The translations under genes were made by a program, and so were the position numbers. A DNA stretch of 63,980 nt, counting the filler, from Fonticula-like sp. SCN 57-25 (lineage: Eukaryota), in NCBI GenBank assembly GCA_001724245.1. It is 4 parts of 4 records of this genome, joined end to end, with 100 filler letters (N's around TTAATTAATTAA, not from the genome) between each part and the next. Parts side by side here need not be neighbours in the genome. Positions count along the whole stretch, not along the records: positions 48,346 to 63,980 come from MEDX01000136.1; 3 more parts are not named here. One strand, written 5' to 3'. The notes beneath the pieces were generated by a model that made no database searches, was not told the DNA's origin, and worked only from the letters and a program-made list of their open reading frames with translations. Positions within the stretch are counted from its first letter, which is position 1; each line of letters starts with the position of its first letter. This document shows positions 1 to 63,980 of the stretch, piece after piece.

Positions 1-1548
<1,548 letters not shown>

Positions 1549-1844
1549 AGAAAGAACCCTAATAGATACAAGCAACTCGCGTTGCAAACCCTCTTGTGTT
1601 TACAAGCGTATTGTTAAGCCCAGCCCGTGCGCAGCAAAGCCTATCCCTTGCAGCACCGGCGCTCGGTGCAGGTCGCCGATCGGTCGCCTCACGCACACGC
1701 ACTTTTGGTGCGAACTGACCGGACTTTGCAGTGTTTGAAACTTTACCGAATTTTCGGTAACGATACCAAGATTACGGCGTTGTTTCGTACGTCATTTTGC
1801 CTCTTTGTGCGGATCGACTGTGAGCAGCAGCGGCAGCGCGAGAG

Positions 1845-2750
1845 ATGGCGGACCGGTACAGCTTTTCGCTGACGACTTTCAGTCCGTCTGGCAAGCTCGT
1901 TCAGATTGAGTATGCGCTCAATGCCGTTAACCAGGGCTTCACGTCCGTGGGCATCAAGGGTGCGCCTCTTTTCCCTTGCTTTCTTGGAGGAAAGGCATCG
2001 GTGGCTCACGCTTGGCTGTGCCCCTCTTCCTTTTGATCAAATAGCCACGAACGGCATTGTCATTGCGACGGAGAAGAAGTTTTCGTCTTCTCTCGTTGAC
2101 GACCGGACATTAGAAAAGGTGCGCCTGAATGGCCCGCGCCTGTGCCAATCTGATGTTGACGCTCGCGCGCGCAGGTGTCGGTGGTGTGCAAGAATCTCGG
2201 CGTCGTCTTTTCCGGGATGGGACCGGACGCTCGTCTGCTTGTGCGCAAGGCGCGCAAGTCGGCGCAGGCCTACAAGCGCGTCTACAACGAATACCCCCCG
2301 GCCTCGCACCTCGTGCGCGAGATCGCGTCCGTGATGCAGGAGTACACTCAGTCTGGGTACGCTCGCGTGCATGATTCCGCCGTGCGCCGTGTCTAACAAT
2401 TGACTGTGTTTAGCGGTGTCCGTCCCTTTGGCGTGTCGCTATTGCTTGCCGGCTACGACCACGATGGGCCGGCTCTCTACCAGATCGACCCCTCGGGCGC
2501 GTACTTTGCCTGGAAGGCGACGTGCCTCGGCAAGAACACAGTCAACGGCAAAGCCTTCCTGGAGAAGCGCTACAACGAGGAGATGGAACTGGAGGACGCT
2601 GTGCACACCGCCATTCTCACGCTCAAGGAGGGCTTTGAGGGCAAGATGACCGAGCACAACATTGAGATCGGCATCATCGGAGGAAGCGACAAGGACAACT
2701 TCCGCGTCCTCTCACCCGCCGAGGTGCACGACTACCTCGCTAATATTTAA
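1845..2750 (+). CDS. PSMA2: 20S proteasome subunit alpha-2
   Basis: [57 protein letters not shown]. Three short GT-AG introns. Confidence 0.97.
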
Positions 2751-3044
2751 GAAGCCCCGGCTGTAGGCGCTTTCGCGAGTGCCGCCTGGCTACACTCTTA
2801 TCCTATTTTCGTCTCCATTGTCAAAACGCCTGTACCTTGTTTAATGTAAAAGCCGTAAAAAGTATTAATGCCGCATCGCAAACTTTAAACAGTATATAAA
2901 GCGCTGGTAAACAGTAATGTGAGCCCCGGCTGCGTTGCTCTGCCTTTCTCTAGCTTTCTTTTTTGAGTGTCCGCCCCAATAACTGCACAAAGCCGGCATG
3001 CGATCGCCGACACCACGCCAATCATCCACGTGGCCAGCATCGCG

Positions 3045-4075
3045 ATGTCGGCGGCCGGTCCCTCGAGCAAGAAGCTGCGGGCCGAAGGCGGCAAGGCGGT
3101 GCCTCAGCCTGCAAAGGCGGCGAGCCGGGCGGCGGCCAAGACGGTGTTCAAGGTCGCTCTGGATTCCCCGTTTGCTGTCCAATGGCCAAAGCTAGAGTCT
3201 GCCGCGCAGGATCGCGTCATGGACCTGCTTCGCGCGCAGTTTGGCGAGATTGGCGAGCAGCGCCTGCAGCGTCAGGTAGAGATCTCGCGCGCGTGGCTTG
3301 TGAACAAGCGCGGTAATACAAAGTGGAAGGCGGCTGGTGATGCGGCGGAAGGCGAAGGTGCGGACTTGACGAAGCAGGCGCCGCCCAAGCAGATCCCGCT
3401 GCCAAAGGGCGTGGTGACCGGGTACAATGCTGCATCGCGCGCATGCGAGCAGAAGCGCGTGCGCATGCTGGTACGCATAGCTTCATATCACCTTATGCTG
3501 AGTAATACTAATCTGCGCTGCTAGTTTGTGTGCCGCGACCTTCAGCCGGCCGTGTTCTGCCAACACTTTCCGCTACTCGCACACCACAGCAGCGCGCTCC
3601 TCGTCCCGCTCAGCAACGCATCCGCCAGCCTCGGTCTCCTCTTTGGAATCCCCCGCCTTGCTGTATTCGCCATTGAGGTACGCTCAGCTGCGCTATAGTT
3701 CCCGTGCTGATGGCCTGCGCAGAAGGACACGCCGCAGTTTGATTCCCTCGTTGGCGCCATCTCGCCGGTGCGTTCGCCCGCTCGCTCCCTGACGCCCCAC
3801 ACTGACTATGCGCATTACAGCTCGTGTCGCCTGTCGTGCTTGACTGGCTGCCGACGGACGACCCACAAAAGCCGGCGCTGGTGAACATGAGGTACAAGCA
3901 GATCCCGCTCAAGAAGGATGCCAAGCAGGAGGCAAAGCAGGAGGTAAAGGAGAAGCCAAAGACGTACCCGAAGCCGCAGGCGCTGCCCAAGCCGAACAAG
4001 TCGACGGGCAAGCCGAGCGAGGCCGCGGTGTCTACGCAGGCGAGCAAGAAGAAGGTGCAAACGAAGCGGCCATAG
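3045..4075 (+). CDS. RNase P/MRP subunit POP3/RPP38-like (L7Ae-fold) protein
   Basis: FKVALDSPFAVQWP N-terminal motif; VVTGYNAASRACEQ..FVCRDLQPAVFCQHFPLL..SLGLLFGIPRLAVFAI after splicing three introns; basic tail. Confidence 0.6.
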
Positions 4076-4229
4076 CGACCCGAAATCCCATTTTTAGTGT
4101 ACATATTTGTTCAGGTGTGTATAGCGTCCAAATATACTGATGCGGCAAATAATAATACAAGCAGATAAATATGATACAACAAAAGCTAAAATATGTACAA
4201 AAGAAACGTCGCAATAAATAAAGGCAATG

Positions 4230-5441
4230 TCAACGTTTACTTGACGTGGCGTCGTCCAAAACGTCCCAAAAAATCGCATTCGTCACCGCATCGACGACGG
4301 ACTCTGGCCGAGCTCCAGTGGCAAACAGCTGGTCAAACATCTTTGAAGTGCGCGGGTCCGGCAGCTCCGGGTACGACACGCTCACCAGCGGCGAGATGAC
4401 GAGCTCGTCTTCCTCCATCTCTGTCCAGCTCGCCAGCATCGCCCGCGTCGTGTCGAGCAGCGCTTCAACCTCTGCCAGCATTGGATGCGGCGGCGGCACC
4501 GATGAAATGTGCGGCGCAACAACTGCGGCTGTCTGGCTCGACTGAGTCGCAGTGTCCGATTCGGCCACGTGGGACTGCTTTGGCTGCGGCTGGGAGTGCG
4601 AAGTGGTCGGCGATGGCTGTGTGGGCGGCTGTTCGAGCGGCGTCGGAGCAGATGAATAGCAAGACGCCGGTCGCTCGGCGGCGGAATAATTCGTCGGCGC
4701 GGTCGGCAAGCTGCACTCGTTCGCAGCACTCGAGCCATGTTGTACTGAAGGTGCCGGCTGAGGGGGATATCCATGTTGTACTGACGACGGCGCTTGTGAT
4801 GGTTGAGAAGCATAGTCGTACTGCGGTGCGGGTACTGAAAAAGGCGCTTGTGACGGCTGATTACTCGGCGCGGCGGGTGATTGGCTGGGCGATGCGTGAT
4901 GCGCATCGACAGACGCCCAGCCTTGGGCCTTGTGCTGCGCATCACCCGCTACGTGCGCTTCTATTGATTCGCCACGCGCAAGAGAGCTTAGCGTCACGCT
5001 TGAGGGCACATGAAATGACGCGTCACTGCCTGGGGACCTCCGCGATGTGTCGGTGCGCTGCTGAAGGCGCTGCAGCTGGAGCGCCACATCGTCGAGCGTG
5101 CTGTTAACCTCGCTCAGGACGACGTTAAGCGGCTTCCCAGAAGAGTTAGAAGAATATAGCAATGCAGAGTCAGTTGTAGAGGTGTTGAAAGTAGCCGCGT
5201 CGTCGATGCGCGTGTCCTTTGCGATCGGCCGCGGCGGGCTGCGACGCCGCCCTTCACCAAAGCTCTCCAGCGGGCTTGCAATCATGGATGGCCACGGAGC
5301 ATCGTCGTCCTCGATATTAAAGAGCGACTGTCTTTTGCCCTCGCTAAGCCGCTTCTCAATAAGTTTCTTGGCCAGCTCGAGCTTTTCATTGACCGACAGC
5401 GGGCCTCGCCGCGCCGGCCACACCAGCGGCTCCCGCATCAT
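4230..5441 (-). CDS. hypothetical protein, S/P/Q-rich middle region
   Basis: 403-aa ORF with ATG, AT-rich flanks, CCAAT-type boxes upstream. No family recognised. Confidence 0.6.
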   Translation of the reverse strand: MMREPLVWPARRGPLSVNEKLELAKKLIEKRLSEGKRQSLFNIEDDDAPWPSMIASPLESFGEGRRRSPPRPIAKDTRIDDAATFNTSTTDSALLYSSNSSGKPLNVVLSEVNSTLDDVALQLQRLQQRTDTSRRSPGSDASFHVPSSVTLSSLARGESIEAHVAGDAQHKAQGWASVDAHHASPSQSPAAPSNQPSQAPFSVPAPQYDYASQPSQAPSSVQHGYPPQPAPSVQHGSSAANECSLPTAPTNYSAAERPASCYSSAPTPLEQPPTQPSPTTSHSQPQPKQSHVAESDTATQSSQTAAVVAPHISSVPPPHPMLAEVEALLDTTRAMLASWTEMEEDELVISPLVSVSYPELPDPRTSKMFDQLFATGARPESVVDAVTNAIFWDVLDDATSSKR

Positions 5442-5492
5442 GATGTTGATGATTGCTCACTGGAGGGGCAGCCGTAACGGTCGCGATCAGGC

Positions 5493-5520
5493 CCAATCAG
5501 ACCAAATCAGATCCAATCAG
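5493..5520. promoter_or_regulatory. CCAAT-box (CCAATCAG) cluster
   Basis: CCAATCAG, CAAATCAG, CCAATCAG in tandem. CCAATCA/TGATTGG recurs in intergenic DNA near 9606, 34767, 35063, 39709, 46349, 46378 and 53418. Confidence 0.5.
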
Positions 5521-5662
5521 AAGATACACCAAGCCTTGTTTTATGGGCTGCTCGCGGACGTATAAAATAATGTTATGGACAAAGGCAGCTCACGCATACA
5601 ATAAAGGATTATATTGAAACGATTATCACAATACAGTGTCAAAGGAAAACAATTTTAAGAAA

Positions 5663-7444
5663 CTAGGCGCGCATGCGGTCCGAGTACTTTGCATACAATC
5701 TTGAGCGAATCTGGACGGCGAGCGTCTTCTTCTTCACCGCCAGCTTCTTCTCGGCGTACTTCCTCTCGTGGTAGCGCTCGAGCATCTGCGCCGCGCTGCG
5801 GTGGTTCCTGTCAATAGCCGCAAGCTCGACCTGGTACTGCTCGTCGCAGAGGCGGCACGCCTCCTTGATGGCGCCGAGGATGACCTCCTCGAGGCGCGCA
5901 TCCATCGACGCGCGCCACTCGCGCTCCTCTGTCCGCTCAACATTCTGCGCCTCATAGTACTTGCTGATCTCGATCATGAGCGCCGCCATCTCGGCGGCCT
6001 CTGCCTCGGCGGCGGCCTGGCGCATGCGAACAGCGTCGGCATGCACCTCGCGCTCGACGGCGCGAGCCGATGCGTGCTGCGCGTCGGCAAGCGCGCGGAG
6101 ACGCATCTCGGCCGTGGGCAGCGCCGGCGACGCGCTCGCACCGATCGCGTCCTCGGCGGCGCCCTGCGGTGAGCTGGCGCTCGCCGTCGGCGCGGCGATG
6201 TTTGCCTGGGCGTCGGCGGGCTTTTCCGCGGCGGCGGCGGTCTTGGCGGCGTGCTCGGCGGCGCGCTGGTCGCGACGCTCAATCTTCTCGCGCAGCTGGC
6301 GCGCCTCGTCCTTGCGGCGGCGAACGCTCACCTCGGGCGCGCTCGTCGGGCGCATGTCGACGACGACCGGCGCCATGCCAGTGAGGCGCTTGTCGGCGAA
6401 CACGTGCAGGTAACGGTCGGGCTCAGAGTTGGACAGCGGTTCGGCGGCCTTGTCGCGCAGGACGGCGAGGCTCGACTGGCGCTTCACTGAAGTACCCTTC
6501 TTGCCGGGCGGGAGACGCAGACCGGCGCGCTCCTTGGCAGGCTCGTCGTTGTCAGAGTCAGACTCGGACGACGAAGAGGAAGACGAAGATTCGGCGGCAA
6601 AGGCGACGCGCGTGCGCTCCACGGCATCCACGACAGCCTCGACGGCCTCCACGACGGGGCTCACAACGCTCTCCTCCTCCTCGGCGGCGGCAGCAGGCTC
6701 TTCAACCTCCTCAGCGGCAGCAGGCTCCTCGACCTCCTCAGCGGCAGCAGGCTCCTCGACCTCCTCGACGGGCTCGGAAGTCTCCTTGGCCACGTCGTCC
6801 TGCTCGTCGGGAGCTTCTACGGGAGAAGCGTCCACCTGCTCATCGTGGGCGGCATCACGGGCAACCTCTTCTTCAACAGCCTCAGGCTCAACAGCAGACT
6901 CGAGCTCAGCCTCGGGCTCAGCCTCAACCTCAGGCTCAGCCTCAGGCTCGACAGCAGACTCGGGCTCGGCCTCAGGCTCGGCATCGGCCTCCGCGTCCGC
7001 CTCAGGCTCGACAGCGGATTCCGGCTCAGACTCCGGCTCGACAGCAGACTCCGGCTCGACAGCAGTGTCGAGCTCAGCCTCAGCATCAGCATCAGCCTCC
7101 GGCTCGGGCTCAGCATCAGCCTCGGGCTCGGGCTCAGCATCGGCCTCAGGCTCGATGGCAGACTCCAGCTCGGCATCGACCTCGGGCTCTACCTCGGCCT
7201 CAGGCTCGGCCTCAGGCTCATCAGCAGATTCCGGCTCCGCCTCGGGCTCAGCCTCAGGCTCGGCCTCAGGCTTGACGGCGGACTCGGGCTCCGGCTCGTC
7301 GTCGTCAACATGGGTCGCGGCGACCGCGACATCGATGACCGAGCCTGCGTCCGAACCGTCGTCGTCGACAGGAGACACCTCCTCCTGGTCGACGTAATCC
7401 TCGGCATCCGTGGGGGTGAAGGCTTCGACGTTGTCCTCGTCCAT
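5663..7444 (-). CDS. acidic E/P/A-repeat protein with C-terminal coiled-coil-like region
   Basis: Long uninterrupted ORF, first ATG at 7444 (MDEDNVEAF), EPEAE/EPESAV repeats. Confidence 0.7.
   Translation of the reverse strand: MDEDNVEAFTPTDAEDYVDQEEVSPVDDDGSDAGSVIDVAVAATHVDDDEPEPESAVKPEAEPEAEPEAEPESADEPEAEPEAEVEPEVDAELESAIEPEADAEPEPEADAEPEPEADADAEAELDTAVEPESAVEPESEPESAVEPEADAEADAEPEAEPESAVEPEAEPEVEAEPEAELESAVEPEAVEEEVARDAAHDEQVDASPVEAPDEQDDVAKETSEPVEEVEEPAAAEEVEEPAAAEEVEEPAAAAEEEESVVSPVVEAVEAVVDAVERTRVAFAAESSSSSSSSESDSDNDEPAKERAGLRLPPGKKGTSVKRQSSLAVLRDKAAEPLSNSEPDRYLHVFADKRLTGMAPVVVDMRPTSAPEVSVRRRKDEARQLREKIERRDQRAAEHAAKTAAAAEKPADAQANIAAPTASASSPQGAAEDAIGASASPALPTAEMRLRALADAQHASARAVEREVHADAVRMRQAAAEAEAAEMAALMIEISKYYEAQNVERTEEREWRASMDARLEEVILGAIKEACRLCDEQYQVELAAIDRNHRSAAQMLERYHERKYAEKKLAVKKKTLAVQIRSRLYAKYSDRMRA
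6880..7295 (-). repeat. coding tandem repeat (GAGCCTGAGGCC-type units encoding EPEA/EPESAV)
   Basis: Repeated ctcaggctc/ctcgggctc/acagcagact units on the + strand. Confidence 0.85.
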
Positions 7445-7869
7445 CACTGCTGCGGCCCTTTTAATCCTCGGGGCAGAACCCTTTGACCGCTTTGTTGGGA
7501 CAGGAACACAAAGTGAGATTCGGGAATGTGCGCAGTCATCCTTTTCATTTTTGAGGAGTAAAAAAGGGAGAAAACACGAAAATGCGCAGAAATCAAGGGG
7601 AAACACGCCTTCGTAGCATATAATGCATGAAGCGGACGCATAATGGACTACATATGTGTACTTTCACTTTGTAGCATCGTTCATTTGATATTGACTTGAA
7701 GGCAAAGGATACATTGATGGTAAACCGACACTATGGTGGGCAGGAGGATGATAAAACACGGTAAAAACGCAGAGAAATGAATACAAAAAAGCGCAAAAAC
7801 AAAAACACAACTCATTGTACAATAGGGCAAGTGCGCATGGTGTACAAACATCTGGTAGGGCCTCTGGCG

Positions 7870-9432
7870 CTACTCGTTGTAATCCCCCTTTGTAATATCG
7901 ATGCGCGTCTCGTCCCATCCGTACTGGTTGGGCGAGAGCACGATGATCTCCTTTTGCGGGAACGCGATGCTGCAAAACTTGTCGCCCGGGATACCCTTAA
8001 AGTACCCGTAGAGCACCTGCAGCGTCGTGAGGTGCGAAACAATGAGCACGTCCTGCGTCAGCCGCTCGATCTCGACGACCATGTCGTCCAGCCGGCGGAC
8101 AACATCCTCAAAGCTCTCGCCGCCGGGGATGCGGTACTTGAACGGGTCCTGCATAAACTCTTGCAGGATCTTTGGGTTCTCGTGGCAGATGCGGTAGAAC
8201 GTCATCTCGTCGAGCATGCCCGTGTCGAGCATGTTGAGCGCGGGCCACGCGGCCGTGCCGACCGACGGGATGTCGGCCGCCGTCTGGATGGCGCGCTGGG
8301 CTGTGCTCGTGTACACGACCAGGCGCTCCTGCGGGTTGGCGATCTCGCGCTCGACAAAGGTCTTGAGGTTGCGCGAAAAGGCGCGGCCTTTCTTGTCGAG
8401 CGGCTTGGTCTTCATGCCGTCGTGCGACTCGACCTTGCCAAAGTCGCGCTCGTTGTTGCCGTTCAGGGTAAGGCAGCCGGACTTGGAGCTCTCAAGCTGG
8501 TTCGCAATGATGAATTCGTTAAAGTCGCTCATGCCTTCGGTGTTGCCGCAGCGGGCAAGGATGACTTTGCGCTTGACAATGTTGAGGCCCATGAGAAAGT
8601 TGGCGATAGAGTGGCCGAGACGGCCGTAGACGCGGTTCGCAATCATCTTGGACTGGAGGTTGATCAGCTTGATGTAGCTCTTGGTGTCGTCGGCGATCGG
8701 CTCATAGACACGCTCATAGTTGGCAATGCGCATGCGAAGATCGCGGATCGCATCTTCGGGGGGCATAGACCTAAAGGGCGGCAATGGCGTTGGTAAACGA
8801 AAGCAACAGAAAGAGATGCGCACCGGTAGTCGGGCGAGTTGGCGATCTTTTGCATAAAGTTGGACTCTAGCACATTGGGATCATCGCAGATGCTCTCGAT
8901 GAAAAGCACGGTGAGGTTTGGCGAATAGTCCTTTATGCGGGCGAGGAGCGCGTCGCGGCGCGCGCGCGTCGTATTGGTGGCATCAAAGATGGCCAGGTCG
9001 CCGTCTGCCGCTGCTACCCCTGAGCGTCAGCATGACCCAAAGTGCAGCGCGCCGACGTACTCAGCCAGGCAAGGAGGTCGTCGAGGACCGACATTGCTAT
9101 CTGCTCGCGAATACCCTTTGCGCTCGCATTCCCTGCGTCGAAAAAGTCGGACGTCTGCGCCGACTGGATGGCCGTCTGGCGGCGCTGATTGCCGACATTG
9201 AAGGAGCGCGCGCGCAGACCGAGCCACTTTAGGTAAAACTCCATCTTTTTAGAAATGTATGACTGTGTCGCGAGGAATGTAAGCAAGGACAGGTGGAATG
9301 CGAGGGAAGGAGAATACGTCTGCGCACCTTTCCCCGCGCAGGCAACCCTACCATAATCAGCACAAACTTGTTCTGGTCGGCGCATACTCGCCGTTGGATA
9401 TAGTCCGGGTCAAACAACCTGTAGAGCGACAT
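7870..9432 (-). CDS. PFKFB: 6-phosphofructo-2-kinase/fructose-2,6-bisphosphatase family protein
   Basis: IMVGLPARGK(S), FNVGNQRR, AIFDATNTT, LFIESICDDP, YRIPGGESFEDVVRRL. Four introns. Confidence 0.93.
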
Positions 9433-9907
9433 GGCTGCAACTCCTACTCCCGTGTCCCTCCCAAACGAGTGCTACGGCGACTGCCCTGCGTAGCACGCAA
9501 CTCTTTGCACTTCCCCTACGGGCGCTCGACGGTCGGCTCGGCGGATCGTCACCCAAACAACAATGTCGTGTGACAGCAGTGCCACAGCGCGGGAAATGTT
9601 ATGGACCAATCAGAGTGGCCGGCAGGGGTTGTAAGTTTGGGCGACGCGCTTTAGGGAGTGGCTCGGCAGCTATGCTCCTCGCGCCGTGACGTATGGCTCA
9701 GGAGGCGGCAGGCTGAAAAAAGAATACGACACGCGGAGCTTAATAACAATGTGAATACGTTTTGCCGCCAGGACTTCGCTCCTTGTGTGTGAGGCGGAGC
9801 AGGCAGGGCGGCGACCACAGTCAGGAATAAAAGGTTATTCTGGATCGCTGCAGGGGACTCGTACTGATCGCCCGCTTGCTCTCTGGCTCCTTGTACCGCG
9901 CGTCGCC

Positions 9908-12900
9908 ATGAACGTGCGACGTTTACTATCGTCGCCGCAGACGAAGCGGTTGATACTGCTTGGGCTCGTCTTTGCCGCCTTCATCTTTACCTTTAGCTCG
10001 GACGAATGCGGCCTTTTGGGATCGTGCCCTGCCGGCGCGGCCCAGATCGGCGGCCTGGTGCGCCGCCCTTTGCGCGCATAGCGCCTCATTAACGCCCACT
10101 GTTAACCTTGTTTTTGCGCTGTATAGCGGAGGTCGACGCGGTCCCCGCACGCCGCGTCCGTCCGGCTGACCAATGGCGCGCTGCCGCACCGGTCGCAGCT
10201 GACGATCTGGACCATTCTGCGCGACTTTTCGACGACCGACCCGTTCTCCCATGAAGAGTCTTTTGGGTCGCAGATGGAGTGGCTCGAGGCGCTGCACACA
10301 TTCAACGCCATCAATTCGTGGGTGCGCCTGCCCGACGTGGAGGTCATCCTCTTTGGCAGCGAGACGGCCTGCGCGTTCGTCGCCAGCGTACGGCTTTTGT
10401 AACGAGCGCTGGCCGGCCCTGATTAACCATTTGACTTTTAGTTTGTCGACTCTGCCCGCGTGTCATGCGAGCCAATTCCCTGCGTTAACGAAGAGTATCA
10501 GGTACGTCGCGTATTAAATAACCATGATTCATCCTAATCGACCGACCGCAGACGCCCCAGTATGACTGCCTCTTCGCCAAGGCGGCAATGCTCGCGCAGT
10601 CCGAGTTCCTGATGTACTCCAACAGCGACATGGTCTACTTTGACGACCTCTTGTGGGCAGCGCAGACCGTCGCAAACAGCCACGAGGACTTTCTCCTCGT
10701 CGGCAAGCGTACCGACGTCGACTTTCCCCGCCGCATCGACTTTACCGACCCCGACTGGGTCATGGACCTGCGCAATTTTGTACGTGTTGGCAACTATAAT
10801 GCCCGGCCACTGACTTGATTTCTTTTAGGCCCGCCAGTATGGCAAGCCGCATGGCAAGTACGGCATCGACTACTTTTTGTACCGCACGGCGCTTGCCCGC
10901 AAGATGCCGCCGTTCCTCGTCGGCCGCATTCGTTGGGACAACTGGCTGCTTGCGCAGTACATTGGCGACCAGAACGCCGTTGCGGTGGACACTTCCGAGG
11001 TTGTCTTTGCCGTCCACCTGAACCACATGCGCGCCGGCGGCAGCCACGAGCGCCCCGGCACCGAGTACAACATCAACCTGACCAAGAGCGAGCCCGTTGA
11101 CCCGAAAAAGATTGGCGACGTTGACTCGGCGGACTTTGTGCTTCGGCCGACGAGCCCCGACGAGCCGTACTGCCCCGACTGCCAGTTTGTGCACAATGAG
11201 CAGTCGCTAGATGTGATGCTCTACAAGCACGCGAGCAAGACGACGCGCTCGGTCGTCGTCGCCACGGTGAACGCGGGCTACATTGACTTTGCGATGAACT
11301 GGCAGTGCTCGCTGCGCCGCGTCGGCATCACAAACTACATCTTTCACGCGACGGACCGCATCATCTTTGAGCGCCTGCAGGAGCTCGGGCAGCCTGTCCT
11401 CTACTACGAGTCGGCGACCACGCTCGACTACAAGAATGCGCTCGCGCAGCAGGAGGCGAGCGGCGCCGCGCGCGCGGAAGGCGACCCGCTCGACTATGGC
11501 TCGGTTGCCTACCAGGGCCTCATGAACACGCGCACCGAGCTCATTTACAAGATCCTCCAAAAGGGCTACAATGTGCTGCTCTGCGACGTGGACATTGTCT
11601 TTCTACGCGACCCCTTCCCGTACTTTAACACGTCGCTCGACATCCAGGGCGGCGCCCACAAGCAGACCAAGCTCACGGGCGGCTACGTGTACTTCCGCGC
11701 CACCGACGCCGCGCGCAGCATCTGGGTCAAGGTGCTCCTCCAGCACCGCGAGCTGTTCAAGCAGATCCAGACCATGGAGACGTTCAACCCGCATAGCATG
11801 ACGGAGCAAGAGCTCTTGAACGCGCACCTGCTCAAGGCAAAGCCGGGAGAGGTCGCATGGGGGACAGTCGACGAGCGCGTCATCGCAGACGGAAAGCGGT
11901 ACGAAAAAAGTACTAAATTGACATTTCTGCTTACTTTGCTGCTTGTTTTTTGATAGATTCTTCATTGACCATCTGACGCAAAAGAATGGCGAGTGGCCCG
12001 CTGCCATCCACAACAACTACATTATTGGCGCCGACAACAAGCGCGAGCGCTTCCAAAACACTTCCCTTTGGTTTGTGCGCGACGACCTGTCGTGCCGCCC
12101 CTTCCCCGGCTACCAGCACCCTCCCCCCACCGGCGCCTTTTCGCTCAAGATTGTCGTCCTGGCGTTCAACCGCCCCAAGGCGCTGCTCCGCCTGCTCGAG
12201 TCGCTCACGGCGGCAGACTACCACGGCGACCGCGTGGCGCTCGAAATCTTTGTCGACTTTCCCGACGCCGACAGCGCCAAGGAGGACCCGGACCTCGCGA
12301 TGAACCGCTCAAAGGTCGTGAAAATGTCGGAAATGTTTGTGTGGGCGCACGGGCGCAAGGTTGTCCAGGAGCGCAAGCAGGTATGGAATTAATTGTGACG
12401 TGCGCATGTGATATCTAATGATATATTTTGCAGCATCTGGGCCTGGCGCAGCAGTGGCTCTCGTCGTGGTTCCCAAAGAGCGACTCTGAGCTGTGCATCT
12501 TCCTCGAGGACGACAACATTGTATCGCCGCACTACTACACGTACGCCTTTTATCGTTCTTCTCCTCCTTTTCTGACCCCTTTTTCCTTCTAGTTGGCTCA
12601 AGGCGGCCGCCGGCCACTACTACTTTAACCGCGACAACTATGACCCGCGCATGTTTGGCCTCTCGATGCAGATGCAGCACATGATCCCCGGCCGGTACCC
12701 CACCAAGCCGAGCGAGCTGCTCCCCCCCGGCACGCACTTTTACAAGTACCAGCTGCTGTCCACATGGGGCCCCGTGTTCTTCCCGAACCACTGGGGCGAG
12801 TTCCTCACGTGGTTCGCTGACCGGTCTGCCGACCCGGCCTTTATGCCGCTCTTCTCCAACATGATCACCAACACGTGGTTCCTGCAGCGCGGCGGCGGGC

Positions 12901-13199
12901 GCAGCGTGTGGTCCGCGTGGTTCATGCGGTTCGCCGCCGAGCGCGGGTACTACAACTTTTACACCCAGTTTGACGACCAGCGCGCGCTCATCGTCAACTA
13001 CCGCGACAAGGGCGTCAACTACAAGGAGGACAAGGGGCCAAACTCGGAGATGGCCACGGAGCTGCTGCCGCAAATGGTCGACTTTCCGCCGTCCGAGTCG
13101 CTCCCGATATACGACTTTCACTTTAACAAGATTGATGATCCCGTCATCCTCGAGGACCGCGCCGTCTACACTGACATTTTCAACATTCAAACGCAGTGA
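9908..13199 (+). CDS. type II membrane multi-domain glycosyltransferase (GT-A-like + GT77/Nucleotid_trans + second GT-A-like domain)
   Basis: N-terminal TM (LILLGLVFAAFIFTF). Domain 1 NAINSWVRLP..YSNSDMVYF..FLVGRIRWDNW. Domain 2 VNAGYIDFAMNW..GYNVLLCDVDIVFLRDP..EQELLN. Domain 3 FNRPKALLRLLESL..ADYHGD..IFLEDD. About 7 introns. Confidence 0.8.
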
Positions 13200-13650
13200 G
13201 GGACAGGCGATAATATGGCTCGAGGGCGATTTCTGCAGGCCAGCGCGCACTTTTGTGGATATCTACCCACTTTATTGCATTATGCATCAAACATTTCTCG
13301 CTACTGTTTCACAGATTGACAAAGGAATAAAAACGAAAGTAAAAAGCATTTCGGGTGAGCATAAAGAAGTTTTACTTTGGAAAACACTCTAAATTGAAAC
13401 TAAGATGCTATGCTTCATCGTGTGCAAGGTCCAGATCAAGAAAAGTGTATTGAAAGGGTACACAGGATTACAAGGGAAAGGTCAGGAAAACGCCCCGACA
13501 TCCATCCACGTGGACTGTCCAATCGACTGTGCACACCCCCGCCTCAAATATCTCTCACTATTCGCACATCTCTTAAGCGTTACCAGCGTTCAAGCAGCTT
13601 AAATGTAGGTGACAAGTGCCTTAGGACAATCCCTCTAAGAAACAAAAGCG

Positions 13651-14268
13651 TCAACAAATAGGATGTTCAAGCCAATCAAACGCACGAGAATTGCTTGACA
13701 AAATGCGCCGCGGGCGACCAGGGCCGATGCAGTCGCGGGCCTGCGCGGAGCGCGAGCGAAGAGCAGCAACGTCGCCGCTCGTCGCGCCAGCAGCGTCGGG
13801 CTCGCAGTCAAACACCATGTTCTCAAAGGACACACAAGTGTTCATGAAGATGTCGACGTCGGGTGGCGGCGGGTCCGCGCAGCTCGCGTTGAACGGAGGC
13901 GGCGGCTCGCCCGCCCCCTCCCGGCCCTCCGCAGCTTCGCGCGACAAAGTGCGGCCAGGTTGTCGGGGGGGTGAGGGGGGGCGCAAACCCGCGTCGGGCG
14001 CGTCAGCGTCGGGCGCATCAGTGTTGGGAACACGGGCGATGTCTTGGCCGACAAGGACGCGGCCGGCGACAACGTAGGTAACAGATCGAGTGCGGGGAAC
14101 GCCGCGCTGTCGGCCACGTTCTTCGCGGCGAAGGGTGACAGTGCGGAAAACCAGTTCGGGTTCCACAACGCTGTTGTCGGGAACAAGGTCGACGACGGGT
14201 AGGCGTCCACGGGCTCTGTTGCGGCGGAGACGAGCGAGCAAAGCAGGGAGGTTCTCGAAGGGGTTCAT
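13651..14268 (-). CDS. orphan hypothetical protein
   Basis: GC-rich ORF (MNPFENLP...). A canonical intron (GTACGC..CTAAC..CAG, 14269-14317) lies immediately before the ATG. Confidence 0.4.
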   Translation of the reverse strand: MNPFENLPALLARLRRNRARGRLPVVDLVPDNSVVEPELVFRTVTLRREERGRQRGVPRTRSVTYVVAGRVLVGQDIARVPNTDAPDADAPDAGLRPPSPPRQPGRTLSREAAEGREGAGEPPPPFNASCADPPPPDVDIFMNTCVSFENMVFDCEPDAAGATSGDVAALRSRSAQARDCIGPGRPRRILSSNSRAFDWLEHPIC

Positions 14269-15160
14269 CTGGCGGCGCGTTAGCAAGGCAAAAAATGGAG
14301 GAAACCAGAGAGCGTACTTTTTTTTATTTTTTGTAGCTATTTGCTTTTTTTAGGGTTTTTTTAGGTTTTTGTTGAGTATCACTGCGCTTGCGAATACCGG
14401 CGGGCAGCTGCAAATTGCTGCTGCCGATGCTGGAACCGCGATCAAAGATCGTTCCTCCACGTAACACACGCTGCGGAAATCCGCTCGTAAGCACACGAAA
14501 ATGGCGCAAAAAAGAGCAGAGAAGAAGGAAAGGAAGAAAGCGGCGACGTACCTGCCGTGTGTCGCGTAAATGTCGTTAAGTATGCGATCGAACTGCCGAT
14601 CGCCTCTCCTCCTCCTATCCTCCCCGCTACGCTGGGAGGTAACGCGAGGTTTGATCCGCCTATCAATCAAACTGACCATATTTGGAAACAAAGGCAGACA
14701 AAAATTTCCTTTTATGGACACGTCTATCCTGGTATGGATCGCAATTACCCCTTGTCGTAAAGACGAGAGTAAAGAGCTCGTCGGCGATTTTGTAAGATAA
14801 CCACAACCCTATTTATCTGCGGAATGGAAGCGTTTAGAAGGCTGAAAAGGGAACGACCGCATTAAGAAGAGTTGCGTGGCTGAAAGGATCGTGGATGCGT
14901 GGGTCGTAAGGGTAAGGAACACCAATACTGACCAATACAGTCCTGGAGAGTAAAAGCGCCGCCACCAGCCTAGCGGGCCCATATTGTACACCTCAGCACA
15001 TGCCTCCTATGTCAACCCACTTGGCCTTTACCGCAAACCCCGAACGGCTTTACTGGTGCCAATAATGTCAGGCTGCTGCACAGTACCATCGGTATGGTGG
15101 ATTTAGTAAAGCTGACGTGGTGTCACCGTCATCTTCCTCGGATCTCCTGCCCGCCTCGCC

Positions 15161-16095
15161 ATGTCAGTTCGCCTACCGACGACGGTGCGTCCGCGCCACT
15201 ACCGCCTCACCATCCACCCTCAGCTCTCGGTGTTTAAATTCACCGGCACTGTTGATATCACTATTGATGTGTCGGCGCCCACGAGCCGGGTTGAGCTTCA
15301 TGCCAAGCAGCTGAATGTCGGGAGCGCTCGCGTTCGTTCGCTTGACACGTCACCCGGCGCGAACTGGGTGGCGGCGTCGAGCATTCAGCTTGAGGAGAAG
15401 CAGGAAAAGCTTGTTTTGCTGTTTGCCGATGCGCTGACTGCCGGCTCGTATGAGCTGTCGATTGCCTTTGACGGCGAGATTAACAAGCATCTGGCCGGCT
15501 TTTACTGGACGAGCTACAAGTACAATGGCGAAGTCAAGGTGTTTGCGACGACGCAGTTTGAGGCCACCGACGCCCGCCGCGCCTTCCCCTGCTGGGACGA
15601 GCCTTCCTTCAAGGCGACGTTCACTGTTGTGCTGCGCGTGCCCCGCGATATGGCGGCGATCAGCAACACGCAGGCCGTCTCTGTGACGTCGATCCCGCAC
15701 ACGAACCTGCGCGAGTACGAGTTTGCCCCGACGCCCGTCATGTCGACGTACCTCCTCGCCTACATCATCGGCGAGTTTGACTCTATCGCGACGCTGACGA
15801 GCGGCGGCGTGGAGGTGCGCGTGTATACCCCCCTCGGCAAGGCGCCGCTCGCGCGCTTCGCCCTCGACGTGGCCAAGCGCGCGCTCGAGTACTATGAAAA
15901 GCTGTTCCGGATCCCCTACCCGCTGTCCAAGATGGACCTCGTGGCGGTGCCCGACTTTGCCGCCGGCGCGATGGAGAACTGGGGCCTCATCACGTACCGC
16001 GAGCTCGCGCTCCTCATCGACGAGGAAAAGTCGACGCTCGACCGCAAGCAGCGCGTCGCCCGCACAGTGTGCCACGAGATTGCGCACCAGTGGTT
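15161..16095 (+). CDS. M1 family (puromycin-sensitive-like) aminopeptidase, truncated at contig end
   Basis: RLPTTVRPRHY, TQFEATDARRAFPCWDEP, GAMENWGL, HEIAHQW (HEXXH). Confidence 0.95.
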
Positions 16096-16195
16096 NNNNN
16101 NNNNNNNNNNNNNNNNNNNNNNNNNNNNNNNNNNNNNNNTTAATTAATTAANNNNNNNNNNNNNNNNNNNNNNNNNNNNNNNNNNNNNNNNNNNN
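16096..16195. other. artificial contig linker N44-TTAATTAATTAA-N44
   Basis: 100-nt spacer with a palindromic six-frame-stop core. Confidence 0.97.
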
Positions 16196-17880
16196 CGTGA
16201 CGCGCACCATCCCTATCTAAACCGCCGTACTTACCGCTTTGCTCTCTCTTTCGCAGAAGGAGCCGATGAGCGAGGCGTCGTGGGTTCGCCGCCTCTCCGA
16301 GATGCACACGAGCCGGCAGCTCTTTGAGGCGTTTTGCACAGTCACCGAGCAAGGGGTAAAGTACATGCGGCCTAGCGATGTGATGCACGCGCTGACGCTC
16401 AGCCCGCCCTTCCACGAACTCAAGGTACGTTTTTTTGGACTCTTTCTGCGCTGCTGTACTCACGCATCGCGCGCAGCTTGATCAAAAGGCGCTCGGCGAG
16501 ATGTCGACCATCTTTGCGCTGGCCGACACTGACTTTGACGGTCTCATCTCTTACGAAGAATACATTTTTTTCCTCAAATTGATCAACAGTGCGCATTTTC
16601 CTCTATCAAGCATTCTATTTATTCACTTTCCCTTGCAGCGTCGCCGGATCAGTTCACGATCCTGTTCAAGATGTTTGATCTCGATGGCAGCGGCCGGCTC
16701 GACTACCGTGAGTTCCAGCAGGTCATCCGCTCGCAGGGCGGGCAGCCGCCGACGAACCTTTCGGGCGACATTACATTGCCCGACGGAATTCTGGCCAATT
16801 GGTTTGGCAAGGACGGCTCAAAGTCGTTTGGGTTTGATCAGTTTGTCCAGTTCTTGAAGAACTTTCAGCTATCAATCATCAGAAGTCAAATATCCGCTCA
16901 TACTCGATACATCTATGATGTATATGTGTCATTTATGGTTATTTGTGGTCATTTTTAGTGTAAAATTGTTGTTGGTTTGGGGTCATTTTTGTTGTGTTTG
17001 TGTTGTACTTGTGACATTTTTGGGTCATTTTTGATCATTTTATGTCATTTTATGCTCATTTTATGTCATTTTTCGCCCATTTTTCGCCCATTATCATCCC
17101 GTTTTTTCCCTTAACTCTTCCTCACTTTAATCAGTATGACATTCGCAAGCGCGGCTACATCACCGGCCGCCAGTTCGCCCTCCTCGTCGCGAGCCACTCG
17201 CACGCCGTCCCCGAGATGGCCAGCGCCATCGCGTCACTCCCCGCCGCCCTCGCCGACGTACGTCACCTTTCCCACCCACGTGGCCGTATTGCTAATAGTT
17301 TGAAAGGCGTCCGTTTCGATGGACGAGTACTTGACGTTTGAGCGCGTGCTCGCCGACCTGGACGACTTTTTGGTGGCGTTGCGGTTCTCGCCGGCGACGT
17401 CGTCGGGTGTCGTCAAGAAGGGTACGAGTTTTGTGTAATTGGGTTGTTTTTGGTGTAAATTGTGACACTTTTTGTGTGAATTGTGTCATTTTTTATGTCA
17501 TAAAGTGATCTTTTTGTGTCATGTTGGCGATACAAATCACTTTTTAATTTGAACTTTAACTTGCCGCTTTTATGTTTCTCTCACTTTATGTACCGATTTC
17601 CTTTCATGTGTGTCACACGCTCTCCTTCCCTTACGAACTCTTCACAGCCCACTTTGCGCATGCCGCCATGGTCGTCGGCAATGGCAAGCTGAGCCCTTCC
17701 CAGGTCGACATTCTTATGCACCTTCTCGACCGCGACGGCGACGGCGTCGTGACCACGTCGGACGTGCGCTGGTGGGCCAGCGAGCACACGCAGGTGGAGA
17801 GCGACAAGCCTGTCATTGATTCGTGGTTTAGCAGCGTCAACAGCTTCCTTGACTGCGTGCAGAGCCCGGCGAATAACTAG
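16196..17880 (+). CDS. MICU: MICU-family EF-hand mitochondrial calcium uptake regulator (5' partial)
   Basis: YMRPSDVMHAL, FALADTDFDGLISYEEYIFF, FKMFDLDGSGRLDYREF, WFGKDGSKSFGFDQF..FLKNFQ, HAAMVVGNGKLSPSQVDILMHLLDRDGDG. This is the MICU1-type EF-hand layout. Confidence 0.8.
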
Positions 17881-18135
17881 TTTATGGTTGTTTTGCGTTG
17901 ATTTGTAACCTTTAATAGCATGCGAGCAAAATGAACACAAAAGTGGGCGAATTTGATCAAAAATGAACACAAAAGTGCACATGTTTGCTTAGAAACGCCC
18001 ATGAAAGTACACAAATATCCACAAAAGTACCCATTTGAACCCATATTGACCACCATGTTTGTGTCATTTCCGACTCATTTCCACTTATTGTGCACTAAAT
18101 CTTGTCTATTATTCATACAATTACAAATACACACT

Positions 18136-20064
18136 CTACAACTTACCTCCTAGCCACACTGTTTCACTCCCAAAATCGTCCATGTGCGGCTCCTGCGCCG
18201 CCGCCGCCCTCACCGCCGCCTGCTCCCTCCTCTCCCTCTCCATATCCACCCTATGCCTCTTTGTATACCCCGCCGTGATCCCCGCGATAATCCGCGCCGC
18301 CTCCTCCTTTGTCATCGCCGCGATCTGCTCCTCTGACCTGAACCGCGCGACGCCCAGCCGGCGCAGGTACGCCACCTGCTGCGGCGACGCGCGGTCGAGC
18401 CGCCAGCGCGCGTCGCGCCGCATGTAGGCGGTGCGCATGTCGCCGAATTTGGACTGGACGTACGTGTCGGCGCTGCGGATGGCGTCGGCGGCGCTCGCGG
18501 CGGTGATGGGGAGCTCTTGGACGCGGTAGAATTTGCCGCCGGCGGGCGTTTTTACCATGCGGCGGAGAACGACGCGGAAGGCGCCCTTGGTGTCATCGGG
18601 GTCAGTATCATCAGAAGGTCCTTTTTCGCGGCGGCGGACGACGACGGACGTGCTCATGTCGGCGGCGAGGACGTACTCGGGGAGGCCGTCCTTGCCTTCA
18701 AACTGCATCCAGGCGAGCGGGCTGCCGGACGTGGCGCCGGCGGTGTCAAAGGGCTGCTCAAAGGGGTCGATTTCAGACACACGCGCGACCAATTTGACCG
18801 AGTCTGACGCTGAATTTGAGGCTGAATTTGACTTTGATGCGGAATTTCCGTCGATTGACTGCGCGTTTGCGCCCTTTCGATAGTCTGCGAGCGTCGCCGA
18901 GCCGTCCATGACAAAGTCCGGGTCGAGGCCGAGCAGCGACGGCGCCGTGACAAACGACTTTTTCCTGAAAGAGTCGACCATGTCGATGACGAGGCAGTCG
19001 TCCTTGTCGGGCGCCGTGCGCAGCCCACGGCCGACCATCTGCTGGAAGAGCACGCTGCTGCGCGTCGGCCGCGCCATCACGACGCAGTCAATGGACGGGA
19101 TGTCGGTGCCTTCCGTGAACACGCCGCAGTTGACGAGCACGCTGATCTCGCCGGCGCTGAAGCGGCGGAGAACGTCGCTGCGCGCGTCGCTCGACGTGCG
19201 GCCGTCGACGCCTTCGCAGGTGGCGCCGGCGGCGCGGAAGGCGGCGACAAGGTCTTGGATGTGCTGGATGTCTACGGCAAAGACGATCGTCGAGCGGCGG
19301 CCGGCGGATCGCGCGAGCTTGTGCCACTGTTCAACGATCAGGGCATTGCGCGCGGGCGTGTTGACGGCCGCGGCAAGCTGCGCTAGAACAAAGTCGCGCT
19401 CGGGGGAGGCGGAAGAGGAGGAGGAAACAGAAATGTTGGAGAGGTCAAGGTGCGTGCGGACGGTAAAGACGCGCATCGGCGCAAGGTACCCGTCCTTCAT
19501 CAGCTCGAGCATGTTGCGATGGTACGTGATGGCGTCAAAGACGCGGCCGAGGCCGAGGCCATCGTGGCGGCGGAGCGTCGCCGAGCAGCCCCACAGGAGG
19601 ATCGGCGACGTCGCCTCGCGTACTTTAAAGTGATCAAGCACGCGAAGGTAGCTCGCGGCGGCAACATGATGCGCCTCGTCGACAATGATGGCCTTGAAGC
19701 GGGAAGGATCGTACGCGGAAAGGCGGCGCGATCCGACGCGGCCAAGCGTCGGGATCGACGCAATGATCACGTCAGCAAGCTGAGACGCGCCGCGACGACC
19801 CTGATCAACATCTACTACAAGATGAGAGTGCGCCGCAGAGATGCGCGCTGCGGCCTGATCAAGCAACTCTTCGCGATGCGCCAGCACAAGCGCCTTGGTC
19901 GCGGTCGGCGTCGGAGGCGGGATGCGCTCAATCAAATTGGAAAAGATGACTGTCTTGCCAGAGCCGACGGGGAGAGACACTGCCTGGCGCCGAATGCCCT
20001 TGCCGAGTGCCTCAAGGCACTTTTCCACGCATTCACTCTGATAGGGTCGTAGCAATGGTGGCAT
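18136..20064 (-). CDS. IRC3: IRC3-like mitochondrial SF2 DNA helicase
   Basis: LRPYQ, SLPVGSGKT, LAHREELLDQ, IVDEAHH, SATLRRHDG, VNCGVFTEGTDIPSIDC, QMVGRGLR, ARWRLDRASPQQ. Intronless. Confidence 0.88.
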   Translation of the reverse strand: MPPLLRPYQSECVEKCLEALGKGIRRQAVSLPVGSGKTVIFSNLIERIPPPTPTATKALVLAHREELLDQAAARISAAHSHLVVDVDQGRRGASQLADVIIASIPTLGRVGSRRLSAYDPSRFKAIIVDEAHHVAAASYLRVLDHFKVREATSPILLWGCSATLRRHDGLGLGRVFDAITYHRNMLELMKDGYLAPMRVFTVRTHLDLSNISVSSSSSASPERDFVLAQLAAAVNTPARNALIVEQWHKLARSAGRRSTIVFAVDIQHIQDLVAAFRAAGATCEGVDGRTSSDARSDVLRRFSAGEISVLVNCGVFTEGTDIPSIDCVVMARPTRSSVLFQQMVGRGLRTAPDKDDCLVIDMVDSFRKKSFVTAPSLLGLDPDFVMDGSATLADYRKGANAQSIDGNSASKSNSASNSASDSVKLVARVSEIDPFEQPFDTAGATSGSPLAWMQFEGKDGLPEYVLAADMSTSVVVRRREKGPSDDTDPDDTKGAFRVVLRRMVKTPAGGKFYRVQELPITAASAADAIRSADTYVQSKFGDMRTAYMRRDARWRLDRASPQQVAYLRRLGVARFRSEEQIAAMTKEEAARIIAGITAGYTKRHRVDMERERREQAAVRAAAAQEPHMDDFGSETVWLGGKL

Positions 20065-20485
20065 GCGGTGACAGCAGAATGGTGACGCGACGCGACGCAA
20101 CCATCGAGCAATTGATATGATCAAGTGGTTTGCCGCGCTTTTTCCCTTTTATACTGCTTCTATAAGCTTCAGTGGCACTATGCGCGGAATAGGAATTTTG
20201 ATATAGGACGCAAATACAGTTTGAGCGTGTGAGTACACTCTGGACTTCAACTCTAAGTAATGCCCCACAACCTCCGTGATGCTTTGTGTTTCCACACCAG
20301 AATAAGTAGACACTCCCAATAGAGAAACCAAAGTGCGCTGCATGGCCACAATGAGCATGCAGAGCCGCTGTGGACGATCTCCTTGCTCCTCCTCCCCAAC
20401 CACATCCCACCCTTACCATCCCCAATCGCAACCAGGCAAAAAAGAAATACGGAATAGAGTAATTGCATTACAATAAAAGAAGCAC

Positions 20486-21094
20486 TTAACGGTAAGACTT
20501 CTGGAAGCGGGCGCGGGCACCGGGACCGCCGAACTTCTTGGGCTCGCAGCGGCGGGGGTCAGCAACGAGGAGGGTGCGGTCGTAGGCGGTGAAGATGTCC
20601 TTGATCTCCCTCTTCGAGGTCTCATCAACGACTAGACAAGAATTGTCAGTAACGTAAGAATAAATTTCATGCGATGGAGGGCAGCGACAAGAGAAACGGC
20701 AACCGGCGAAACATCACAAATAAAAGAAATCAAATCGATTTGATGTGCGTACACTTCTGGAAGAAAGCGACGAGGGCCTTGGCGATGGCCTGGCGGACGG
20801 CGTACATCTGCGAGGTCTGACCACCACCGGTCACGCGAATGCGGATATCGACACCGCTGAAACGCTCCTTGCCGACAAGGAGGATGGGCTCAGTGACCTT
20901 CTGGCGGAGGATCTCGGGCTGGACGAGATCGAGGGGCCGGCCGTTGACACGGATCATGCCCTTGCCGCGCTTGCAGTGAGCAACCGCGGTCGCGGTTTTC
21001 TGAAAACGACAAGGAAAAGCGGTGAGTCGAGGCACGCACTCAACGCTGCATTAGTGATGCGCACCTTGCGACCGTAAACCTGAACAGCCTCCAT
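20486..21094 (-). CDS. RPS16: 40S ribosomal protein uS9
   Basis: [55 protein letters not shown]. Introns 21000-21064 and 20632-20752; putative 5'UTR intron 21109-21392. Confidence 0.97.
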
Positions 21095-21537
21095 GTTGGG
21101 CAAAGTGCCTAAACACAACAAAACCAAAGGTTAGTCCCGATATATCGATGATGCCCGACACAGAGCACGCAAACACCCCTCCCCGCGCCGCGGATGGCGG
21201 CCACGGCGATGGATGGATGGGATGCAGCCATCCCGCAATCCATCCAGCTCCAAATCCGCCGCAGCCTCCATCCGCATCCGCCAACGCCTCAATCCACCGC
21301 ATCATCCACTCCTCTGCCCGGTCCACGACTGCGAGAGAAGCAGGCGCCGCGCCCTACCCACATATCCCCACTCCCACGACGCCGAGACGTGCCTGCGACT
21401 CGAGCTGAGGTCAAAAGAGAGAGGGTGAGCAATCCAGCAGCGTTCGATCCAAAATCCAACCCCAGATTTTGGGAAATCCGGGGTGGATTCAATTTCATCG
21501 CCCACGCTGTCAGCAAATTCATATTGGACGTTGGCTC

Positions 21538-22470
21538 ATGGCGCGCAGCGGGCGAGGATGCCCCGACTGCGGCGGCGCCCTCGAGTTTTGCTTTCTCAAT
21601 TTGACCGAAGGGCTTGATATATGCACTCAGGTACGTGTTTTATCTCTTAGAGCGCTTTAGGCGCGTTTGGTTTCATAGTCTATGGCGGCGCATTGGCCTA
21701 TCCGTCGTTTTTGCTGACGGGTATGGCGCTTTGCGGCCCGGCGTTCCCAATTTCCCCAGCGATCTGGAATGTGATACTCAAAGTGAGTGCACGCCTGTTT
21801 TGCAGTGATACATATACCTTTACATTCTTTTCATTTTCTTCCTTTCTTTCATGAAAGAGGAGAGGTGAGTAAGATCCGCCAGATCCCCGCCGCTGGTCCT
21901 TGCCCTCGTGGGCTCGACGACTGCCGCGCGTGGCCACCACAGACCACAATAGACACCGAAGCCAAATAGGTTCATTCCCTTTTTCTCTTTTTTTCATTAT
22001 TTTTTCGCTGTGATCTAACTTTTGCCTTGCAGTGCTCGTACCCGTTCGAGAACGACTCGCTCGTCGACCATGTGATCCCCTGCATCGCCGGCGCGGACTT
22101 TTCCCAAATTCTTTCTTCTACGCCTCCCCCCGCTGCTCCGCTCAAGCGCCCGCTTGCCAAGGCGGCGCCCCGGCGGGAACGGCTCGACTCGAGCAGCCAG
22201 GTGTGTTTTACCTTACCCGACATTCCCTCTCTAACCCCCATCAAGCTTGTGCCCTCTGACGAGGTGGCGGCCGTTTGCGTCGGCTCTCCCGTCCCCGGCG
22301 TGTCTGCCCCGCCGTCGTGCGCGGCGTCGCCCTGCTCGACGCCCTTTGACGGCTCGCTCGACGAGACGCTCCAGGACGTCCTCAAGGAACCGCTCGGCGC
22401 GATCGACGACGAGGCCGAGTTTTCGTCTTTTGCGCAGAGTCTTCAGGCGTCCATGTTTGGCCGCGCCTAA
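21538..22470 (+). CDS. small zinc-ribbon-like protein
   Basis: MARSGRGCPDCGG..ICTQ|CSYPF joined over intron 21631-22032, giving two CxxC pairs, then a low-complexity tail. Confidence 0.6.
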
Positions 22471-22757
22471 TGTGTAATTATCATTGCCTATTTATTTGAG
22501 CATATTTTTGTATTCCTACCCAATGTATAACCAGCATCTTCGGAATCAGCATCAGATTCAGATTCAGCATCAGCGTCATGGAGCATCAGAAACCATTTTT
22601 ATAGTACAACTCACAAACTCTTCTTTCATTGCTCAAGCAGCAGTGTATCACTGGCTACTCTGCCATGTACTTTTTCAACTACCATTTCGTCCAATTTGAG
22701 CCATCGTTCTCTGTATTCTTCCTCAATGTACAACAATTCTCCCTCTAAACATACAAC

Positions 22758-25350
22758 CTACTGCTCGAGCAGCCTCAAAATCACCGGGTACTCTGTCGTG
22801 TACTCCTTCCCTCCCCTCCTATTCACCTCTGCCGCATACTCTTTCGCGCACTTTACCACCACCTGCTCGACTTCCGCCGGCGCGCGCTGCTGCATCCACG
22901 CGACATACGCCGCCTCGCCCATCCCCAGCCTCTTGTGCGGCATCGCGAGCGCCGCGTCCGCCCGACCAATCAAATGATGCGCAACAATGTGACGCGGCAA
23001 AGCGCCGCCCGCCGCCACGGCGTCCTCGGCCGTCGCCGACTCGAGCACCGCCAGCAGCGCCGCCCCCGCGCCCTCCCTTTTCCCCGCCAACGGCACCGCC
23101 AGCGCAGCCGTCAGCATCCCCGCCAACTGCTTGCGCGCCGCCGCGTCCGCCACACGTACAAGCACCACGTGGCTCACAAGCGACTTTTCATAGGCCGCGC
23201 TGAGCGCCGCCGCCCAATCAGCGCCGTCCGACCCGCAGTGCAGCGCCGACACAAGGCTCGACTGCACGCTCGACGCGCGCTTTTGCAGCGCCGGCACAAA
23301 CGAAGTTGCCGCATCGACCACGTGGATCGCCGCGATGCCCTCTTCGAGGTGCTCGGCGGCGGCCGCCAGCATTGGCTCGACAATGGCCGCGATCAGCGCG
23401 TTCACGGCGTCCAGCGCGTCGGCGGCCACGTCAGACACGTCGGCGCGCCACGTGGACATGCGCGACCACATGGCGTCGTAAAAGGCGTAGAGGACGTTGA
23501 CGAGCTGCACGTTGCGCTGCCAGGCATCGGCGCCGCCTGGGGAGGCGGCGAAAAAGGCGGAGGCCGCGTCGGGCATGGCGGCCGATTCGCATTTGACGGC
23601 AAAGAGTTTCACGGCTTTGGCGACATTGCGGGCAAGGCGGCGTTCAAGTCCAGCATCAAACTGAACTGCCTCAATTTCCCTAAAACAATGATGTTAAGTG
23701 ACATATAGAGCAAGTGTAGGAGAAACTTCACAATAGGACCATGTTTGCCGCATCATGCTCACATCATACTCACAATCCCTACCACAGTCCCTTTTCAAAC
23801 ACGCACTTGTTGAGCAGCAAAACGACCTGCTGCGCCTCCGCCACCGTCGCAATTCTCCCCTGCGCCGCCGCTCCACCACTCACCCCCGCCGCCCCCGCCG
23901 CAAAGTACGAATTAATCGGCTCAAACATGCGCGTGAGCACCCGCCCCAAAAACTGGTTCTCGAGCGGCGCAAACGCAGCAAGCGCAACATCACTAGCGGC
24001 CACGTGGGCATCTCCGCCTCCCACGAGCTGGTGCATCATTCGCATCATCTTTGGAAAGTCATTGACGGTCGTGTTGAACAGAAAAGATGACGTGGCTTTT
24101 GACGTGGCCGTGATTTCCCGCTCAAATGACGCGGACACGGCGGCCCAAAGGCGCGCTTCGGGCGACCCGCCGAGCGCGTCGCTCACCGCCGTCAGCAGCG
24201 AAAGCCGCGAAAGCGCCGCGTCAAGGGCGTGTGCGCGCCGCGCCTGCGATGCGACGGATTCAAGGCAGCGCTCCCAGCGCATCCAAAATGCTTGCGCCCA
24301 TGCGGTGGCGGAGACGGTCGAGGTTGGTTCGCCGACGCGACGCGCGCCGCCGGGGCCGCTCGCCGACGCTGGTGGTGCTTTTGTCGCATTCGCAATATCT
24401 GTAATCAATGTGTCAGTTAAAAAATGCATAAAAAATGTGGGGCGCACCGCGGGCTTCGTTGCCGAGCACTCGCGTGTCAAACGAGTGGCGGATTTCAGTG
24501 TCGGTCACGCGCGTCATCGACGAAATTTCTTCGGAAATCTTGGCATTCAGCATGCCAAGCTGCTCAAACGACTGAAGCGCCACTCCAACGTCGCTCACAC
24601 TCTGATGATTATCAATATGAGCATCCAACGTCAATAAATAAAATGGACGTACGGTGGCATTGGCGAGGCCAGCAGCGAGGCGCGCGTTCGCCATGGCGAG
24701 TACGCGAGTGCGCTGCTCTTCTATCTTGGGGAGCTCGGCGTCCACAACGTCGATGCCGGCCAGCCCGCCCTGCTCCATGAGAGCACCTGCGGCAGCGGTT
24801 AACTACCTTTTCATCATCAATGATTTCGCGTACTCAGGGACCGTAGACATGCAGCAGCCTTGGGCAGCTCAACGGCGTCCGGCTGAAGGTGGCTCTGCAG
24901 GCGACGCGCGAGAAACTGAAAGTGGTGCAGCCGGCGAAGCAGATCGACGACCGCCTGCTGATTCTCTGCGGCGCAGAGGAGCGAGGCGACGCGATCGTGC
25001 GGCTCGTTGATGCGCTCGCGGAGGCGCTGGAGAAGCACCTGCAGCGCGTTGTGGCCCGACTGGACGGACGCAAGGAGCTCCTCAACGTGCGTCAGACTCG
25101 AGGCGTGCGTCAAGAGCGTCTCCTGATGCGAGCTCACGACCGAATCAAGGCTACGATCAAGGCGATCGACGCCCTCCTTGAGGCGAGCAAGGAGCGTCGA
25201 AACATTCGCAGCCTCGATCGCGCGGCCAGCGTATTCGCGCGCGTCAAAGTCGGGAACAAGAAACTCACCATACACGCTAGCGGGAAGCGCGGCCTGTAAC
25301 GTGTCGGCCGAGGTCGGCGGCACCTCCGACGCCTGCACGGTTACCGTCAT
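22758..25350 (-). CDS. COG5: conserved oligomeric Golgi complex subunit 5
   Basis: FLVPDFDAREYA..RLDRSLDSVVSSHQETLL, ELPKAAACL, LAGIDVV, FENQFL-like and YTTEYP motifs. Three or more introns. Confidence 0.85.
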
Positions 25351-25411
25351 GCCGCCCTGGTGCAGTGGTTGTCCGGTGCCCGCCAAGTAAAGATCGCATG
25401 CGACTTCATGT

Positions 25412-25444
25412 TGTGACGTCACACCGGAAATCTGTGACGTCACA
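25412..25444. promoter_or_regulatory. two CRE-type palindromes TGTGACGTCACA in the COG5/COX9 divergent promoter
   Basis: Exact 12-mer palindrome occurring twice about 21 nt apart. Confidence 0.55.
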
Positions 25445-25679
25445 GCATTTCCCTCTTCACGCGAGGTGCGTTTCCGATGGGCGGGGGACGGGATTCGGAA
25501 GGCCTTTTTCGGTAGTGTCTTTCGAGGAGGTCGCGAAAGAGAAGGTCTTTGGTTATATTTGAAACGCCTTGTGTCTTATTTGTGAGTTTTTGTTTTCTGG
25601 TTTCCCTGCAAATTCTCGCTAGTTGTGCCTTTCCGTTTGCAACGTTGTGCCTAACCACAATTGCTGGATCAGATCGACA

Positions 25680-25838
25680 ATGGCCGTTCCCGTCATCAAG
25701 GGCGCTCTCGGCCGCCGCGCTGCGCGCGAGATCACCATTGCTCTTTCGCTGGCTAGCGTTGCTGGCTTTGGCTGGTGGTACGGCTACAAGGTCCCCCACA
25801 ACAAGGCCATCGATGCCTTCTACGCCAAGCAGAAGTAA
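25680..25838 (+). CDS. COX9: cytochrome c oxidase subunit Cox9/COX6C
   Basis: MAVPVIKGALGRRAAREITIALSLASVAGFGWWYGYKVPHNKAIDAFYAKQK resembles fungal Cox9. Probable 5'UTR intron. Confidence 0.8.
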   Translation: MAVPVIKGALGRRAAREITIALSLASVAGFGWWYGYKVPHNKAIDAFYAKQK

Positions 25839-26225
25839 AGGACTGTGGGAAAGAGTGGGACGCTTGGAAAGGTGGCAAGAGTGAACGGAATGGAGAAATT
25901 TAACTGTGAATAATGGAGCGCTTGCCTCATTCTTTGCGGTAATGTTTATGTCAATCCGTCCTTCTTTTTTTACCTCTTTTCCTTGTCGTCTTTATGATCC
26001 AATTTGTAATTTGCCTCTTCTGTTTTCCGCTAATGAAATAGTCCTACCTATTATTACCCCCCTTTTCTTTTATGAGCAAAGAGACCGCCCAGTGTGCACA
26101 GCTCGCAGTCTTATGCCCCACATAAAGTCCGCTTCCTTTCAACAGACGCCCACCCGAAGCTTCTCCTCCCAACAACCCTGTCACAGCCCTGTAGACCGTT
26201 GCGATCCTTTCAAATTTCCGCTTTG

Positions 26226-27321
26226 TGATGGATCGCGGACCCGTTCGAGGTGCGCCGCCGGGCGCCAAAGCGGCCGCCCAGCCGCCCTCTGCGCGCCCCG
26301 CTATGGTCCCTCTGACCATGCTGTCGGCGACGAACGACGCAAAGCCGCCGCCGGCGCGTCTTGGCGAGTCAAAACCGCCCGTCCGCCTCACCGCATCTGC
26401 TGACGCGCCAAAGCCCGCAGAGCCGCGGCCATTGCCGTCGTACATGGCCGACACGACGGCATCGCGGAGAGCTGCAGCGGCGGCGGTGCCCGCGCCGGTG
26501 CAGCCGCGGACGTCGACGCTGACGCGCGAGACGGCGTCGACCGCGGCGCGCGCTGCGAGTCGCCCGCCCGTTGCGCCGACATCGACCGCGAGGCCGACGG
26601 CGACGCTGTCGCGATCGACTAGCAGCGGATCTGTTGCGGCCGCGCCGACAACGGCGACGAGAATGCCGCGGTCGACGAGCAGCGGCTCGCTGGCGGCGGC
26701 GGCGAGCGAGGGTGACACGCAGAAAGAGGTGGACGCGCTCAAGGCGGAGCTCGAAAAGGAGCGCGCACGGAATAGACAAATGGAGGCCGAGTTGGAGCGC
26801 GTTACTTTGGAAAAGGAACAAGCGCAGGCTGACTGGCAAGGTACGTTCAAAGTATACTTTCTTTGTGTCTTAAATTGCCATCTTTTTCAACAACTCGGTA
26901 TCCTGTTCCTCTCTTTTACTCACGCTTGCCTTCAGAGCGGTATGAGCAGCTTGAAGCAGCCCAACTCCTCAGCGTCCGCTTTGCCGAAGAAAAGGCCCTG
27001 AAATTCTTCCGCGACGAAATTGAATCCCTCGAGCGCGAAAAAAGCGACCTTTTAAGCGAAAAAGCGCTTCTTCAGCGCGCGCTCGACCAGCGCGGGATGG
27101 ACGCCGTCGGCAAGCAGGAGCTCTCAAAGTCGGTACTGCGCGCGCAGGAGGAGAGTGCTGCCCAGGCGGACTTTGAGCGGCAGATGGCGGCGCTGCAGGC
27201 CACGTACGCCGAGCGCGCCGCGGCAATGCAGCAGCTCGCGGCGGACTTGAGGAGGTCCGCGGCGGCGGCGGCGGTCACCGGTGCGGGTGACCGCGCGGCG
27301 GCCGAGCAAGAGTCGTATTAG
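26226..27321 (+). CDS. hypothetical protein, disordered N-terminus plus coiled coil
   Basis: Two ORFs joined by a GT-AG intron (about 26841-26934); heptad-rich E/L/A/Q segment. Confidence 0.65.
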
Positions 27322-28058
27322 AAAAGTTATTTTTGGTGCATATTATGTCTTTAATGTTTGAGTTGAACGCCCTGTAATGCCTTGTACGGTCGCACAATGC
27401 AAGGAAATGTGAAAAGTATGACAGAAAAGTGACTTTCAGCGACACATTTGCACCACATTTGCATGGCAATATGATACTCATTCTGATATGTGAACCACTC
27501 AATTGACATGATAAAGACATTATAACTCAGCGCTTTCATGTCTATAGTGATATTACCACCATTCTTCCTTTTATCACATCATTGTTTACAGTTCCGTGTC
27601 CACGCCCACATGGCCATAAAAATCACCTCATTTCCCCGCCTACCCCACCCGCAAACCCCCCCGCCGGACCCATTTCTCGCCAAACCCATACAAAATGCCC
27701 GCCTTCCCCCTCTATTCCCGCTCTGCTTCCGCTGTGTTTCATCCCGTCTCTCGGGCCGCCCCTCACGCCACACCCTTCTTATCACACGGCCGACGGGTCG
27801 GAATGGATGACGCGATTTGCCGACCGACCGAAATTCCCAAATCGGGAATCTTATCACATTTGTGATCACGTGAACCACACCGGATTGGTCCGCGTCGTTC
27901 TAACGTCATTGTAGTGCCACTGGACCCGACGGCGCGGCAAAGCATAAAGGACGCACAACACAGTCTGCCTTGCTCCCCCAGCGCGCATCGTGTCTTGCGT
28001 TCCCTTGCGACCGTCTTTCCTTGCCTCTTCTCCCCCAGGCCCCTTCTTGTCTACCAAC

Positions 28059-28613
28059 ATGGACGACCACACTGCCAGCGCAATGCTCCTCCTCCACTTT
28101 GTGTCCTCTGCGGGATCGCCCCCGTCTGATCGGGCGGGATCCCCGTCGCCCCCCGGCTCGCCGATGTCGGACTCTACCGTCGACATGTCGCGCGGCTCGC
28201 CTTCGCCGCCGCCTGCCGCGCTCGCGACCCCCCCGCCTGCCTCCCCTTCCGACTCTTCGGCTGGATCGACCTCACCCGTCCCGTTTGTGCTCCGGACGAG
28301 TAAGCCTCGGCGGTACCGCTCGACGCGCGTCTGCGTCAACTGCGCCACGATGACGACGTCGCTGTGGCGCAAGAACGACGCCGGGCAGCACATTTGCAAC
28401 GCGTGCGGGCTCTACAAGAAGCTCAACAGGACCGACCGGCCCGTCGAGATGAAGTCGACTGTCGTGAAGCAGCGCAGGCGCTGGCATCAGGTCGAGAGCA
28501 CCCCCGCCACCGGCGCGCAGATCCAGTGGCACTATGAGGAGGCCGCCGCGGCCGTCGGGAGTGCCAGCAGGAATCTCCAGTTCCCGGCAATGATGCTCAA
28601 CGCTGCGGCGTAG
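28059..28613 (+). CDS. GATA zinc-finger transcription factor
   Basis: CVNC-X17-CNACGLYKKLNRTDRPVEMK. Confidence 0.92.
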   Translation: MDDHTASAMLLLHFVSSAGSPPSDRAGSPSPPGSPMSDSTVDMSRGSPSPPPAALATPPPASPSDSSAGSTSPVPFVLRTSKPRRYRSTRVCVNCATMTTSLWRKNDAGQHICNACGLYKKLNRTDRPVEMKSTVVKQRRRWHQVESTPATGAQIQWHYEEAAAAVGSASRNLQFPAMMLNAAA

Positions 28614-29053
28614 GCTGGCCGGGTCGCTCGTACTGCATCATCAAAGCAACTTGCATCTGTATACTAGTAGGTCTGTTTCATTTCGAGAGTGAGGGGATAT
28701 GTGGTGGCCACGTGGTGGCGTCGTGTCCTCTGTGTTATTGCGAGGTGCTCGCTCTGTATAATTTATTCTATTCCTTAGTTCATATCGATACCATAATACA
28801 TCTTTATTTGCCTACATTGCTCTACATGAATACACACTAAAAGATTATTGGGTGGATAGAATGATAGTAACATTGGCTTTTGCGCGAAAATACGATGTAG
28901 TGCATGCGTTTTACGCTTTTTCTAAAGTAAAAGGCGGACTTGCAAAAAAAAAGTCTACGATTGATAAACGAACCATACATGGATTGATAAATTCACCATA
29001 CAAATCTGGTTTCGTTGTTTGGCTTATCAAGGGGTGTTGTGTGGGCGCCCAGC

Positions 29054-30297
29054 ATGATGATGCAGCGACTCTTGTCGGGATCTATATTCCGCGCTGGAGC
29101 TGTGCGCGGTCCTCTTCCCTCGGTGTGCATTGGCCTGTACGTCCCTCTCTTTCCATTTCTTTTTTCTACTTTATATTCATGATTGTTCCAGACGGCATGG
29201 CCTTGCCTCGTCGGCTGCCCCGGGCACCGCCAAGTTCATGTTCACGCCCGATGATGAGCCGCGCCTTGTCGTCCCGTCGCCAAAAGGAAATGTCACGTTT
29301 TCGCTGCGTAATGGCCGCCCAGTACGTTCTCTTTCTCACAATAAAAGAACGGCCATTGACTTTTCTCCATCACTAGGTGGGAAGCGTGTTGACCGAGCTC
29401 CAGGAGGAGGATCCCGCTGTGCAAGAGGCGCACATCAAGGACGAATTCGGTCGGATCGTCGCCAAATCGACTGTTCTTCAAGGTAAGCGCCTTTTTATCA
29501 TTTTCTCTTGTTTCTTACGCTGATCTCTCTGTAGATGTACTCCGCTCGGGCACCAAGCTCGTCATCAATGGCAAGGAACTTACCATCCAGATGCCGACGC
29601 TCGACGATCGCCTCCAACACCGCCTGGACGAACTGGCCGAGTTGAATGCGCAGTTTGAGGCTATCGAAAAGGTCAAGGTCGCGTGCGACACCAAGGCCAA
29701 CAATGTGCGTCTCTTTTGTCGATGCCATGCCGTGGTTGATCTATGTTCTGACGCGATGCCCCGCAGTATAATAATAGGCTTGTGTGGCTCGGGTTTGCCG
29801 GGCTCAGCGCCCAGTGGGGCCTCATGATGCGCCTGACGTGGTTTGACTACTCGTGGGACGTCATGGAACCGATCGCCTACTTTCTCTCTTTCGGTACGCA
29901 AATCAGTTGCTGCAACGAGAATTGAATTTGCGTACCGTATTTTGTGTGTTTTTGTGCCATTTTGGTGCATTTTATGTGTATTTTGGTGTATTTTACTGTC
30001 AATTGTGTCTTGTTCGGCCATTTTGTGCCACGTTCTTTCCATTGTGACCCACTTGTGCCTTGAACTGTTTTCTGACCATGTGGATGCGCAGGCACCGGCA
30101 TCCTCGGCTACTTTTTCTACCTCGTGACGCGCCAGGACTACACGTACGAGGCGCTCTCCGGCCTCACGACCAGCCGCCGCCAGCGCAAGGAGTACGTCAA
30201 GCAGGGCATCGATCTCCACAAGTACCGCGCCCTGACCGACGCCATCAAGCAGCTCGAGGCCGAGATCGAGCGCATTAAGGCCGAGCACCGCGCCTAA
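29054..30297 (+). CDS. MCU: mitochondrial calcium uniporter pore subunit
   Basis: Coiled coil, TM1 WLGFAGLSAQWGLMMRLTW, selectivity filter YSWDVMEPIAYF, TM2, TRQDYTY. Five introns; start approximate. Confidence 0.93.
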
Positions 30298-30589
30298 AAA
30301 GACAAAAAGGAAAGAGCGCCGCCCAACAGCGCCATTATGGGCCGAATATTTCGCTTTTTTCTTCTTTCCTGGCCGATCTTTCTGGTTTCTATCCTTGTTG
30401 CTATGATGCATAAACGTCAATAAATTCGATCTGCATGCAATATGACCATATGATACCACACATACATTGGGCCTTTTTATTAAGGCTGTGCTGTTGCGAC
30501 GCGCCCATTTGAATATGAACTCTGTCTGTCAGTATATTTCATCGTCGCCTCTCGATCCCACCACTTCAACGTGATCACGTGGCCATAGA

Positions 30590-31767
30590 ATGGGGCGGAC
30601 GTCCAGCGACAAGCGGGACATTTATTACCGCCAGGCCAAGGAGCAGGGCTGGCGCGCCCGCAGCGCGTTCAAGCTTCTTCAACTTGACGAGGACTATGAC
30701 CTCTTTTCCGGTACGAGCCGCTTTTCTGCCGCGAATCATGTCGCTCATGCCCATGTGGCGCGCTTGGCAGGCGTGTCACGCGCGGTCGATCTGTGCGCTG
30801 CGCCCGGCAGCTGGAGTCAAGTGCTTAGCCGTCGCCTGTCACCTGACGCGGACGGGCGCCCCCCGCTCGTTGTAGCTGTTGATCTGCAGGCCATGTCGCC
30901 TCTCCCCGGCGTCACGCAGCTGCAGGGCGACATCACGCGGACCGAGACGGCCGAGAAAATCATCTCCTTTTTTGAGGGCGAGCGTGCGGATCTCGTCGTG
31001 TCGGACGGCGCACCGGACGGTACGTGCAAGGGGATGGTGGTGGTGAAGGAAACAGCGCGATGCTGACACGGGATCTAGTGACGGGTCTGCATGACATGGA
31101 CGAGTTCGTGCAGGCGCAGCTGATGCTGGCTGCGCTCAACATCGTGACGCACGTGCTCAGGAGAGGAGGCACATTCGTGGCAAAGGTGCGCAAAGGGGAC
31201 ATATGCGGCGCTATATAGTGGCCACATCTTTGTGCTGGTGGGCGCATGCTGTGCCCACCTGTTACTTTTGTTGCTGTTTGAATATCAGATGTATTATGTC
31301 TATGTTGTGAAGATGATACTTTACTTGTGTATCTGATACTTTACTTGCGTATCTGATACTTCTCTTGTGAACATGTCACTTTGTGTATGATAATGACGTG
31401 TGTATGTGTATCTTTTTGCTCTCTCCCTATCGATAAAAGACGCTTGTCTAACCACCTGACTCCGCCCCAGATCTTTGTCGGCCGCGACATTGCCCTGCTC
31501 AGCGCCCAACTACGCGTCTTCTTCAACCACGTGGACATTGTCAAGCCTCGCTCCTCGCGCGCCTCGAGCGCCGAGCACTTTATCGTGTGCCTCGGCTACG
31601 CGCCGCCGCCGGGCTACGTGCCGACCATGGGCAACCCGGTGTTTGACATTCAGCCCGAGGCGGTGGCGGGCGCCGCGGTAGAGCGGGCGGTGGCGGTAGG
31701 AGAGGGGGGAGTGAGGCAGTTTGTCGTGTGCGGCGATCTGTCGGCGGACGATGCGATGCTCATGTGA
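30590..31767 (+). CDS. TRM7: tRNA (C32/G34) 2'-O-methyltransferase
   Basis: [67 protein letters not shown]. Confidence 0.95.
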
Positions 31768-31928
31768 GCAGAGCATGGGCATCATTGCGTGTACATAAAA
31801 CAGTCAATGTATAGAGGAATTTGGCAATATCATAAGTATATGAATATCATTGTGTATTAGAGGCGAAAAGAGCATGAAAAATAGGCGAAAAGAAACAGAA
31901 ATGTATCTCCATTCGAAGTGTATTGGGA

Positions 31929-32106
31929 TCACGCGCGGTTGGCGGGCTTGCCGTTCCACTCGCTGATCTTGGGCTTGGTCGTCGAGTAGGGCATGTAGGC
32001 GCCGGACGTGCCGGTGAGCGTCTCGACGTGGGGCGTCTCAAAGCTCTGGTGGAGAATGTTGACGCGGGAAGGAGCATCATCGTTCATCTGGTGAAGCCAC
32101 ATGTGC
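31929..32106 (-). CDS. NDUFA12: complex I subunit NDUFA12, last exon (5' part lost at contig end)
   Basis: HMWLHQMNDDAP..PHVETLTGTSGAYMPYSTTKPKISEW. Confidence 0.8.
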
Positions 32107-32179
32107 CTGCAGAAAGAGAGCGGGATTAGACGAAAATGAAAGAAGAGTTTCGTAAAACATGACAAAAAGCAAATGAAAC

Positions 32180-32279
32180 NNNNNNNNNNNNNNNNNNNNN
32201 NNNNNNNNNNNNNNNNNNNNNNNTTAATTAATTAANNNNNNNNNNNNNNNNNNNNNNNNNNNNNNNNNNNNNNNNNNNN
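32180..32279. other. artificial contig linker
   Basis: N44-TTAATTAATTAA-N44. Confidence 0.97.
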
Positions 32280-32288
32280 CGCGCGCAG

Positions 32289-32634
32289 GGTGGAGGACCT
32301 CGTTTCGCGTACCCCAAGTGGGTCTGGTCGCCTTCTGGCGGGTGGTGGCCCGAGCCGCACGCGTGGAAGCGCAACACGGCCACGGCCGTCGTTGTCATGG
32401 CGCTTGTGCTTATCCCCATTTTCAAGTCGACTTCCGAGATGGAGACGCGCCCAATTGCGCCTCACCGCGCCATCCCGTCGTCCTCTTGGTCCAACGCCGC
32501 CGCCAAAACGGTCCGTCTTCATCATCATCCCTGTTTCGTTCCTCTTTAAGCTGTTTTACTTATCTTTGTGTTGTCCGTTACAGGGAGTCCGCGATGCCGT
32601 CCCGTCAACATCAGCGTCGTCGCACCACCATTAA
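32289..32634 (+). CDS. complex I NUUM/NDUFB6-like subunit (start exon missing)
   Basis: GGGPRFAYPKWVWSPSGGWWPEPHAWKRNTA + TM + ETRPIAPHRAIPSSSW. Intron 32511-32583. Confidence 0.75.
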
Positions 32635-32898
32635 ACATTATACAATTTGATTCATAGGTACTTTTTCGTGTGTCGGTCGGTAATACAAACCAAAAGAGCA
32701 TCTTTTCCTTTCCTTTCCCCTTTCCTTTTCTGGTCATTCTAACATGCGCGGGACGGGACCATAATAGTCTCAAAAATACTTAATAATTATAACATGAAAG
32801 GGTAGAAGCACTCGGTAGACACCGTCATTGGTACATGCACTGGTGGTGGAAGGTAACAAATAATAAGAAACTCTCAACACGTTTAAAGCACTTTTGCT

Positions 32899-34561
32899 TT
32901 AGTTTTCCTCGGGCGCGCTCTGCCTGCGCGAGCGCTGCTTGACGAGGAACGCCGCGTAGTCGCCGCTCTGCACGAACCGCGTGAACGAGTCGCGCTCCAT
33001 GAGGCCGTACACCTCGCGCTGCGCCTGATCAAACACAGTCACGTCGGGGTGATCGTCATCAAGGTTCCTGCCCAAAATGTCAGCGTCCACGTGCAAAAAA
33101 AGAAGAGCGAAAAGTGACGTACTTTGCTGCGCTGATCGTCATGCTGCGCGTCGGCGCCGAAATGTTGACTTCCATGAGCGCGCTCGATTTCAAAAAGGTG
33201 CCGACGACGTATTCGGCGTAGTGACGCGACGGCTGGCGGCGGTAGTTGTCCACGGCCTGCCAGAAGAGAAGGTTTTCGGCGGAGAACTCTTTGCGGACGT
33301 GCTCGAGGAAGAGAGTGGCGCCTTCGGGCGAATCGAGGAGAGCAGCAAGGTCATTCTAGAGAGAGGATCAGTAAAGTTGAAAAAGCGGCCAAAAAGACGA
33401 CGAACGACATCAAAAGGCATCAAAAAGACATCAGAAACATATCAAAAAATGACACTTTTGCGACCAATCCAAATATCAATACCGATCAAATCCCGATCAA
33501 ATTACAATCAAATCCTAAACAAGTCATTCTATTATTCCCAAATAAACGTACCGGCGAGTCAGGGAGGAATGTCTCCTGCGTGCCCGGCGACACCGGCGAC
33601 GCCTCATCGCCGTCAAACTCTGCCGACTTTTGCTTCTCCATCTGGCTCACGGCGAGCGGAAAGAGCGCCGCTGCGATGCGGCTCCCCCTCCTGCTTGCCG
33701 ACTCTGTCCCCGGGCGCACGCGCGGGTACCTGAGCTCAATCTGTGCCGCGGCCTGCCGCGCAATGTCCTTCAGCGAGCAGATCTGCTCGGCGGTGAGCGC
33801 TCCGGGCGCCTTGGAGTAGATCGCGATCGTGCCGATCGTCTGCCCGCTGCCATCGACGATCGCAAAGCCCGCGTAAAAGCGCACGTGGATGTCGGGGTTG
33901 GTCACAATCGGCCAGTCCTTGAAGCGCTCATCCTTGGACATGTCGTTGACGATGAGCTGCTGCTCGGGGAGCGTGATCGTGACGGCGCAGGGGGAGTGAT
34001 CGCGGGGGCCAGAAAGGTTGCTAGGGAAGCCGTACGTCGACTTGTACCAGAAGCGGCCACGGTCAAGGAGCGTGAGGGCGCTCAATTCGCCTATAAAAGC
34101 ATCACAATCATCGCTGGTTAGCAAGGATGCAGCACAGGGCCGACAGGAAAGATCGATGGCGTACACAGGGCGACGGTTGCGGCGAGACGGGTAAGCTCGT
34201 CAAAGACATTCTCCCTGGGGTTGCTGTACAGGATGCAACGCGAGATGAGGTTGCGCATGCGGCTTTCCTCGCTGGCGGGCTTCTCGGGGCGGCGGAACTG
34301 CGCCGTTTCGGTCGCGGCGTAGAACTCGTTGAGCGAATCACGCAACTTTTGCGCCGTTCCCGGCTCTGGCGTCGCCGCGGCCGTCTTCCTGTCGTCGTCC
34401 TTTACAAACTCGGTCGACTTTCCGCTGCTCGCGAGCGACGAGTTTGACGTGGCGGTCGACATGTTTTTCCGCCTGTTACCATCCTTGGCGAGCGCCGTGT
34501 CCGACCCCGAAGAGGCGAGCTCCACGTGCTTTGCCGATTGCTTCCCGCAACAGTTGCCCAT
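32899..34561 (-). CDS. N-acylated GAF + RGS domain protein
   Basis: MGNCCG start. GAF: FDELTRLAA..DMSKDERFKDWPIV..RFYAGFAI..IGTIAI. RGS: FLEHVRKEFSAENLLFWQAV..EVNIS..FDQAQREVYGLMERDSFTRF. Three introns. Confidence 0.85.
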
Positions 34562-35288
34562 CCTGCAAAATTAATGTAAAAGCGCAGTGCTTATAATGCG
34601 GCAGTGGAAGCTGAGCGCGATAAATAAGATTTCTGCACTCGCCACGACGCCTTGCGACTCGTTTCAGGAGGCGAAAGCAAGGAGGCCGGCGTAGATCTGG
34701 GGCACGGCGCAGACACGGGAGTGCCACACAGCGGAATGGTGAGCCCAAATCGCGGTCGGCCATCCTGATTGGCTGCATCCTTTAATTATTTCCTATTTTG
34801 GGCGATTCGATGGAAATGTCGCCCAAAAAGGAAAGAGATATGTAAATTGATTGGGGGGTTTTGATTGGGGGCTCGGACAAGCGGGCCAAGTGAAGCGACG
34901 AGGAAATGAATTCATCAAGGCCCGCGGCAACTGTCAAGGACGCCACGAGGCCACTTTGTGTTGGCTCATTACGCATGGCGCTGCGAAAAGTCGCCCATGT
35001 CGCATTTCGACACTTTCTCTGACCCATCAACCACGCGCGCTCACATTCCTCGTTTCGTGCCGTGATTGGCTAGTAATCGATCGTTCACACGGCTGCCACA
35101 CACATCGGCACATGCCTGCCACAGGCCTGTTGACCAAGCGTTGCCCACCGGGACTACTGGCGCGCACCTGCCAGAGGGGATCGACGTTGGACCGTTGGCG
35201 GCTGTGAGATCGACCGAGCGGATCGTGAGGTGCTGAACTGGAGTGTACGCTGTATTGGAGAGGACGTTGAGTAGACTATACTTTTGCG

Positions 35289-35636
35289 ATGGCGGTTGCC
35301 GAAAGGCCAAGGTACGCGCGCATTCGCTGCTGCCGCGTGATGCTGACTACGTCATGCTGCAGCGGGCGCATGAAGCGGCGATTGACAGAGGTCGACGAGG
35401 AAGAGGCGTCGAGTCCCGGTGATCCCGGCCATTATATGAAAAAGCTCACATTAGACGAAGGCCGCTCATTAATTGCCGGCGACGCTTCCCCTACGCACGA
35501 TGGCAAGTCACAGCCGTCGCTGCCGCCAACGCCATCCCCGTCGCCCATCGAGACCTACTACTACGAGATCAACATGCTGTTGCGGCGGGCGCACTTTGAG
35601 CGGCTAGAGCGCAACATGGATACCTATCGCTCATAG
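35289..35636 (+). CDS. FAM104/VCF-like small p97 cofactor candidate
   Basis: N-terminal KRR, disordered linker, C-terminal YYEINMLLRRAHFERL helix. One intron 35312-35362. Confidence 0.55.
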   Translation: MAVAERPRYARIRCCRVMLTTSCCSGRMKRRLTEVDEEEASSPGDPGHYMKKLTLDEGRSLIAGDASPTHDGKSQPSLPPTPSPSPIETYYYEINMLLRRAHFERLERNMDTYRS

Positions 35637-36195
35637 CGCACAGAGCGGGGGCGCGATACCCCGCCGTGCCTGTACACTATGTCTGCCATGTACGTACTCT
35701 TGCCTGTACAGTAAGTGTGTCTTTGTGCCGATTCATACTATTAATGTTCGTATCATTATGTGTTTATATATGTGATAATGTATTGACTCATGAACAAGTT
35801 CCTTTGAACCAAATAATTTGACAATTGTGTGCTTTGTCCATGTGCTATTGGGTGCGCCACCGAGCGCGGGAAACGGCACAATCAAACACAAACGCCTTAC
35901 ACAGTCCTCTTTTAAGCCACATAAACACACAAAAATAGGACAGTTTAGGCCACAAAAACACGATAATGTTCTTTTGTAAAGCCACTTTTGTTTCACTTTT
36001 GGACGCCCAAATGTCCATGTGGCGGCAAAGTCAAAGTGATACTCACGGCCATATCTACTTTATCTCGCATGATATATGTCCTTTGAATGTCCCGTTCCCT
36101 TTACTTTTCCCAGTTGCCACGTTTATCTTTAATAATCGCAATTGCATTCATATTAAGCCCTATACATCTTTTCCTTCATATATACTCCTCCCACT

Positions 36196-39100
36196 CTACC
36201 TCTCCTTCTTTGCGTCCTCGCCGCTCTCCCTGCGCCACCCGCCCGCCGCGTGCAGCGTGACAAGCGAGTTGTGCAGGTACTCTGCGAGCGCCTCGGCCGT
36301 CGGGTAGCTCGCGAGCACGGTCCCGTCGAGCTCGACGCCGTACACGCCGCGGACGAACGCGAGCAGCGACTGGACGCGGCGCTCGCGCACCTTTTCATTG
36401 AGCGATCGCGCAAGGACATCAAGATCCGTTCCACTGCCAATATCCACGTGGCTGTCCACATGGGCGTCCGCGTTGGCGTCGGCGTCGGCGTCGCTGCCAA
36501 AGAGCGTCTTTGCGACTTCGCTGATGCGGCGCTCGACATCGGCACGCGCGGGAACAATGTTATTTCCACCATTACCATTGCTATTTCCACCATTGCCGCT
36601 CAGCGATGCGGCGAGCGCGGCGAGATCCTGCGGGAGCGCGACGACGATGCGCACCGACGCCACGACAACGTGCGAGTTGTCAAAGTGCAGGCGCAGCTCG
36701 TACGTGCCGGCGGCCATCGGGAGGCGATCTCCCGAAAAGATCGCCTCGCCATCGGCATCGGCCGAGATGTAGCGCCAGAATCCGCGCGATGACGTCTTGG
36801 TGAACGTGTCGGCGCCGCCGCGCGCGGGCAGCGAAGACGACGAGGACGAAGAAGACGCCTCGGCGCCGTCGGACGAGGCGGCGGCGGCGTCAGAGTCGAC
36901 GCGGTAGAGGCCGATCCAGTCCTTTGCGGGATGGCCGGCGGGTGCGCGCCACTGTGCGCGGATGGGCTCGAGGAGGGTGACGGTGGGTGATGCGACGGTG
37001 AGAGAGTAGCCGCTCGTGTCGCGCGAGTTGAGTTCGTCAGAGACGCGGCTGGGGAAGGCGGTAAGTAACAAAGGAAACGGGTAAGAGAAGAGGAAGCAAA
37101 GACAAGGGGTCACTTTATCCAGATACAGACATATATCATACGGATACAGACAGATACAGATACAGATACATACACATACACATACACATACAGATACACA
37201 TACACATACATATACATATACATATACACATACATATACAGATACCCATACTCATACTGATACTCATACACTCATACTCATACCCATACCCATACACTCA
37301 TACACTTCTCATACCCAACACCCCCATACCCTCCTATTCCCATCCCATTTCCTTCCACTTCCTCTCCACGTACTATGCGATCCTATCGAATGCGTTCTCG
37401 ATCGTCGGCGCCGCCCTATTCCTCACGAAATCCTTCCCCCCCCCCCCACTGCACTCAACTTTTCCTGCACCTGCGGCGCCTTCACCTCCGCCAGCAAGCT
37501 CTTTGCCGACCCCGTCAGCTTCTCCACCTCCTTTACAATCTTTAGCGGCTTGATCTTTGTCATGATGGCCGTCTCGACGCCACTCTTGCTCCTCACATTC
37601 TCGCCATACAGCCTGCGCATATGCGGCTTTTCGACATACCTAATCACAGCGAATGTGCACAGCTGCGCCATGGCGGCGAGAATGACCATTGTCCAGCTGC
37701 TCGTCATGATTGCCTGCCCGTAAAACGCGGCGTGGCCAATGATTTTTTCGGGGTTGTTGACAAAGCGATAGATGCCAGTGTAGGTGGGCGGCGGCGGCGG
37801 CGCGTCGGGGCCGGAAATGAAAAAGTCGCCGTAGAACCAGCCGAATTCCTTGATGACTTGGAGGACTTCGACGGACGACCAGAGGTGGAGTGCGATGAGG
37901 ACGGCGCCGATGGTGTGCTTGAGGAGGGCGGTGCCGCTCGTCCACGAGGCAGCGTCCGGAAAAGTGTACAAGCTGAGCGCGCACAGCGAAAAGGAAACGT
38001 GCGTCATCGTCATTGACAGGTTGTAAATTCCCTTCCAGCTCTGGAAGGCGTCCTGCGCGCGGAAGCCATACTTTATAAAATGCGCCGTCCACAGCTGGCG
38101 CGTGCTCTGCAGGTGCAGCAGCGTGCCAATGCCAAACGTGTGGAAGAGGCGCCACGCAATGCAGTGCGCCACGTGGTACCACAGCGGCATGCCCATGAGG
38201 TACCCGACAACGGCGTACACGACGACGAGCAGCGTCAGGACGTCCGTGGCGCGGAAGGCGTCAAAGTTTTTCAGGGCGATCAGATCGCGGCGAAAGTAGG
38301 CCGAGGGGCCGCGGTAGAGCAGCTCGCGGTGGCGGCGCGCGCCTTCGTCCTCGCGCAGGCCAGAGTTGTAGATGCGGTCAATGTGCGGGTTCTCGACGAG
38401 GTAGAGGAAGGTGAACTGGAGGGCGTGCGCGGCGAGGCTCACAAAGAGGATCACGTAGGACTGCGAGAGGATGCACATGCCATAGTAGCCAATGTAGCCG
38501 ATAGAGTACATGGGGTGGGGGGCCATGAGGAAGACGCCGTCAAAGGTGAGCTCAGAGTCAACGAGGAAGAAAAAGTCGCCCCAATCTACAGGTAAAAAAT
38601 TGGGAAAAGGCGGGAAAAGTAGGGAAAGTGATAGGAAAAGTGGTCAAAAGTGGCGAAAGTGGTAGAAAAAGAAGTAAAAAGTGACAAAAAATAAGTAAAA
38701 AACATGGAATTAGTATAGTTTACCAACAAAAAGTTCCATGCGTACACCAGGCAAAGTCCTTGACGACGCGCAGGGCGTCGATCTTGATGTACCAGTTAAA
38801 GACGCACAGTCCAATGCCGATGACAAAGCGGGCAAGATCCCACAGCGACCACGCGTCCGGAATGTACACGTACGAAAAGACGCACAAAAAGTACGAGAAA
38901 AAGTCGTTGATCAGGATGATGTCGACGAGGCCGCGGAAGACGAGCCACGCATTGTACACCTCGGGGACAGCCTGCAGGATCGGTAAATCGCGTCAATGCC
39001 AGTGTAAAAGCGGGCGAAGCAGCGCGCAAAGCGAAAGAGACGCACGTTAAAGTCGTACTCGGGGCCCATCTTCTTCGTGAGCTCCCTGTTGAGGTACTCG

Positions 39101-39554
39101 CGCCACGGGGATCCCTCCTTGAGGTACCGCGAAAGGTACTTTGAGACGGCATGGTCATTCGACTGGATCCGGAGAAGGTAGCCGATGAAGCCGTTGTACG
39201 AGATGCGCCAGAAGGCGTACAGCATCACAAAGACATAGGAAGGGACCGCGCCGGTGACGTACAGCAGCATCTGTGATGCGGCAGGGTGGCATGGGGCAAT
39301 GGGGGCGCGTGGACAAGAGGAAAGAAAAGGGAGAAAAAGAGGCCGAATCAAGTTAATAAAGGGAAAGGCTATAGCCAAAACAAGACCAGGAGACGCACCT
39401 GAGCGAGGACAAGACCAATTGTAATGAGCTCAAACACGTTCCATGGCAGCGTGCGGATGGTCACGAGCAAGTCGTGCGTAATCGGCACGCGGAACTCGAC
39501 ATTGTCAAAGGTCCTCCCCAATGGGAGATCCGGCTTTGACGCTGCCTTGCTCAT
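36196..39554 (-). CDS. CHO2: fungal-type phosphatidylethanolamine N-methyltransferase
   Basis: FRVPITHD, YNAWLVFRGLVDIILINDF, KDFAWYWGDFFF, APHPMYSIGYIGYYG, ENPHIDRIY, FGWFYGDFF, KDWIGLYRV. Confidence 0.93.
37121..37325. repeat. intronic (GATACA/CATACA/CATACT)n hexamer microsatellite
   Basis: Degenerate 6-nt units inside a CHO2 intron. Confidence 0.85.
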
Positions 39555-39908
39555 TCTCTATCAGCTACACGCGAAATTACAGCTTCGCTCGCAGCAATAG
39601 TGCTCGTCGGCAGGTGAGCGTTCTAGATCGTGCGCAGAAAAAGGGCCCCGGCTTTATGTATGTCAAATGTTGCCCGCCGAAATGCCGCCGCCGTCTTTTG
39701 CCGCTCAGCCAATCAGAAGACGACACAGCGCTGCTCTTCACATGGCCAAAATCACATCCAACTTTTTGCCAGATATGAAAATCACACTCGATTTTGCACC
39801 TGACAACAAAATCACATGCGACTTTCTAAAGTCACATCCGATTTACTCATCCACGTGGCCGAATAGTGGTGTGTTTGTCTTGCACCTGCTGACTCTGCCT
39901 CAACCATC

Positions 39909-40637
39909 ATGTCGACCGAAGCTGACCTTTTGCCCCGCCTCGAGCAGGCGTGCGACCACCTTGTCCAGGACTCTGCGGCGACCAACTGGGGTGTGCTCAT
40001 TGATGAGGACAATGTCAAGGTCTTTCACCTGAAGGACAGCAAGCCCGACCGCCTCATGGGCCAGATCGTCGTCTCGGGCGACAGTACGACCGGTTTTGTG
40101 TTCCGGAATGGGCGACTCACGCGTGCTTTTCCAGTCGAGTCTGTTCTCCACGACCTGTACGACTTTGAGGCTCGCCGCAAGTGGGACACGACCCTCTCGG
40201 AAAAGTCGCATGTCGTCGAGTCTCTTTCGGACGACACGTCGGTTGTGTACATGTACATCCCCGGCCAGATGAGCGTGTCGGCCCGCGAGATGTTGAACGG
40301 CCGCCGCCGCCGCGCTCTCCCCGACGGCGCCGGCTACGTCGTCGCCCACAACAAGATCGAGTGGGCCAGCAAGCCCGTCACCAAGGACATTGTGCGCGCG
40401 TCCAACACTGACACTGGCTACGTCATCAAGAAGGTGCGCGATACATGCCGCGGCCGATTTCACCAACTGATCCCTTTTTTTTTTGCTTTATAGATTGACG
40501 ACAAGACCGTCAGCATCTCGTGGGTCCTCCAGACGGAGATTGGCGGCTGGGTCGGCTTCATCAACGTGCGCAATATCGCGTCCCAGAACCTCGCCAAGAT
40601 GCTCAAGGCGTTCCGCACGTACCGCGCCGGCAAGTAA
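39909..40637 (+). CDS. START-domain lipid-binding protein
   Basis: DLYDFEARRKWD, VSAREM, KDIVRA, LQTEIGGWV. Two introns. Confidence 0.85.
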
Positions 40638-40987
40638 GAACGAGTGATGAATGGGCGGAATTTGCGGCGATTTTGTGTCTATTTGATAAGCATCGCGCAC
40701 GCAGTAGAGTGTGCTGAGCGTCCCAGCATCAATATCATTTTTAAACCTTTTTTTTTGGGAGTAGTGGGTTGAAGTAAGATGAAAGATGCTGGAAAGATAA
40801 GAAGAAAGATGGCAAAAGTATAGTACTATATCAACTACCTTTTCATGCCTGCCACACTCATGTTACAAGCATGTCACACGCATGCCAGTATCATTATTTG
40901 CCCATATTGCCTGCTACTCAATCATGAAACATATATTGATCTCTGTCTGATCTCTGCGTGATCTACATGGTACAATTTCCGCCAATT

Positions 40988-42121
40988 TCACTCGTCCTTT
41001 GCATAGTCAGACTGCTCGTCCAGCGGCCGCCACTGCAGCGTCTCAATGCTCCCGCCGCGCAGCCCCGCGAGCACCGTCGGCACGCCGCCCGCCTCGATCG
41101 CGACGACATCAAACACCTTTTTCCCGCGCGTCAGCTACGAACAGCCAATCAAGAGTGTCGCACCTGCAGCTTTGTGGCAACCGTGTCGACGGTCGCCACC
41201 GCTTCGCCGCCCGCCGGCAGCGCCCACACGCACAGAAAGCCCGCCGCCTTGGCCGCCACGAGCCGCCCGTCCGGCAGGAACGAGACGGCGGTTGCCATCC
41301 CATGAGCGTCCACGTGACCGGGCAGGTCGATGATGTCGCCGGCATCGAGGGGGATGATGAGCGCGCGGCCATCGCCGAGGGCCGCCGCCAGCCGCCGCCC
41401 GTCCGCCGCAAAGGCGAGGCCGTACACGTCGGCGGCGTCGCCGGGGAGATCGATGGTGCGCGCGCTGCCGCCGATCGCCGTCGGGACGAGATCGACCGCG
41501 CCAAAGGTGACGCCGGCGCCGCCGCCAGCAGCCACGAGGCCGCCGTCAGGGCTAAACGCAACCGCACCGACCTTTCAAAGCAATATAGTTTAGTTTGCAG
41601 TTTGCGGGAAAGCGGCGTACATATGGAAGTGATGTGGGAATGTCGCGCTGGTGGGCCCACTGCGCATCATCTGAAAGGGTAAACAGCTGGAGGTTCGGGC
41701 CGAGGCCGCCGACCACAAAGGATCGGCTGTCGTGCGCAAACGTGACACACGAGTTGGCCGACGCGCTCTCAAAGCGCTGCGTCTCGGCCCAGTCGGACGC
41801 TGCCGAGCGGACGATCACGCGCTTGTCGTGGCCGACCGATGCCGCCCAGCGGCCATCAGGGCTCGCGGCCACCGATGACAAGAGCTCCTCGTGCGCGCCC
41901 TTAAAAATAAACTCAAGGGAAAGAGCGCCGCTGTCAGAGACCGTCCACACGCGAAGAGAATTGTCGTGACCGCCGCTCACGATGCGACGCGCATCGCCCA
42001 CACCACCGCATGACAGACGGGCAATCTGCAGGATGCCATCAGATGAACAGCTTCAAAGGCAAGGAAAACGTACGTCAGATGTGTGTTTGTGAACACGCGA
42101 CCGCGACTGCCACACGTTCAT
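40988..42121 (-). CDS. WD40-repeat protein
   Basis: IVSGGHDNSLRVW, AHEELLSSVAASPDGRWAASVGHDKRV, GLAFAADG. Three introns; start inferred. Confidence 0.75.
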
Positions 42122-42277
42122 TGTTAGAAATACGCCCTGTGACGCCCTCGCTCGCTCTCGTCAGCAGAAAGGCGGCGGCAGGAGGCGAGCCGTGGTGACA
42201 AATCCGTGACAATTCAGTTCACTTTGATGACACACCATTCGACCGTTTGGCGCCAATTTTTTTTGAACGGGATCTGA

Positions 42278-42792
42278 ATGAGTTTCTTTGGGTTCTTTCG
42301 GCGGCTCGTGGGCGAGGCGCCGCCCGCCGCGGGTCTTCAGCCGGGCTCGGCGAGGTTAGCCAAGGAGCGTCTCTCTTTGATCCTTCAGCACAGCTCGACC
42401 AACAAGGCGCTCGTTAACGACTTTATGATGGTCGAGATGCACAAGGACATTTTCGCCGTTATCCAGGTGCGTTTCAGCAGCTATTCATAGTCTTTTCAGT
42501 GCCTCTTTAGCATTATTTGAGTATTTAAACGCTGTTAACTGACACATTTTGCGTTATTTTTGCCTTTTTTTGGTCTTTTTCTCGTTCTTAGAAGTACATC
42601 CCTGTCGACATTACCGATGTCAACATTTCGGTGAAGAAGGAATCTGGCGTCGACATTTTCGAGATGCAGGTGGCGCTCCCCGCCGGTCGCGAGGGCGCCT
42701 CGGTCAACATTACGCTCAAGCCAAAGGCGGAATCGTCGGAAGGCGCCGCTGCCGGCAGCGCGGCCTCAACGCCGCCGCCTGCCTCAGCCTAA
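42278..42792 (+). CDS. minE: MinE cell-division topological specificity factor (nuclear, spliced; presumably mitochondrial)
   Basis: Exons 42278-42466 + 42592-42792 give 129 aa: MSFFGFFRR..SARLAKERLSLIL..MHKDIFAVIQ|KYIPVD..DIFEMQVALP, collinear with bacterial MinE motifs. Confidence 0.88.
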
Positions 42793-43135
42793 TCACGTAA
42801 TTCCTTTTGATTTGTGAATGATGATTGTGCGAAAAGCGCACCTTTTATGAGCTTATTGCACTATAATGACAAAAGTTAATGTAGTTTGAATTGCTAAACA
42901 TATCTGTGAAACATTGAAATGGGGCGGCATTTAAGTATCAGAAATTTCCTTTCGACCTTGTGGCACGTGCCTCATTGGCGGGATCTTAGTTCTGCGGATC
43001 ATCTGCCTTTTCATTCTCTCGCCACACCTCTTCAAGAGCCAATTCCACATATAAAATGCACTTTATTTATATTAAACAACCTTAAACGTCCATCAAAACT
43101 GTCTCTTTGATCGTCCATACATCATCCTTACATCT

Positions 43136-44269
43136 TTACTGGCCGATCGTCTGACCCACCCTGACGACCTCGCCCTCGCCCACATTAAACTTGAACTCTT
43201 TCCTGTTCTCAAACACAACCACGATACAGCTGCCCATCTGGAACATGCCCACCTCGTCGCCCCTCTTCAGCGGCACGCCCCCCTTTCCAAACACGCGCGT
43301 CCTGACGGGATCGCCCGCGCGATCCGTCACCCTGTTCGTGTCGATTGCGTCATCAAAACCGATCTTGATCGAGCCGACATTTGTGGCGCCAATGGCGGCA
43401 AAGGCCATGTAGCCGCGCTCCCATTGGCCGGCGAGGACGACGCGCTCGTTAAAGTTGAAGAGGCCGCGCGCGGCGCGCACCATGAGCGGGCTCACAGACA
43501 GCAGCTCGCCGGCGTAGTGGCGGCGCACATTGACGGTCCACGTGGCGGGGGAGTGGAAGCGGTGGTAGTCGCCGGGGCCGAGGTAGATCACGCAGTAAAA
43601 GAGATCGTTCTGGCTGTTTTTGGCGGTGGCGACGCGGGGGCGCACAGAGGGGCTGCCGTCGGCAAGCGTCTCGTACACAAAGTCGTCGCCGAGGAAGCCG
43701 TCGAGGCTGTAGTTGCTGCCCTTGATCTGCTCGACGAGCGGGCCGCGCACACGGCCGACCTGCATCACGCGGCCGTCGGCGGGCGATGAGAGAGCAGTGC
43801 TGGGGCCGCTCGAGGCGGGCCACGAGCGCGCGCCGGACTTGAGGTGGCGCGTGAAAAAGAGCGACATAGAGGGGTACTCGTCGAGCGGGCGCTCAACTTC
43901 GTCGAGGTTGCCGTTGAAGAAGGACATCCACGCCTTGTACACGGGGGATCGCATCGAGAGGGGGAGCTCGGTCGACATGACGGCGCCAAAGAGACGCGAT
44001 GTCAGGCGAAGAGGGAGAGCGCGAAGAACAGTGACGAGCGTGTTGTGAGAAAGGCTGTCATCGGGAGAGACGGGGAGCGTGTGCAGGTAAAAGAAGCCGC
44101 CAACGATGCCGGCGCCGGCGACGGCAGATGAGACAGCAATGAATCGGCGGCCTTTCGAGGAAGAAGAAGAGGAACCAAAAGAGGAAGATAGGGGGCGCGC
44201 AGATAGAAGGAGAGGAGCGCGCGAAAGAGCGCCGCGCTGGGCGAAATGCCGGCAGAGTGACGCGGCCAT
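43136..44269 (-). CDS. PSD1: mitochondrial-type phosphatidylserine decarboxylase
   Basis: Presequence-like N-terminus + TM, FFTRHLK, SPADG, IYLGPGDYHRFHSP, NERVVL, GATNVGSI, FQMGSCIVVVF. Confidence 0.93.
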   Translation of the reverse strand: MAASLCRHFAQRGALSRAPLLLSARPLSSSFGSSSSSSKGRRFIAVSSAVAGAGIVGGFFYLHTLPVSPDDSLSHNTLVTVLRALPLRLTSRLFGAVMSTELPLSMRSPVYKAWMSFFNGNLDEVERPLDEYPSMSLFFTRHLKSGARSWPASSGPSTALSSPADGRVMQVGRVRGPLVEQIKGSNYSLDGFLGDDFVYETLADGSPSVRPRVATAKNSQNDLFYCVIYLGPGDYHRFHSPATWTVNVRRHYAGELLSVSPLMVRAARGLFNFNERVVLAGQWERGYMAFAAIGATNVGSIKIGFDDAIDTNRVTDRAGDPVRTRVFGKGGVPLKRGDEVGMFQMGSCIVVVFENRKEFKFNVGEGEVVRVGQTIGQ

Positions 44270-44440
44270 GGCGACGGACGGCGACGGGACGCAGCGGCGT
44301 TGCCAATGGTGTGTCACGCTTTAAACCGACCCGAAACCGACTTTTGTGAAACCGACTCGAAACCGACTGCACGTGAAACACGATTTTGTAAACAACGACC
44401 GAAGTGTGACATTCCCGACAGACCCGATCAGGGGCGGGGA

Positions 44441-46090
44441 ATGAGCGTAGAGTCGGATCCGCTGCTTGTAAACAGTCTTCGGCAGTATGATGACAAGAAT
44501 GAGGTGCAGCAGCCGGTGCCGTCGCTGCGCGAGTCGACGCATCCGCATCTTTTAAAGTCGTCTGATCTTGGCATTGCCGAGCATCGCACCGAGGCCAGGA
44601 TGCGCTTCTCCGTGTTCAATCTTGCCAACACGATTGTCGGCGGCGGCATCCTCGCGCTTCCCTACGCCTTTATGGTGCGTTTCACTTGAGATAACTTTGT
44701 GCGTCTAATGCTTGCTGCAACAGCTGTGCGGCGTTGTGGTCGGTTTCGGGATCCTTCTGGCCGTGTGCCTGCTTGCCGGCTTTTCACTGCATCTCCTCAC
44801 CGAGATCGCCGAAGTGCTGCAGCTTTCCTCGCGCGCGTCGTACCGCGAGATCTCTTACCGCGCATTCGGCACCGCCGGCGTCGTGGTGAGCGGCCTCGTT
44901 GTGATCACGACTTGCTTTGGCATCCTCGCATCGTACCTCGTCATCGTCGGCGACAGCCTCGTTGAGCCGATCGCCCTCGCGGCCGACGCCGATCCCGACT
45001 TTGTGCGCACCGTGCTCCTGATCTGCACCGCCGTCATGCTCGTGCCGCTCGCATGCCTGCGCTACCTCAACCACCTGCGCTACGCGAGCGTCGTCGCAGT
45101 GGTCGCATCATTTTTCTTTCTCGTTTGCTTGATCGTCAGGAGCACCGAAGAGATCGCCGACGGCGGCCTCGAAAACTGTGAGAATACAGAGCGGGGCTGC
45201 GTCGTATTGGCCGACTGGTCAACAACAATTCTTAGAGCAATTCGTACGCGCTCCATTGCCGTGTGCCTTGCTAACTGTTTTTTAGCGCTTCTGTGCTTTT
45301 CTTTTACGTGCCAAACAAACTTTTTCTCCACTTACGAAGAGCTCGCCGCGCCGTCGCCGCGCCGTATCCGTAAAGTCTATTCACGGTACTGATTCCCGCC
45401 TGATTTAAATCTGATTTCTGATTCCCGCGCGTTTTTCGCTCTCATTTCTCTCATTTGTGCCGCCAATGTTTCCTCTACAGCGCTCTTTTTGCGTGCCTTG
45501 TAATATATACGACATCAGGTCTCTTTGGCTACCTCGAGTTCCGCTCCGAAACAAAGAGCATGATCCTTCTCAACTATTCGCCTTCCGACCCGCTCATGCT
45601 CCTCGCGCGCATCGGTACGTCCATTCCCGCGCACTTTTCCCGCCCCTTTTCTTACCATTTTAACCTCTTTTCCCGTCCAGCCGTCTCTATAGAAATTATT
45701 CTCGGCCTTCCCATGACCGCGCACCCCCTCTTCAACACACTAGACTCTCTCCTCTTCCCCAACCGCGACTTTTCCTACCCCCGCCGCCTCATTGAAGTCC
45801 TCATCGTCTTTGGCGTCGCGCTCGCCGTCGCGCTGCTCGTCACCGACGTGGCGCTCATCTTTGGCCTTACGGGCGCGCTCGCGTGCACGACACTTTCTTT
45901 CATTCTTCCCGCGCTTTTTTACTTGAAGCTGCGGCCGAGGAGAAAGGCGTGGTGCAGGAGCAGGTCACGTGTGGGGGCGGCCACGCTGCTTGCTATTGGC
46001 GCGTTTATTCTGGTGTCGTCGACGACGGTTACGCTGATGGACCAGGTGAGGGCGGGCGACGCGGCGCCGACGCCGTCGCAGGCGTTCTAG
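44441..46090 (+). CDS. SLC38/AVT-type amino-acid transporter
   Basis: FNLANTIVGGGILALPYAF, FSFTCQTN, FGYLEF..ILLNY, FILPALFY; many TMs. Confidence 0.9.
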
Positions 46091-46637
46091 AGCAGCTTTG
46101 CCGGTTTGAACGCCCTTTATTGTATATTTTGCGGTTCAAATGCGATCAATTAGACCTTTTTTGTACACTTTGTGTCACCTTTTATTTCCTTTTACGTCTG
46201 TTTTGTTCGTGTTCGCTTTGTTTTTTCCTCTTTTTGGCCTTATTACGCCTCGATTGCGCCATTCGTGGGCGTTCATTGCACTTTATTGCGACCATGACGT
46301 GTCATCTTTGCCAATGTCATCTTTCGCTTTTTTTGGCACCGCGCACGCTGATTGGTGGATCTGGATTTCCTCCACGCTGATTGGTCCTACACAAATTAGC
46401 AAAACGTTCAAATCGCCGGCACGCTTTCCCTTTCCTTGGAAAAGTTCCGCTTTTCAGAGACCGCGCCGAGTGCCTTTTGTCTCATATAACGGATCGGATC
46501 GCCGCGGCCGTTCCACTTTTCGCGACCGCCTTTTCGACCCTCTCTGCGCACTAGCCAACAGCTTTGCAAGGACTTTTCGCTCGCTACTACCCCCCGCACA
46601 GCGCTTTTTTCTGTTTTTTTCTTTCGCTTGTTCCATC

Positions 46638-47912
46638 ATGGGCAAGTCCAAGGTGCGCCGCCATGCCGCCATGCCCGCGCATGCTAACGCCCCGATCCCC
46701 TCAGTCGAAGGAGATGGCGCTCCACAAGGTGATTATGGTCGGCTCTGGTGGCGTGGGCAAGTCGGCGCTCACGCTCCAGTTCATGTACGGCGACTTTGTA
46801 GAGGTTTACGATCCCACGAAAGCCGACAGCTACCGCAAGAAGGTTAGCCTCGATGGCGAGGATGTTTTGATAGACATCTTGGACACGGCGGGCCAGGAGG
46901 AGTACGCCGCCATCCGCGATAATTACTACAGGAGCGGGGAGGGATTCCTCTGCGTCTTTTCGATCTGCGAGCTGGAATCGTACACGGCAACCGCCGACTT
47001 TAGGGATCAAATCGCGCGTGTCCTCGATGACGATACGGTGCGTTTCATTTTTAAACCCTAAAATTATATGAAAGTGATTGTGAAAGTGAAAGTCAAAGGG
47101 ATTATGAAGGAATATTTTCACTTTTGTGTATGGGATCGCATGTCAATCTGAATGACCATGTGTGTGGTCAACATGGTCATCATCTTGATGGTGGTCATTG
47201 TTGTGTTATAATGAAAAGTATAGTTATTAAGTATGTCTAGTATTGTTTATTGTCATGTATTGGGTTTTATTTCAGTACTTTTGTCTCCTATATTGTGCAG
47301 TGTCGATCCGTTTACGTCAACGTGTGATAAACATTCCTGTCCACCATACTCTCCCTTTCAGTTTGCAGTTTGCACTAACACTTCTTCTTCTTCAGGTGCC
47401 GTTTGTGCTTGTTGGCAACAAGGCTGACCTCGACTCGAACCGCAAGGTGACGCAGGACGAGGCGCAGCGCCGCGCAGAGTCGTGGCACTGCGACTACATG
47501 GAGACGTCGGCAAAGACAAAGTGCGTCACGTGATCATACATGTGCTGTATATTATGGTATTGTTGTGGGTGTAGTAGAATTAATTGTATGTTTGTGGCGT
47601 GTATTGGTATTTATCATAGTTTATATTCGAATTTCATGTCATTTTTTGTTATTTTTCTTTGAATGTTTCTTCATTGTAATGTTGATTTTTGTTTATATTT
47701 GTTGTTTATTTCTTGTTTCATATTCATTTTTGTGTCTTTTTATATCATTTTATATCATTTCTCTATCATTTCTTAAGGGGCACTTTAAACTGACTTCTTC
47801 CAGACAAAATGTGAACGAGGTTTACTTTACGCTGTTGAGGCGAATTGCGCAGCGCAAGTCAAAGCAGGCCGAATCGGCCGCCAAGAAGAGCAAAAAGTGC
47901 ATGCTGCTGTAA
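46638..47912 (+). CDS. RAL: Ral-type Ras-family GTPase
   Basis: [68 protein letters not shown]. Three introns. Confidence 0.88.
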
Positions 47913-48080
47913 GGCACATGGCCACGTGGTGAGTGAACTAGGAAAAGAAGGAAAAGAGATTTTATATTAAAAAGAGATTATTTTGGTCGTTTTTGCCATT
48001 TGTTTTTATTATGGCTTTTTGTTTTTCGCCTTTTTTAAACTATATTTGGTAATATAATAATTGCTATTTGCATCAATAGT

Positions 48081-48200
48081 GAATAATGGGCGGTGAAAAA
48101 CGACTGAAAATGGGCGGTGAAAAATGGGCGGGAAAACGGAAAAGTGAATGAAAACGGGCGGGAAATGACACTTTGAATAGGAAGAATGGCGGGAAATGGT
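48081..48200. repeat. degenerate AATGGGCGG(T/G)GAAAA tandem repeat near contig end
   Basis: About five imperfect copies. Confidence 0.5.
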
Positions 48201-48245
48201 ACTGAAATGAGTGGACATTGGCTACATAGAGACCATAATTGGCAG

Positions 48246-48345
48246 NNNNNNNNNNNNNNNNNNNNNNNNNNNNNNNNNNNNNNNNNNNNTTAATTAATTA
48301 ANNNNNNNNNNNNNNNNNNNNNNNNNNNNNNNNNNNNNNNNNNNN
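48246..48345. other. artificial contig linker
   Basis: N44-TTAATTAATTAA-N44. Confidence 0.97.
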
Positions 48346-48477
48346 ATTAATACCGTGCGCAACTATTTTAAAGGGGCTTCATGATTCATTTTGCTCCGAA
48401 TCTTCCCGCCAGATCGACGTCCACGTGGACCGTCTGAGGATTCGCGAGCGCACGGAGCTCGCGGGGGCGTGCTGGGC

Positions 48478-50664
48478 ATGCCGATGCGGTACAAGCCGCA
48501 TGCTGCTCTATCCAGCGCTGGCAACGCGAGAGATGTTGCGAGCATATCGCTCAACCGCCTTCGGGCAATGATCTTGCGAAGTTTTTCGCTTTCATATGGT
48601 CTGGCGATCACTCTTCTCGTTCTTGCCAACAACTTTGCCGTTTTCGAGGTTGTAACGTTTGCCGTCATCATTGCCTACAGCTTTTATGTGGCATTTTGGT
48701 CGCGTCGCTTGGAGGACGTCAAATTCCACGGACTTGTACTATTGCTTGTATACAAGGCTTCTCTAAGTGCGCTTCTGTTTCGCTGCGGGGCGGCGACTGC
48801 CATCCACATCTACTTTCACCTTGGCAACTTTGTCTTTCCCTTGCTGGGCGCCACGTTCCGTGGCACGCGACTAGCGCTGTCCATGGCCGCCTACATCATT
48901 GTGGAGACTATTGTTCTGTACGGCATTTCTCCGGCTGAGAGCGCGGACCACTTTGGCCTTCTCGATTTGTCACCTGAGCAGTATTTGTTTGTACGCGTGG
49001 TCGTCGAGATCAACCTTACTATCCTGTCGACCGTCTTTGGCATCTCTTTCCACCTGTACGCCTCCAAGGTAATCACCACGCTTGCGGAAATGTCCGAGGT
49101 GCGCCGTCGCTTCATCTCCAACATGAACCACGAGATCCGCACTCCGCTCGTGGGTGTGCTCGGCATGGCCGAGCTGCTTCTCGCCGAGGAGCAGCTGTCG
49201 CCGTCGCTGCGCAGCAAGCTCGAGGTCATTGCGTCGAGCGGCGAGGCGCTGTTGCACCTCGTCAACAACATTTTGGACCTGAGCCGGATCGAGGCGCAGG
49301 CGGTCGTTCTCGAGCACCGCGCCGTCGACGTCGGACAGCTCGTCTCGGGCGTCCTCGGCATGTTTGAGGCGAGCGCGCTCGCAAAGGGCCTCCAGATGAT
49401 TGCCCACTTTGAGCCTGGCATTCCCGGGCAGATCATGACAGACCCGTACAGACTCATGCAGGTGCTCAACAACCTCGTTGGCAACGCCATAAAGTTCACG
49501 GAGCGCGGCCGCGTCACCATGACCGTCGACGTCCTCGACGCGCTCTGGCAGGACGAAGAAGAAGCTTCCGCAGCGCAGGGCGCGCAGCACCACCACCTTC
49601 CACTTCAACAGGGGCCATCGCTCGACGCGGCCACGAGCGCCGTGCCCGGCCAGCGCTACATCTCCTTCAGTGTCAAGGATACGGGTATCGGCGTCGCGCG
49701 CGGCGACGGCATCATCCTCTTCCAGCCGTTCTCGCAGGCCGACACGAGCACGACGCGGCGATACGGCGGGTCCGGCCTCGGCCTCGCGCTCTGCGCCGAC
49801 ATTGCGCGGCTCATGGGCGGCAAGGTCAGACTCGTCCGCGGCGACGCACCGGGCGCCGAGTTCCAATTTGCGCTGCCGATCATTCTGCCGGAAGACGGCG
49901 AAGGGGAGGCCCTGCCGCTCGGGGAGGGCGGCGAACAACTCTTCTTTGGCAGCGAGAGCGCCACCTCTGACTCGCCTCAAATTGGCAGCGCGCGCGGAAG
50001 CAACGTGGGCGACGCCACGTGGCAAAGGAGTGTCGTATCGGACCGCTTCGGCAGCGAGGAGAGCCTCGCCAGCGCTCGGTCGCAGCGCGCCGCCGCCGCC
50101 GCCGCTGGCGCCCACCAACACCACGTGGCCGCCATCAGCAGCAGCGCCGGCTCAGGCGCGTGGCAACGCACATTGAGCGCCTCGGACGCGTCGCCTGCGA
50201 GCGGCCGGCGGTCCACGCGGCTGCAGGCCAAGGCGCAGGCGCAGGCGGGTGCCCACATGGCCCCGTCTGTCAGCGCCCGCGTGCTCGTTGCAGACGACAA
50301 CCCGGTGAATGCGCTCGTGATGCAGCGGCAAATGGAGCGCATCGGCTACTCGTACACGATTGTCGGGTCCGGGGGCGAGGCCGTGGACGCGTACCTGTCG
50401 GACGACGGGCACACGTATGACGTCATCATCCTCGACTTGGACATGCCTGGGATGGACGGGCTGCAGGCGGCGCGCGCCATTCGGCAGGCCGAGATGGATG
50501 GCGGCAGCGGGCGCAGGGTGCCCATCGTCGGACTGTCCGCGGCAGACCCGGACATTGCGACAGAGTGCAGGAGAGCTGGGATGGACGACGCGCTTGTAAA
50601 GCCGCTCAACATGGCGGCGCTCAAGGAGTGCGTAGAGAGGTACCTGAAGCCAAAACGGCTTTGA
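48478..50664 (+). CDS. membrane hybrid histidine kinase (TM region-HisKA-HATPase-REC)
   Basis: MNHEIRTPL, NLVGNAIKFT, DTGIG, FSQADTSTTRRYGGSGLGL, VADDNPVN..DLDMPGMDG..KP. Intronless; start approximate. Confidence 0.93.
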   Translation: MPMRYKPHAALSSAGNARDVASISLNRLRAMILRSFSLSYGLAITLLVLANNFAVFEVVTFAVIIAYSFYVAFWSRRLEDVKFHGLVLLLVYKASLSALLFRCGAATAIHIYFHLGNFVFPLLGATFRGTRLALSMAAYIIVETIVLYGISPAESADHFGLLDLSPEQYLFVRVVVEINLTILSTVFGISFHLYASKVITTLAEMSEVRRRFISNMNHEIRTPLVGVLGMAELLLAEEQLSPSLRSKLEVIASSGEALLHLVNNILDLSRIEAQAVVLEHRAVDVGQLVSGVLGMFEASALAKGLQMIAHFEPGIPGQIMTDPYRLMQVLNNLVGNAIKFTERGRVTMTVDVLDALWQDEEEASAAQGAQHHHLPLQQGPSLDAATSAVPGQRYISFSVKDTGIGVARGDGIILFQPFSQADTSTTRRYGGSGLGLALCADIARLMGGKVRLVRGDAPGAEFQFALPIILPEDGEGEALPLGEGGEQLFFGSESATSDSPQIGSARGSNVGDATWQRSVVSDRFGSEESLASARSQRAAAAAAGAHQHHVAAISSSAGSGAWQRTLSASDASPASGRRSTRLQAKAQAQAGAHMAPSVSARVLVADDNPVNALVMQRQMERIGYSYTIVGSGGEAVDAYLSDDGHTYDVIILDLDMPGMDGLQAARAIRQAEMDGGSGRRVPIVGLSAADPDIATECRRAGMDDALVKPLNMAALKECVERYLKPKRL

Positions 50665-50956
50665 AGGCTTTTGTATATAGCTATTTTACGTGGGTTTTTA
50701 AGAGTATTTTGTAATTTGCACGCATGCAGTCTGCATACATAGTACAATTAAGTGGCAAGAACCGAAACTAGTCGAGGTATTCTCTTTGTTACAATAAAGC
50801 AACGCAAAACTAGTATGATATCTTTCCATTCCATACTGTTCCTGTATAGCCGGTGGGGCATACTTTACGAAGGCATCCCCATTATTCCTTGCCTAACCAT
50901 GATTTGACCAACGACTGGGTCTGATTCCGGGGCAGATTCGATCAGTGTCGGCCCCC

Positions 50957-51604
50957 ATGGGAAAAGGCGTGCTCAAGGTGCTGTTGTGCCTAGCGGCGGC
51001 TGTGTGCCTTGCCGCTGGCGCGTGCCAGACCCTCCCCGACCCCTATATTTCCGGCAACGTTTATGATTTGTCCCCGCTCACCGACAATTACGACGACTAT
51101 GACATTGAGAACACCCAGTGCGCCCATACTTTAGCCCCGTTTCGCCCGTGTTGTCGCTAACAAGTCTTTCCTCCCATTTTCATCTTTTTGTTTAAAGATA
51201 TAATGGGTACCGCTTCCGCATCAATGTATGCCGCCAGCTCATCACCGCGTGCGACGATCCCACCATGATGATTTGCGAGTACCGGCAGTCGTCCACTTAC
51301 TCGGCCAACCTCGGCAAGGTTGCCACCCTGCCGTCGCTCTCTGGCGGCCAGTTGGAGCTTTACGCGACCGGCGAAGGCAACTATGCTGCGCGCATCGAAT
51401 TCACCTGCAACCCGTCGATCGCGATTGGCATGCCCAAGTATTTCGATGAAGAAGTGTGCGTATTCTCGCCTTTTGCTTGCCATTCGCGCCCCTTTGATAT
51501 GCGTATTGGCTCACATTTGATGCGCGCACGCAGGGGTGTTGGCGGTGGCACTACGATCGTGTTCAAGTGGGACACGGCGGCGGCCTGCTCCGTGGCACCA
51601 GGCA

Positions 51605-51637
<33 letters not shown>

Positions 51638-51911
51638 GTGGAAGCAGCGGCGGCCTCTCGGGCGGCGACGTCTTCCTCATTCTCTTCTTTGTCGGCGGTT
51701 TCCTCTACATCGCCATCGGGATGGCCTACAAGTACAAAGCCAAGGAGCAGAGGGTACAATACTTGATGTTGCATGATCCATGTGCTAACCACAGCGAATG
51801 TAGGGAGTGGACGCGGTGCCAAACATTGACTTTTGGCGGTCGCTGCCGGGCCTCTGCGCCGACGGGTGCCGCTTCACGTGGCAGAAGCTGACTGGCCTCT
51901 GCGCCAAATAG
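50957..51911 (+). CDS. ATG27/mannose-6-phosphate-receptor-homology membrane protein, paralog 1
   Basis: Signal peptide, YDLSPL, FRINVC, IEFTC, WDTAAAC, poly-Gly linker, LSGGDVFLILFFVG TM, PNIDFW..DGCRF. Confidence 0.8.
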
Positions 51912-52337
51912 AGAAGCACTGCTCGCTACTTGGAGCTGTCTAGTAGCTTAGAGTGTGGTGTCGCATGTATACCGCATGTATACCGTAATTTGAGTGAAAA
52001 CGTTACTTTGTGGTTACCTTCCCGGCACGGGTATCATTGTGATATTGCTACCGCGCATTGCCTTTCTTTAAACAGTAAGTTTTGGCCACACATATGCACA
52101 CGAAAAGTCTCAGAAAAGTCTGCCGTGACGCCCAGTAAAACAACGTTTCCCATCCTGAAATGACCCTAGAATCAGGGGTGGATTTTCTTGAGTTTGGGGC
52201 AGACTATCCCTAGATTCAGGGGTGGAACGCTGCTGCAGCTGCGGGCGGAGGGAGTCGTCGAACCCGTGCTTCGATATAGATAGCTTCACTGTGACTCATC
52301 TTTCATCGCGCGCGGGCGTTTAATTCAGTGTCCAGAA

Positions 52338-53227
52338 ATGAAGGTTACTTTGCTGCTGGCTGCTATCGTATGCATCGCCGCCGCGCAGGACACGCCCATT
52401 TGCCAGCCTGTCGTTGATTCAGAGACTGGCGCCACTTACGATTTGTCGCCGCTGGCCAACGACATGATCGACTATGACATCCCAAACCCCGAGTATGTTA
52501 CACCCGGAACTCTCTATGCATTGGCTCTCCACTTACTCTGCGATGCTCTTTTTCCTCTCCTCCTTCTCTACTTTTTCTTTTCTCCTTGATAGGTATACTG
52601 ATTACCACTTCCGCATCAACGTGTGCCGTCCTTTGATTAAAGCCTGTGGTACCGCGTCGACCAGCATGGTCTGCGAATATCGCACTACGTCGTACGCGAT
52701 GAATTTAGGCGCCGTGACCACGACGCCGACCTTGTCCAACGGCGCCGTTCAATTGATCGCGGTGGCGGGTAGCAAAATGTCGCAGTTCGACTTTCAGTGC
52801 GACGAGACGATCCCCGTTGGCACCCCAGTATACGTCGATGAGGTTACGTGCGTGTCTTTTTCCTCTCGCCCTATCGGTAGCTTATGCGGGCGGTAGCTCG
52901 GGCGGCAAGGCGACTACGTACTTTACGTGGGCCACTGCGGCGGCGTGCCCAATCTACAGCGGCGGCCTCTCGGGCGGCGACGTCTTCCTCATTCTCTTCT
53001 TTGTCGGCGGTTTCCTCTACCTCGCTATTGGAATGGTCTACAAGTACAAGGTCAAGGAGCAGTCGGTACATTACTTGTGATGGCGCGCGACGTGCATGTG
53101 CTAACCACTGCGAAAATAGGGAATCTATGTGGTGCCAAACATTGAATTTTGGCAGGCGCTGCCGGGCCTCTGCGCCGACGGGTGCCGCTTCACGTGGCAG
53201 AAGCTGACTGGCCTCTGCGCCAAATAG
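52338..53227 (+). CDS. ATG27/M6PR-homology membrane protein, paralog 2
   Basis: Same motifs and same three intron positions as paralog 1. Confidence 0.8.
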
Positions 53228-53547
53228 ACTCGCTTGACTATTGCGCCTTGATTTTCGTTTTCGCCTTCCTTGTCCTTTCGATTTTCCGCCTGTGCCCCCA
53301 CAACCGGTCAGCGAATCGCTCTAGGTTATGTATAGAGTCGCTGGCCTCAATCTTGAGCGACCCCGCAACCTTTTTCTCTCCTTTCAATAGACTTTTCCTT
53401 GTTTCGCCTCGTGCCACTCTGATTGGGGAAAGCATTGAAACGCTATGGCTGGCACTCGTCGGTGACGCCCACTAAACCATCGTTTCCTTTAAACAAAACC
53501 ATCGCATGTCAATTATATATTGTTTGTACAGAATCAATGTGGTCAGT

Positions 53548-53990
53548 TTATGCTTTCGAGGGGTCCTTTGACCAAGAGACGATGACCTGCTCGTGCTCCC
53601 GCGGAAGCTTTGTGTAGTGCGGGATCTTGTGGATGCCCTTGGTGCCGCTCTTGTTGTACGGGGTGAGACGGACCGTCTTAAAGTACATGTCCTTGCTCTT
53701 CACCGGCTGAGGCGCAGTAGTCGTCTGCCATAACACAGTAAGAAATAATGGGAAAAGGGCGAGTGAACGTACCAGGGCTTTGAGGCCGGGCGCAGTCTGG
53801 GTGATCGCGTCCAGGACGCCGCGCACTTGCGCAAGACGATCGCGAACATTGCGCTTGCGCGTCGGGTTCAGCGACCACGGCACCTTGCTGAAAATACAAA
53901 CAGACATTAGACAATGAGCAGCAATAAGCAGGCGCGCAAAAAGACGCACTGTACGAGACCGCTGAGGGCTGCTACCGTCGACCGAAACAT
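53548..53990 (-). CDS. MRPL31: mitoribosomal large-subunit protein mL60 (yeast MRPL31-like)
   Basis: SGLV.KVPWSLNPTRKRNVRDRL..KDMYF..KGIHKIPHYTK. Two introns. Confidence 0.75.
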
Positions 53991-54134
53991 GATGCCGAGG
54001 ACTAACCACGAGTCGGACGATGATTTGAATCACGGCCACGTGCACTCTTTGATGAATTTACGCGATACCACAGAGTTTTGATATGGCGATTTTACGATAG
54101 AGTTTCCGGATTCTTTTCTCTCCCTTCCACGAGG

Positions 54135-55557
54135 ATGTTGAGCGCGCGTCGTCGGATGGGCGGGCTGGCGTCTGCCGCCATCGCGGCCGGCAGCGCGACC
54201 GTCGTCGCGCCTTCCGCCGCTGGTGCGCTTCGTCAGATGTCCAGCTCGCCGCCGCAGCACGGCGGTAAGGGCTCCCCGCCGGCTGGCGGACGCCCACCAA
54301 AGCGTGCTCAAGACACTGCTCGCTTCCTTCAGAGCCTCGCGGCGGAGGCCGCTGCCGGTGCGGAACCCTCTTCTTCGCCCTCTTTCCATATTTAAAATGT
54401 GCTAACTATGAAGGTACAGCGACGAATAAGCGCATGAATGAGCCGCGCGCGCAGGAGGATCGGTCGCGGGCTGCCAAGGCGCGCCCGACCGAGGACTTTA
54501 CGGGCATGTCTTCCTCGGAGGTGCTTGTGATGATGCTCGAGCGCCGTGCGTTATAAATTTCGCGCTGTGTTTTCCGTTGCTGAACCATTTTTGCGCAGAG
54601 ATCAAGGAGATTGAGGACAGCTTACGCCTTGATCAGCGTGCATTTGCGAATCTTGACCTCGACGAGGAGGCCGATCGGTACCTCGGTGATCACTCGTTCA
54701 CCGTTGATGAGGACCAGGCTTTCACGCTGGCCCGTCTTGCTCAGGCGGACGCGCTTGGCATGAACCTCCGCGAGCGCGCGCGCAGCTCAAAGTCTTATGA
54801 TGGCGAGGGCAACCGCATTGCCGATGACGACGACGACCTCTTCAAGGAGGACGACGGCTCGCTTAACATGGGTGAGGACGACGGCCCGGCGGGCGAGCTG
54901 GCCGACTCGGACGACGAGTCTGGCGTGTCGCACCCCGGCATGCTTGACACTGCCAAGCTGAGCCGCATCGCGCAGTTCCTCGGCAAGAGCGAGGAGGCCG
55001 CCGACTCGGATGACTCGTTCACCGATTCTGCTGTCACCCGGAAGAAGAAGCGCGTCGACCTCAAGAGGCAGTACAAGATTGACATCACGCACAAGGTGCG
55101 CGCTTTTCATTATTTATATTGTGGAAACTGAACGACGACTTGCAGAATCTGGAACTCTTGTCCAACTTTGTCTCGGACACCGGTCGCATCGTCTCGGCCC
55201 GTCAGTCTGGTACGCCCTTCGTTTTATGTTTGGTTTTTACTTCGCGTTTTATCCCCTCTGACTTGTCTGTGCTTTGTAGGCCTCGCGGCGCGTAGCCAGC
55301 GCAAGATCGCGCGCACCATTAAGCGCGCCCGCCACGCCGGCCTTTTGCCGTACCTCGCCAAGCTGCCCGAGTTTGCGCCGTACGAGCACATTGACCACCA
55401 GGGTCTCAAGAACGATGGCGGCGCGGCTGCCTTTGGCAATGTGGCGCGCGATTCGAGCGACTCGGATAGCGACAGCGACAGCGACGACGAGCGCGCCGGC
55501 CGCCCGCACCAGAACGCCGGGCGCAACATGAGCCTCAACGGGAGGCCCGCCCACTAA
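54135..55557 (+). CDS. mitoribosomal small-subunit protein bS18m with long N-terminal extension
   Basis: ITHK|NLELLSNFVSDTGRIVSARQS|GLAARSQRKIARTIKRARHAGLLPY; presequence-like start. Confidence 0.8.
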
Positions 55558-56025
55558 AGACGACAGAGATGCCGTATAAGAAATAATTAATTGCCATAGT
55601 GTGAGGGCTGGTGTGTGTGTAACATAGCGAATATACAAGTGGATATGGAATTCTGCATTTGCGAAATAGGATAAGGCGGGCAGGGGCCGATAGAAACACC
55701 CTGTCTACCACGCCAGCTGCATGCAACTCGACGGATATCATTGGGTAGATATCAAAAGTTATAATGGATAGCAAAGTCGTGAATAGTAGGGTGCCAAGCG
55801 ACCAATAAGAATCGGCGTCCGCCATCCGTCGGACCCCTTTGACCCCGGATTCCACCCCAATATTCTTGAAATAACCCCGCCGGAACCCTTCCTCCCCTGA
55901 CTCTCCCCCAAACATTTGGTTGATTTCCTTTTATGGCAGGCAGGTGACCTTTCGCACACGAGGCCGTCAAGTTCGTAGTTTCGTTTCAGCCTCGTGCATC
56001 GGGATCTCGAAGCCAAACAAGCAAA

Positions 56026-57983
<1,958 letters not shown>

Positions 57984-58289
57984 TGATTTTGTGATGGCGA
58001 CTTTAATGTTTGCTGTTCCAATCGCATCTTTCCGTTTATCTTAATCCGCCGCGCTACGCGGTATTTCGTAATGTCCTTGGGCGTTCGCGCCTCCATAATA
58101 AAGTGTTCTCAATTACCAATATCTTTGAGCTCTTCTGTGCGATGTGGCGTGTGGCACACAATATGACATGAACGGGCCGCTGCGCTGATGCGGTGATGCG
58201 GCAACGCAAAATTTTAGATCGATCAAAAAAATTCCACCATCGACTCAATTGGAAACAGAATATACATTAGGAACGACCGAGAGAAGGGT

Positions 58290-59172
58290 TTACTGCAAAG
58301 AGAGAAAGAGTGAGCATTCAAGTAGGAAAGAATTGAGATCAAGCGCACCTTCTTGGCCTTGCCGGTGGTAACCTTGGCCTTCTCGGTACCGCGGACCTTC
58401 TTGGTGCGGTTCTTGCGCTCCTTGCGCTGCTTGCGGGACGTCACCTCGCGCGTGAAGAGACCGATCTGTGATGAGCAGCGTGTTAATGATGGGTTTGCAG
58501 CCGAAATCAATAAAGCGTACGCGGCCGAGGCGGTACTTGGGCTCGAACTTCTTGAGGTCCTCAATGGTGTCGTAGATGAGGCCGAAACCAGTGCTGCGGC
58601 CACCACCGAACTTGCCGGCGAAACCGAAGACGACGACGTTCTCCTTGGGGGCCTTGTAGAGGGCGGCGAGCTTCTCGCGAACCTCATCCTTCGAGAGGTT
58701 GGCCTTGCCGGGGTGGATCACATCAACAACCTAAATTGCAAAAAAACATGCAAAAAAATGAAGAGGCAAAGGAGACGCGAGTGTGAGCAAACCGATCGGG
58801 CGGCACATCGACTCCAAAACGCACAAACTGCTTGCGCTTGAGCAGGCGGTTCGTGATGAACTTACGCGTACGAAGCGTGGCGGTCGCCGAATCAGCCTAC
58901 AAGACAATGGCAAAGCGGATGTCAGCCACAGAACACAGGCATGCGATAGAGCGGGATGCGTCGAGAGGATGCCGCCACCGTGGGCTGCAGACGGCGAGGA
59001 TGGATGCTCCACTTCAGCATCGGGATGACGGATGCGGCATCCACAGTCTATCCCGGCCGAGGCATCATCAAACATCCGCGCGCCCTGCGGCCTCCGGGCA
59101 TCCTCCTCGTTGCATAGCCTAAACCCCGGCCACCCATGCCCAAAACCCAAGCATTGCTGCTGGACGCACCAT
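58290..59172 (-). CDS. RPS24: 40S ribosomal protein eS24
   Basis: [62 protein letters not shown]-only first exon; stop-only last coding exon. Confidence 0.96.
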
Positions 59173-59357
59173 CCTGTCCGTCTGGGATGCGCCTAAGTGA
59201 GAGAGGCCGTCCCAACAGAGGTCACGGCACAAGAAGGATCACAATCTCGATCGCGATCGATCCAAAATTTTCGATCCGGATCGTTTCATTGTACATCACG
59301 GTCCCATCTGCCACTGCGATCCCTCTCTTTACATCGCCGTCGGGGTAACACGCAGGC
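59173..59357. promoter_or_regulatory. RPS24/RPL3 bidirectional promoter
   Basis: 185 nt between divergent ATGs; outward-facing CTCTCT pyrimidine tracts; GATC-rich core containing TCGATCCAAAAT (59257-59268). Confidence 0.7.
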
Positions 59358-60804
59358 ATGGTACGTGCAGGGAAAGGGCATGCTGGACTGTGGGGATGTG
59401 CCAAGTGCGTCGGATGCACCAGGAGATGCGCATGCCGTTTGGATGATGCCTAGATGCTCGCGGTTCCTGATTCTTATGGAGGATGGGTATTGTGCGATGC
59501 GATGGCGCATCCCTGTGCATCCGACCGCTTTGGCGCATCCTCGCAGTGTCCCAGTGGGCATCCATCGCTTTTGTGCAGTTGTCTGATGTGTGTGTGTCTT
59601 TGTTTCATAGTCTCACCGCAAGTACGAGGCCCCGCGCCACGGTTCTCTTGGCTTCAAGCCGCGCAAGCGCGCTGCCCGCCATCGCGGCCGCGTCAAGTCG
59701 TTCCCCCGTGACGACAAGACCAAGCCTTGCCACCTTACCGCTTTCCTCGGTTACAAGGCCGGTATGACTCACATTGTCCGCGATCTTGAGCGCCCTGGCT
59801 CCAAGATGCACAAGAAGGAGATTGTTGAGGCCGTCACCATCATCGAGACCCCGCCGATGACCGCCGTCGGTGTTGTCGGCTACGTCGAGACCCCCCGCGG
59901 TCTCCGTTCGCTCACCACCGTCTGGGCTGAGCACCTCAGCGATGAGGTCCGCCGCCGCTTCTACAAGAACTGGTACAACAGCAAGAAGAAGGCCTTCACC
60001 AAGTACGCCCAGAAGTACACCAAGGACAAGAAGTCGATCGACCGCGAGCTCGAGCGCATCCGCAAGTACTGCACGGTCGTCCGCCTCATCGCCCACACCC
60101 AGATCCGCAAGGCCAAGGGTGTTGGACAGAAGAAGGCCCACATTGCCGAGCTCCAGATCAACGGTGGCTCTGTCGCCGACAAGGTCAAGTTCGCCGTCGA
60201 CCGCTTCGAGAAGGACATCCTTGTCTCGGAGGTCGTCTCCCAGGACGAGCTCATTGACATCATCGGTGTCACCAAGGGTCACGGTTACGAGGGTGTGACC
60301 AAGCGTTGGGGCACGAGCAAGCTCCCGCGCAAGACTCACCGTGGTCTCCGCAAGGTTGCTTGCATTGGTGCGTGGCACCCGGCCCGCGTCAGCTTCACGG
60401 TTGCCCGCGCTGGTCAGGACGGTTACCACCACCGCACTGACGTCAACAAGAAGGTCTACCGCGTCGGCCAGGCCATCCACACCGTTGACGGCAAGGTTAT
60501 CAAGAACAACGCGTCGACTGAGCACGACCTCACCGACAAGAGCATCACCCCTCTCGGTGGCTTCCCCCACTATGGTGTTGTCGACCAGGACTTCATCATG
60601 ATCAAGGGCTCGTGCGTCGGTGTCAAGAAGCGCGTCCTCACCATCCGCCGCTCGCTCCGCACTCACTCCAAGCGCTGGGCTTCGGAGAAGGTCAGCCTCA
60701 AGTTCATCGACACCTCGTCCAAGTTCGGCCACGGCCGCTTCCAGACTGCCGAGGAGAAGAAGAGCTTCATGGGTGCCCTCAAGAAGGACAAGATCGATGC
60801 CTAA
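59358..60804 (+). CDS. RPL3: 60S ribosomal protein uL3
   Basis: [52 protein letters not shown]. Intron 59361-59610. Confidence 0.98.
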
Positions 60805-61056
60805 ACCTCTTTGTCGGCTTGTTATTCGCATAATGTATAATAGGCCTACTTTCACTTTTTTATTACTCTTAAAGCCCTACAGGGATGGTCCACAATAGCG
60901 CTGCCTGCAATTCACAAACAGTGTCACATTATGAACGTCGTCAATCGAGGCAGACTTGGGCTTTAGTGGCTTGCGTGATTGACGCTGCCCCTCAAGTGTT
61001 TCGTTTTGTCATAACAGGGTTTGATTCACTCCAGGGTCCTCCCGGCTTGGTCAACA

Positions 61057-61934
61057 ATGGCGACCGAAGTGTACGAGTCGACTCTTCTTCTTATCCGCGA
61101 AGTGTTTGTCTACCGCATTCCCCCTCGCGCTCATGCCAAGGGTCACCGGTACATACCCATATAGTGATTTTGTGGTATGTGCGGCTAACTTGGGGGGTAT
61201 AGGGCTGCCGATTGGGATGTGAACAACTGGCTTTGGAGCGGCCGCCTCCGCGTTGTGCGCCTCGGCGAAGAGTGTTTCATCAAGCTCGAGGACGGCACGT
61301 CGGGTGCGTTTCTGGTGCTCCTCTCTTTACTTTGTCCCCTAACGGATGATGGCAGGCGAGCTGTTTGCGCAGGCCCGCTACAATGAGGCCACCAATGTTG
61401 TCGATCAGGTCACCGACAGCAGCCGCTACTTTGCCCTCACCATTGAGAACGACCGCGGTACGACTAGCCTCTTTTATGTGGGTGGATAGGCAGAGGTCAT
61501 GAAAACTGCATACTGACGCGCTTGCTCCAGGCCAGCGGTCAACGATCGGCATCGGCTTCCAGGAGCGGAACCACGCGTTCGACTTTAACGTTGCGCTCCA
61601 GGATTTCACAAAACACCTCAACATTGAGCGGGACGCCGAGCGGCGCCGCGCCGAGTACGACGCCCAGCCCAAGAAGGACTACTCGCTCCAGTCTGGGCAG
61701 ACCATCTCAATCAACATCGGCGGCAAGATCGGCGCCCCCGCCCGGCAGCAACAGCAGCAGGCGACGTCGGCCGACTTTTCTATCAAGCCGCCGCCGCGCG
61801 CCGCCGCGCAGCCAGCGGCCGCCAACAAGGACGACTTTGGCGACTTTCAGAGGTACGATAATGGTCACCTGGTAGTGTGCTCACGCCTGCGCAGCTCGGT
61901 GACGACGGGCGTCAACAATTGGGCGACCTTTTAA
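61057..61934 (+). CDS. NECAP: adaptin ear-binding coat-associated protein
   Basis: VFVYRIPP, RAADW, GELFAQ, DSSRYF, IGIGFQERNHAFDFNVALQD, DFGDF, C-terminal WATF. Confidence 0.92.
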
Positions 61935-62137
61935 TGACACGTAGAGTGTGTAGGAATAAATGGCCGTATATGAGAAATGCCTAAACGCTTTGCACAAAAG
62001 ATATATTATAAATAACATGATGGTACAGCGGGCAAAGGCCCATAAAAAAGCAACTGAAACAAGGCATGAAACAGAACATATTGATAAAAGCACGGCGATT
62101 GGCGGCGTGCGTTCTACCTGCATGTTTCGCTGCGTGA

Positions 62138-63767
62138 TCAAATGAGCTTCCACTCGACGAGCGAGCGGAGCTCGTCCATGCTGAGCGGCCGCCTGTCGAG
62201 CAATGCGCGGACGCGCGCCACGACCTGCTTGAGCACACCCTGAAAGTCCATGTAGCCGGCGTTCTGCTGCGTGACGGTCTGGTCGAGCAGGTCGAGTGTG
62301 AACATGAAGAGCTCCTCAAACACGTTCTCGTGATCGTGGTAAGACGCGAACGTCAGCGCGGGAGAGTCCCACGCAGTGTCGGACGCGCCCTTGAGGCACA
62401 AATCTGAAAAAGGGGGTCAGAATGCATTGCAAATATACACGTATTGCCCTTAAGCGTCTCATCGCCCCCCACAGACCCTCTTATATCCTCCCTCTCGCAC
62501 CGTCTGTCAAGTTGAACAGCTGGCAAAGCGCGTGTGCGACATTAATTCCCGCGACCGCAAACGGGAACGTACGCCCCCCGTGGCACATATCCCTCGCGCG
62601 CGTCGCGTTCCCCTCTGCGTAGTGCACGAGCAGCTCGAGCCCCAGCAGTCCCATTCCACGAAAGTCCGTCCCGGGGTCGCGGTTCTGAAAGCCGAGCTGC
62701 TTCCACTGCTCGCTCAGCCGCGGCGGGAACGACGAGGACGCCGACGCTGACGCGGACGGCCCCAGCGGAAGCGACGACGACGACGACGAGACGGTCGGCC
62801 CCGCGCCGCGCTGCGAGATGAACAGCGACGACAGCGATGCGTCCTGTGTCAGCGGCGGCGCCGGCGAGCCGGGCGCGCGCTGCGAGCCGTCCTGAGTGTA
62901 CAGAGTGCCTTCATAGGAGGCGCGCGCGCCGCCAGCAAACGCCTCGAGCGAGAGACCCGCGCCGCTCGCGGTGCGCGCGACGGCCGGTCCGCCACCGTCC
63001 GCGTCCAGGGGCGCCGCCTCGGGGAGGACAAGCACTGACCACAGGCGGCGCAGGAGGCGCTCGTGGTGAGGGTTGAAGCGGTCAAAGGGCGCCGAGCGCT
63101 GCTCCTGAAGCTCGGCGAGGCGGCGAACCTGACGAACGCGGTTCAGCTTGAAACGGCGCATGTGGCTGCCAAGAATGTCTAATCAACAGCATAGAGTGAG
63201 CAAGAAAGTGATACAATGGCAACAAGAAACAACAAAAGTGCTGCATGTTGTACATTCCACTGCACGAGTTGCAAACAAAACTCGAGTCTCGTTTTCATTC
63301 TCAGATAGCCACATCCTCTCCCTATTTTCCTTATTCGTACACAGCAACTCTTCCGACTCGGCCAGCGCGACGCTGACCGCTATCCCGCCCTTAAACTCTA
63401 TCGAAAGCGACTTTTCCGCCCTGTGCCCTCCTAATTAGCCGTCGAAACGATAGCAACACAATGCGCACGTTTGCTTCACCTTGACCAGGCTGTCGACGTG
63501 GTACACCGCGACCTGCCGCCTGCTCGGCGCATCACCGGTCAGCACACCAAGACAACCACAAGGCTACAACAAACGCACTTTGTGGCAATGCCTTGCTCTA
63601 TGAGGACATCGTCGATGCGGGCGTCAGCCGCATCGCGCCGCAGAATCAGCTCGTGCAGCAGGATGCGGCCCTCAGGCGACACCTGCAGCATGTGATCAGA
63701 TCCGGCGCGGTACCGAACATGAAAGTCGCCTCCACGAAGTCGTAGAGCATTCAGCTCATGCTGAAGC
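62138..63767 (-). CDS. ELMO-domain (ELMOD) protein, 5' end uncertain or beyond window
   Basis: HERLLRRLW, QWKQLGFQNRDPGTDFRGMGLLGL, FPFAVAGINV, YMDFQGVL. Confidence 0.85.
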
Positions 63768-63980
63768 TATCAAGAAGAAGTATCGTTAGCGCTTGTCGGA
63801 AAGACACAAAAGCACTTGTTGCGATCATGGATGATGCATCGGCATGCACAGAACAAGGGACCACGTTCACCACCACCAAACGCAACACGCCTCAGTGACC
63901 ATCACAACCACAACCATAATAGATATCCACTCACATGCACACGCTTCACACAGACCATCCCGCTAGCCTCTAGCCCACCA

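Follow-up and report, generated by a model that had tools for sequence, protein, structure and literature searches.

A self-complementary GGATG/CATCC pattern in the first introns of three cytosolic ribosomal-protein genes

The window analysed here (i.e., the whole stretch of DNA) has a length of 63,980 bases and comprises four pieces of about 16 kb, which are separated by N runs at 16096-16195, 32180-32279 and 48246-48345. Its GC content is 46-64%, and the spliceosomal introns of its genes are short, having GTRCGY at the 5' site and CTRAY at the branch site. A Pfam scan of 300 of the 313 stop-to-stop open reading frames (ORFs) of at least 90 aa (those up to 61283) identified three cytosolic ribosomal-protein (RP) genes, namely RPS16/uS9, RPS24 and RPL3. 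Further Pfam-supported genes among the scanned ORFs were two mitochondrial RP genes (53551-54057 and 55132-55554) and at least 22 others. The domain set is fungus-like (e.g., a fusion of PUA_2, ATP-sulfurylase and APS-kinase, mitochondrial L31, and ATG27). The named proteins closest to RPL3 belong to Zoopagomycota, chytrids and Mucoromycota and are 74-76% identical, with metatranscriptome proteins reaching 78%; the organism thus belongs to a poorly sampled lineage.

RPS24 and RPL3 are arranged head to head in the fourth N-separated segment, with start codons approximately 185 bp apart. This is a different segment from that of RPS16, which agrees with the first-pass annotation, where the two genes were placed on another contig. 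The gene models used below are as follows.

21393..21405, minus strand: 3' end of RPS16 exon 1 (5'UTR), 13 bases that, together with an ambiguous 6-mer, are matched by the loose end of record 4 in contig run X1
21109..21392, minus strand: RPS16 intron 1, a 284-nt GC-AG intron in the 5'UTR, from a spliced contig and the sequence
21065-21108, minus strand: RPS16 exon 2, with the ATG at 21094-21092, from spliced-contig joints and reading frame
21000-21064, minus strand: RPS16 intron 2, from joints in runs X1 and X3
20753-20999, minus strand: RPS16 exon 3, from Pfam PF00380 (Ribosomal_S9/S16)
20632-20752, minus strand: RPS16 intron 3, from joints in runs X1, X3 and X4
20486..21108, minus strand: coding part of RPS16, with exon 4 running to the stop codon at 20488-20486, from reading of the sequence
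about 58300-59172, minus strand: RPS24, from Pfam S24e
58897..59169, minus strand: RPS24 intron 1, 273 nt, right after the ATG (ATG/GTGCGT...TAG/GCT), from the sequence and Pfam S24e
from 59358, plus strand: RPL3, from Pfam L3
59361..59610, plus strand: RPL3 intron 1, 250 nt, right after the ATG (ATG/GTACGT...ATAG/TCT), from the sequence and Pfam L3

The naming of the first gene as RPS16 was confirmed by the Ribosomal_S9/S16 domain on exon 3 together with the reading frame. Its exon structure was obtained largely from contig X1 record 4 (390 nt, 0-1 mismatches), which is spliced as 20546-20631 / 20753-20999 / 21065-21110. The 11-letter loose end of this record after 21110 is an exact match to 21395-21405; this 11-mer has one match near RPS16, and its other occurrence in the window, at 12194 (minus strand), falls on another segment. 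The sequence GTGCCT is duplicated at 21105-21110 and 21389-21394, so that the joint of intron 1 slides by 6 nt. The interval 21109-21392 was assigned to intron 1 because it is the sole canonical placement (GC...AG; CAG/GCACGT ... TTTAG/G), and the same spliced record thereby gives exactly the 284-nt intron that had been annotated at first pass. Its location in the 5'UTR was likewise upheld, as the 3' splice site is 14 nt upstream of the ATG and the junction is contained in one spliced contig. The absence of all three RPS16 introns from X1 record 4 argues for spliced RNA, with the 5'UTR junction being carried by a single contig of one run (X1), and the labelling of this run as RNA is a guess. 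The interval 21112-21394 is without cover in all four contig runs, which is expected for spliced RNA and counts as evidence neither way. Runs X2-X4 contain mainly conserved exon pieces; X3 record 15 derives from a relative (26 differences in 247 nt), has the same two coding introns spliced, and ends before the 5'UTR junction.

In RPS16 intron 1 the branch site reads ACTAAC, and intron position 262 is its branch A. Its 5' splice site is GC (CAG/GCACGT), as opposed to GT in the four other introns read (RPS16 introns 2 and 3, RPS24 intron 1 and RPL3 intron 1). The first introns of the three RP genes are 250-284 nt in length, compared with 65 and 121 nt for RPS16 introns 2 and 3. A small gene at 21622-22470 (plus strand) is divergent from RPS16 and separated from its exon 1 by at most about 217 bp; its apparent start is ATGCACTCAG/GTACGT, and its product is a protein of low complexity without any Pfam match.

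Within RPS16 intron 1, nested inverted repeats had been described at first pass, and all six arms were found in place: GCGGATGG at 21190 with CCATCCGC at 21268, TGGATGGAT at 21210 with ATCCATCCA at 21238, and, on direct reading, GGGATG at 21219-21224 with CATCCC at 21229-21234. The elements of the intron are as follows.

21185..21280 (96 nt), minus strand: core hairpin with GGAUG 5' arm, CAUCC 3' arm and GCUG end loop (predicted fold)
21299..21306, minus strand: GAUGAUGC, 5' strand of an outer 8-bp helix, intron positions 87-94 (inverted repeat and MFE fold)
21147..21154, minus strand: GCAUCAUC, 3' strand of the outer helix, intron positions 239-246 (inverted repeat and MFE fold)
21352..21375, minus strand (sense): G-quadruplex-type run of four G3+ tracts, intron positions 18-41 (motif search)

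The core in sense orientation is predicted to fold at -63.3 kcal/mol, compared with -42.1 +/- 3.6 kcal/mol in dinucleotide shuffles (z -5.92), and 0 of 200 shuffles were as good; for the entire intron z was -2.53, with 3 of 200 shuffles as good. The folding test proposed with the first-pass annotation thus came out in favour of the hairpin. The antisense core folds less strongly (z -4.70 versus -5.92 in sense). Furthermore, in a scan of both strands of the window by 100-nt intervals, with the 6,328 folds corrected for GC and G content by regression, the RPS16 hairpin ranked first of 6,328, with a residual of -4.54 sd versus -3.47 for the next. The main hairpin spans intron positions 118-201, and its stem is nearly continuous over about 35-40 bp. 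The inverted-repeat arms are 19-23 nt long, and the spacers between the words are complementary too. In the predicted ensemble, GGAUG at position 120 pairs in register with CAUCC at 197 (probability 1.00), as does GGAUG at 148 with CAUCC at 174 (0.95). Between the outer helix, at the end of its 3' strand, and the branch A there are 16 nt.

Two further observations were made in the course of these scans. The second-strongest folding outlier (50061-50280, GC 0.77-0.80, residual -3.47 sd) lies in the coding region of a hybrid histidine kinase, and the densest spot for GGATG/CATCC outside the RP genes (50301-50700, 4 per 300 nt) is in this same hybrid histidine-kinase gene. G-quadruplex-type motifs (four G3+ tracts, loops of 1-7) number only 8 in the window on both strands, and two of these are sense-strand motifs located 18-46 nt into first introns, in RPS16 (21352-21375, minus strand) and RPS24 (59124-59148, minus strand); the RPL3 first intron possesses three G tracts at a position as in RPS16 and RPS24.

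The words that build the RPS16 hairpin are shared by the other two cytosolic RP genes. Read in sense direction with G for GGATG and C for CATCC, the word order is GGGGGCCCC in RPS16, GGGCCCCCCC in RPS24 and GGGGCCCC in RPL3. Each of the three first introns contains 3-5 copies of GGATG followed by 4-7 copies of CATCC in perfect separation (e.g., three GGAUG and then seven CAUCC in RPS24, and four and then four in RPL3). Together, the three introns hold 27 copies in 807 nt versus 122 in the remaining ~62,900 nt of the window, an enrichment of approximately 17-fold. CATCC (15 observed versus 0.76 expected) and GGATG (12 versus 0.76) are the top two of the 407 5-mers present in these introns, and the top 6-mer is GCATCC (9 observed versus 0.21 expected). 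With the copy numbers as observed, and if each copy were oriented at random, the perfect separation would have a probability of 1/(126 x 120 x 70), about 1e-6, a figure that is too optimistic as overlapping copies inflate it.

A cluster score, defined as the smaller of the GGATG count in the 150 nt to the left and the CATCC count in the 150 nt to the right, reached 4 at 21241, 59031 and 59501 only, and was at most 1 at the others of the 6,398 positions tested. The score for the reverse order (a CATCC cluster and then a GGATG cluster) never exceeded 1 across the window, and no word cluster was found at either of the mitochondrial RP genes (53551-54057 and 55132-55554). Within the 64-kb window the motif is therefore clearly rarer outside RP first introns, as the first-pass annotation required. 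The distribution is that of an RP-regulon cis-element within the window, i.e., a score of 4 at 3/3 cytosolic RP genes and of at most 1 elsewhere.

The three introns also share a common layout: a G-rich 5' part, GAUGAUGC about 80-100 nt into the intron, the GGAUG array and then the CAUCC array. The 8-mer GATGATGC is common to all three at intron positions 87, 101 and 82 (RPS16, RPS24 and RPL3, respectively), and CATCCATC is likewise common to the three. Beyond such short words, MAFFT finds no alignment between the introns. RPS16 is thus an independent instance of the element and no copy of one repeat, which sustains what had been proposed at first pass. The accompanying statement that both motif and polarity match those in RPS24 and RPL3 holds in part: the words and their order do match, but the reverse complement of GGATG...CATCC is again GGATG...CATCC. 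Either strand therefore shows this polarity, and it does not tell which strand matters. With this, an RP-specific, sequence-defined and self-complementary module in the first introns of 3/3 cytosolic RP genes of the 64-kb window is established. A metagenome scan with RPL3 returned 67 loci with 54-79% protein identity, none of which had more than 4 words per 300 nt; these loci are mostly transcript-sized contigs of ~1.3 kb and are too distant to speak to conservation.

Folding of the other two introns gave a less uniform picture. RPL3 intron 1 is predicted to form a long rod (intron positions 18-190) of -115.2 kcal/mol with z -4.62, versus -2.66 in antisense, and its 150-nt cores have z -3.76 and -3.87. 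Its arms of 38 nt are 76% complementary, spacers between words included. The entire RPS24 intron was no more stable than its shuffles (z -0.01, and +0.43 when exon 1 was included); its central 150 nt has z -2.90, and the antisense of this core is better (-3.85). In MFE and ensemble folds, GGAUG copies are paired in register with CAUCC in all three introns (2/5 in RPS16, 3/3 in RPS24 and 2/4 in RPL3), with probabilities of 0.53-1.00. Transitions between the arms yield G-U pairs more often than A-C mismatches (21 versus 5); base composition alone predicts a ratio of about 3 to 1, so this asymmetry is no proof of selection on RNA and was dropped as evidence.

As a separate observation in RPS24, the segment 59169-59184 (minus strand), which runs across the start codon into base 1 of the 5' splice site and contains GGAUG, can pair at 14/16 positions with the CAUCC-containing segment 58988-59003. 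A helix of these two segments that would mask exon 1 and the 5' splice site was rejected, as it is absent from the MFE fold.

The promoter regions of the RP genes share other short elements, as follows.

21444..21455, plus strand: 12-mer TCGATCCAAAAT, a candidate promoter element upstream of RPS16 exon 1, with another copy at 59257-59268 in the RPS24-RPL3 spacer
21418-21425, minus strand: CCTCTCT(C/T) tract of RPS16
59200-59207, minus strand: CCTCTCT(C/T) tract of RPS24
59321-59328, plus strand: CCTCTCT(C/T) tract of RPL3

The sequence GATCCAAAAT occurs nowhere else in the window than in the 12-mers at 21444-21455 and 59257-59268. In the RPS24-RPL3 spacer, the copy of TCGATCCAAAAT forms the palindrome GATCCAAAATTTTCGATC with the core AAAATTTT, a core that resembles the yeast RRPE element. 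TCGATCCAAAAT is a candidate RP promoter element that is separate from the intron words. In 3/3 RP genes, exon 1 ends approximately 25-45 nt after a CCTCTCT(C/T) pyrimidine tract in sense orientation, which lies at the positions given above and may represent a TOP/TCT-like start region. The fourth-strongest folding outlier of the window (21421-21520, minus strand) is also located here, just upstream of RPS16 exon 1; taken alone it has z -1.74, and its hairpin, AAUCCACCCCGGAUUU...AAAUCUGGGGUUGGAUU, overlaps the shared 12-mer.

Searches against known classes of element did not assign the RPS16 intron to any of them. Rfam (E up to 10) gave nothing at gathering score. Among snoRNAs, the only match was a wrong-strand hit to Pab19 (H/ACA) that scored 18.5 bits (gathering score 55), and this candidate was rejected. 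A box C/D snoRNA was rejected as well: relative to the C-box consensus, GAUGAUGC is without the final A in RPS16 and RPL3, and no CUGA partner was seen by eye. The best match of miRNA type, mir-634, scored 24.2 bits (gathering score 70) and reflects nothing beyond the shape of a hairpin. A MITE or foldback transposon was rejected, given that the three introns share short words only, with no tandem subrepeats and no flanking duplication at 21147-21306 in the window searched. A target hairpin of Rnt1 type was rejected on account of the GCUG end loop of RPS16. TRF finds no array, and a microsatellite origin is thus rejected.

The explanation preferred here, with a probability of roughly 0.4, is tentative: the pattern would be a cis-acting RNA hairpin module that is specific to the first introns of RP pre-mRNAs and acts on splicing or expression. 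After transcription, the GGAUG and CAUCC arrays would zip into a long hairpin that fills the middle of the intron. The fold, probably together with a common factor reading the shared words, would then set the splicing efficiency of RP first introns, with the GC 5' splice site of RPS16 being the weak site in this proposal, and many RP genes could thereby be tuned together at the pre-mRNA stage. The action at the RNA level, the effect on splicing and the common factor are what we infer from the pattern. The strict order of GGATG and then CATCC favours RNA, as no such order would be required of clustered sites that function in both orientations. The complementary spacers, the confinement of clusters to introns and the stronger sense folding of RPS16 and RPL3 point the same way. 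Against this, RPS24 weakens the RNA reading (z -0.01 for the whole intron, with a better antisense core), and a pure structure model does not explain why the same words recur in three unrelated introns. The reading as an RNA module rests on three genes, one species and folding predictions.

A bolder form of this proposal holds that the hairpin would be an RNA "regulon tag" present in the first intron of most RP pre-mRNAs of this deep-branching fungus, with a dedicated trans-acting reader (protein or RNA) that couples splicing of the RP set to growth signals; this form is considered doubtful. If true, the RP regulon would be co-regulated post-transcriptionally by way of an intronic element common to its genes, for which no description in eukaryotes was found in the literature searched. 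Approximately 80 RPs are needed in equal amounts, and lineages vary in how they coordinate them, with most of what is known concerning promoters. A sequence-defined, self-pairing element that several RP genes have in common in their first introns would be a new kind of regulon signature and would give a handle on RP coordination at the splicing step. The finding also gives a view of how RP genes are controlled in a little-known region of the fungal tree, in a lineage without close sequenced relatives.

The same words could instead act as DNA. GGATG(C) would then be the site of an RP-regulon transcription factor, clustered downstream of the start site, and the hairpin would be a by-product of inverted duplication. 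In favour of this reading, telo-box elements are found downstream of the start site in plant RP genes, and the "CT box" of yeast Gcr1 includes CATCC. A 17-fold enrichment of a 5-mer in three unrelated introns is typical of a protein-binding word, and the RPS24/RPL3 spacer of about 185 bp is so short that the introns may have had to take up regulatory sites, and there each cluster is also 190-460 bp upstream of the partner gene. The absence of any special thermodynamic stability in the whole RPS24 intron, with its better-folding antisense core, fits a DNA element too. However, binding that is free of orientation gives no reason for the orientation separation in 3/3 introns, nor for the complementarity of the spacers between sites. 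Each promoter region does contain one GGATGC (about 21557 and 59185), but one copy per ~200-bp promoter is near the background expectation of about 0.4, and the motif that the promoters share is a different one, TCGATCCAAAAT. A DNA-level element is judged rather unlikely, though next in probability to the RNA module.

Alternatively, the pattern may be neutral, i.e., a by-product of inverted duplications or old foldback-type insertions that are tolerated in the long first introns of highly expressed genes. The arms do resemble diverged inverted duplications (74-88% complementary), and no known RNA family in Rfam matches them. Such tolerance does not account for a pattern that is present in 3/3 RP genes and nowhere else in the 64 kb, including at least 22 other Pfam-supported genes. 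Furthermore, the three introns are not alignable copies, TRF shows no tandem arrays, no target-site duplication was seen by eye around 21147-21306, and in 3/3 introns the 5' splice site is followed by the 8-mer GATGATGC after a similar number of nucleotides. A neutral origin is accordingly regarded as improbable, and explanations outside the four considered here receive a slightly smaller share of belief. The weakest of the four, a substrate of RNase III, in which Dicer or Rnt1-like cutting would produce small RNAs or remove unspliced RP pre-mRNA, would suit the long near-continuous stems (~35-40 bp in RPS16, longer in RPL3) and the weak hairpin-type matches to miRNA-precursor models, but these matches are far below gathering scores (e.g., 24.2 bits versus 70) and the end loop is GCUG, not the AGNN tetraloop that caps the stems used by Rnt1, which makes this explanation highly improbable.

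The RNA module can be compared with three kinds of known system. In yeast, autoregulatory RP folds (RPL30, RPS14, RPL18B, RPS22B and RPL7B) are gene-specific and are read by the protein of the gene itself. They resemble the proposed module in that an RNA fold in an RP first intron controls splicing, and differ from it in that their folds are specific to single genes, whereas here one motif extends across three RP genes. One motif common to three different RP genes suggests that they have a reader, or a physical role, in common. Autoregulatory intron or 5' structures of single yeast RP genes are described in the literature (PMC13232506, PMC12311795).

Regulon-wide RP motifs in DNA, such as the plant telo-box and the yeast Rap1/Fhl1 sites, are similar in being short words strongly enriched in the RP genes of one lineage; unlike the intron pattern, they are not known to consist of two opposed self-pairing blocks and are mostly upstream of the start site. 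Fungal lineages differ in their RP cis-elements, according to Gasch et al. (2004; PMC526180). The literature searched yielded no GGATG/CATCC element in RP introns; the figures and datasets of PMC526180 may list lineage-specific RP motifs, which may be relevant to the DNA-level reading.

The third comparison is with the zipper stems of Saccharomyces cerevisiae. There, RP introns such as those of RPS17B, RPL7B and RPL28 carry zipper stems or structured elements that aid splicing with weak signals (PMC12350175, PMC2536676, PMC12311795), and the rule for a zipper stem is that its linkers sum to 42-85 nt, with the stem no fewer than 20 nt away from the branch point (Rangan et al., PMC12350175). Stems of the corresponding structural type are predicted here in RPS16 (the outer helix of 87-94 with 239-246 and the main hairpin of 118-201) and in RPL3 (the rod of 18-190). 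The RPL3 rod obeys the positional rule (linkers 17 + 36 = 53 nt), and in RPS24 the inner helix of the MFE fold obeys it too (about 61 nt). RPS16 was rejected as a zipper stem under this rule: its outer linkers sum to 86 + 16 = 102 nt and those of the main hairpin to 117 + 61 = 178 nt, and the outer helix ends 16 nt from the branch A. A further likeness is that a yeast stem can offset a weak splice signal, and RPS16 here has a GC 5' splice site.

The graph distance from the 5' splice site to the branch A was not shorter in MFE folds than in 300 shuffles of the intron interior, a crude control (RPS16 34 versus 17.3, RPS24 22 versus 23.9 and RPL3 19 versus 20.1); the RPS16 distance was worse than 98.7% of shuffles. 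This result and the departure of RPS16 from the positional rule count against the RNA module. The element is thus like a structured yeast RP intron in a loose sense only. The yeast zipper stems are without common sequence and poorly conserved, whereas here the same words occur in the same order in three introns. Structured RP introns are known in baker's yeast, each with its own sequence, and the shared sequence is what differs here.

Follow-up and report, generated by a model that had tools for sequence, protein, structure and literature searches.

The locus at positions 42278–42792 raises the question of how MinE, a component of the bacterial Min division system, comes to be encoded by a split gene in a protist labelled Fonticula-like, and to which lineage that protist belongs. 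Mitochondrial Min proteins mark lineages that keep the ancestral bacterial way of organelle division, and every carrier that is added helps to define the points, and the number of times, at which dynamin-based fission replaced Min. In this study, we analyzed the gene within the window, that is, the whole stretch of DNA of 63,980 nucleotides, which is a metagenomic composite of four pieces of approximately 16 kb. Because the window is composite, statements that two genes lie on the same contig are valid only inside one piece. The first spacer truncates an M1 peptidase gene, which has no continuation on the far side. The features are as follows.

16096–16195, 32180–32279 and 48246–48345: three identical spacers of 100 nt each, built as 44 N, TTAATTAATTAA and 44 N
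32280–48245, no strand assigned: MinE-bearing piece, delimited by spacer mapping, with its gene content from Pfam matches
42278–42466, plus strand: MinE exon 1, 63 codons, 3′ end ...ATCCAG at 42466
42278–42313, plus strand: N-terminal amphipathic segment MSFFGFFRRLVG, hydrophobic moment 0.58, two Arg
42467–42591, plus strand: spliceosomal-type intron, 125 nt, phase 0, with GTGCGT donor, pyrimidine tract and TAG acceptor
42592–42792, plus strand: MinE exon 2, 66 codons and the stop codon TAA (42790–42792)

Based on the reading of the sequence, the gene starts with an ATG at 42278, straight after an in-frame TGA, and its spliced reading frame of 63 and 66 codons encodes 129 amino acids. Exon 1 contributes the amphipathic segment (residues 1–12), which a short linker rich in Ala and Pro connects to the MinD-contact region PGSARLAKERLSLILQ, and it also encodes the initial half of a helix. 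Exon 2 supplies the remaining helix, two beta strands reaching ...EMQVALP (which ends at 42681), and a C-terminal tail of 36 residues rich in Ala, Ser, Pro and Gly (42682–42789). The intron between them has a G+C content of 35%, against approximately 55% in its surroundings. The original prediction had joined 42466 to 42592 to obtain a 129-residue protein with the motifs MSFFGFF, SARLAKERLSLIL, KDIFAVIQKY (interrupted by the intron after Q) and EMQVALP. All four motifs are present in the exon translations, and the coordinates and gene model proved correct, with the two halves of the MinE profile abutting at the junction and the orthologues carrying an intron at the same position. The same prediction described an extra low-complexity C-tail and no separate presequence; the tail is present, a long presequence of the canonical kind is lacking, and the MinE motifs begin at residue 1.

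The family assignment was examined with profiles searched against each exon. Against Pfam PF03776 (68 positions), residues 24–63 of exon 1 align with profile positions 1–37 (24.0 bits, E 3.9e-5), and residues 1–30 of exon 2 align with positions 38–68 of 68 (13.3 bits). Each exon taken singly falls below the Pfam gathering score of 25 bits, and their rough sum of 37.3 bits lies above it, this sum being the added scores of separately searched exons rather than one whole-protein score. The matches are thus collinear, abut one another and span the profile from 1 to 68. Since an exact abutment of the profile halves at the proposed junction is not expected by chance, it strongly supports the splice as well as the family assignment. 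Similarly, NCBIfam NF001422 (87 positions) is matched at 13–51 by exon 1 (26.0 bits) and at 52–83 by exon 2 (18.4 bits), giving a sum of 44.4 bits, under the equivalog cut-off of 58. For TIGR01215, the scores of 22.5 and 12.4 bits add up to 34.9, under the cut-off of 49.3. As the NCBIfam equivalog cut-offs are not reached, the protein is a divergent MinE and not a bacterial-type equivalog by the NCBI thresholds.

Solved structures point to the same family. The best match of exon 1 is 3ku7_A, named "Cell division topological specificity factor", and the three best matches of exon 2 are the MinE chains 6u6r_A, 6u6q_A and 2kxo_A, which bear the same name. Additionally, each of the three nearest Atlas clusters (scores of 0.81–0.83) is composed of 100% PF03776, which we treat as a lead only. 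Aligned with E. coli MinE (b1174, locus L004), the protein is identical at 26 of 86 positions, including AKERL and the helix motif KDI..VI.KY. In the MinD-contact region, which together with the roles of its residues we take to correspond to approximately residues 13–26 of E. coli MinE with the motif A-K-E-R-L, LAKERL of the window aligns with IAKERL of E. coli and VARDRL of the orthologues. The helix of the dimerisation (topological specificity) domain reads KDIFAVIQKYI, against KDILEVICKYV in E. coli, and the beta strands carry ...ISV.. and ..DIFEMQVALP, against ..ISILELNVTLP. Collectively, these alignments indicate that the gene encodes a divergent yet complete MinE.

Orthologues place the intron in a wider family. 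A phmmer search of exon 1 against 1.84 billion representatives returned three proteins at E <= 0.001, namely the window's own read-through ORF and two ORFs from metagenomes, P0242 with 65% and P0243 with 61% identity. These two match positions 1–37 of Pfam MinE, and their similarity to the window ends right after ...VIQ; across the window protein, P0242 and P0243, the contact region is invariant or conservatively changed. The search of exon 1 against longer proteins gave no match at E <= 0.01, a 63-residue query having little power at such a database size, and exon 1 alone gave none among metagenome contigs. When the alignment of P0242 and P0243 (A1) was used to scan JGI metagenome contigs, three loci (L001–L003, G+C 62–71%) emerged, which carry a three-exon orthologue. 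Exon 1 of these loci also ends in ...VIQ and is followed by GTGCGG; exon 2 consists of 13 codons, RYLPVELDDVTIS, the counterpart of KYIPVDITDVNIS in the window; and the last exon opens with (V)KKDRGMDIFEMQITLP. A second, phase-1 intron follows the 13-codon micro-exon in these stretches.

L001, 5304–5536: stretch with the second intron
L002, 583–817: stretch with the second intron
L003, 4163–4397: stretch with the second intron

The window gene is missing this second intron, so an intron has been lost or gained within this MinE family. The first intron interrupts the same codon boundary in lineages whose proteins are 48–50% identical overall. This shared position supports a genuine, spliceosomal-type intron that has been retained in orthologues, and P0242 and the L001–L003 group appear to add at least two more members of the clade with the same intron-bearing MinE. 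In L001 and L003, the upstream neighbour is a C2H2 zinc-finger protein. On these sequence comparisons, from which splicing is deduced, we consider the gene model and the MinE family assignment secure, and the observation of an intron-containing eukaryotic MinE gene is confirmed as real at that level.

In the MinE core, L001 and L002 differ by eight synonymous and no nonsynonymous substitutions, and L001 and L003 by seven synonymous and two nonsynonymous ones. The introns of L001 or L002 are 47–73% identical to those of L003, against 89.5% for the coding sequence. We also compared the window with contigs of four public runs over 41500–44500. A variant strain in run X4 shows no differences in the covered parts of exon 1 (42278–42400 and 42439–42466), and record 11 of this run has 17 substitutions and one insertion, all intronic (42484–42548). 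In exon 2, the four listed differences (42711, 42732, 42747 and 42756), out of six in all in record 12, are third-position synonymous changes, and the 3′ flank has 17 differences and nine gaps. Records from run X8 pass from exon 1 into the intron; we read them as genomic DNA, silent on splicing. Collectively, the pattern of substitutions supports purifying selection on MinE.

The orthologues begin with MLRWLGRLFG, which has a hydrophobic moment of 0.67 and precedes a longer Gly/Ala linker, and L001–L003 have no acidic residue in their first approximately 30 residues, resembling a presequence. In the window protein, an acidic residue already occurs at position 13, the first in the sequence. We infer that the N-terminal segment is the counterpart of the membrane-targeting sequence of bacterial MinE and the sole candidate import signal; it is probably a membrane anchor and possibly an import signal. 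Between this segment and the contact region sits a variable Ala/Pro/Gly linker that is absent in bacteria, and the C-terminal tail of the window protein is not conserved in L001–L003. By alignment, the linker and the tail are lineage-specific and poorly conserved. This unusual layout, with a variable linker placed between the amphipathic segment and the contact region, raises the question of how a single short segment could serve both import and membrane binding.

Taking these observations together, we think it likely that the locus is a nuclear, two-exon gene for a mitochondrial MinE, carried by a deep-branching eukaryote that is unsequenced and lies near the opisthokonts. If it works like the mitochondrial Min systems of protists, the protein would be imported into the mitochondrial matrix and would use its conserved LAKERL contact region to bind MinD-ATP on the membrane. 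It would then stimulate the MinD ATPase, so that MinC and MinD are displaced from mid-organelle, and their clearance would let the FtsZ ring assemble where the organelle divides. That the protein is mitochondrial, that MinD, MinC and FtsZ accompany it and that it works in this way are all inferred from that analogy. The elements through which bacterial MinE acts on MinD are all kept and are under purifying selection, and a canonical role is the most economical reading.

The host of this gene deserves particular attention. A survey from 2015 is said to have found Min components in jakobids, heteroloboseans, a malawimonad, stramenopiles, amoebozoans, a breviate and an apusomonad. Apusomonads and breviates are the nearest outgroups of the opisthokonts. 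The eukaryotes with the present gene family branch near the animal-fungal stem, and the placement of the host would bear directly on the timing of the opisthokont Min loss. The original prediction had argued that, if the host is an opisthokont, the gene extends the ancestral mitochondrial Min system into a lineage thought to have lost it, and it had pointed to Ral, CHO2 and NUUM on the same contig. The MinE piece does carry genes for Ral and a CHO2-like protein (two PEMT stretches), but NUUM was not located; its other genes encode RGS/GAF, START, WD40 and phosphatidylserine decarboxylase (PSD) proteins and an amino-acid transporter. The best solved-structure match of Ral is RalA (195 bits, against 136 for HRas). 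The fourth piece holds genes for RPL3, an ATP sulfurylase/APS kinase fusion, a hybrid histidine kinase and ELMO, two of which bear on the host.

56748–57980, plus strand: ATP sulfurylase with C-terminal APS-kinase domain, a single ORF
59611–60801, plus strand: RPL3, nearly intron-less

The MinE exon 1 ORF and the PSD ORF were both observed on contigs of at most 18,026 nt. The G+C content of the four pieces is 55–58%, and composition-normalised tetranucleotide correlations are 0.86–0.94 between pieces, 0.76–0.90 between halves of one piece and 0.52–0.69 for L001–L003. The four pieces plausibly come from one genome, the fourth being tied to the MinE piece by composition only. The hybrid histidine kinase (HisKA, HATPase_c and receiver domains) is encoded at 48385–50661 on the plus strand, and a GAF-domain ORF at 33489–34199 on the minus strand lies beside an RGS-domain ORF. 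Signalling equipment of the histidine-kinase, GAF and RGS kinds is typical of fungi and amoeboid protists and absent in animals.

We regard it as a tentative possibility that the host is a true opisthokont, of nucleariid grade or from an unsampled holomycotan or holozoan stem, in which case Min survived into Opisthokonta and was lost later more than once. Besides the Ral and CHO2-like genes next to MinE, several similarities lean this way. The best named relatives of PSD, which lies on the MinE piece, are chytrids, Basidiobolus, Mucoromycota and animals (42–48% identity), and the next best match after the window's own protein has 45% identity. For RPL3, the closest of the 120 matches listed is an environmental protein (78% identity), and the best named ones are early-diverging fungi and holozoans (72–76%). 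Amoebozoan-named sequences are absent from the 120 matches listed in the PSD search and from the 120 listed for RPL3. The ATP sulfurylase fusion is matched best by 1i2d_A and 1m8p_A, which we take to be the Penicillium enzyme, with 620 bits across the whole fusion, against 436 bits for 2gks_A and 192 for animal PAPS synthase chains. Its domain order, with the APS kinase at the C-terminus, is presumably of the fungal type, and the fusion could serve as a host marker. Against solved ribosomes, RPL3 scored between 495 and 637 bits; its Atlas look-up was uninformative on taxonomy, a search of genome contigs with PSD found no match, and none of the window ORFs scanned proved to be EF-1alpha.

The trees, in contrast, argue against a firm opisthokont placement. 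In the careful RPL3 tree (43 rows, LG+C20), from which Plant_Cocos (end branch 2.11), a long S. japonicus fusion and some environmental rows had been dropped, Fungi with Rozella and aphelids (98/97) and Holozoa (95/92) form two clades. The window stands outside both, in a basal comb between them and plants, together with ten environmental rows, which are nine environmental proteins and a row labelled Euplotes. A quick, second RPL3 tree had put the window on the fungal side with an SH-aLRT of 92, but the AU test turned up a better tree lacking this grouping, and the careful search did not bring it back. When Fungi and Holozoa were constrained to group without the window, the likelihood improved over that of the free quick tree (lnL +6.18), and the constraint was not rejected (p-AU 0.749). 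In the PSD tree, rooted on two plants, the window takes an unsupported basal position, being part neither of Fungi (100) nor of the animals. The same displacement affects a genuine aphelid, so the tree is powerless at such depth. Moreover, the RPL3 and PSD trees were built without amoebozoan, apusomonad, breviate or nucleariid sequences, and RPL3 and the ATP sulfurylase lie on another piece than MinE.

Some rows of these trees call for comment in their own right. In a first RPL3 tree, a row labelled Anthurium (P0158), taken as outgroup, fell among Glomeromycota, and its rooting was discarded; the Euplotes-labelled row, P0139, groups with the environmental sequences related to the window. Contamination of the transcriptome data probably explains both labels. 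Approximately ten environmental RPL3 lineages share the basal position of the window between plants, Holozoa and Fungi, which suggests a diverse unsequenced protist assemblage. Nuclearia thermophila has a reported G+C content of 44%, against 55–58% here, a weak pointer away from that species.

With RPL3 in the basal comb, a window-excluding constraint that is not rejected (p-AU 0.749) and a PSD tree without resolution, the marker trees fall short of showing membership in Fungi plus Holozoa. The opisthokont host and the extension of the Min system into Opisthokonta, as proposed in the original prediction, are therefore not established by these trees, the more so as RPL3 and MinE occupy different pieces. 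The data fit a lineage near the base of the opisthokonts, outside Fungi with Rozella and aphelids and outside the sampled Holozoa. By its best RPL3 identity of 78% among the matches listed, the host would belong to no sequenced lineage. That the carrier is an unsampled lineage inside or directly sister to Opisthokonta, still running mitochondrial Min/FtsZ division, is accordingly a claim we hold as doubtful. If it is true, Min/FtsZ was lost only once Holomycota and Holozoa had separated, or several independent losses occurred within them, and a protist clade widespread in wastewater, soil and freshwater is without a genome on record. One bioreactor run contains 0.99 of the sampled words of the window, and parts of it occur in metagenome runs from wastewater, aquatic, "fungus" and soil sources. 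Over 41500–44500, X5 and X8 (a "fungus metagenome" run and a run whose organism name is a code) contain pieces of read length that are identical to the window, with word depths of 8–27, and the organism seems to travel with other samples.

Less probable still is an orphan or horizontally acquired MinE, which would be of bacterial origin, would have gained introns and would play another role without MinD. No MinD, MinC or FtsZ domain occurs among the 57 window ORFs scanned against Pfam, so MinE could be an orphan. The protein also has no clear presequence, its lineage-specific linker and tail suggest remodelling, and just three among the 1.84 billion representatives resemble exon 1 at E <= 0.001. 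However, the intron position is common to lineages that are only approximately half identical in protein, and any transfer would for that reason be old. The family motifs (A1) were found in no bacterial, archaeal or viral genome scanned, the bacterial part being a pattern-limited scan of 185,579 species. Furthermore, purifying selection on the MinD-contact motif is hard to explain without MinD. We therefore rate such an origin as improbable.

There is only a very slight chance that the host is an alga, perhaps a secondarily colourless one, and that its MinE is of the plastid type and derives from a cyanobacterium. Plastid MinE genes of plants and algae are likewise nuclear, intron-containing and organelle-directed. 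However, the window protein has no extension of transit-peptide length, the PSD and RPL3 of the host are opisthokont-like and not plant-like, and the 57 scanned ORFs include no plastid-related gene. Bacterial contamination, chimeric assembly and an ORF arisen by chance are practically negligible as explanations: the window is indeed made of four metagenome pieces, but MinE lies well within one of them, flanked by eukaryotic genes (WD40, PSD, CHO2-like and Ral), its profile matches are collinear, its intron is conserved in orthologues, and a 1274-nt contig of run X2 (42427–43700) links it to PSD with zero differences, with identical pieces in other runs, in keeping with the exclusion of contamination in the original prediction.

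The reading of the gene as a nuclear, mitochondrial MinE can finally be set beside the known Min systems. Bacterial MinE (PF03776, b1174; 2kxo_A, 6u6q_A and 3ku7_A) and the window protein share one domain order, in which an N-terminal hydrophobic or amphipathic segment is followed by the AKERL contact region, the KDI..VI.KY helix and two strands ending in ..LP. The summed PF03776 score of the window exons is 37 bits, against 86.3 bits for E. coli MinE. Unlike bacterial MinE, the window family has an Ala/Pro/Gly linker of 10–20 residues before the contact region and a low-complexity tail, of 36 residues in the window and approximately 75 in L001–L003. Moreover, the window gene is nuclear, split by an intron and outside any minCDE operon.

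The mitochondrial MinE of protists is the closer parallel. It is likewise a bacterial-type MinE encoded in the nucleus of a heterotrophic eukaryote, with a presumed role in the matrix together with MinC, MinD and FtsZ, and its likeness to the window protein stands at the level of description, not of sequence comparison. In the literature searched for MinCDE or MinD in opisthokonts, Holomycota and nucleariids, we found no report of an opisthokont Min system. According to the cited passages, the ancestral Min apparatus survives in scattered protist lineages (PMC8134430, PMC7050145, PMC4989108), with Andalucia godoyi and Stygiella incarcerata among the cases of mitochondrial MinE (PMC7050145, PMC4989108). 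The same passages, with those of a further source, bear out the persistence of Min in some protists that the original prediction had stated, describing a patchy retention and an absence from diplonemids and kinetoplastids (PMC8134430, PMC7050145, PMC4989108, PMC12699882). Set in this company, the gene is a further nuclear, presumably mitochondrial, protist MinE from a lineage without a genome on record, and this is the more promising lead.

What the first reader, a model, noticed from the sequence alone, without database searches (positions are those of the whole stretch)
58897..59169. RPS24 first intron: nested GGATG/CATCC inverted repeats
This 273-nt intron follows an ATG-only exon. CGAGAGGATGCC 58962-58973 pairs with GGCATCCTCCTCG 59097-59109, CGGGATGAC 59021-59029 with GTCTATCCCG 59046-59055, and GGATG 59030-59034 with CATCC 59038-59042. 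GATG words dominate one half and CATC words the other, as in RPL3 and RPS16.
Basis: seen in the sequence. Interest (0 to 1): 0.7.

Follow-up and report, generated by a model that had tools for sequence, protein, structure and literature searches.

The report
Oriented GGATG arrays in ribosomal genes
In this uncultured microbe, most ribosomal-protein genes carry many copies of one five-letter word whose direction flips at fixed distances from the gene start, which looks more like a DNA landing pattern for a regulatory protein than like the RNA hairpin it first resembles.

Summary
The nested repeats are real: 10 GGATG/CATCC words against 1.7 expected. The hairpin reading is weak for RPS24. On the transcribed (minus) strand the intron folds no better than shuffles (z -0.01), and its core adds little beyond the words (z -1.08). 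The intron belongs to a genome-wide set: 37 of 42 distinct dense clusters in the fetched loci lie at cytosolic ribosomal-protein genes. Word orientation follows distance from the inferred transcription start: CATCC near the start, GGATG at +80..180, CATCC +180..280, GGATG +300..360. Long introns show a second flip about 175 bp later. EF1A, with a long first exon, begins its intron with unpartnered CATCC words, as start-anchoring predicts. Best reading (0.55): an oriented DNA binding-site array phased to the first nucleosomes, with hairpins mostly a by-product. Some RNA pairing is real (RPL3; a G-U excess), so an RNA role stays at 0.27. No factor, RNA data or relative genome was found. The scan noted the pattern before in this genome (e1-7131080, e1-7130870); the start-phasing is new.

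The parts
58897..59169 (-). RPS24 intron 1 (GTGCGT...TAG), carrying the word array
   Evidence: Pfam S24e on the downstream exon
59038..59103 (-). GGATG block in pre-mRNA sense (three words; read as CATCC at 59038, 59073, 59099 on +)
58917..59034 (-). CATCC block in pre-mRNA sense (seven words; read as GGATG at 58917, 58954, 58967, 58998, 59002, 59023, 59030 on +)
59030..59042 (.). Orientation switch (innermost GGATG/CATCC pair), 133 nt after the 5' splice site and about 170-185 nt from the inferred start, depending on the start rule
58962..58973 (.).
59097..59109 (.). Partner arm of the outer stem
58921..58925 (-). Likely branch-point motif (CTGAC) of intron 1
   Evidence: motif rule; inferred
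59170..59206 (-). RPS24 exon 1: pyrimidine (TCT/TOP-like) tract at about 59206-59197, a CATCC at 59189-59185, and the start codon inside a GGATG word (59174-59170)
   Evidence: the start site is inferred, no RNA data
58988..59003 (.). 16-nt arm 88% complementary to 59169-59184 (exon 1 and the 5' splice-site G); a possible alternative pairing that is not used in the predicted fold
   Evidence: pair I3; fold z +0.47
59207..59320 (.). Shared divergent promoter of RPS24 and RPL3, rich in GATC palindromes
   Evidence: inferred
59361..59610 (+). RPL3 intron 1: 4 GGATG then 4 CATCC; the strongest true rod of the set
21109..21392 (-). RPS16 5'UTR intron (GC-AG): 5 GGATG then 4 CATCC

Best explanation
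GGATG (mostly YGGATGS) is the binding site of an unidentified sequence-specific DNA-binding protein that marks ribosomal-protein and other growth genes. The sites sit just downstream of the transcription start, and their orientation is set by distance from it: CATCC at about -20..+60, GGATG +80..+180, CATCC +180..+290, GGATG +300..+360, CATCC beyond. Flips about 175 bp apart suggest that the factor binds nucleosomal or linker DNA in one orientation relative to the dyad, and so positions or loosens the first nucleosomes for strong transcription. The long first intron supplies free sequence for the sites. Inward-facing sites are reverse complements, so the pre-mRNA can fold into nested stems as a by-product; a few genes (RPL3) may have refined this into a real RNA rod. 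SHOWN in sequence: enrichment, gene class, polarity, constancy of the flip, second flip, unpartnered arrays. INFERRED: start sites, DNA binding, nucleosome link, effect on transcription.
For: (1) 37 of 42 distinct clusters of 7 or more words per 300 nt, in loci L001-L053 and L121-L173, are at cytosolic RP genes incl. RACK1; the other five are EF1A, a PP1-like gene, an RRM gene, an Sm-like gene and one unknown. (2) Polarity in 39 introns: 140 GGATG vs 3 CATCC left of the first flip, 141 CATCC vs 18 GGATG right; at fixed intron positions 98 vs 7 and 84 vs 12. Near the start: 38 CATCC vs 3 GGATG in 44 genes. (3) The flip does not move with intron length (slope 0.00 without RACK1) but moves with exon-1 length (slope -0.80+-0.15, n=37; -0.51+-0.24 without RACK1); it lies 181+-19 nt from the start proxy. 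(4) Long-exon test: start-anchoring predicts orientation for 5 of 6 EF1A words and 6 of 6 RACK1 words, splice-site anchoring for 1 of 6 each; RPS3 ties at 8 of 10. EF1A was first viewed after the profile was made. (5) Arrays with few or no partners: EF1A (CATCC-first intron), RPL35 CGGGGG, RPL31 CCGGGG, a Stm1-like gene with GGATG only; a six-word array upstream of RPL30, whose intron has none. (6) Second flip 168-199 nt after the first in 7 of 8 long introns, median 175. (7) No sense bias in folding; no mirror register, 14 of 100 vs 15.5%; zipper geometry 13 of 23 vs 11.3 expected with words kept. (8) Weak 10.25-10.5 bp spacing signal, p 0.004-0.009 at those periods. (9) Precedents: oriented ETS binding on nucleosomes downstream of start sites, top targets RP genes (10.1101/2024.05.24.595749); a distance-dependent ATC-based element in vertebrate RP first introns (PMC3262029).
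Against: Start sites are proxies (pyrimidine tracts). The rule was changed after the first version picked far-upstream tracts for two genes (SD 34, 18.6). Without RACK1 the spread from the start and from the splice site is equal (18.8 each), so anchoring rests mainly on two long-exon genes. Flanks of own-gene word pairs extend better with G-U allowed than in permuted genes (2.09 vs 1.79, p 0.0003; A-C 1.42 vs 1.30, p 0.04), and arm composition does not explain this. RPL3 folds far beyond its words, more on the sense strand (z -6.66 vs -3.10). RPS24 arms ranked first of 29 in a duplex test on both strands, though not in an alignment test (G-U mode z -1.4). The helical spacing signal fails correction over all periods (p 0.37). 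No candidate factor: ETS and TEA searches found nothing in an incomplete assembly. The unknown C54 locus does not fit the phase. No nucleosome map exists.
Confidence: 0.55

Rival explanations
1. The words are interchangeable RNA helix modules. Any GGAUG pairs with any CAUCC, so every transcript forms a stem about 180 nt from its 5' end (or an alternative stem with exon-1 CAUCC that hides the 5' splice site), read by a shared protein to coordinate splicing, pausing or stability of RP pre-mRNAs.
For: G-U-specific flank excess; RPL3 rod; own-gene complementarity above cross-gene on average (mean z 1.15-1.29, 7-8 of 29 above 2); both stem substitutions in a near-identical strain keep RPL3 pairs as G-U (one contig at depth about 4, so weak); 16-nt exon-1/intron pairing in RPS24. 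Yeast RP introns are structured and autoregulated (PMC12350175 passages; PMC12311795 listing).
Against: RPS24 sense z -0.01; no strand bias over 29 introns; own-gene excess mostly lost when the words are masked (0.26-0.29); unpartnered arrays in EF1A, RPL35, RPL31 and the Stm1-like gene; orientation follows the start rather than the splice site. A G-U excess could also arise from strand-biased C>T and A>G decay of inverted duplications (inference, not tested).
Confidence: 0.27
2. Classical yeast-type zipper stems that bring the 5' splice site to the branch point.
For: 12 of 19 introns have a predicted stem with zipper geometry against 4.4 in plain shuffles; RPS24 has a 7-bp one.
Against: With words kept: 13 of 23 vs 11.3 expected. 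The axis does not scale with intron length, and long introns hold two local modules instead of one enclosing stem.
Confidence: 0.07
3. Neutral product of mutation in highly transcribed DNA (slippage of GGAT units plus template switching), without function.
For: Overlapping tandem copies 4 nt apart are the commonest spacing (35 pairs); complementarity is strand-symmetric.
Against: One exact word, 355 seen vs 65 expected, the same polarity and position in dozens of unrelated genes, and absence from the NHP2-like, MRT4-like and two mitochondrial RP genes viewed.
Confidence: 0.06
4. Intron-encoded snoRNA or other small RNA, or a shared mobile element.
For: A TGATGA...CTGA pair lies in the sense strand of this intron (seen in the sequence); RP introns often host snoRNAs (recalled).
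Against: No Rfam match in the window at gathering threshold or in six loci incl. this one at E<=1; the intron has no second copy in the genome; introns share only the word.
Confidence: 0.04

Closest known systems
LTSM, the Localized Tandem Sequence Motif of vertebrate RP genes (PMC3262029; seen: abstract, background, first results, passages)
   Same: ATC-containing short words in the first intron of RP and translation genes that start in a pyrimidine tract; orientation and position tied to the start; reported as a distance-dependent DNA enhancer.
   Different: LTSM is one ATC-N7-ATC pair at +52..82 in one orientation. Here about 9 copies of a 5-mer run over 400 bp and alternate in orientation, and the 10-bp spacing is depleted (1 word pair; 5 ATC pairs).
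Oriented ETS (ELF2) binding on nucleosomes downstream of start sites (bioRxiv 10.1101/2024.05.24.595749; seen: passages)
   Same: A GGA-core word, oriented relative to the start and the nucleosome, at highly expressed genes with RP genes on top. Closest model for how this may work.
   Different: Core GGAA as a head-to-tail dimer within 20 bp of the start; no alternating multi-nucleosome array in the passages seen; no ETS domain found in this assembly.
Zipper and downstream stems, and autoregulatory structures, of Saccharomyces RP introns (PMC12350175 passages; PMC2536676, PMC12311795, PMC13232506 listing only)
   Same: Long RP introns able to form stems.
   Different: Those are gene-specific structures tied to splice site and branch point; here one word is shared, the axis ignores intron length, and there is no sense-strand bias.
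Fungal RP-regulon promoter motifs (Rap1, Tbf1/Cbf1, Homol-D; listings, details recalled)
   Same: One short motif marks most RP genes of a lineage.
   Different: These lie upstream of the start in one to three copies; this array is mainly transcribed, multi-copy and phase-oriented.

Membership tests
LTSM | ATC-ATC tandem with a 7-bp spacer | tested here: not met
   10-bp spacing is the rarest short spacing among words (1 pair) and low among ATC pairs (5)
LTSM | Located +52..+82 from the start | tested here: not met
   the +40..+80 bins are nearly empty (7 GGATG, 4 CATCC); words concentrate at -20..+40 and +80..+260 (start is a proxy)
LTSM | Strict single orientation | tested here: not met
   orientation alternates with position
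LTSM | In the first intron of RP/translation genes that start in a pyrimidine tract | tested here: met
LTSM | Bound by NonO/SFPQ; distance-dependent enhancer | not testable with these tools
   needs binding and reporter assays
Yeast zipper stem | [quoted passage not shown] | tested here: inconclusive
   RPS24 has a predicted 7-bp stem, but so do 60% of its word-kept shuffles; set 13 of 23 vs 11.3 (17 of 40 introns skipped for length over 310 or no branch motif)
Yeast zipper stem | Arms anchored at splice site and branch point, so the axis scales with intron length | tested here: not met
   slope about 0
Yeast zipper stem | More stable on the transcribed strand than controls | tested here: not met
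   RPS24; set; RPL3 is an exception
Oriented ETS nucleosome sites | ETS-domain factor in the genome | tested here: inconclusive
   no PF00178 match; the assembly is incomplete, with several RP families not found
Oriented ETS nucleosome sites | Orientation fixed relative to the start | tested here: met
   on inferred starts
Oriented ETS nucleosome sites | Binding at a set position on mapped nucleosomes | not testable with these tools
   no chromatin data
Box C/D snoRNA or other Rfam family | Match to a covariance model | tested here: not met

The most novel reading that the evidence does not exclude
A lineage-specific 'nucleosome-phase code': one DNA-binding factor reads 5-bp sites whose orientation alternates with a period of about 175 bp over the first two nucleosomes of nearly all growth genes, and long first introns exist to carry that code. 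Its inverted geometry then seeds RNA hairpins that some genes (RPL3) have co-opted.
Probability: 0.3. Interest if true: 0.8.

Novelty: new variant of a known kind. Interest (0 to 1): 0.62.

Why it matters
RP genes are the standard case for how regulons are rewired, but the known motifs come from yeasts, animals and plants. This is a dense, easily read regulon signature from a poorly sampled protist lineage. If the phasing holds, it is a natural genome-wide example of oriented factor binding laid out over successive nucleosomes, so far known mainly from in vitro selection and one ETS structure. It would explain why first introns of RP genes are long here, and it warns that nested intronic inverted repeats can be DNA site arrays rather than RNA structures. 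The arrays are short enough to test directly in reporters and nucleosome reconstitutions.

Tried and rejected
Rfam: no match in the window or in six loci at E<=1. No second copy of the intron in G000. Relatives: the search for related loci with RPL3 gave 67 loci, best 74% identical; 20 of them with flanking DNA were scanned and none had more than 4 words per 300 nt, so covariation could not be tested. No look-alike stretch in other scanned genomes. Public runs: 21 listed, 4 laid. The RNA run X7 covered only coding parts, mostly with diverged sequence from other organisms, so splicing and start sites are unconfirmed. Run X2 is near-identical; its two differences inside 58978-59184 were not listed by place. 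The first arm-swap test used a fixed split that mis-centred RPL3 (mean z only -0.43 sense, -0.57 antisense) and was replaced. The first start-site rule picked far-upstream tracts for RPP2 and RPL10 and gave no advantage over the splice site; it was revised. Family searches for S6e, S8e, S3Ae and L2 found nothing; KOW, S2 and L10 gave no new cytosolic RP gene. ETS and TEA not found (the TEA control rang nowhere). Of 20 loci fetched for a splice site followed by CATCC words, none gave a further long-exon test. The Atlas gave no family for the C54 ORF. Host placement: RPL3 scores best against animal, then fungal and plant chains (637, 625, 614 bits), which does not place the organism. Literature: searches (3 papers; 25 of 104 listed; 20 of 616 listed) showed no description of such arrays in their listings; the library lacks most subscription papers, and no supplements were read.

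Full report
What is there. RPS24 lies on the minus strand. Its first intron (59169-58897) follows the ATG, and RPL3 starts about 190 bp away on the plus strand. The intron has 10 GGATG/CATCC words against 1.68 in shuffles (0 of 5000 reach 10). The window holds 149 such words in 64 kb, with clusters only at RPS16, RPS24 and RPL3.

Folding of this intron. On the transcribed strand z is -0.01; on the other strand -1.88. With exon 1 added, z is +0.47. A core picked around the repeats gives -2.50 sense and -3.16 antisense, falling to -1.08 and -1.99 when the words are held in place. One named pair needs a G-U that exists only on the non-transcribed strand. RPL3 differs: z -4.20 sense and -2.94 antisense, and -6.66 / -3.10 with words held.

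The set. Pattern searches of the own genome (9.5 Mb, incomplete) gave 145 matches for GGATG-GGATG-CATCC and 44 for the outward order (only the first 100 were listed, and reached later contigs). In loci L001-L053 and L121-L173 there are 45 clusters of 7 or more words per 300 nt, 42 distinct; 37 are at cytosolic RP genes including RACK1. Most names rest on Pfam. RPS16, RPL24, RPL26, RPL28, RPL35, RPL37, RPL41, RACK1, PP1, the Sm-like and the Stm1-like gene are named from my reading of the translations. Of 44 RP genes annotated, 40 have 5 or more words in intron 1, but most were found through the pattern, so this overstates the share. Of six found otherwise, RPL8 and RPL15 have arrays; RPS28, RPS31, RPL19 and RPL30 do not and have A/T-richer introns. 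Density in array introns is 30.5 per kb, and the flanks favour a pyrimidine before and G/C after GGATG.

Tests of an RNA hairpin across genes. Sense and antisense z-scores are equal over 29 introns. Own-gene complementarity exceeds cross-gene complementarity modestly (mean z 1.15-1.29), equally with G-U or A-C allowed, and drops to 0.26-0.29 with words masked (masking also lowers power). Outer words are not in mirror register (14 of 100 vs 15.5%). Zipper geometry looks enriched against plain shuffles (12 of 19 vs 4.4) but not against word-kept ones (13 of 23 vs 11.3). Against my reading: flanks of own-gene word pairs extend further with G-U allowed (2.09 vs 1.79, p 0.0003) than with A-C (p 0.04) or Watson-Crick only (p 0.046), arm composition does not explain it, RPS24 arms ranked first of 29 in the duplex test on both strands, and two stem substitutions in a near-identical strain keep RPL3 pairs as G-U (low depth). 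Strand-biased decay of inverted duplications could give the same G-U excess; that is inference.

Tests of position. Each gene starts, by inference, in a pyrimidine tract resembling the TCT/TOP start of animal RP genes (resemblance recalled). From that proxy the words alternate: CATCC at -20..+40 (34 vs 0), GGATG at +80..+180 (122 vs 13), CATCC at +180..+280 (121 vs 31), GGATG at +300..+360 (18 vs 5), CATCC at +360..+440 (21 vs 1). The first flip lies 181+-19 nt from the proxy and 127+-25 nt from the splice site (n=37); it ignores intron length and shifts against exon-1 length (slope -0.80; -0.51 without RACK1). The proxy rule was revised once after it mis-picked two genes. The informative cases are genes with long first exons. 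RACK1 (156 nt) flips 30 nt into its intron. EF1A (165 nt), first viewed after the profile was built, opens its intron with five CATCC words that have no upstream GGATG partner and turns to GGATG at +299. Start-anchoring scores 11 of 12 words in these two genes, splice-site anchoring 2 of 12; RPS3 ties. RPL35, RPL31 and a Stm1-like gene have GGATG blocks with no downstream partner. RPL30 has a six-word array 130-265 bp upstream of its start, 90-200 bp past the previous gene's stop, so it may or may not be transcribed. In long introns a second flip follows 168-199 nt later in 7 of 8. Word spacing shows a weak 10.25-10.5 bp signal that does not survive a scan over all periods.

Mechanism. A word that appears in both orientations as exact reverse complements is read either as double-stranded DNA or by base pairing. 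Unpartnered arrays, anchoring to the start, strand-symmetric folding and a repeat near nucleosome length favour DNA sites oriented relative to the first nucleosomes (0.55). Interchangeable RNA helices near the 5' end remain the main rival (0.27), and the two can coexist, as RPL3 suggests. No factor was identified.

Known systems. The nearest analogues are the vertebrate LTSM (PMC3262029; part 1 of 7 and passages) and oriented ELF2 binding (10.1101/2024.05.24.595749; passages). Three defining LTSM features fail here, so this is not an LTSM, though it may work like one. Yeast zipper stems (PMC12350175; passages) fail on anchoring and strand bias. Passages of a review and two motif papers (PMC8047918, PMC3575287, PMC4921865) showed nothing like it; the latter two hold no match to the word. 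Searches listed no paper on such arrays.

Verdict. A real regulon-wide element, not a one-gene hairpin. New variant of a known kind (RP-gene cis-element), interest 0.62. Two earlier notes of this scan saw the pattern in three or four genes; the genome-wide count, the start-phasing and the unpartnered arrays were worked out here.

Noticed in passing
L040 1300-1750, L041 1100-1950, L170 (G000 C85, C249): A degenerate A/T-rich repeat, at least four copies and tandem in C249, each with one CATCC and two GGATG; no Rfam hit for L040 and L041.
   Followed up: partly
L163 1450-2000 (G000 C54): Long leader with about eight CATCC then three GGATG upstream of a low-complexity ORF of no family; does not fit the phase of the RP genes.
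   Followed up: partly
window 21392: The RPS16 5'UTR intron appears to use a GC 5' splice site.
   Followed up: no
promoters in L011, L012, L019, L026, L032, L155, L156, L157: Recurring upstream words: TCACGTGA, TGCAAACT, TGATCATCA/GATGGTCATC palindromes, AATCTGGGG/TGGATT, GACCAATC; not counted against a control.
   Followed up: no
L196, L176, L198, L195, L174, L175: Weaker versions of the pattern (CATCC near the start, GGATG 100-200 nt later) at H2A.Z-like, two CCT subunit, PP2A scaffold and two unnamed genes; found with loose patterns, so some may be chance.
   Followed up: partly
L046 (G000 C542): An eEF2-like gene in A/T-rich sequence unlike the rest of the assembly; possibly from a second organism.
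   Followed up: no
L028 (G000 C306); L007 (C28); window 58290-60804: RP genes cluster: RPL1, RPL5 and RPL14 within 4 kb; divergent pairs RPL5/RPL14, RPS28/RPP2 and RPS24/RPL3.
   Followed up: no
L121 about 2110-2185: A tRNA-like stretch upstream of RPS31, one of the RP genes without an array; not run through a tRNA finder.
   Followed up: no

Follow-up and report, generated by a model that had tools for sequence, protein, structure and literature searches.

Regulatory words and structured introns of ribosomal protein genes

Coordinating the approximately 80 genes for ribosomal proteins (RPs) is a classic regulatory problem. To our knowledge, every well-studied lineage has its own cis-acting word at these genes, with the early-diverging fungi constituting an essentially unexplored group. 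RP genes of animals, e.g., mouse rpL30, rpL32 and rpS16, carry internal or first-intron promoter elements, and we know of no palindromic array among them. With regard to fungi, the accessible part of an earlier survey describes Rap1 sites in Saccharomyces cerevisiae (CACCCNNACA) and in Candida albicans (CATCCANACANCAATAG) as well as the Tbf1 site TTAGGG as elements of the RP regulon (Lavoie et al., 2010; PMC2834713).

On the level of the transcript, structured RP introns have been described for yeast. Zipper stems occur in long introns of the S. cerevisiae genes RPS17B, RPL7A/B and RPS11A, and positional criteria of 10, 20 and 42–85 nt are given for them in the accessible part of the source (Rangan et al., 2025; PMC12350175). 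In addition, the available portions of further reports describe gene-specific autoregulatory intron structures in yeast RPL7B, RPL18B, RPL28 and RPS22B (10.1101/2025.03.14.643126; PMC13232506), and RPL30 and RPS14B are further autoregulatory yeast RP introns according to the accessible text of a paper citing them (PMC12350175).

Here, a stretch of DNA of 63,980 nucleotides, in the following termed the window, was analyzed, in which the first introns of three genes for cytosolic RPs, RPL3, RPS24 and RPS16, contain arrays of the word GGATG and its reverse complement CATCC. Animal RP genes resemble this arrangement in that regulatory DNA resides within exon 1 and intron 1, beyond the start site, with the start codon at the end of exon 1, and differ from it in the factors and motifs involved. 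The yeast autoregulatory RP introns have in common with the introns studied here that an RNA structure is found in the first intron of an RP gene, close to the 5′ end of the pre-mRNA. On the other hand, each of the yeast structures is bound by its own protein, whereas one and the same word and layout recur here at three unrelated RP genes, which is not what a protein-specific autoregulatory structure would show. A word common to the genes for L3, S24 and S16 rather points to one common reader than to three cognate proteins.

As far as the accessible part of the survey of fungal RP-regulon elements goes, the likeness consists in a short, multi-copy word with a strong over-representation confined to RP genes, and CATCC makes up the first half of the Rap1 motif of C. 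albicans; the fungal elements, however, lie upstream of the genes, whereas the sites described here lie inside the first intron in convergent arrays of 8–11 (PMC2834713). The stem in the RPL3 intron has the position given for yeast zipper stems in the accessible part of the source and is more stable than shuffled sequences. The zipper stems have no word in common between genes and their sequence is poorly conserved, whereas GGATG/CATCC is present in all three introns studied here, of which only one fits the positional criteria while that of RPS24 folds at chance level (PMC12350175). Our search of the open-access literature yielded no description of such a GGATG/CATCC element in RP introns.

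Word arrays in the first introns of three cytosolic ribosomal protein genes

Introns in the window are of the fungal type (GTRNGT...CTRAY...YAG), and the GC content is about 0.57. RPL3 was identified by its match to Ribosomal_L3 (Pfam, E 5e-182), and the protein encoded by its exon 2 is 72–78% identical to L3 of early-diverging fungi. Since the RPL3 protein shares at most 78% identity with any database protein and its best named matches (72–76% identity) stem from the early-diverging fungi Syncephalis, Basidiobolus, Calcarisporiella and chytrids, the uncultured host is a deep-branching fungal lineage. The window derives from a metagenome, and DNA nearly identical to it occurs in several other metagenomes. 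Near-identical DNA of the same organism is present in two metagenome runs (X2 and X5), with strain differences in run X2 amounting to five within 59209–59752 (record 13) and two within 58978–59184 (record 12). RPS24 and RPL3 are arranged head-to-head with 185 bp between them. RNA contigs of another run (X11) join 58465 to 58521 and 58292 to 58349, i.e., the last two short introns of RPS24 are spliced out, while the RNA contigs of runs X8 and X11 extend into neither the first exons nor the first introns. The positions of all features are compiled in Table 1; the 5′ boundary of the RPS16 first intron is inferred, being either GTGGGT at 21361 or GTGGGG 8 nt upstream, and branch points throughout are predicted from CTRAY. 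In RPL3, the putative branch site CTGAT places the A 24–25 nt from the 3′ splice site.

Table 1. Positions of genes, first introns and sequence elements in the window.
Feature	Position	Strand	Description	Basis
RPL3 start codon	59358-59360	+	ATG	
RPL3 first intron	59361..59610	+	250 nt, adjoins ATG, GTACGT...CATAG	sequence, fold z −4.90
RPL3 stem, 5′ arm	59384..59432	+	GGATG at 59394 and 59412, AGATG at 59425	fold, inverted repeat
RPL3 stem, 3′ arm	59506..59553	+	CATCC at 59508, 59518 and 59536	fold, inverted repeat
RPL3 exon 2	59611..60804	+	all remaining coding sequence and stop codon	Pfam Ribosomal_L3
RPS24 start codon	59172-59170	-	ATG, inside GGATGG	
RPS24 first intron	58897..59169	-	273 nt, adjoins ATG; predicted branch site CTGAC	sequence
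RPS24 exons 2–5	58290..58896	-		Pfam Ribosomal_S24e
RPS24 short introns	58731-58824, 58466-58520, 58293-58348	-	94, 55 and 56 nt	
RPS16 first intron	~21109..21361	-	~253 nt, probably in 5′UTR; predicted branch site CTAAC	
RPS16 central hairpin	21190..21275	-	23 bp, 5 bulged nt; arms GCGGATGG...CCATCCGC, apex GGGATGGCTGCATCCC	fold, inverted repeat
RPS16 (uS9) start codon	21094-21092	-		
RPS16 (uS9) coding exons	20489..21094	-		Pfam Ribosomal_S9, E 4e-24
RPS16 short introns	21000-21064, 20632-20752	-	65 and 121 nt	
Palindrome GATCCAAAATTTTCGATC	59259..59276	.	contains GATCCAAAAT; in the 185-bp RPS24/RPL3 divergent intergenic region	inverted-repeat and word search
Second copy of GATCCAAAAT	21446..21455	.	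only other copy in the window; ~85 nt upstream of the RPS16 intron 5′ end	word search

The first introns of the three cytosolic RP genes are 250–273 nt in length and thereby 2–5 times longer than the seven other definable introns of the window (52–121 nt). Their sense strands are rich in G (0.33–0.40; 0.37–0.48 in the 5′ halves) when compared with the short introns (0.14–0.31). GGATG/CATCC is the top-enriched 5-mer, with 27 occurrences in the 775 nt of the three introns versus 122 in the other 63.2 kb (18.3-fold), and GGATGC is enriched 32-fold. Over the window as a whole, the totals are near the expectation from composition (GGATG 66 vs. 63 expected, CATCC 83 vs. 72) and GGATGC occurs at chance level (46 vs. 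45). Scanning the 64 kb for clusters of at least four sites revealed four, three of which, comprising 8–12 sites, are the RP first introns, while the fourth, with 4 sites, is situated inside a histidine-kinase ORF. Pfam supports a further 24 gene loci in the window, two mitochondrial RP genes among them, none of which contains a cluster, and only one site was found in the seven short introns altogether. The earlier note, according to which the pattern is present in no other gene, is borne out by this distribution of 3/3 versus 0/24, which corresponds to a calculated 1 in 2925 for the 64-kb window. Over-representation at RP genes, as expected of a transcription-factor site of an RP regulon, holds within the same window.

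On the sense strand, four GGATG are followed by four CATCC in the RPL3 intron, three GGATG (four including the copy at the start codon) by seven CATCC in the RPS24 intron and five GGATG by four CATCC in the RPS16 intron. Every GGATG is located ahead of every CATCC in each of the three introns, and the calculated chance of three such perfect same-sense orderings is approximately 6e-6 when overlapping sites are merged. The long first intron and common motif polarity claimed earlier for the cytosolic RP genes are thus found in 3/3. Most sites are isolated and their flanks differ. In RPS24, CATCC sites exceed the intronic GGATG sites by four, leaving copies without partner, and lone additional copies of GGATGC closely flank the introns, at 59185 and 21556. 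Sense-strand 8-mers common to the RP introns are GATGATGC in the 5′ halves and CATCCATC in the 3′ halves; these do not lie opposite one another in the RPL3 stem.

In complete agreement with the earlier observation that the three introns lack alignable sequence, comparing them with each other and with the rest of the 64-kb window yielded no alignable similarity (matches of at most 15 nt), and TRF detected no tandem array in either of the RP intron regions. A scan of the whole window against Rfam at gathering thresholds returned no match, and with E values up to 10 only miRNA-precursor-like matches appeared. As these score 14–24 bits and thus far below the gathering scores of 38–168, they reflect generic hairpin shape. 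The two known sources against which the element was to be checked, a known Rfam snoRNA and a dispersed MITE family, are accordingly not encountered: the window contains neither an Rfam snoRNA at gathering thresholds nor similar copies of the introns. The array is a gene-class-specific element in the first introns of the three cytosolic RP genes.

Other candidates were rejected on individual grounds. For a C/D-box snoRNA, with GATGATGC as C box and CUGA as D box, the spacing is too short, RPS16 lacks CUGA and Rfam gives no match. A microsatellite was discarded on the basis of the TRF result. A Rap1-type full site does not apply, since CATCCNNACA is matched by a single one of the 27 sites, and the link to Gcr1/CATCC-type sites was judged not transferable to this element.

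With regard to related loci, metagenome contigs provided 67 RPL3 loci, all of them distant (best-segment identity of at most 79%), and none of the 67 has a cluster of at least five GGATG/CATCC sites. Neither a 34-nt exact-match probe taken from the RPL3 arm nor the RPL3 protein matched in genome contigs, nor did the protein match in viral contigs. One other fungus (loci L063–L065 and L067) shares the position of the RPL3 intron immediately after the ATG, so the intron itself is old. The intron of this fungus comprises 189 nt and is G-rich, with a single GGATG, no CATCC, no hairpin and a fold z of +0.67. First introns of this long, G-rich kind may be common among RP genes in this region of the tree; the palindromic array appears specific to this organism in the sequences compared so far.

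These findings bear on an origin of the array as the remnant of a mobile element, be it an insertion of the foldback or MITE type or an introner-like element. An inverted-repeat architecture with sub-repeated arms is also seen in foldback elements, but the three copies are dissimilar to each other and to the rest of the 64 kb, the window contains them solely in first introns of RP genes, and the post-ATG intron position is common to another fungus, which makes such an origin extremely improbable. Alternatively, word and hairpin could be a functionless by-product, with G-rich low-complexity sequence of the GGAT type, together with local inverted duplications of it, accumulating wherever a very strongly transcribed gene has a long first intron. 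The G-richness of the sense strands, not found in the short introns, is in line with this view, as are the RPS16 runs GGATGGATGGGATG and CATCCCATCCATCC that resemble slippage products, and the long G-rich intron with GGATGGATCGGATTGG, but without hairpin, at the same RPL3 position of the different fungus. Nevertheless, we regard a neutral origin as improbable, because the sites do not form a tandem array detectable by TRF, are mostly isolated with different flanks, and because the same top 5-mer with the same polarity is unlikely to arise in three unalignable introns without constraint.

Folding of the introns

The RPL3 intron folds with a minimum free energy (MFE) of −115.2 kcal/mol versus −91.4 ± 4.9 kcal/mol for dinucleotide shuffles (z −4.90, 0/200 as good), and with the GGATG/CATCC cores held fixed and the rest shuffled z is still −4.29 (0/200). 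The MFE structure contains a 35-bp stem with at most 5 bulged nt (intron positions 24–59 and 155–193) and a further 10-bp segment, and the inverted-repeat search returned arms of 38 nt (59387–59424 and 59510–59547; 76% Watson-Crick). The long stem and all three pairings originally quoted for this intron proved correct: 59387–59404 pairs 18/18 with 59530–59547, three G-U wobbles included, GTCGGATGCAC (59409–59419) is the exact reverse complement of 59515–59525, and AGGAGATGCGC (59422–59432) pairs with GCGCATCCCT (59506–59515) with one A bulged. The fold is rod-like, its 78 nested pairs being reached by 1.3% of the shuffles.

The situation is different for RPS24, the intron of which has a fold energy at the level of its shuffles (z −0.01; +0.15 with the cores fixed, +0.20 with exon context added), and inverted-repeat and stem searches detected no long clean duplex in it. 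Its MFE structure is marginally rod-like; 4.7% of the shuffles attain its number of 75 nested pairs. The region around the RPS24 start codon can pair with the intron (59169–59184 with 58988–59003, 14/16). For the RPS16 intron, z is −3.05 in sense and −2.75 with the cores fixed, while its 43 nested MFE pairs are ordinary (reached by 57% of shuffles). Word and polarity generalize to all three RP introns; the long, unusually stable hairpin does not. The long hairpins that had been ascribed to all three genes are therefore absent as a common trait, with RPS24 at a z of about 0 and RPS16 offering only its 23-bp central hairpin. Used as a test of the RP introns, fold z-scores give a mixed picture, with RPL3 and RPS16 below their shuffles and RPS24 level with them. 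Stability does not track the motif, as RPS24 has the densest array without excess stability.

Sense and antisense z-scores are −4.90 and −2.81 for RPL3, −0.01 and −1.88 for RPS24 and −3.05 and −3.92 for RPS16, i.e., there is no consistent advantage of the sense strand and the values are better on the antisense strand for RPS16 and RPS24. Counted in gapless arm alignments of the sense strand, G·U and A·C stand at 8:3, a difference that is not significant, with RPL3 alone at 4:1; in the aligned RPL3 arms, G·U occupies 4 of 9 non-Watson-Crick positions. The argument from G-U pairs is confounded because the sense strands are rich in G, and an excess of G·U in the arms is suggestive at most as a sign of selection on RNA. 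The proposal that sense-strand G-U pairs document such selection has consequently lost most of its weight, also in view of the better antisense scores of RPS16 and RPS24.

The structural distance from the 5′ splice site to the predicted branch point is short (18–22 steps) and in none of the three introns shorter than in shuffles. Equally short distances occur in shuffles of these GC-rich introns. When the zipper-stem criteria from the accessible part of the source are applied, with branch points being predicted, RPL3 lies within them (35 bp; 23 + 33 = 56 nt), RPS24 misses them narrowly, with 16-bp stems giving either a total of 88 nt or a branch-point distance of 15 nt, and RPS16 lies outside with 145 nt (PMC12350175). 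Because it fits the published positions, the RPL3 stem probably helps splicing of the over-long intron.

A long, near-continuous duplex such as the RPL3 stem could also serve as a small-RNA precursor, the intronic hairpins being diced into mirtron-like or milRNA-like small RNAs, and the only sub-threshold Rfam similarities are indeed to miRNA precursor models. These similarities, at 14–24 bits versus gathering scores of 52–168, are however those of a generic hairpin, RPS24 offers no long clean duplex and the proposal gives no reason for RP genes in particular as hosts, so we consider it very unlikely.

Reading of the word on DNA or on RNA

Among the mechanisms listed in the earlier note, i.e., a splicing switch, a small-RNA precursor and convergent transcription-factor sites, the last is ranked first here. 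Tentatively, and with somewhat less than even confidence, we favor the view that selection acts on the GGATG word itself, which is read on DNA as an array of transcription-factor sites downstream of the start, with the convergent layout rendering the pre-mRNA self-complementary. The array of GGATG, often GGATGC, in the 5′ part of the intron and the array of CATCC in the 3′ part would be read on double-stranded DNA as a cluster of short sites for a putative RP-regulon factor. Located just downstream of the transcription start, such a cluster would act as an intronic or downstream enhancer. Convergent placement of the sites would make the pre-mRNA self-complementary, a complementarity that in RPL3 appears to have been extended well past the word into a stem of 35–45 bp; selection may then have tightened it into a zipper stem where this was useful for splicing a long intron. 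This combination of a DNA-selected word, convergent sites and a later zipper stem fits all evidence.

A reading on DNA is favored by the 18.3-fold enrichment together with the restriction of dense clusters to RP first introns. Both orientations preserve the exact core to the same extent, RPS24 has surplus unpartnered copies and GGATGC recurs outside the introns. The densest array is without excess stability, no strand has a consistent advantage and the common 8-mers GATGATGC and CATCCATC do not pair with each other within the stem of RPL3. On the other side, a plain transcription-factor array does not predict strict polarity, and complementarity reaches far past the cores in RPL3 (z −4.29) and more weakly so in RPS16 (−2.75). 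The extended C. albicans Rap1-type motif is hardly represented, only three genes are concerned and the intron of the other fungus at the same RPL3 position lacks the array.

A further point against the reading on DNA is a separate upstream word at RP genes. GATCCAAAAT occurs twice in the window, both times at RP genes, with 0.13 copies expected and 0/100 shuffles containing at least two. GATCCAAAAT could be the actual promoter element. Alternatively to the reading on DNA, a sequence-specific RNA element has been considered, in which a pre-mRNA hairpin of GGAUG:CAUCC modules is read by a common trans-factor and co-regulates splicing, retention or decay of RP pre-mRNAs, either as a splicing switch or as a site at which unspliced RNA and lariats are cut by an RNase III-type enzyme. 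Perfect polarity of GGAUG before CAUCC in 3/3 introns is in accordance with this proposal, as are an RPL3 stem that is stable past the cores and rod-like, the marginal rod-likeness of the RPS24 fold, the RPS16 central hairpin with its z of −2.75 at fixed cores and the G·U pairs of the RPL3 arms. Yeast RP introns, according to the accessible parts of the sources, do make use of zipper stems and autoregulatory structures (PMC12350175; 10.1101/2025.03.14.643126; PMC13232506). Conversely, the fold energy of RPS24 is at chance, only one of three introns satisfies the zipper-stem positions, none of the three has a splice-site-to-branch-point distance below that of shuffles, the G·U to A·C ratio is not significant and the surplus CATCC sites have no partners. 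In addition, the cores are exact in both arms, though pairing alone would tolerate wobble variants. Weighing these points, we consider an element of this kind possible but doubtful. Still less likely, in our view, is the far-reaching version in which this deep-branching fungal lineage co-regulates its whole RP regulon post-transcriptionally, with one trans-acting factor reading the first-intron GGAUG:CAUCC duplex units and setting splicing or decay of all RP pre-mRNAs.

The GGATG/CATCC array represents a candidate regulon word that is unusual in two respects, namely its location inside the first intron and its palindromic arrangement, by which the pre-mRNA is shaped as well. Reading on DNA would make it a further example of rewiring of the RP regulon, here through downstream enhancers in a fungus. 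Reading on RNA would make it the first intronic RNA element shared on the sequence level across an RP regulon; we know of no RNA-level RP-regulon module of such kind described for any eukaryote, and a true RNA module would be the RNA-level counterpart of transcriptional regulons of the Rap1/Tbf1 type. Either way, these introns offer a clean test of how constraints on the DNA level and constraints on the RNA level can share one and the same sequence.

A candidate promoter word upstream of ribosomal-protein genes

With regard to the sequences preceding the ribosomal-protein (RP) genes, the word GATCCAAAAT is present at only two sites in the 64-kb window vs. 0.13 expected, and both are located immediately upstream of RP genes. 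In the divergent promoter of RPS24 and RPL3, it forms part of the palindrome GATCCAAAATTTTCGATC. GATCCAAAAT is a candidate RP promoter element, similar to the yeast RRPE/Sfp1 words of the AAAATTTT type.

Features and their coordinates (window positions except in the last row)
Feature	Position
Palindrome GATCCAAAATTTTCGATC, containing one copy of GATCCAAAAT	59259-59276
GATCCAAAAT, second copy	21446-21455
RPS24/RPL3 gene pair	58290-60804
RPS24 exon 1 end plus first intron base	59169-59184
Complementary RPS24 intron segment	58988-59003
RPS24 last intron	within 58290-58348
RPS16 5'UTR intron, candidate 5' splice sites	21355-21370
GTAGGG	21357
GTGGGT	21361
GTGGGG	21369
Neighbouring genes (reported together)	56748-57980; 48385-50661; 53551-54057; 55132-55554
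GGATG/CATCC cluster in histidine-kinase ORF	50427-50579
RPL3 locus of another fungus, example	L064:2809-3000

Gene starts, introns and splice sites

RPS24 and RPL3 form a head-to-head pair whose start codons are only 185 bp apart, and in both genes the long first intron begins directly after the start codon, which in RPS24 is enclosed by GGATGG. The last 15 nt of RPS24 exon 1 together with the first intron base are complementary (14/16) to a stretch of the intron lying 165 nt further downstream, a pairing that is absent from the RPS24 MFE folds. The last RPS24 intron (56 nt) lies directly 5' of the TAA stop codon, which thus opens the final exon; this junction is backed by an RNA contig from sequencing run X11. 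Among the candidate 5' splice sites of the RPS16 5'UTR intron, either GTGGGT or GTAGGG would cause the spliced leader to retain or gain an upstream ATG; GTGGGG would do neither.

Neighbouring genes and the source organism

Among the neighbouring genes, one encodes an ATP-sulfurylase fused to an APS-kinase and another a hybrid histidine kinase carrying a receiver domain; two more code for mitochondrial ribosomal proteins (mL31-like and bS18-like). Neither of the latter two genes carries the motif array, i.e., GGATG copies followed by CATCC copies, and the sole other small GGATG/CATCC cluster, comprising four sites, is situated inside the histidine-kinase ORF.

Metagenomic RPL3 loci of another fungus (L063-L065 and L067) feature ATG followed by GTACGT and a 189-nt intron at the same position as in RPL3 of the window. 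This intron is very G-rich, includes GGATGGATCGGATTGG, lacks the CATCC arm and yields a fold z of +0.67 against shuffled sequences.

The source organism is a deep-branching fungus lacking close relatives among named species, and its RPL3 shares at most 78% identity with any protein in the searched collection. Metagenome runs of bioreactor, aquatic and 'fungus' origin contain DNA near-identical to the window.
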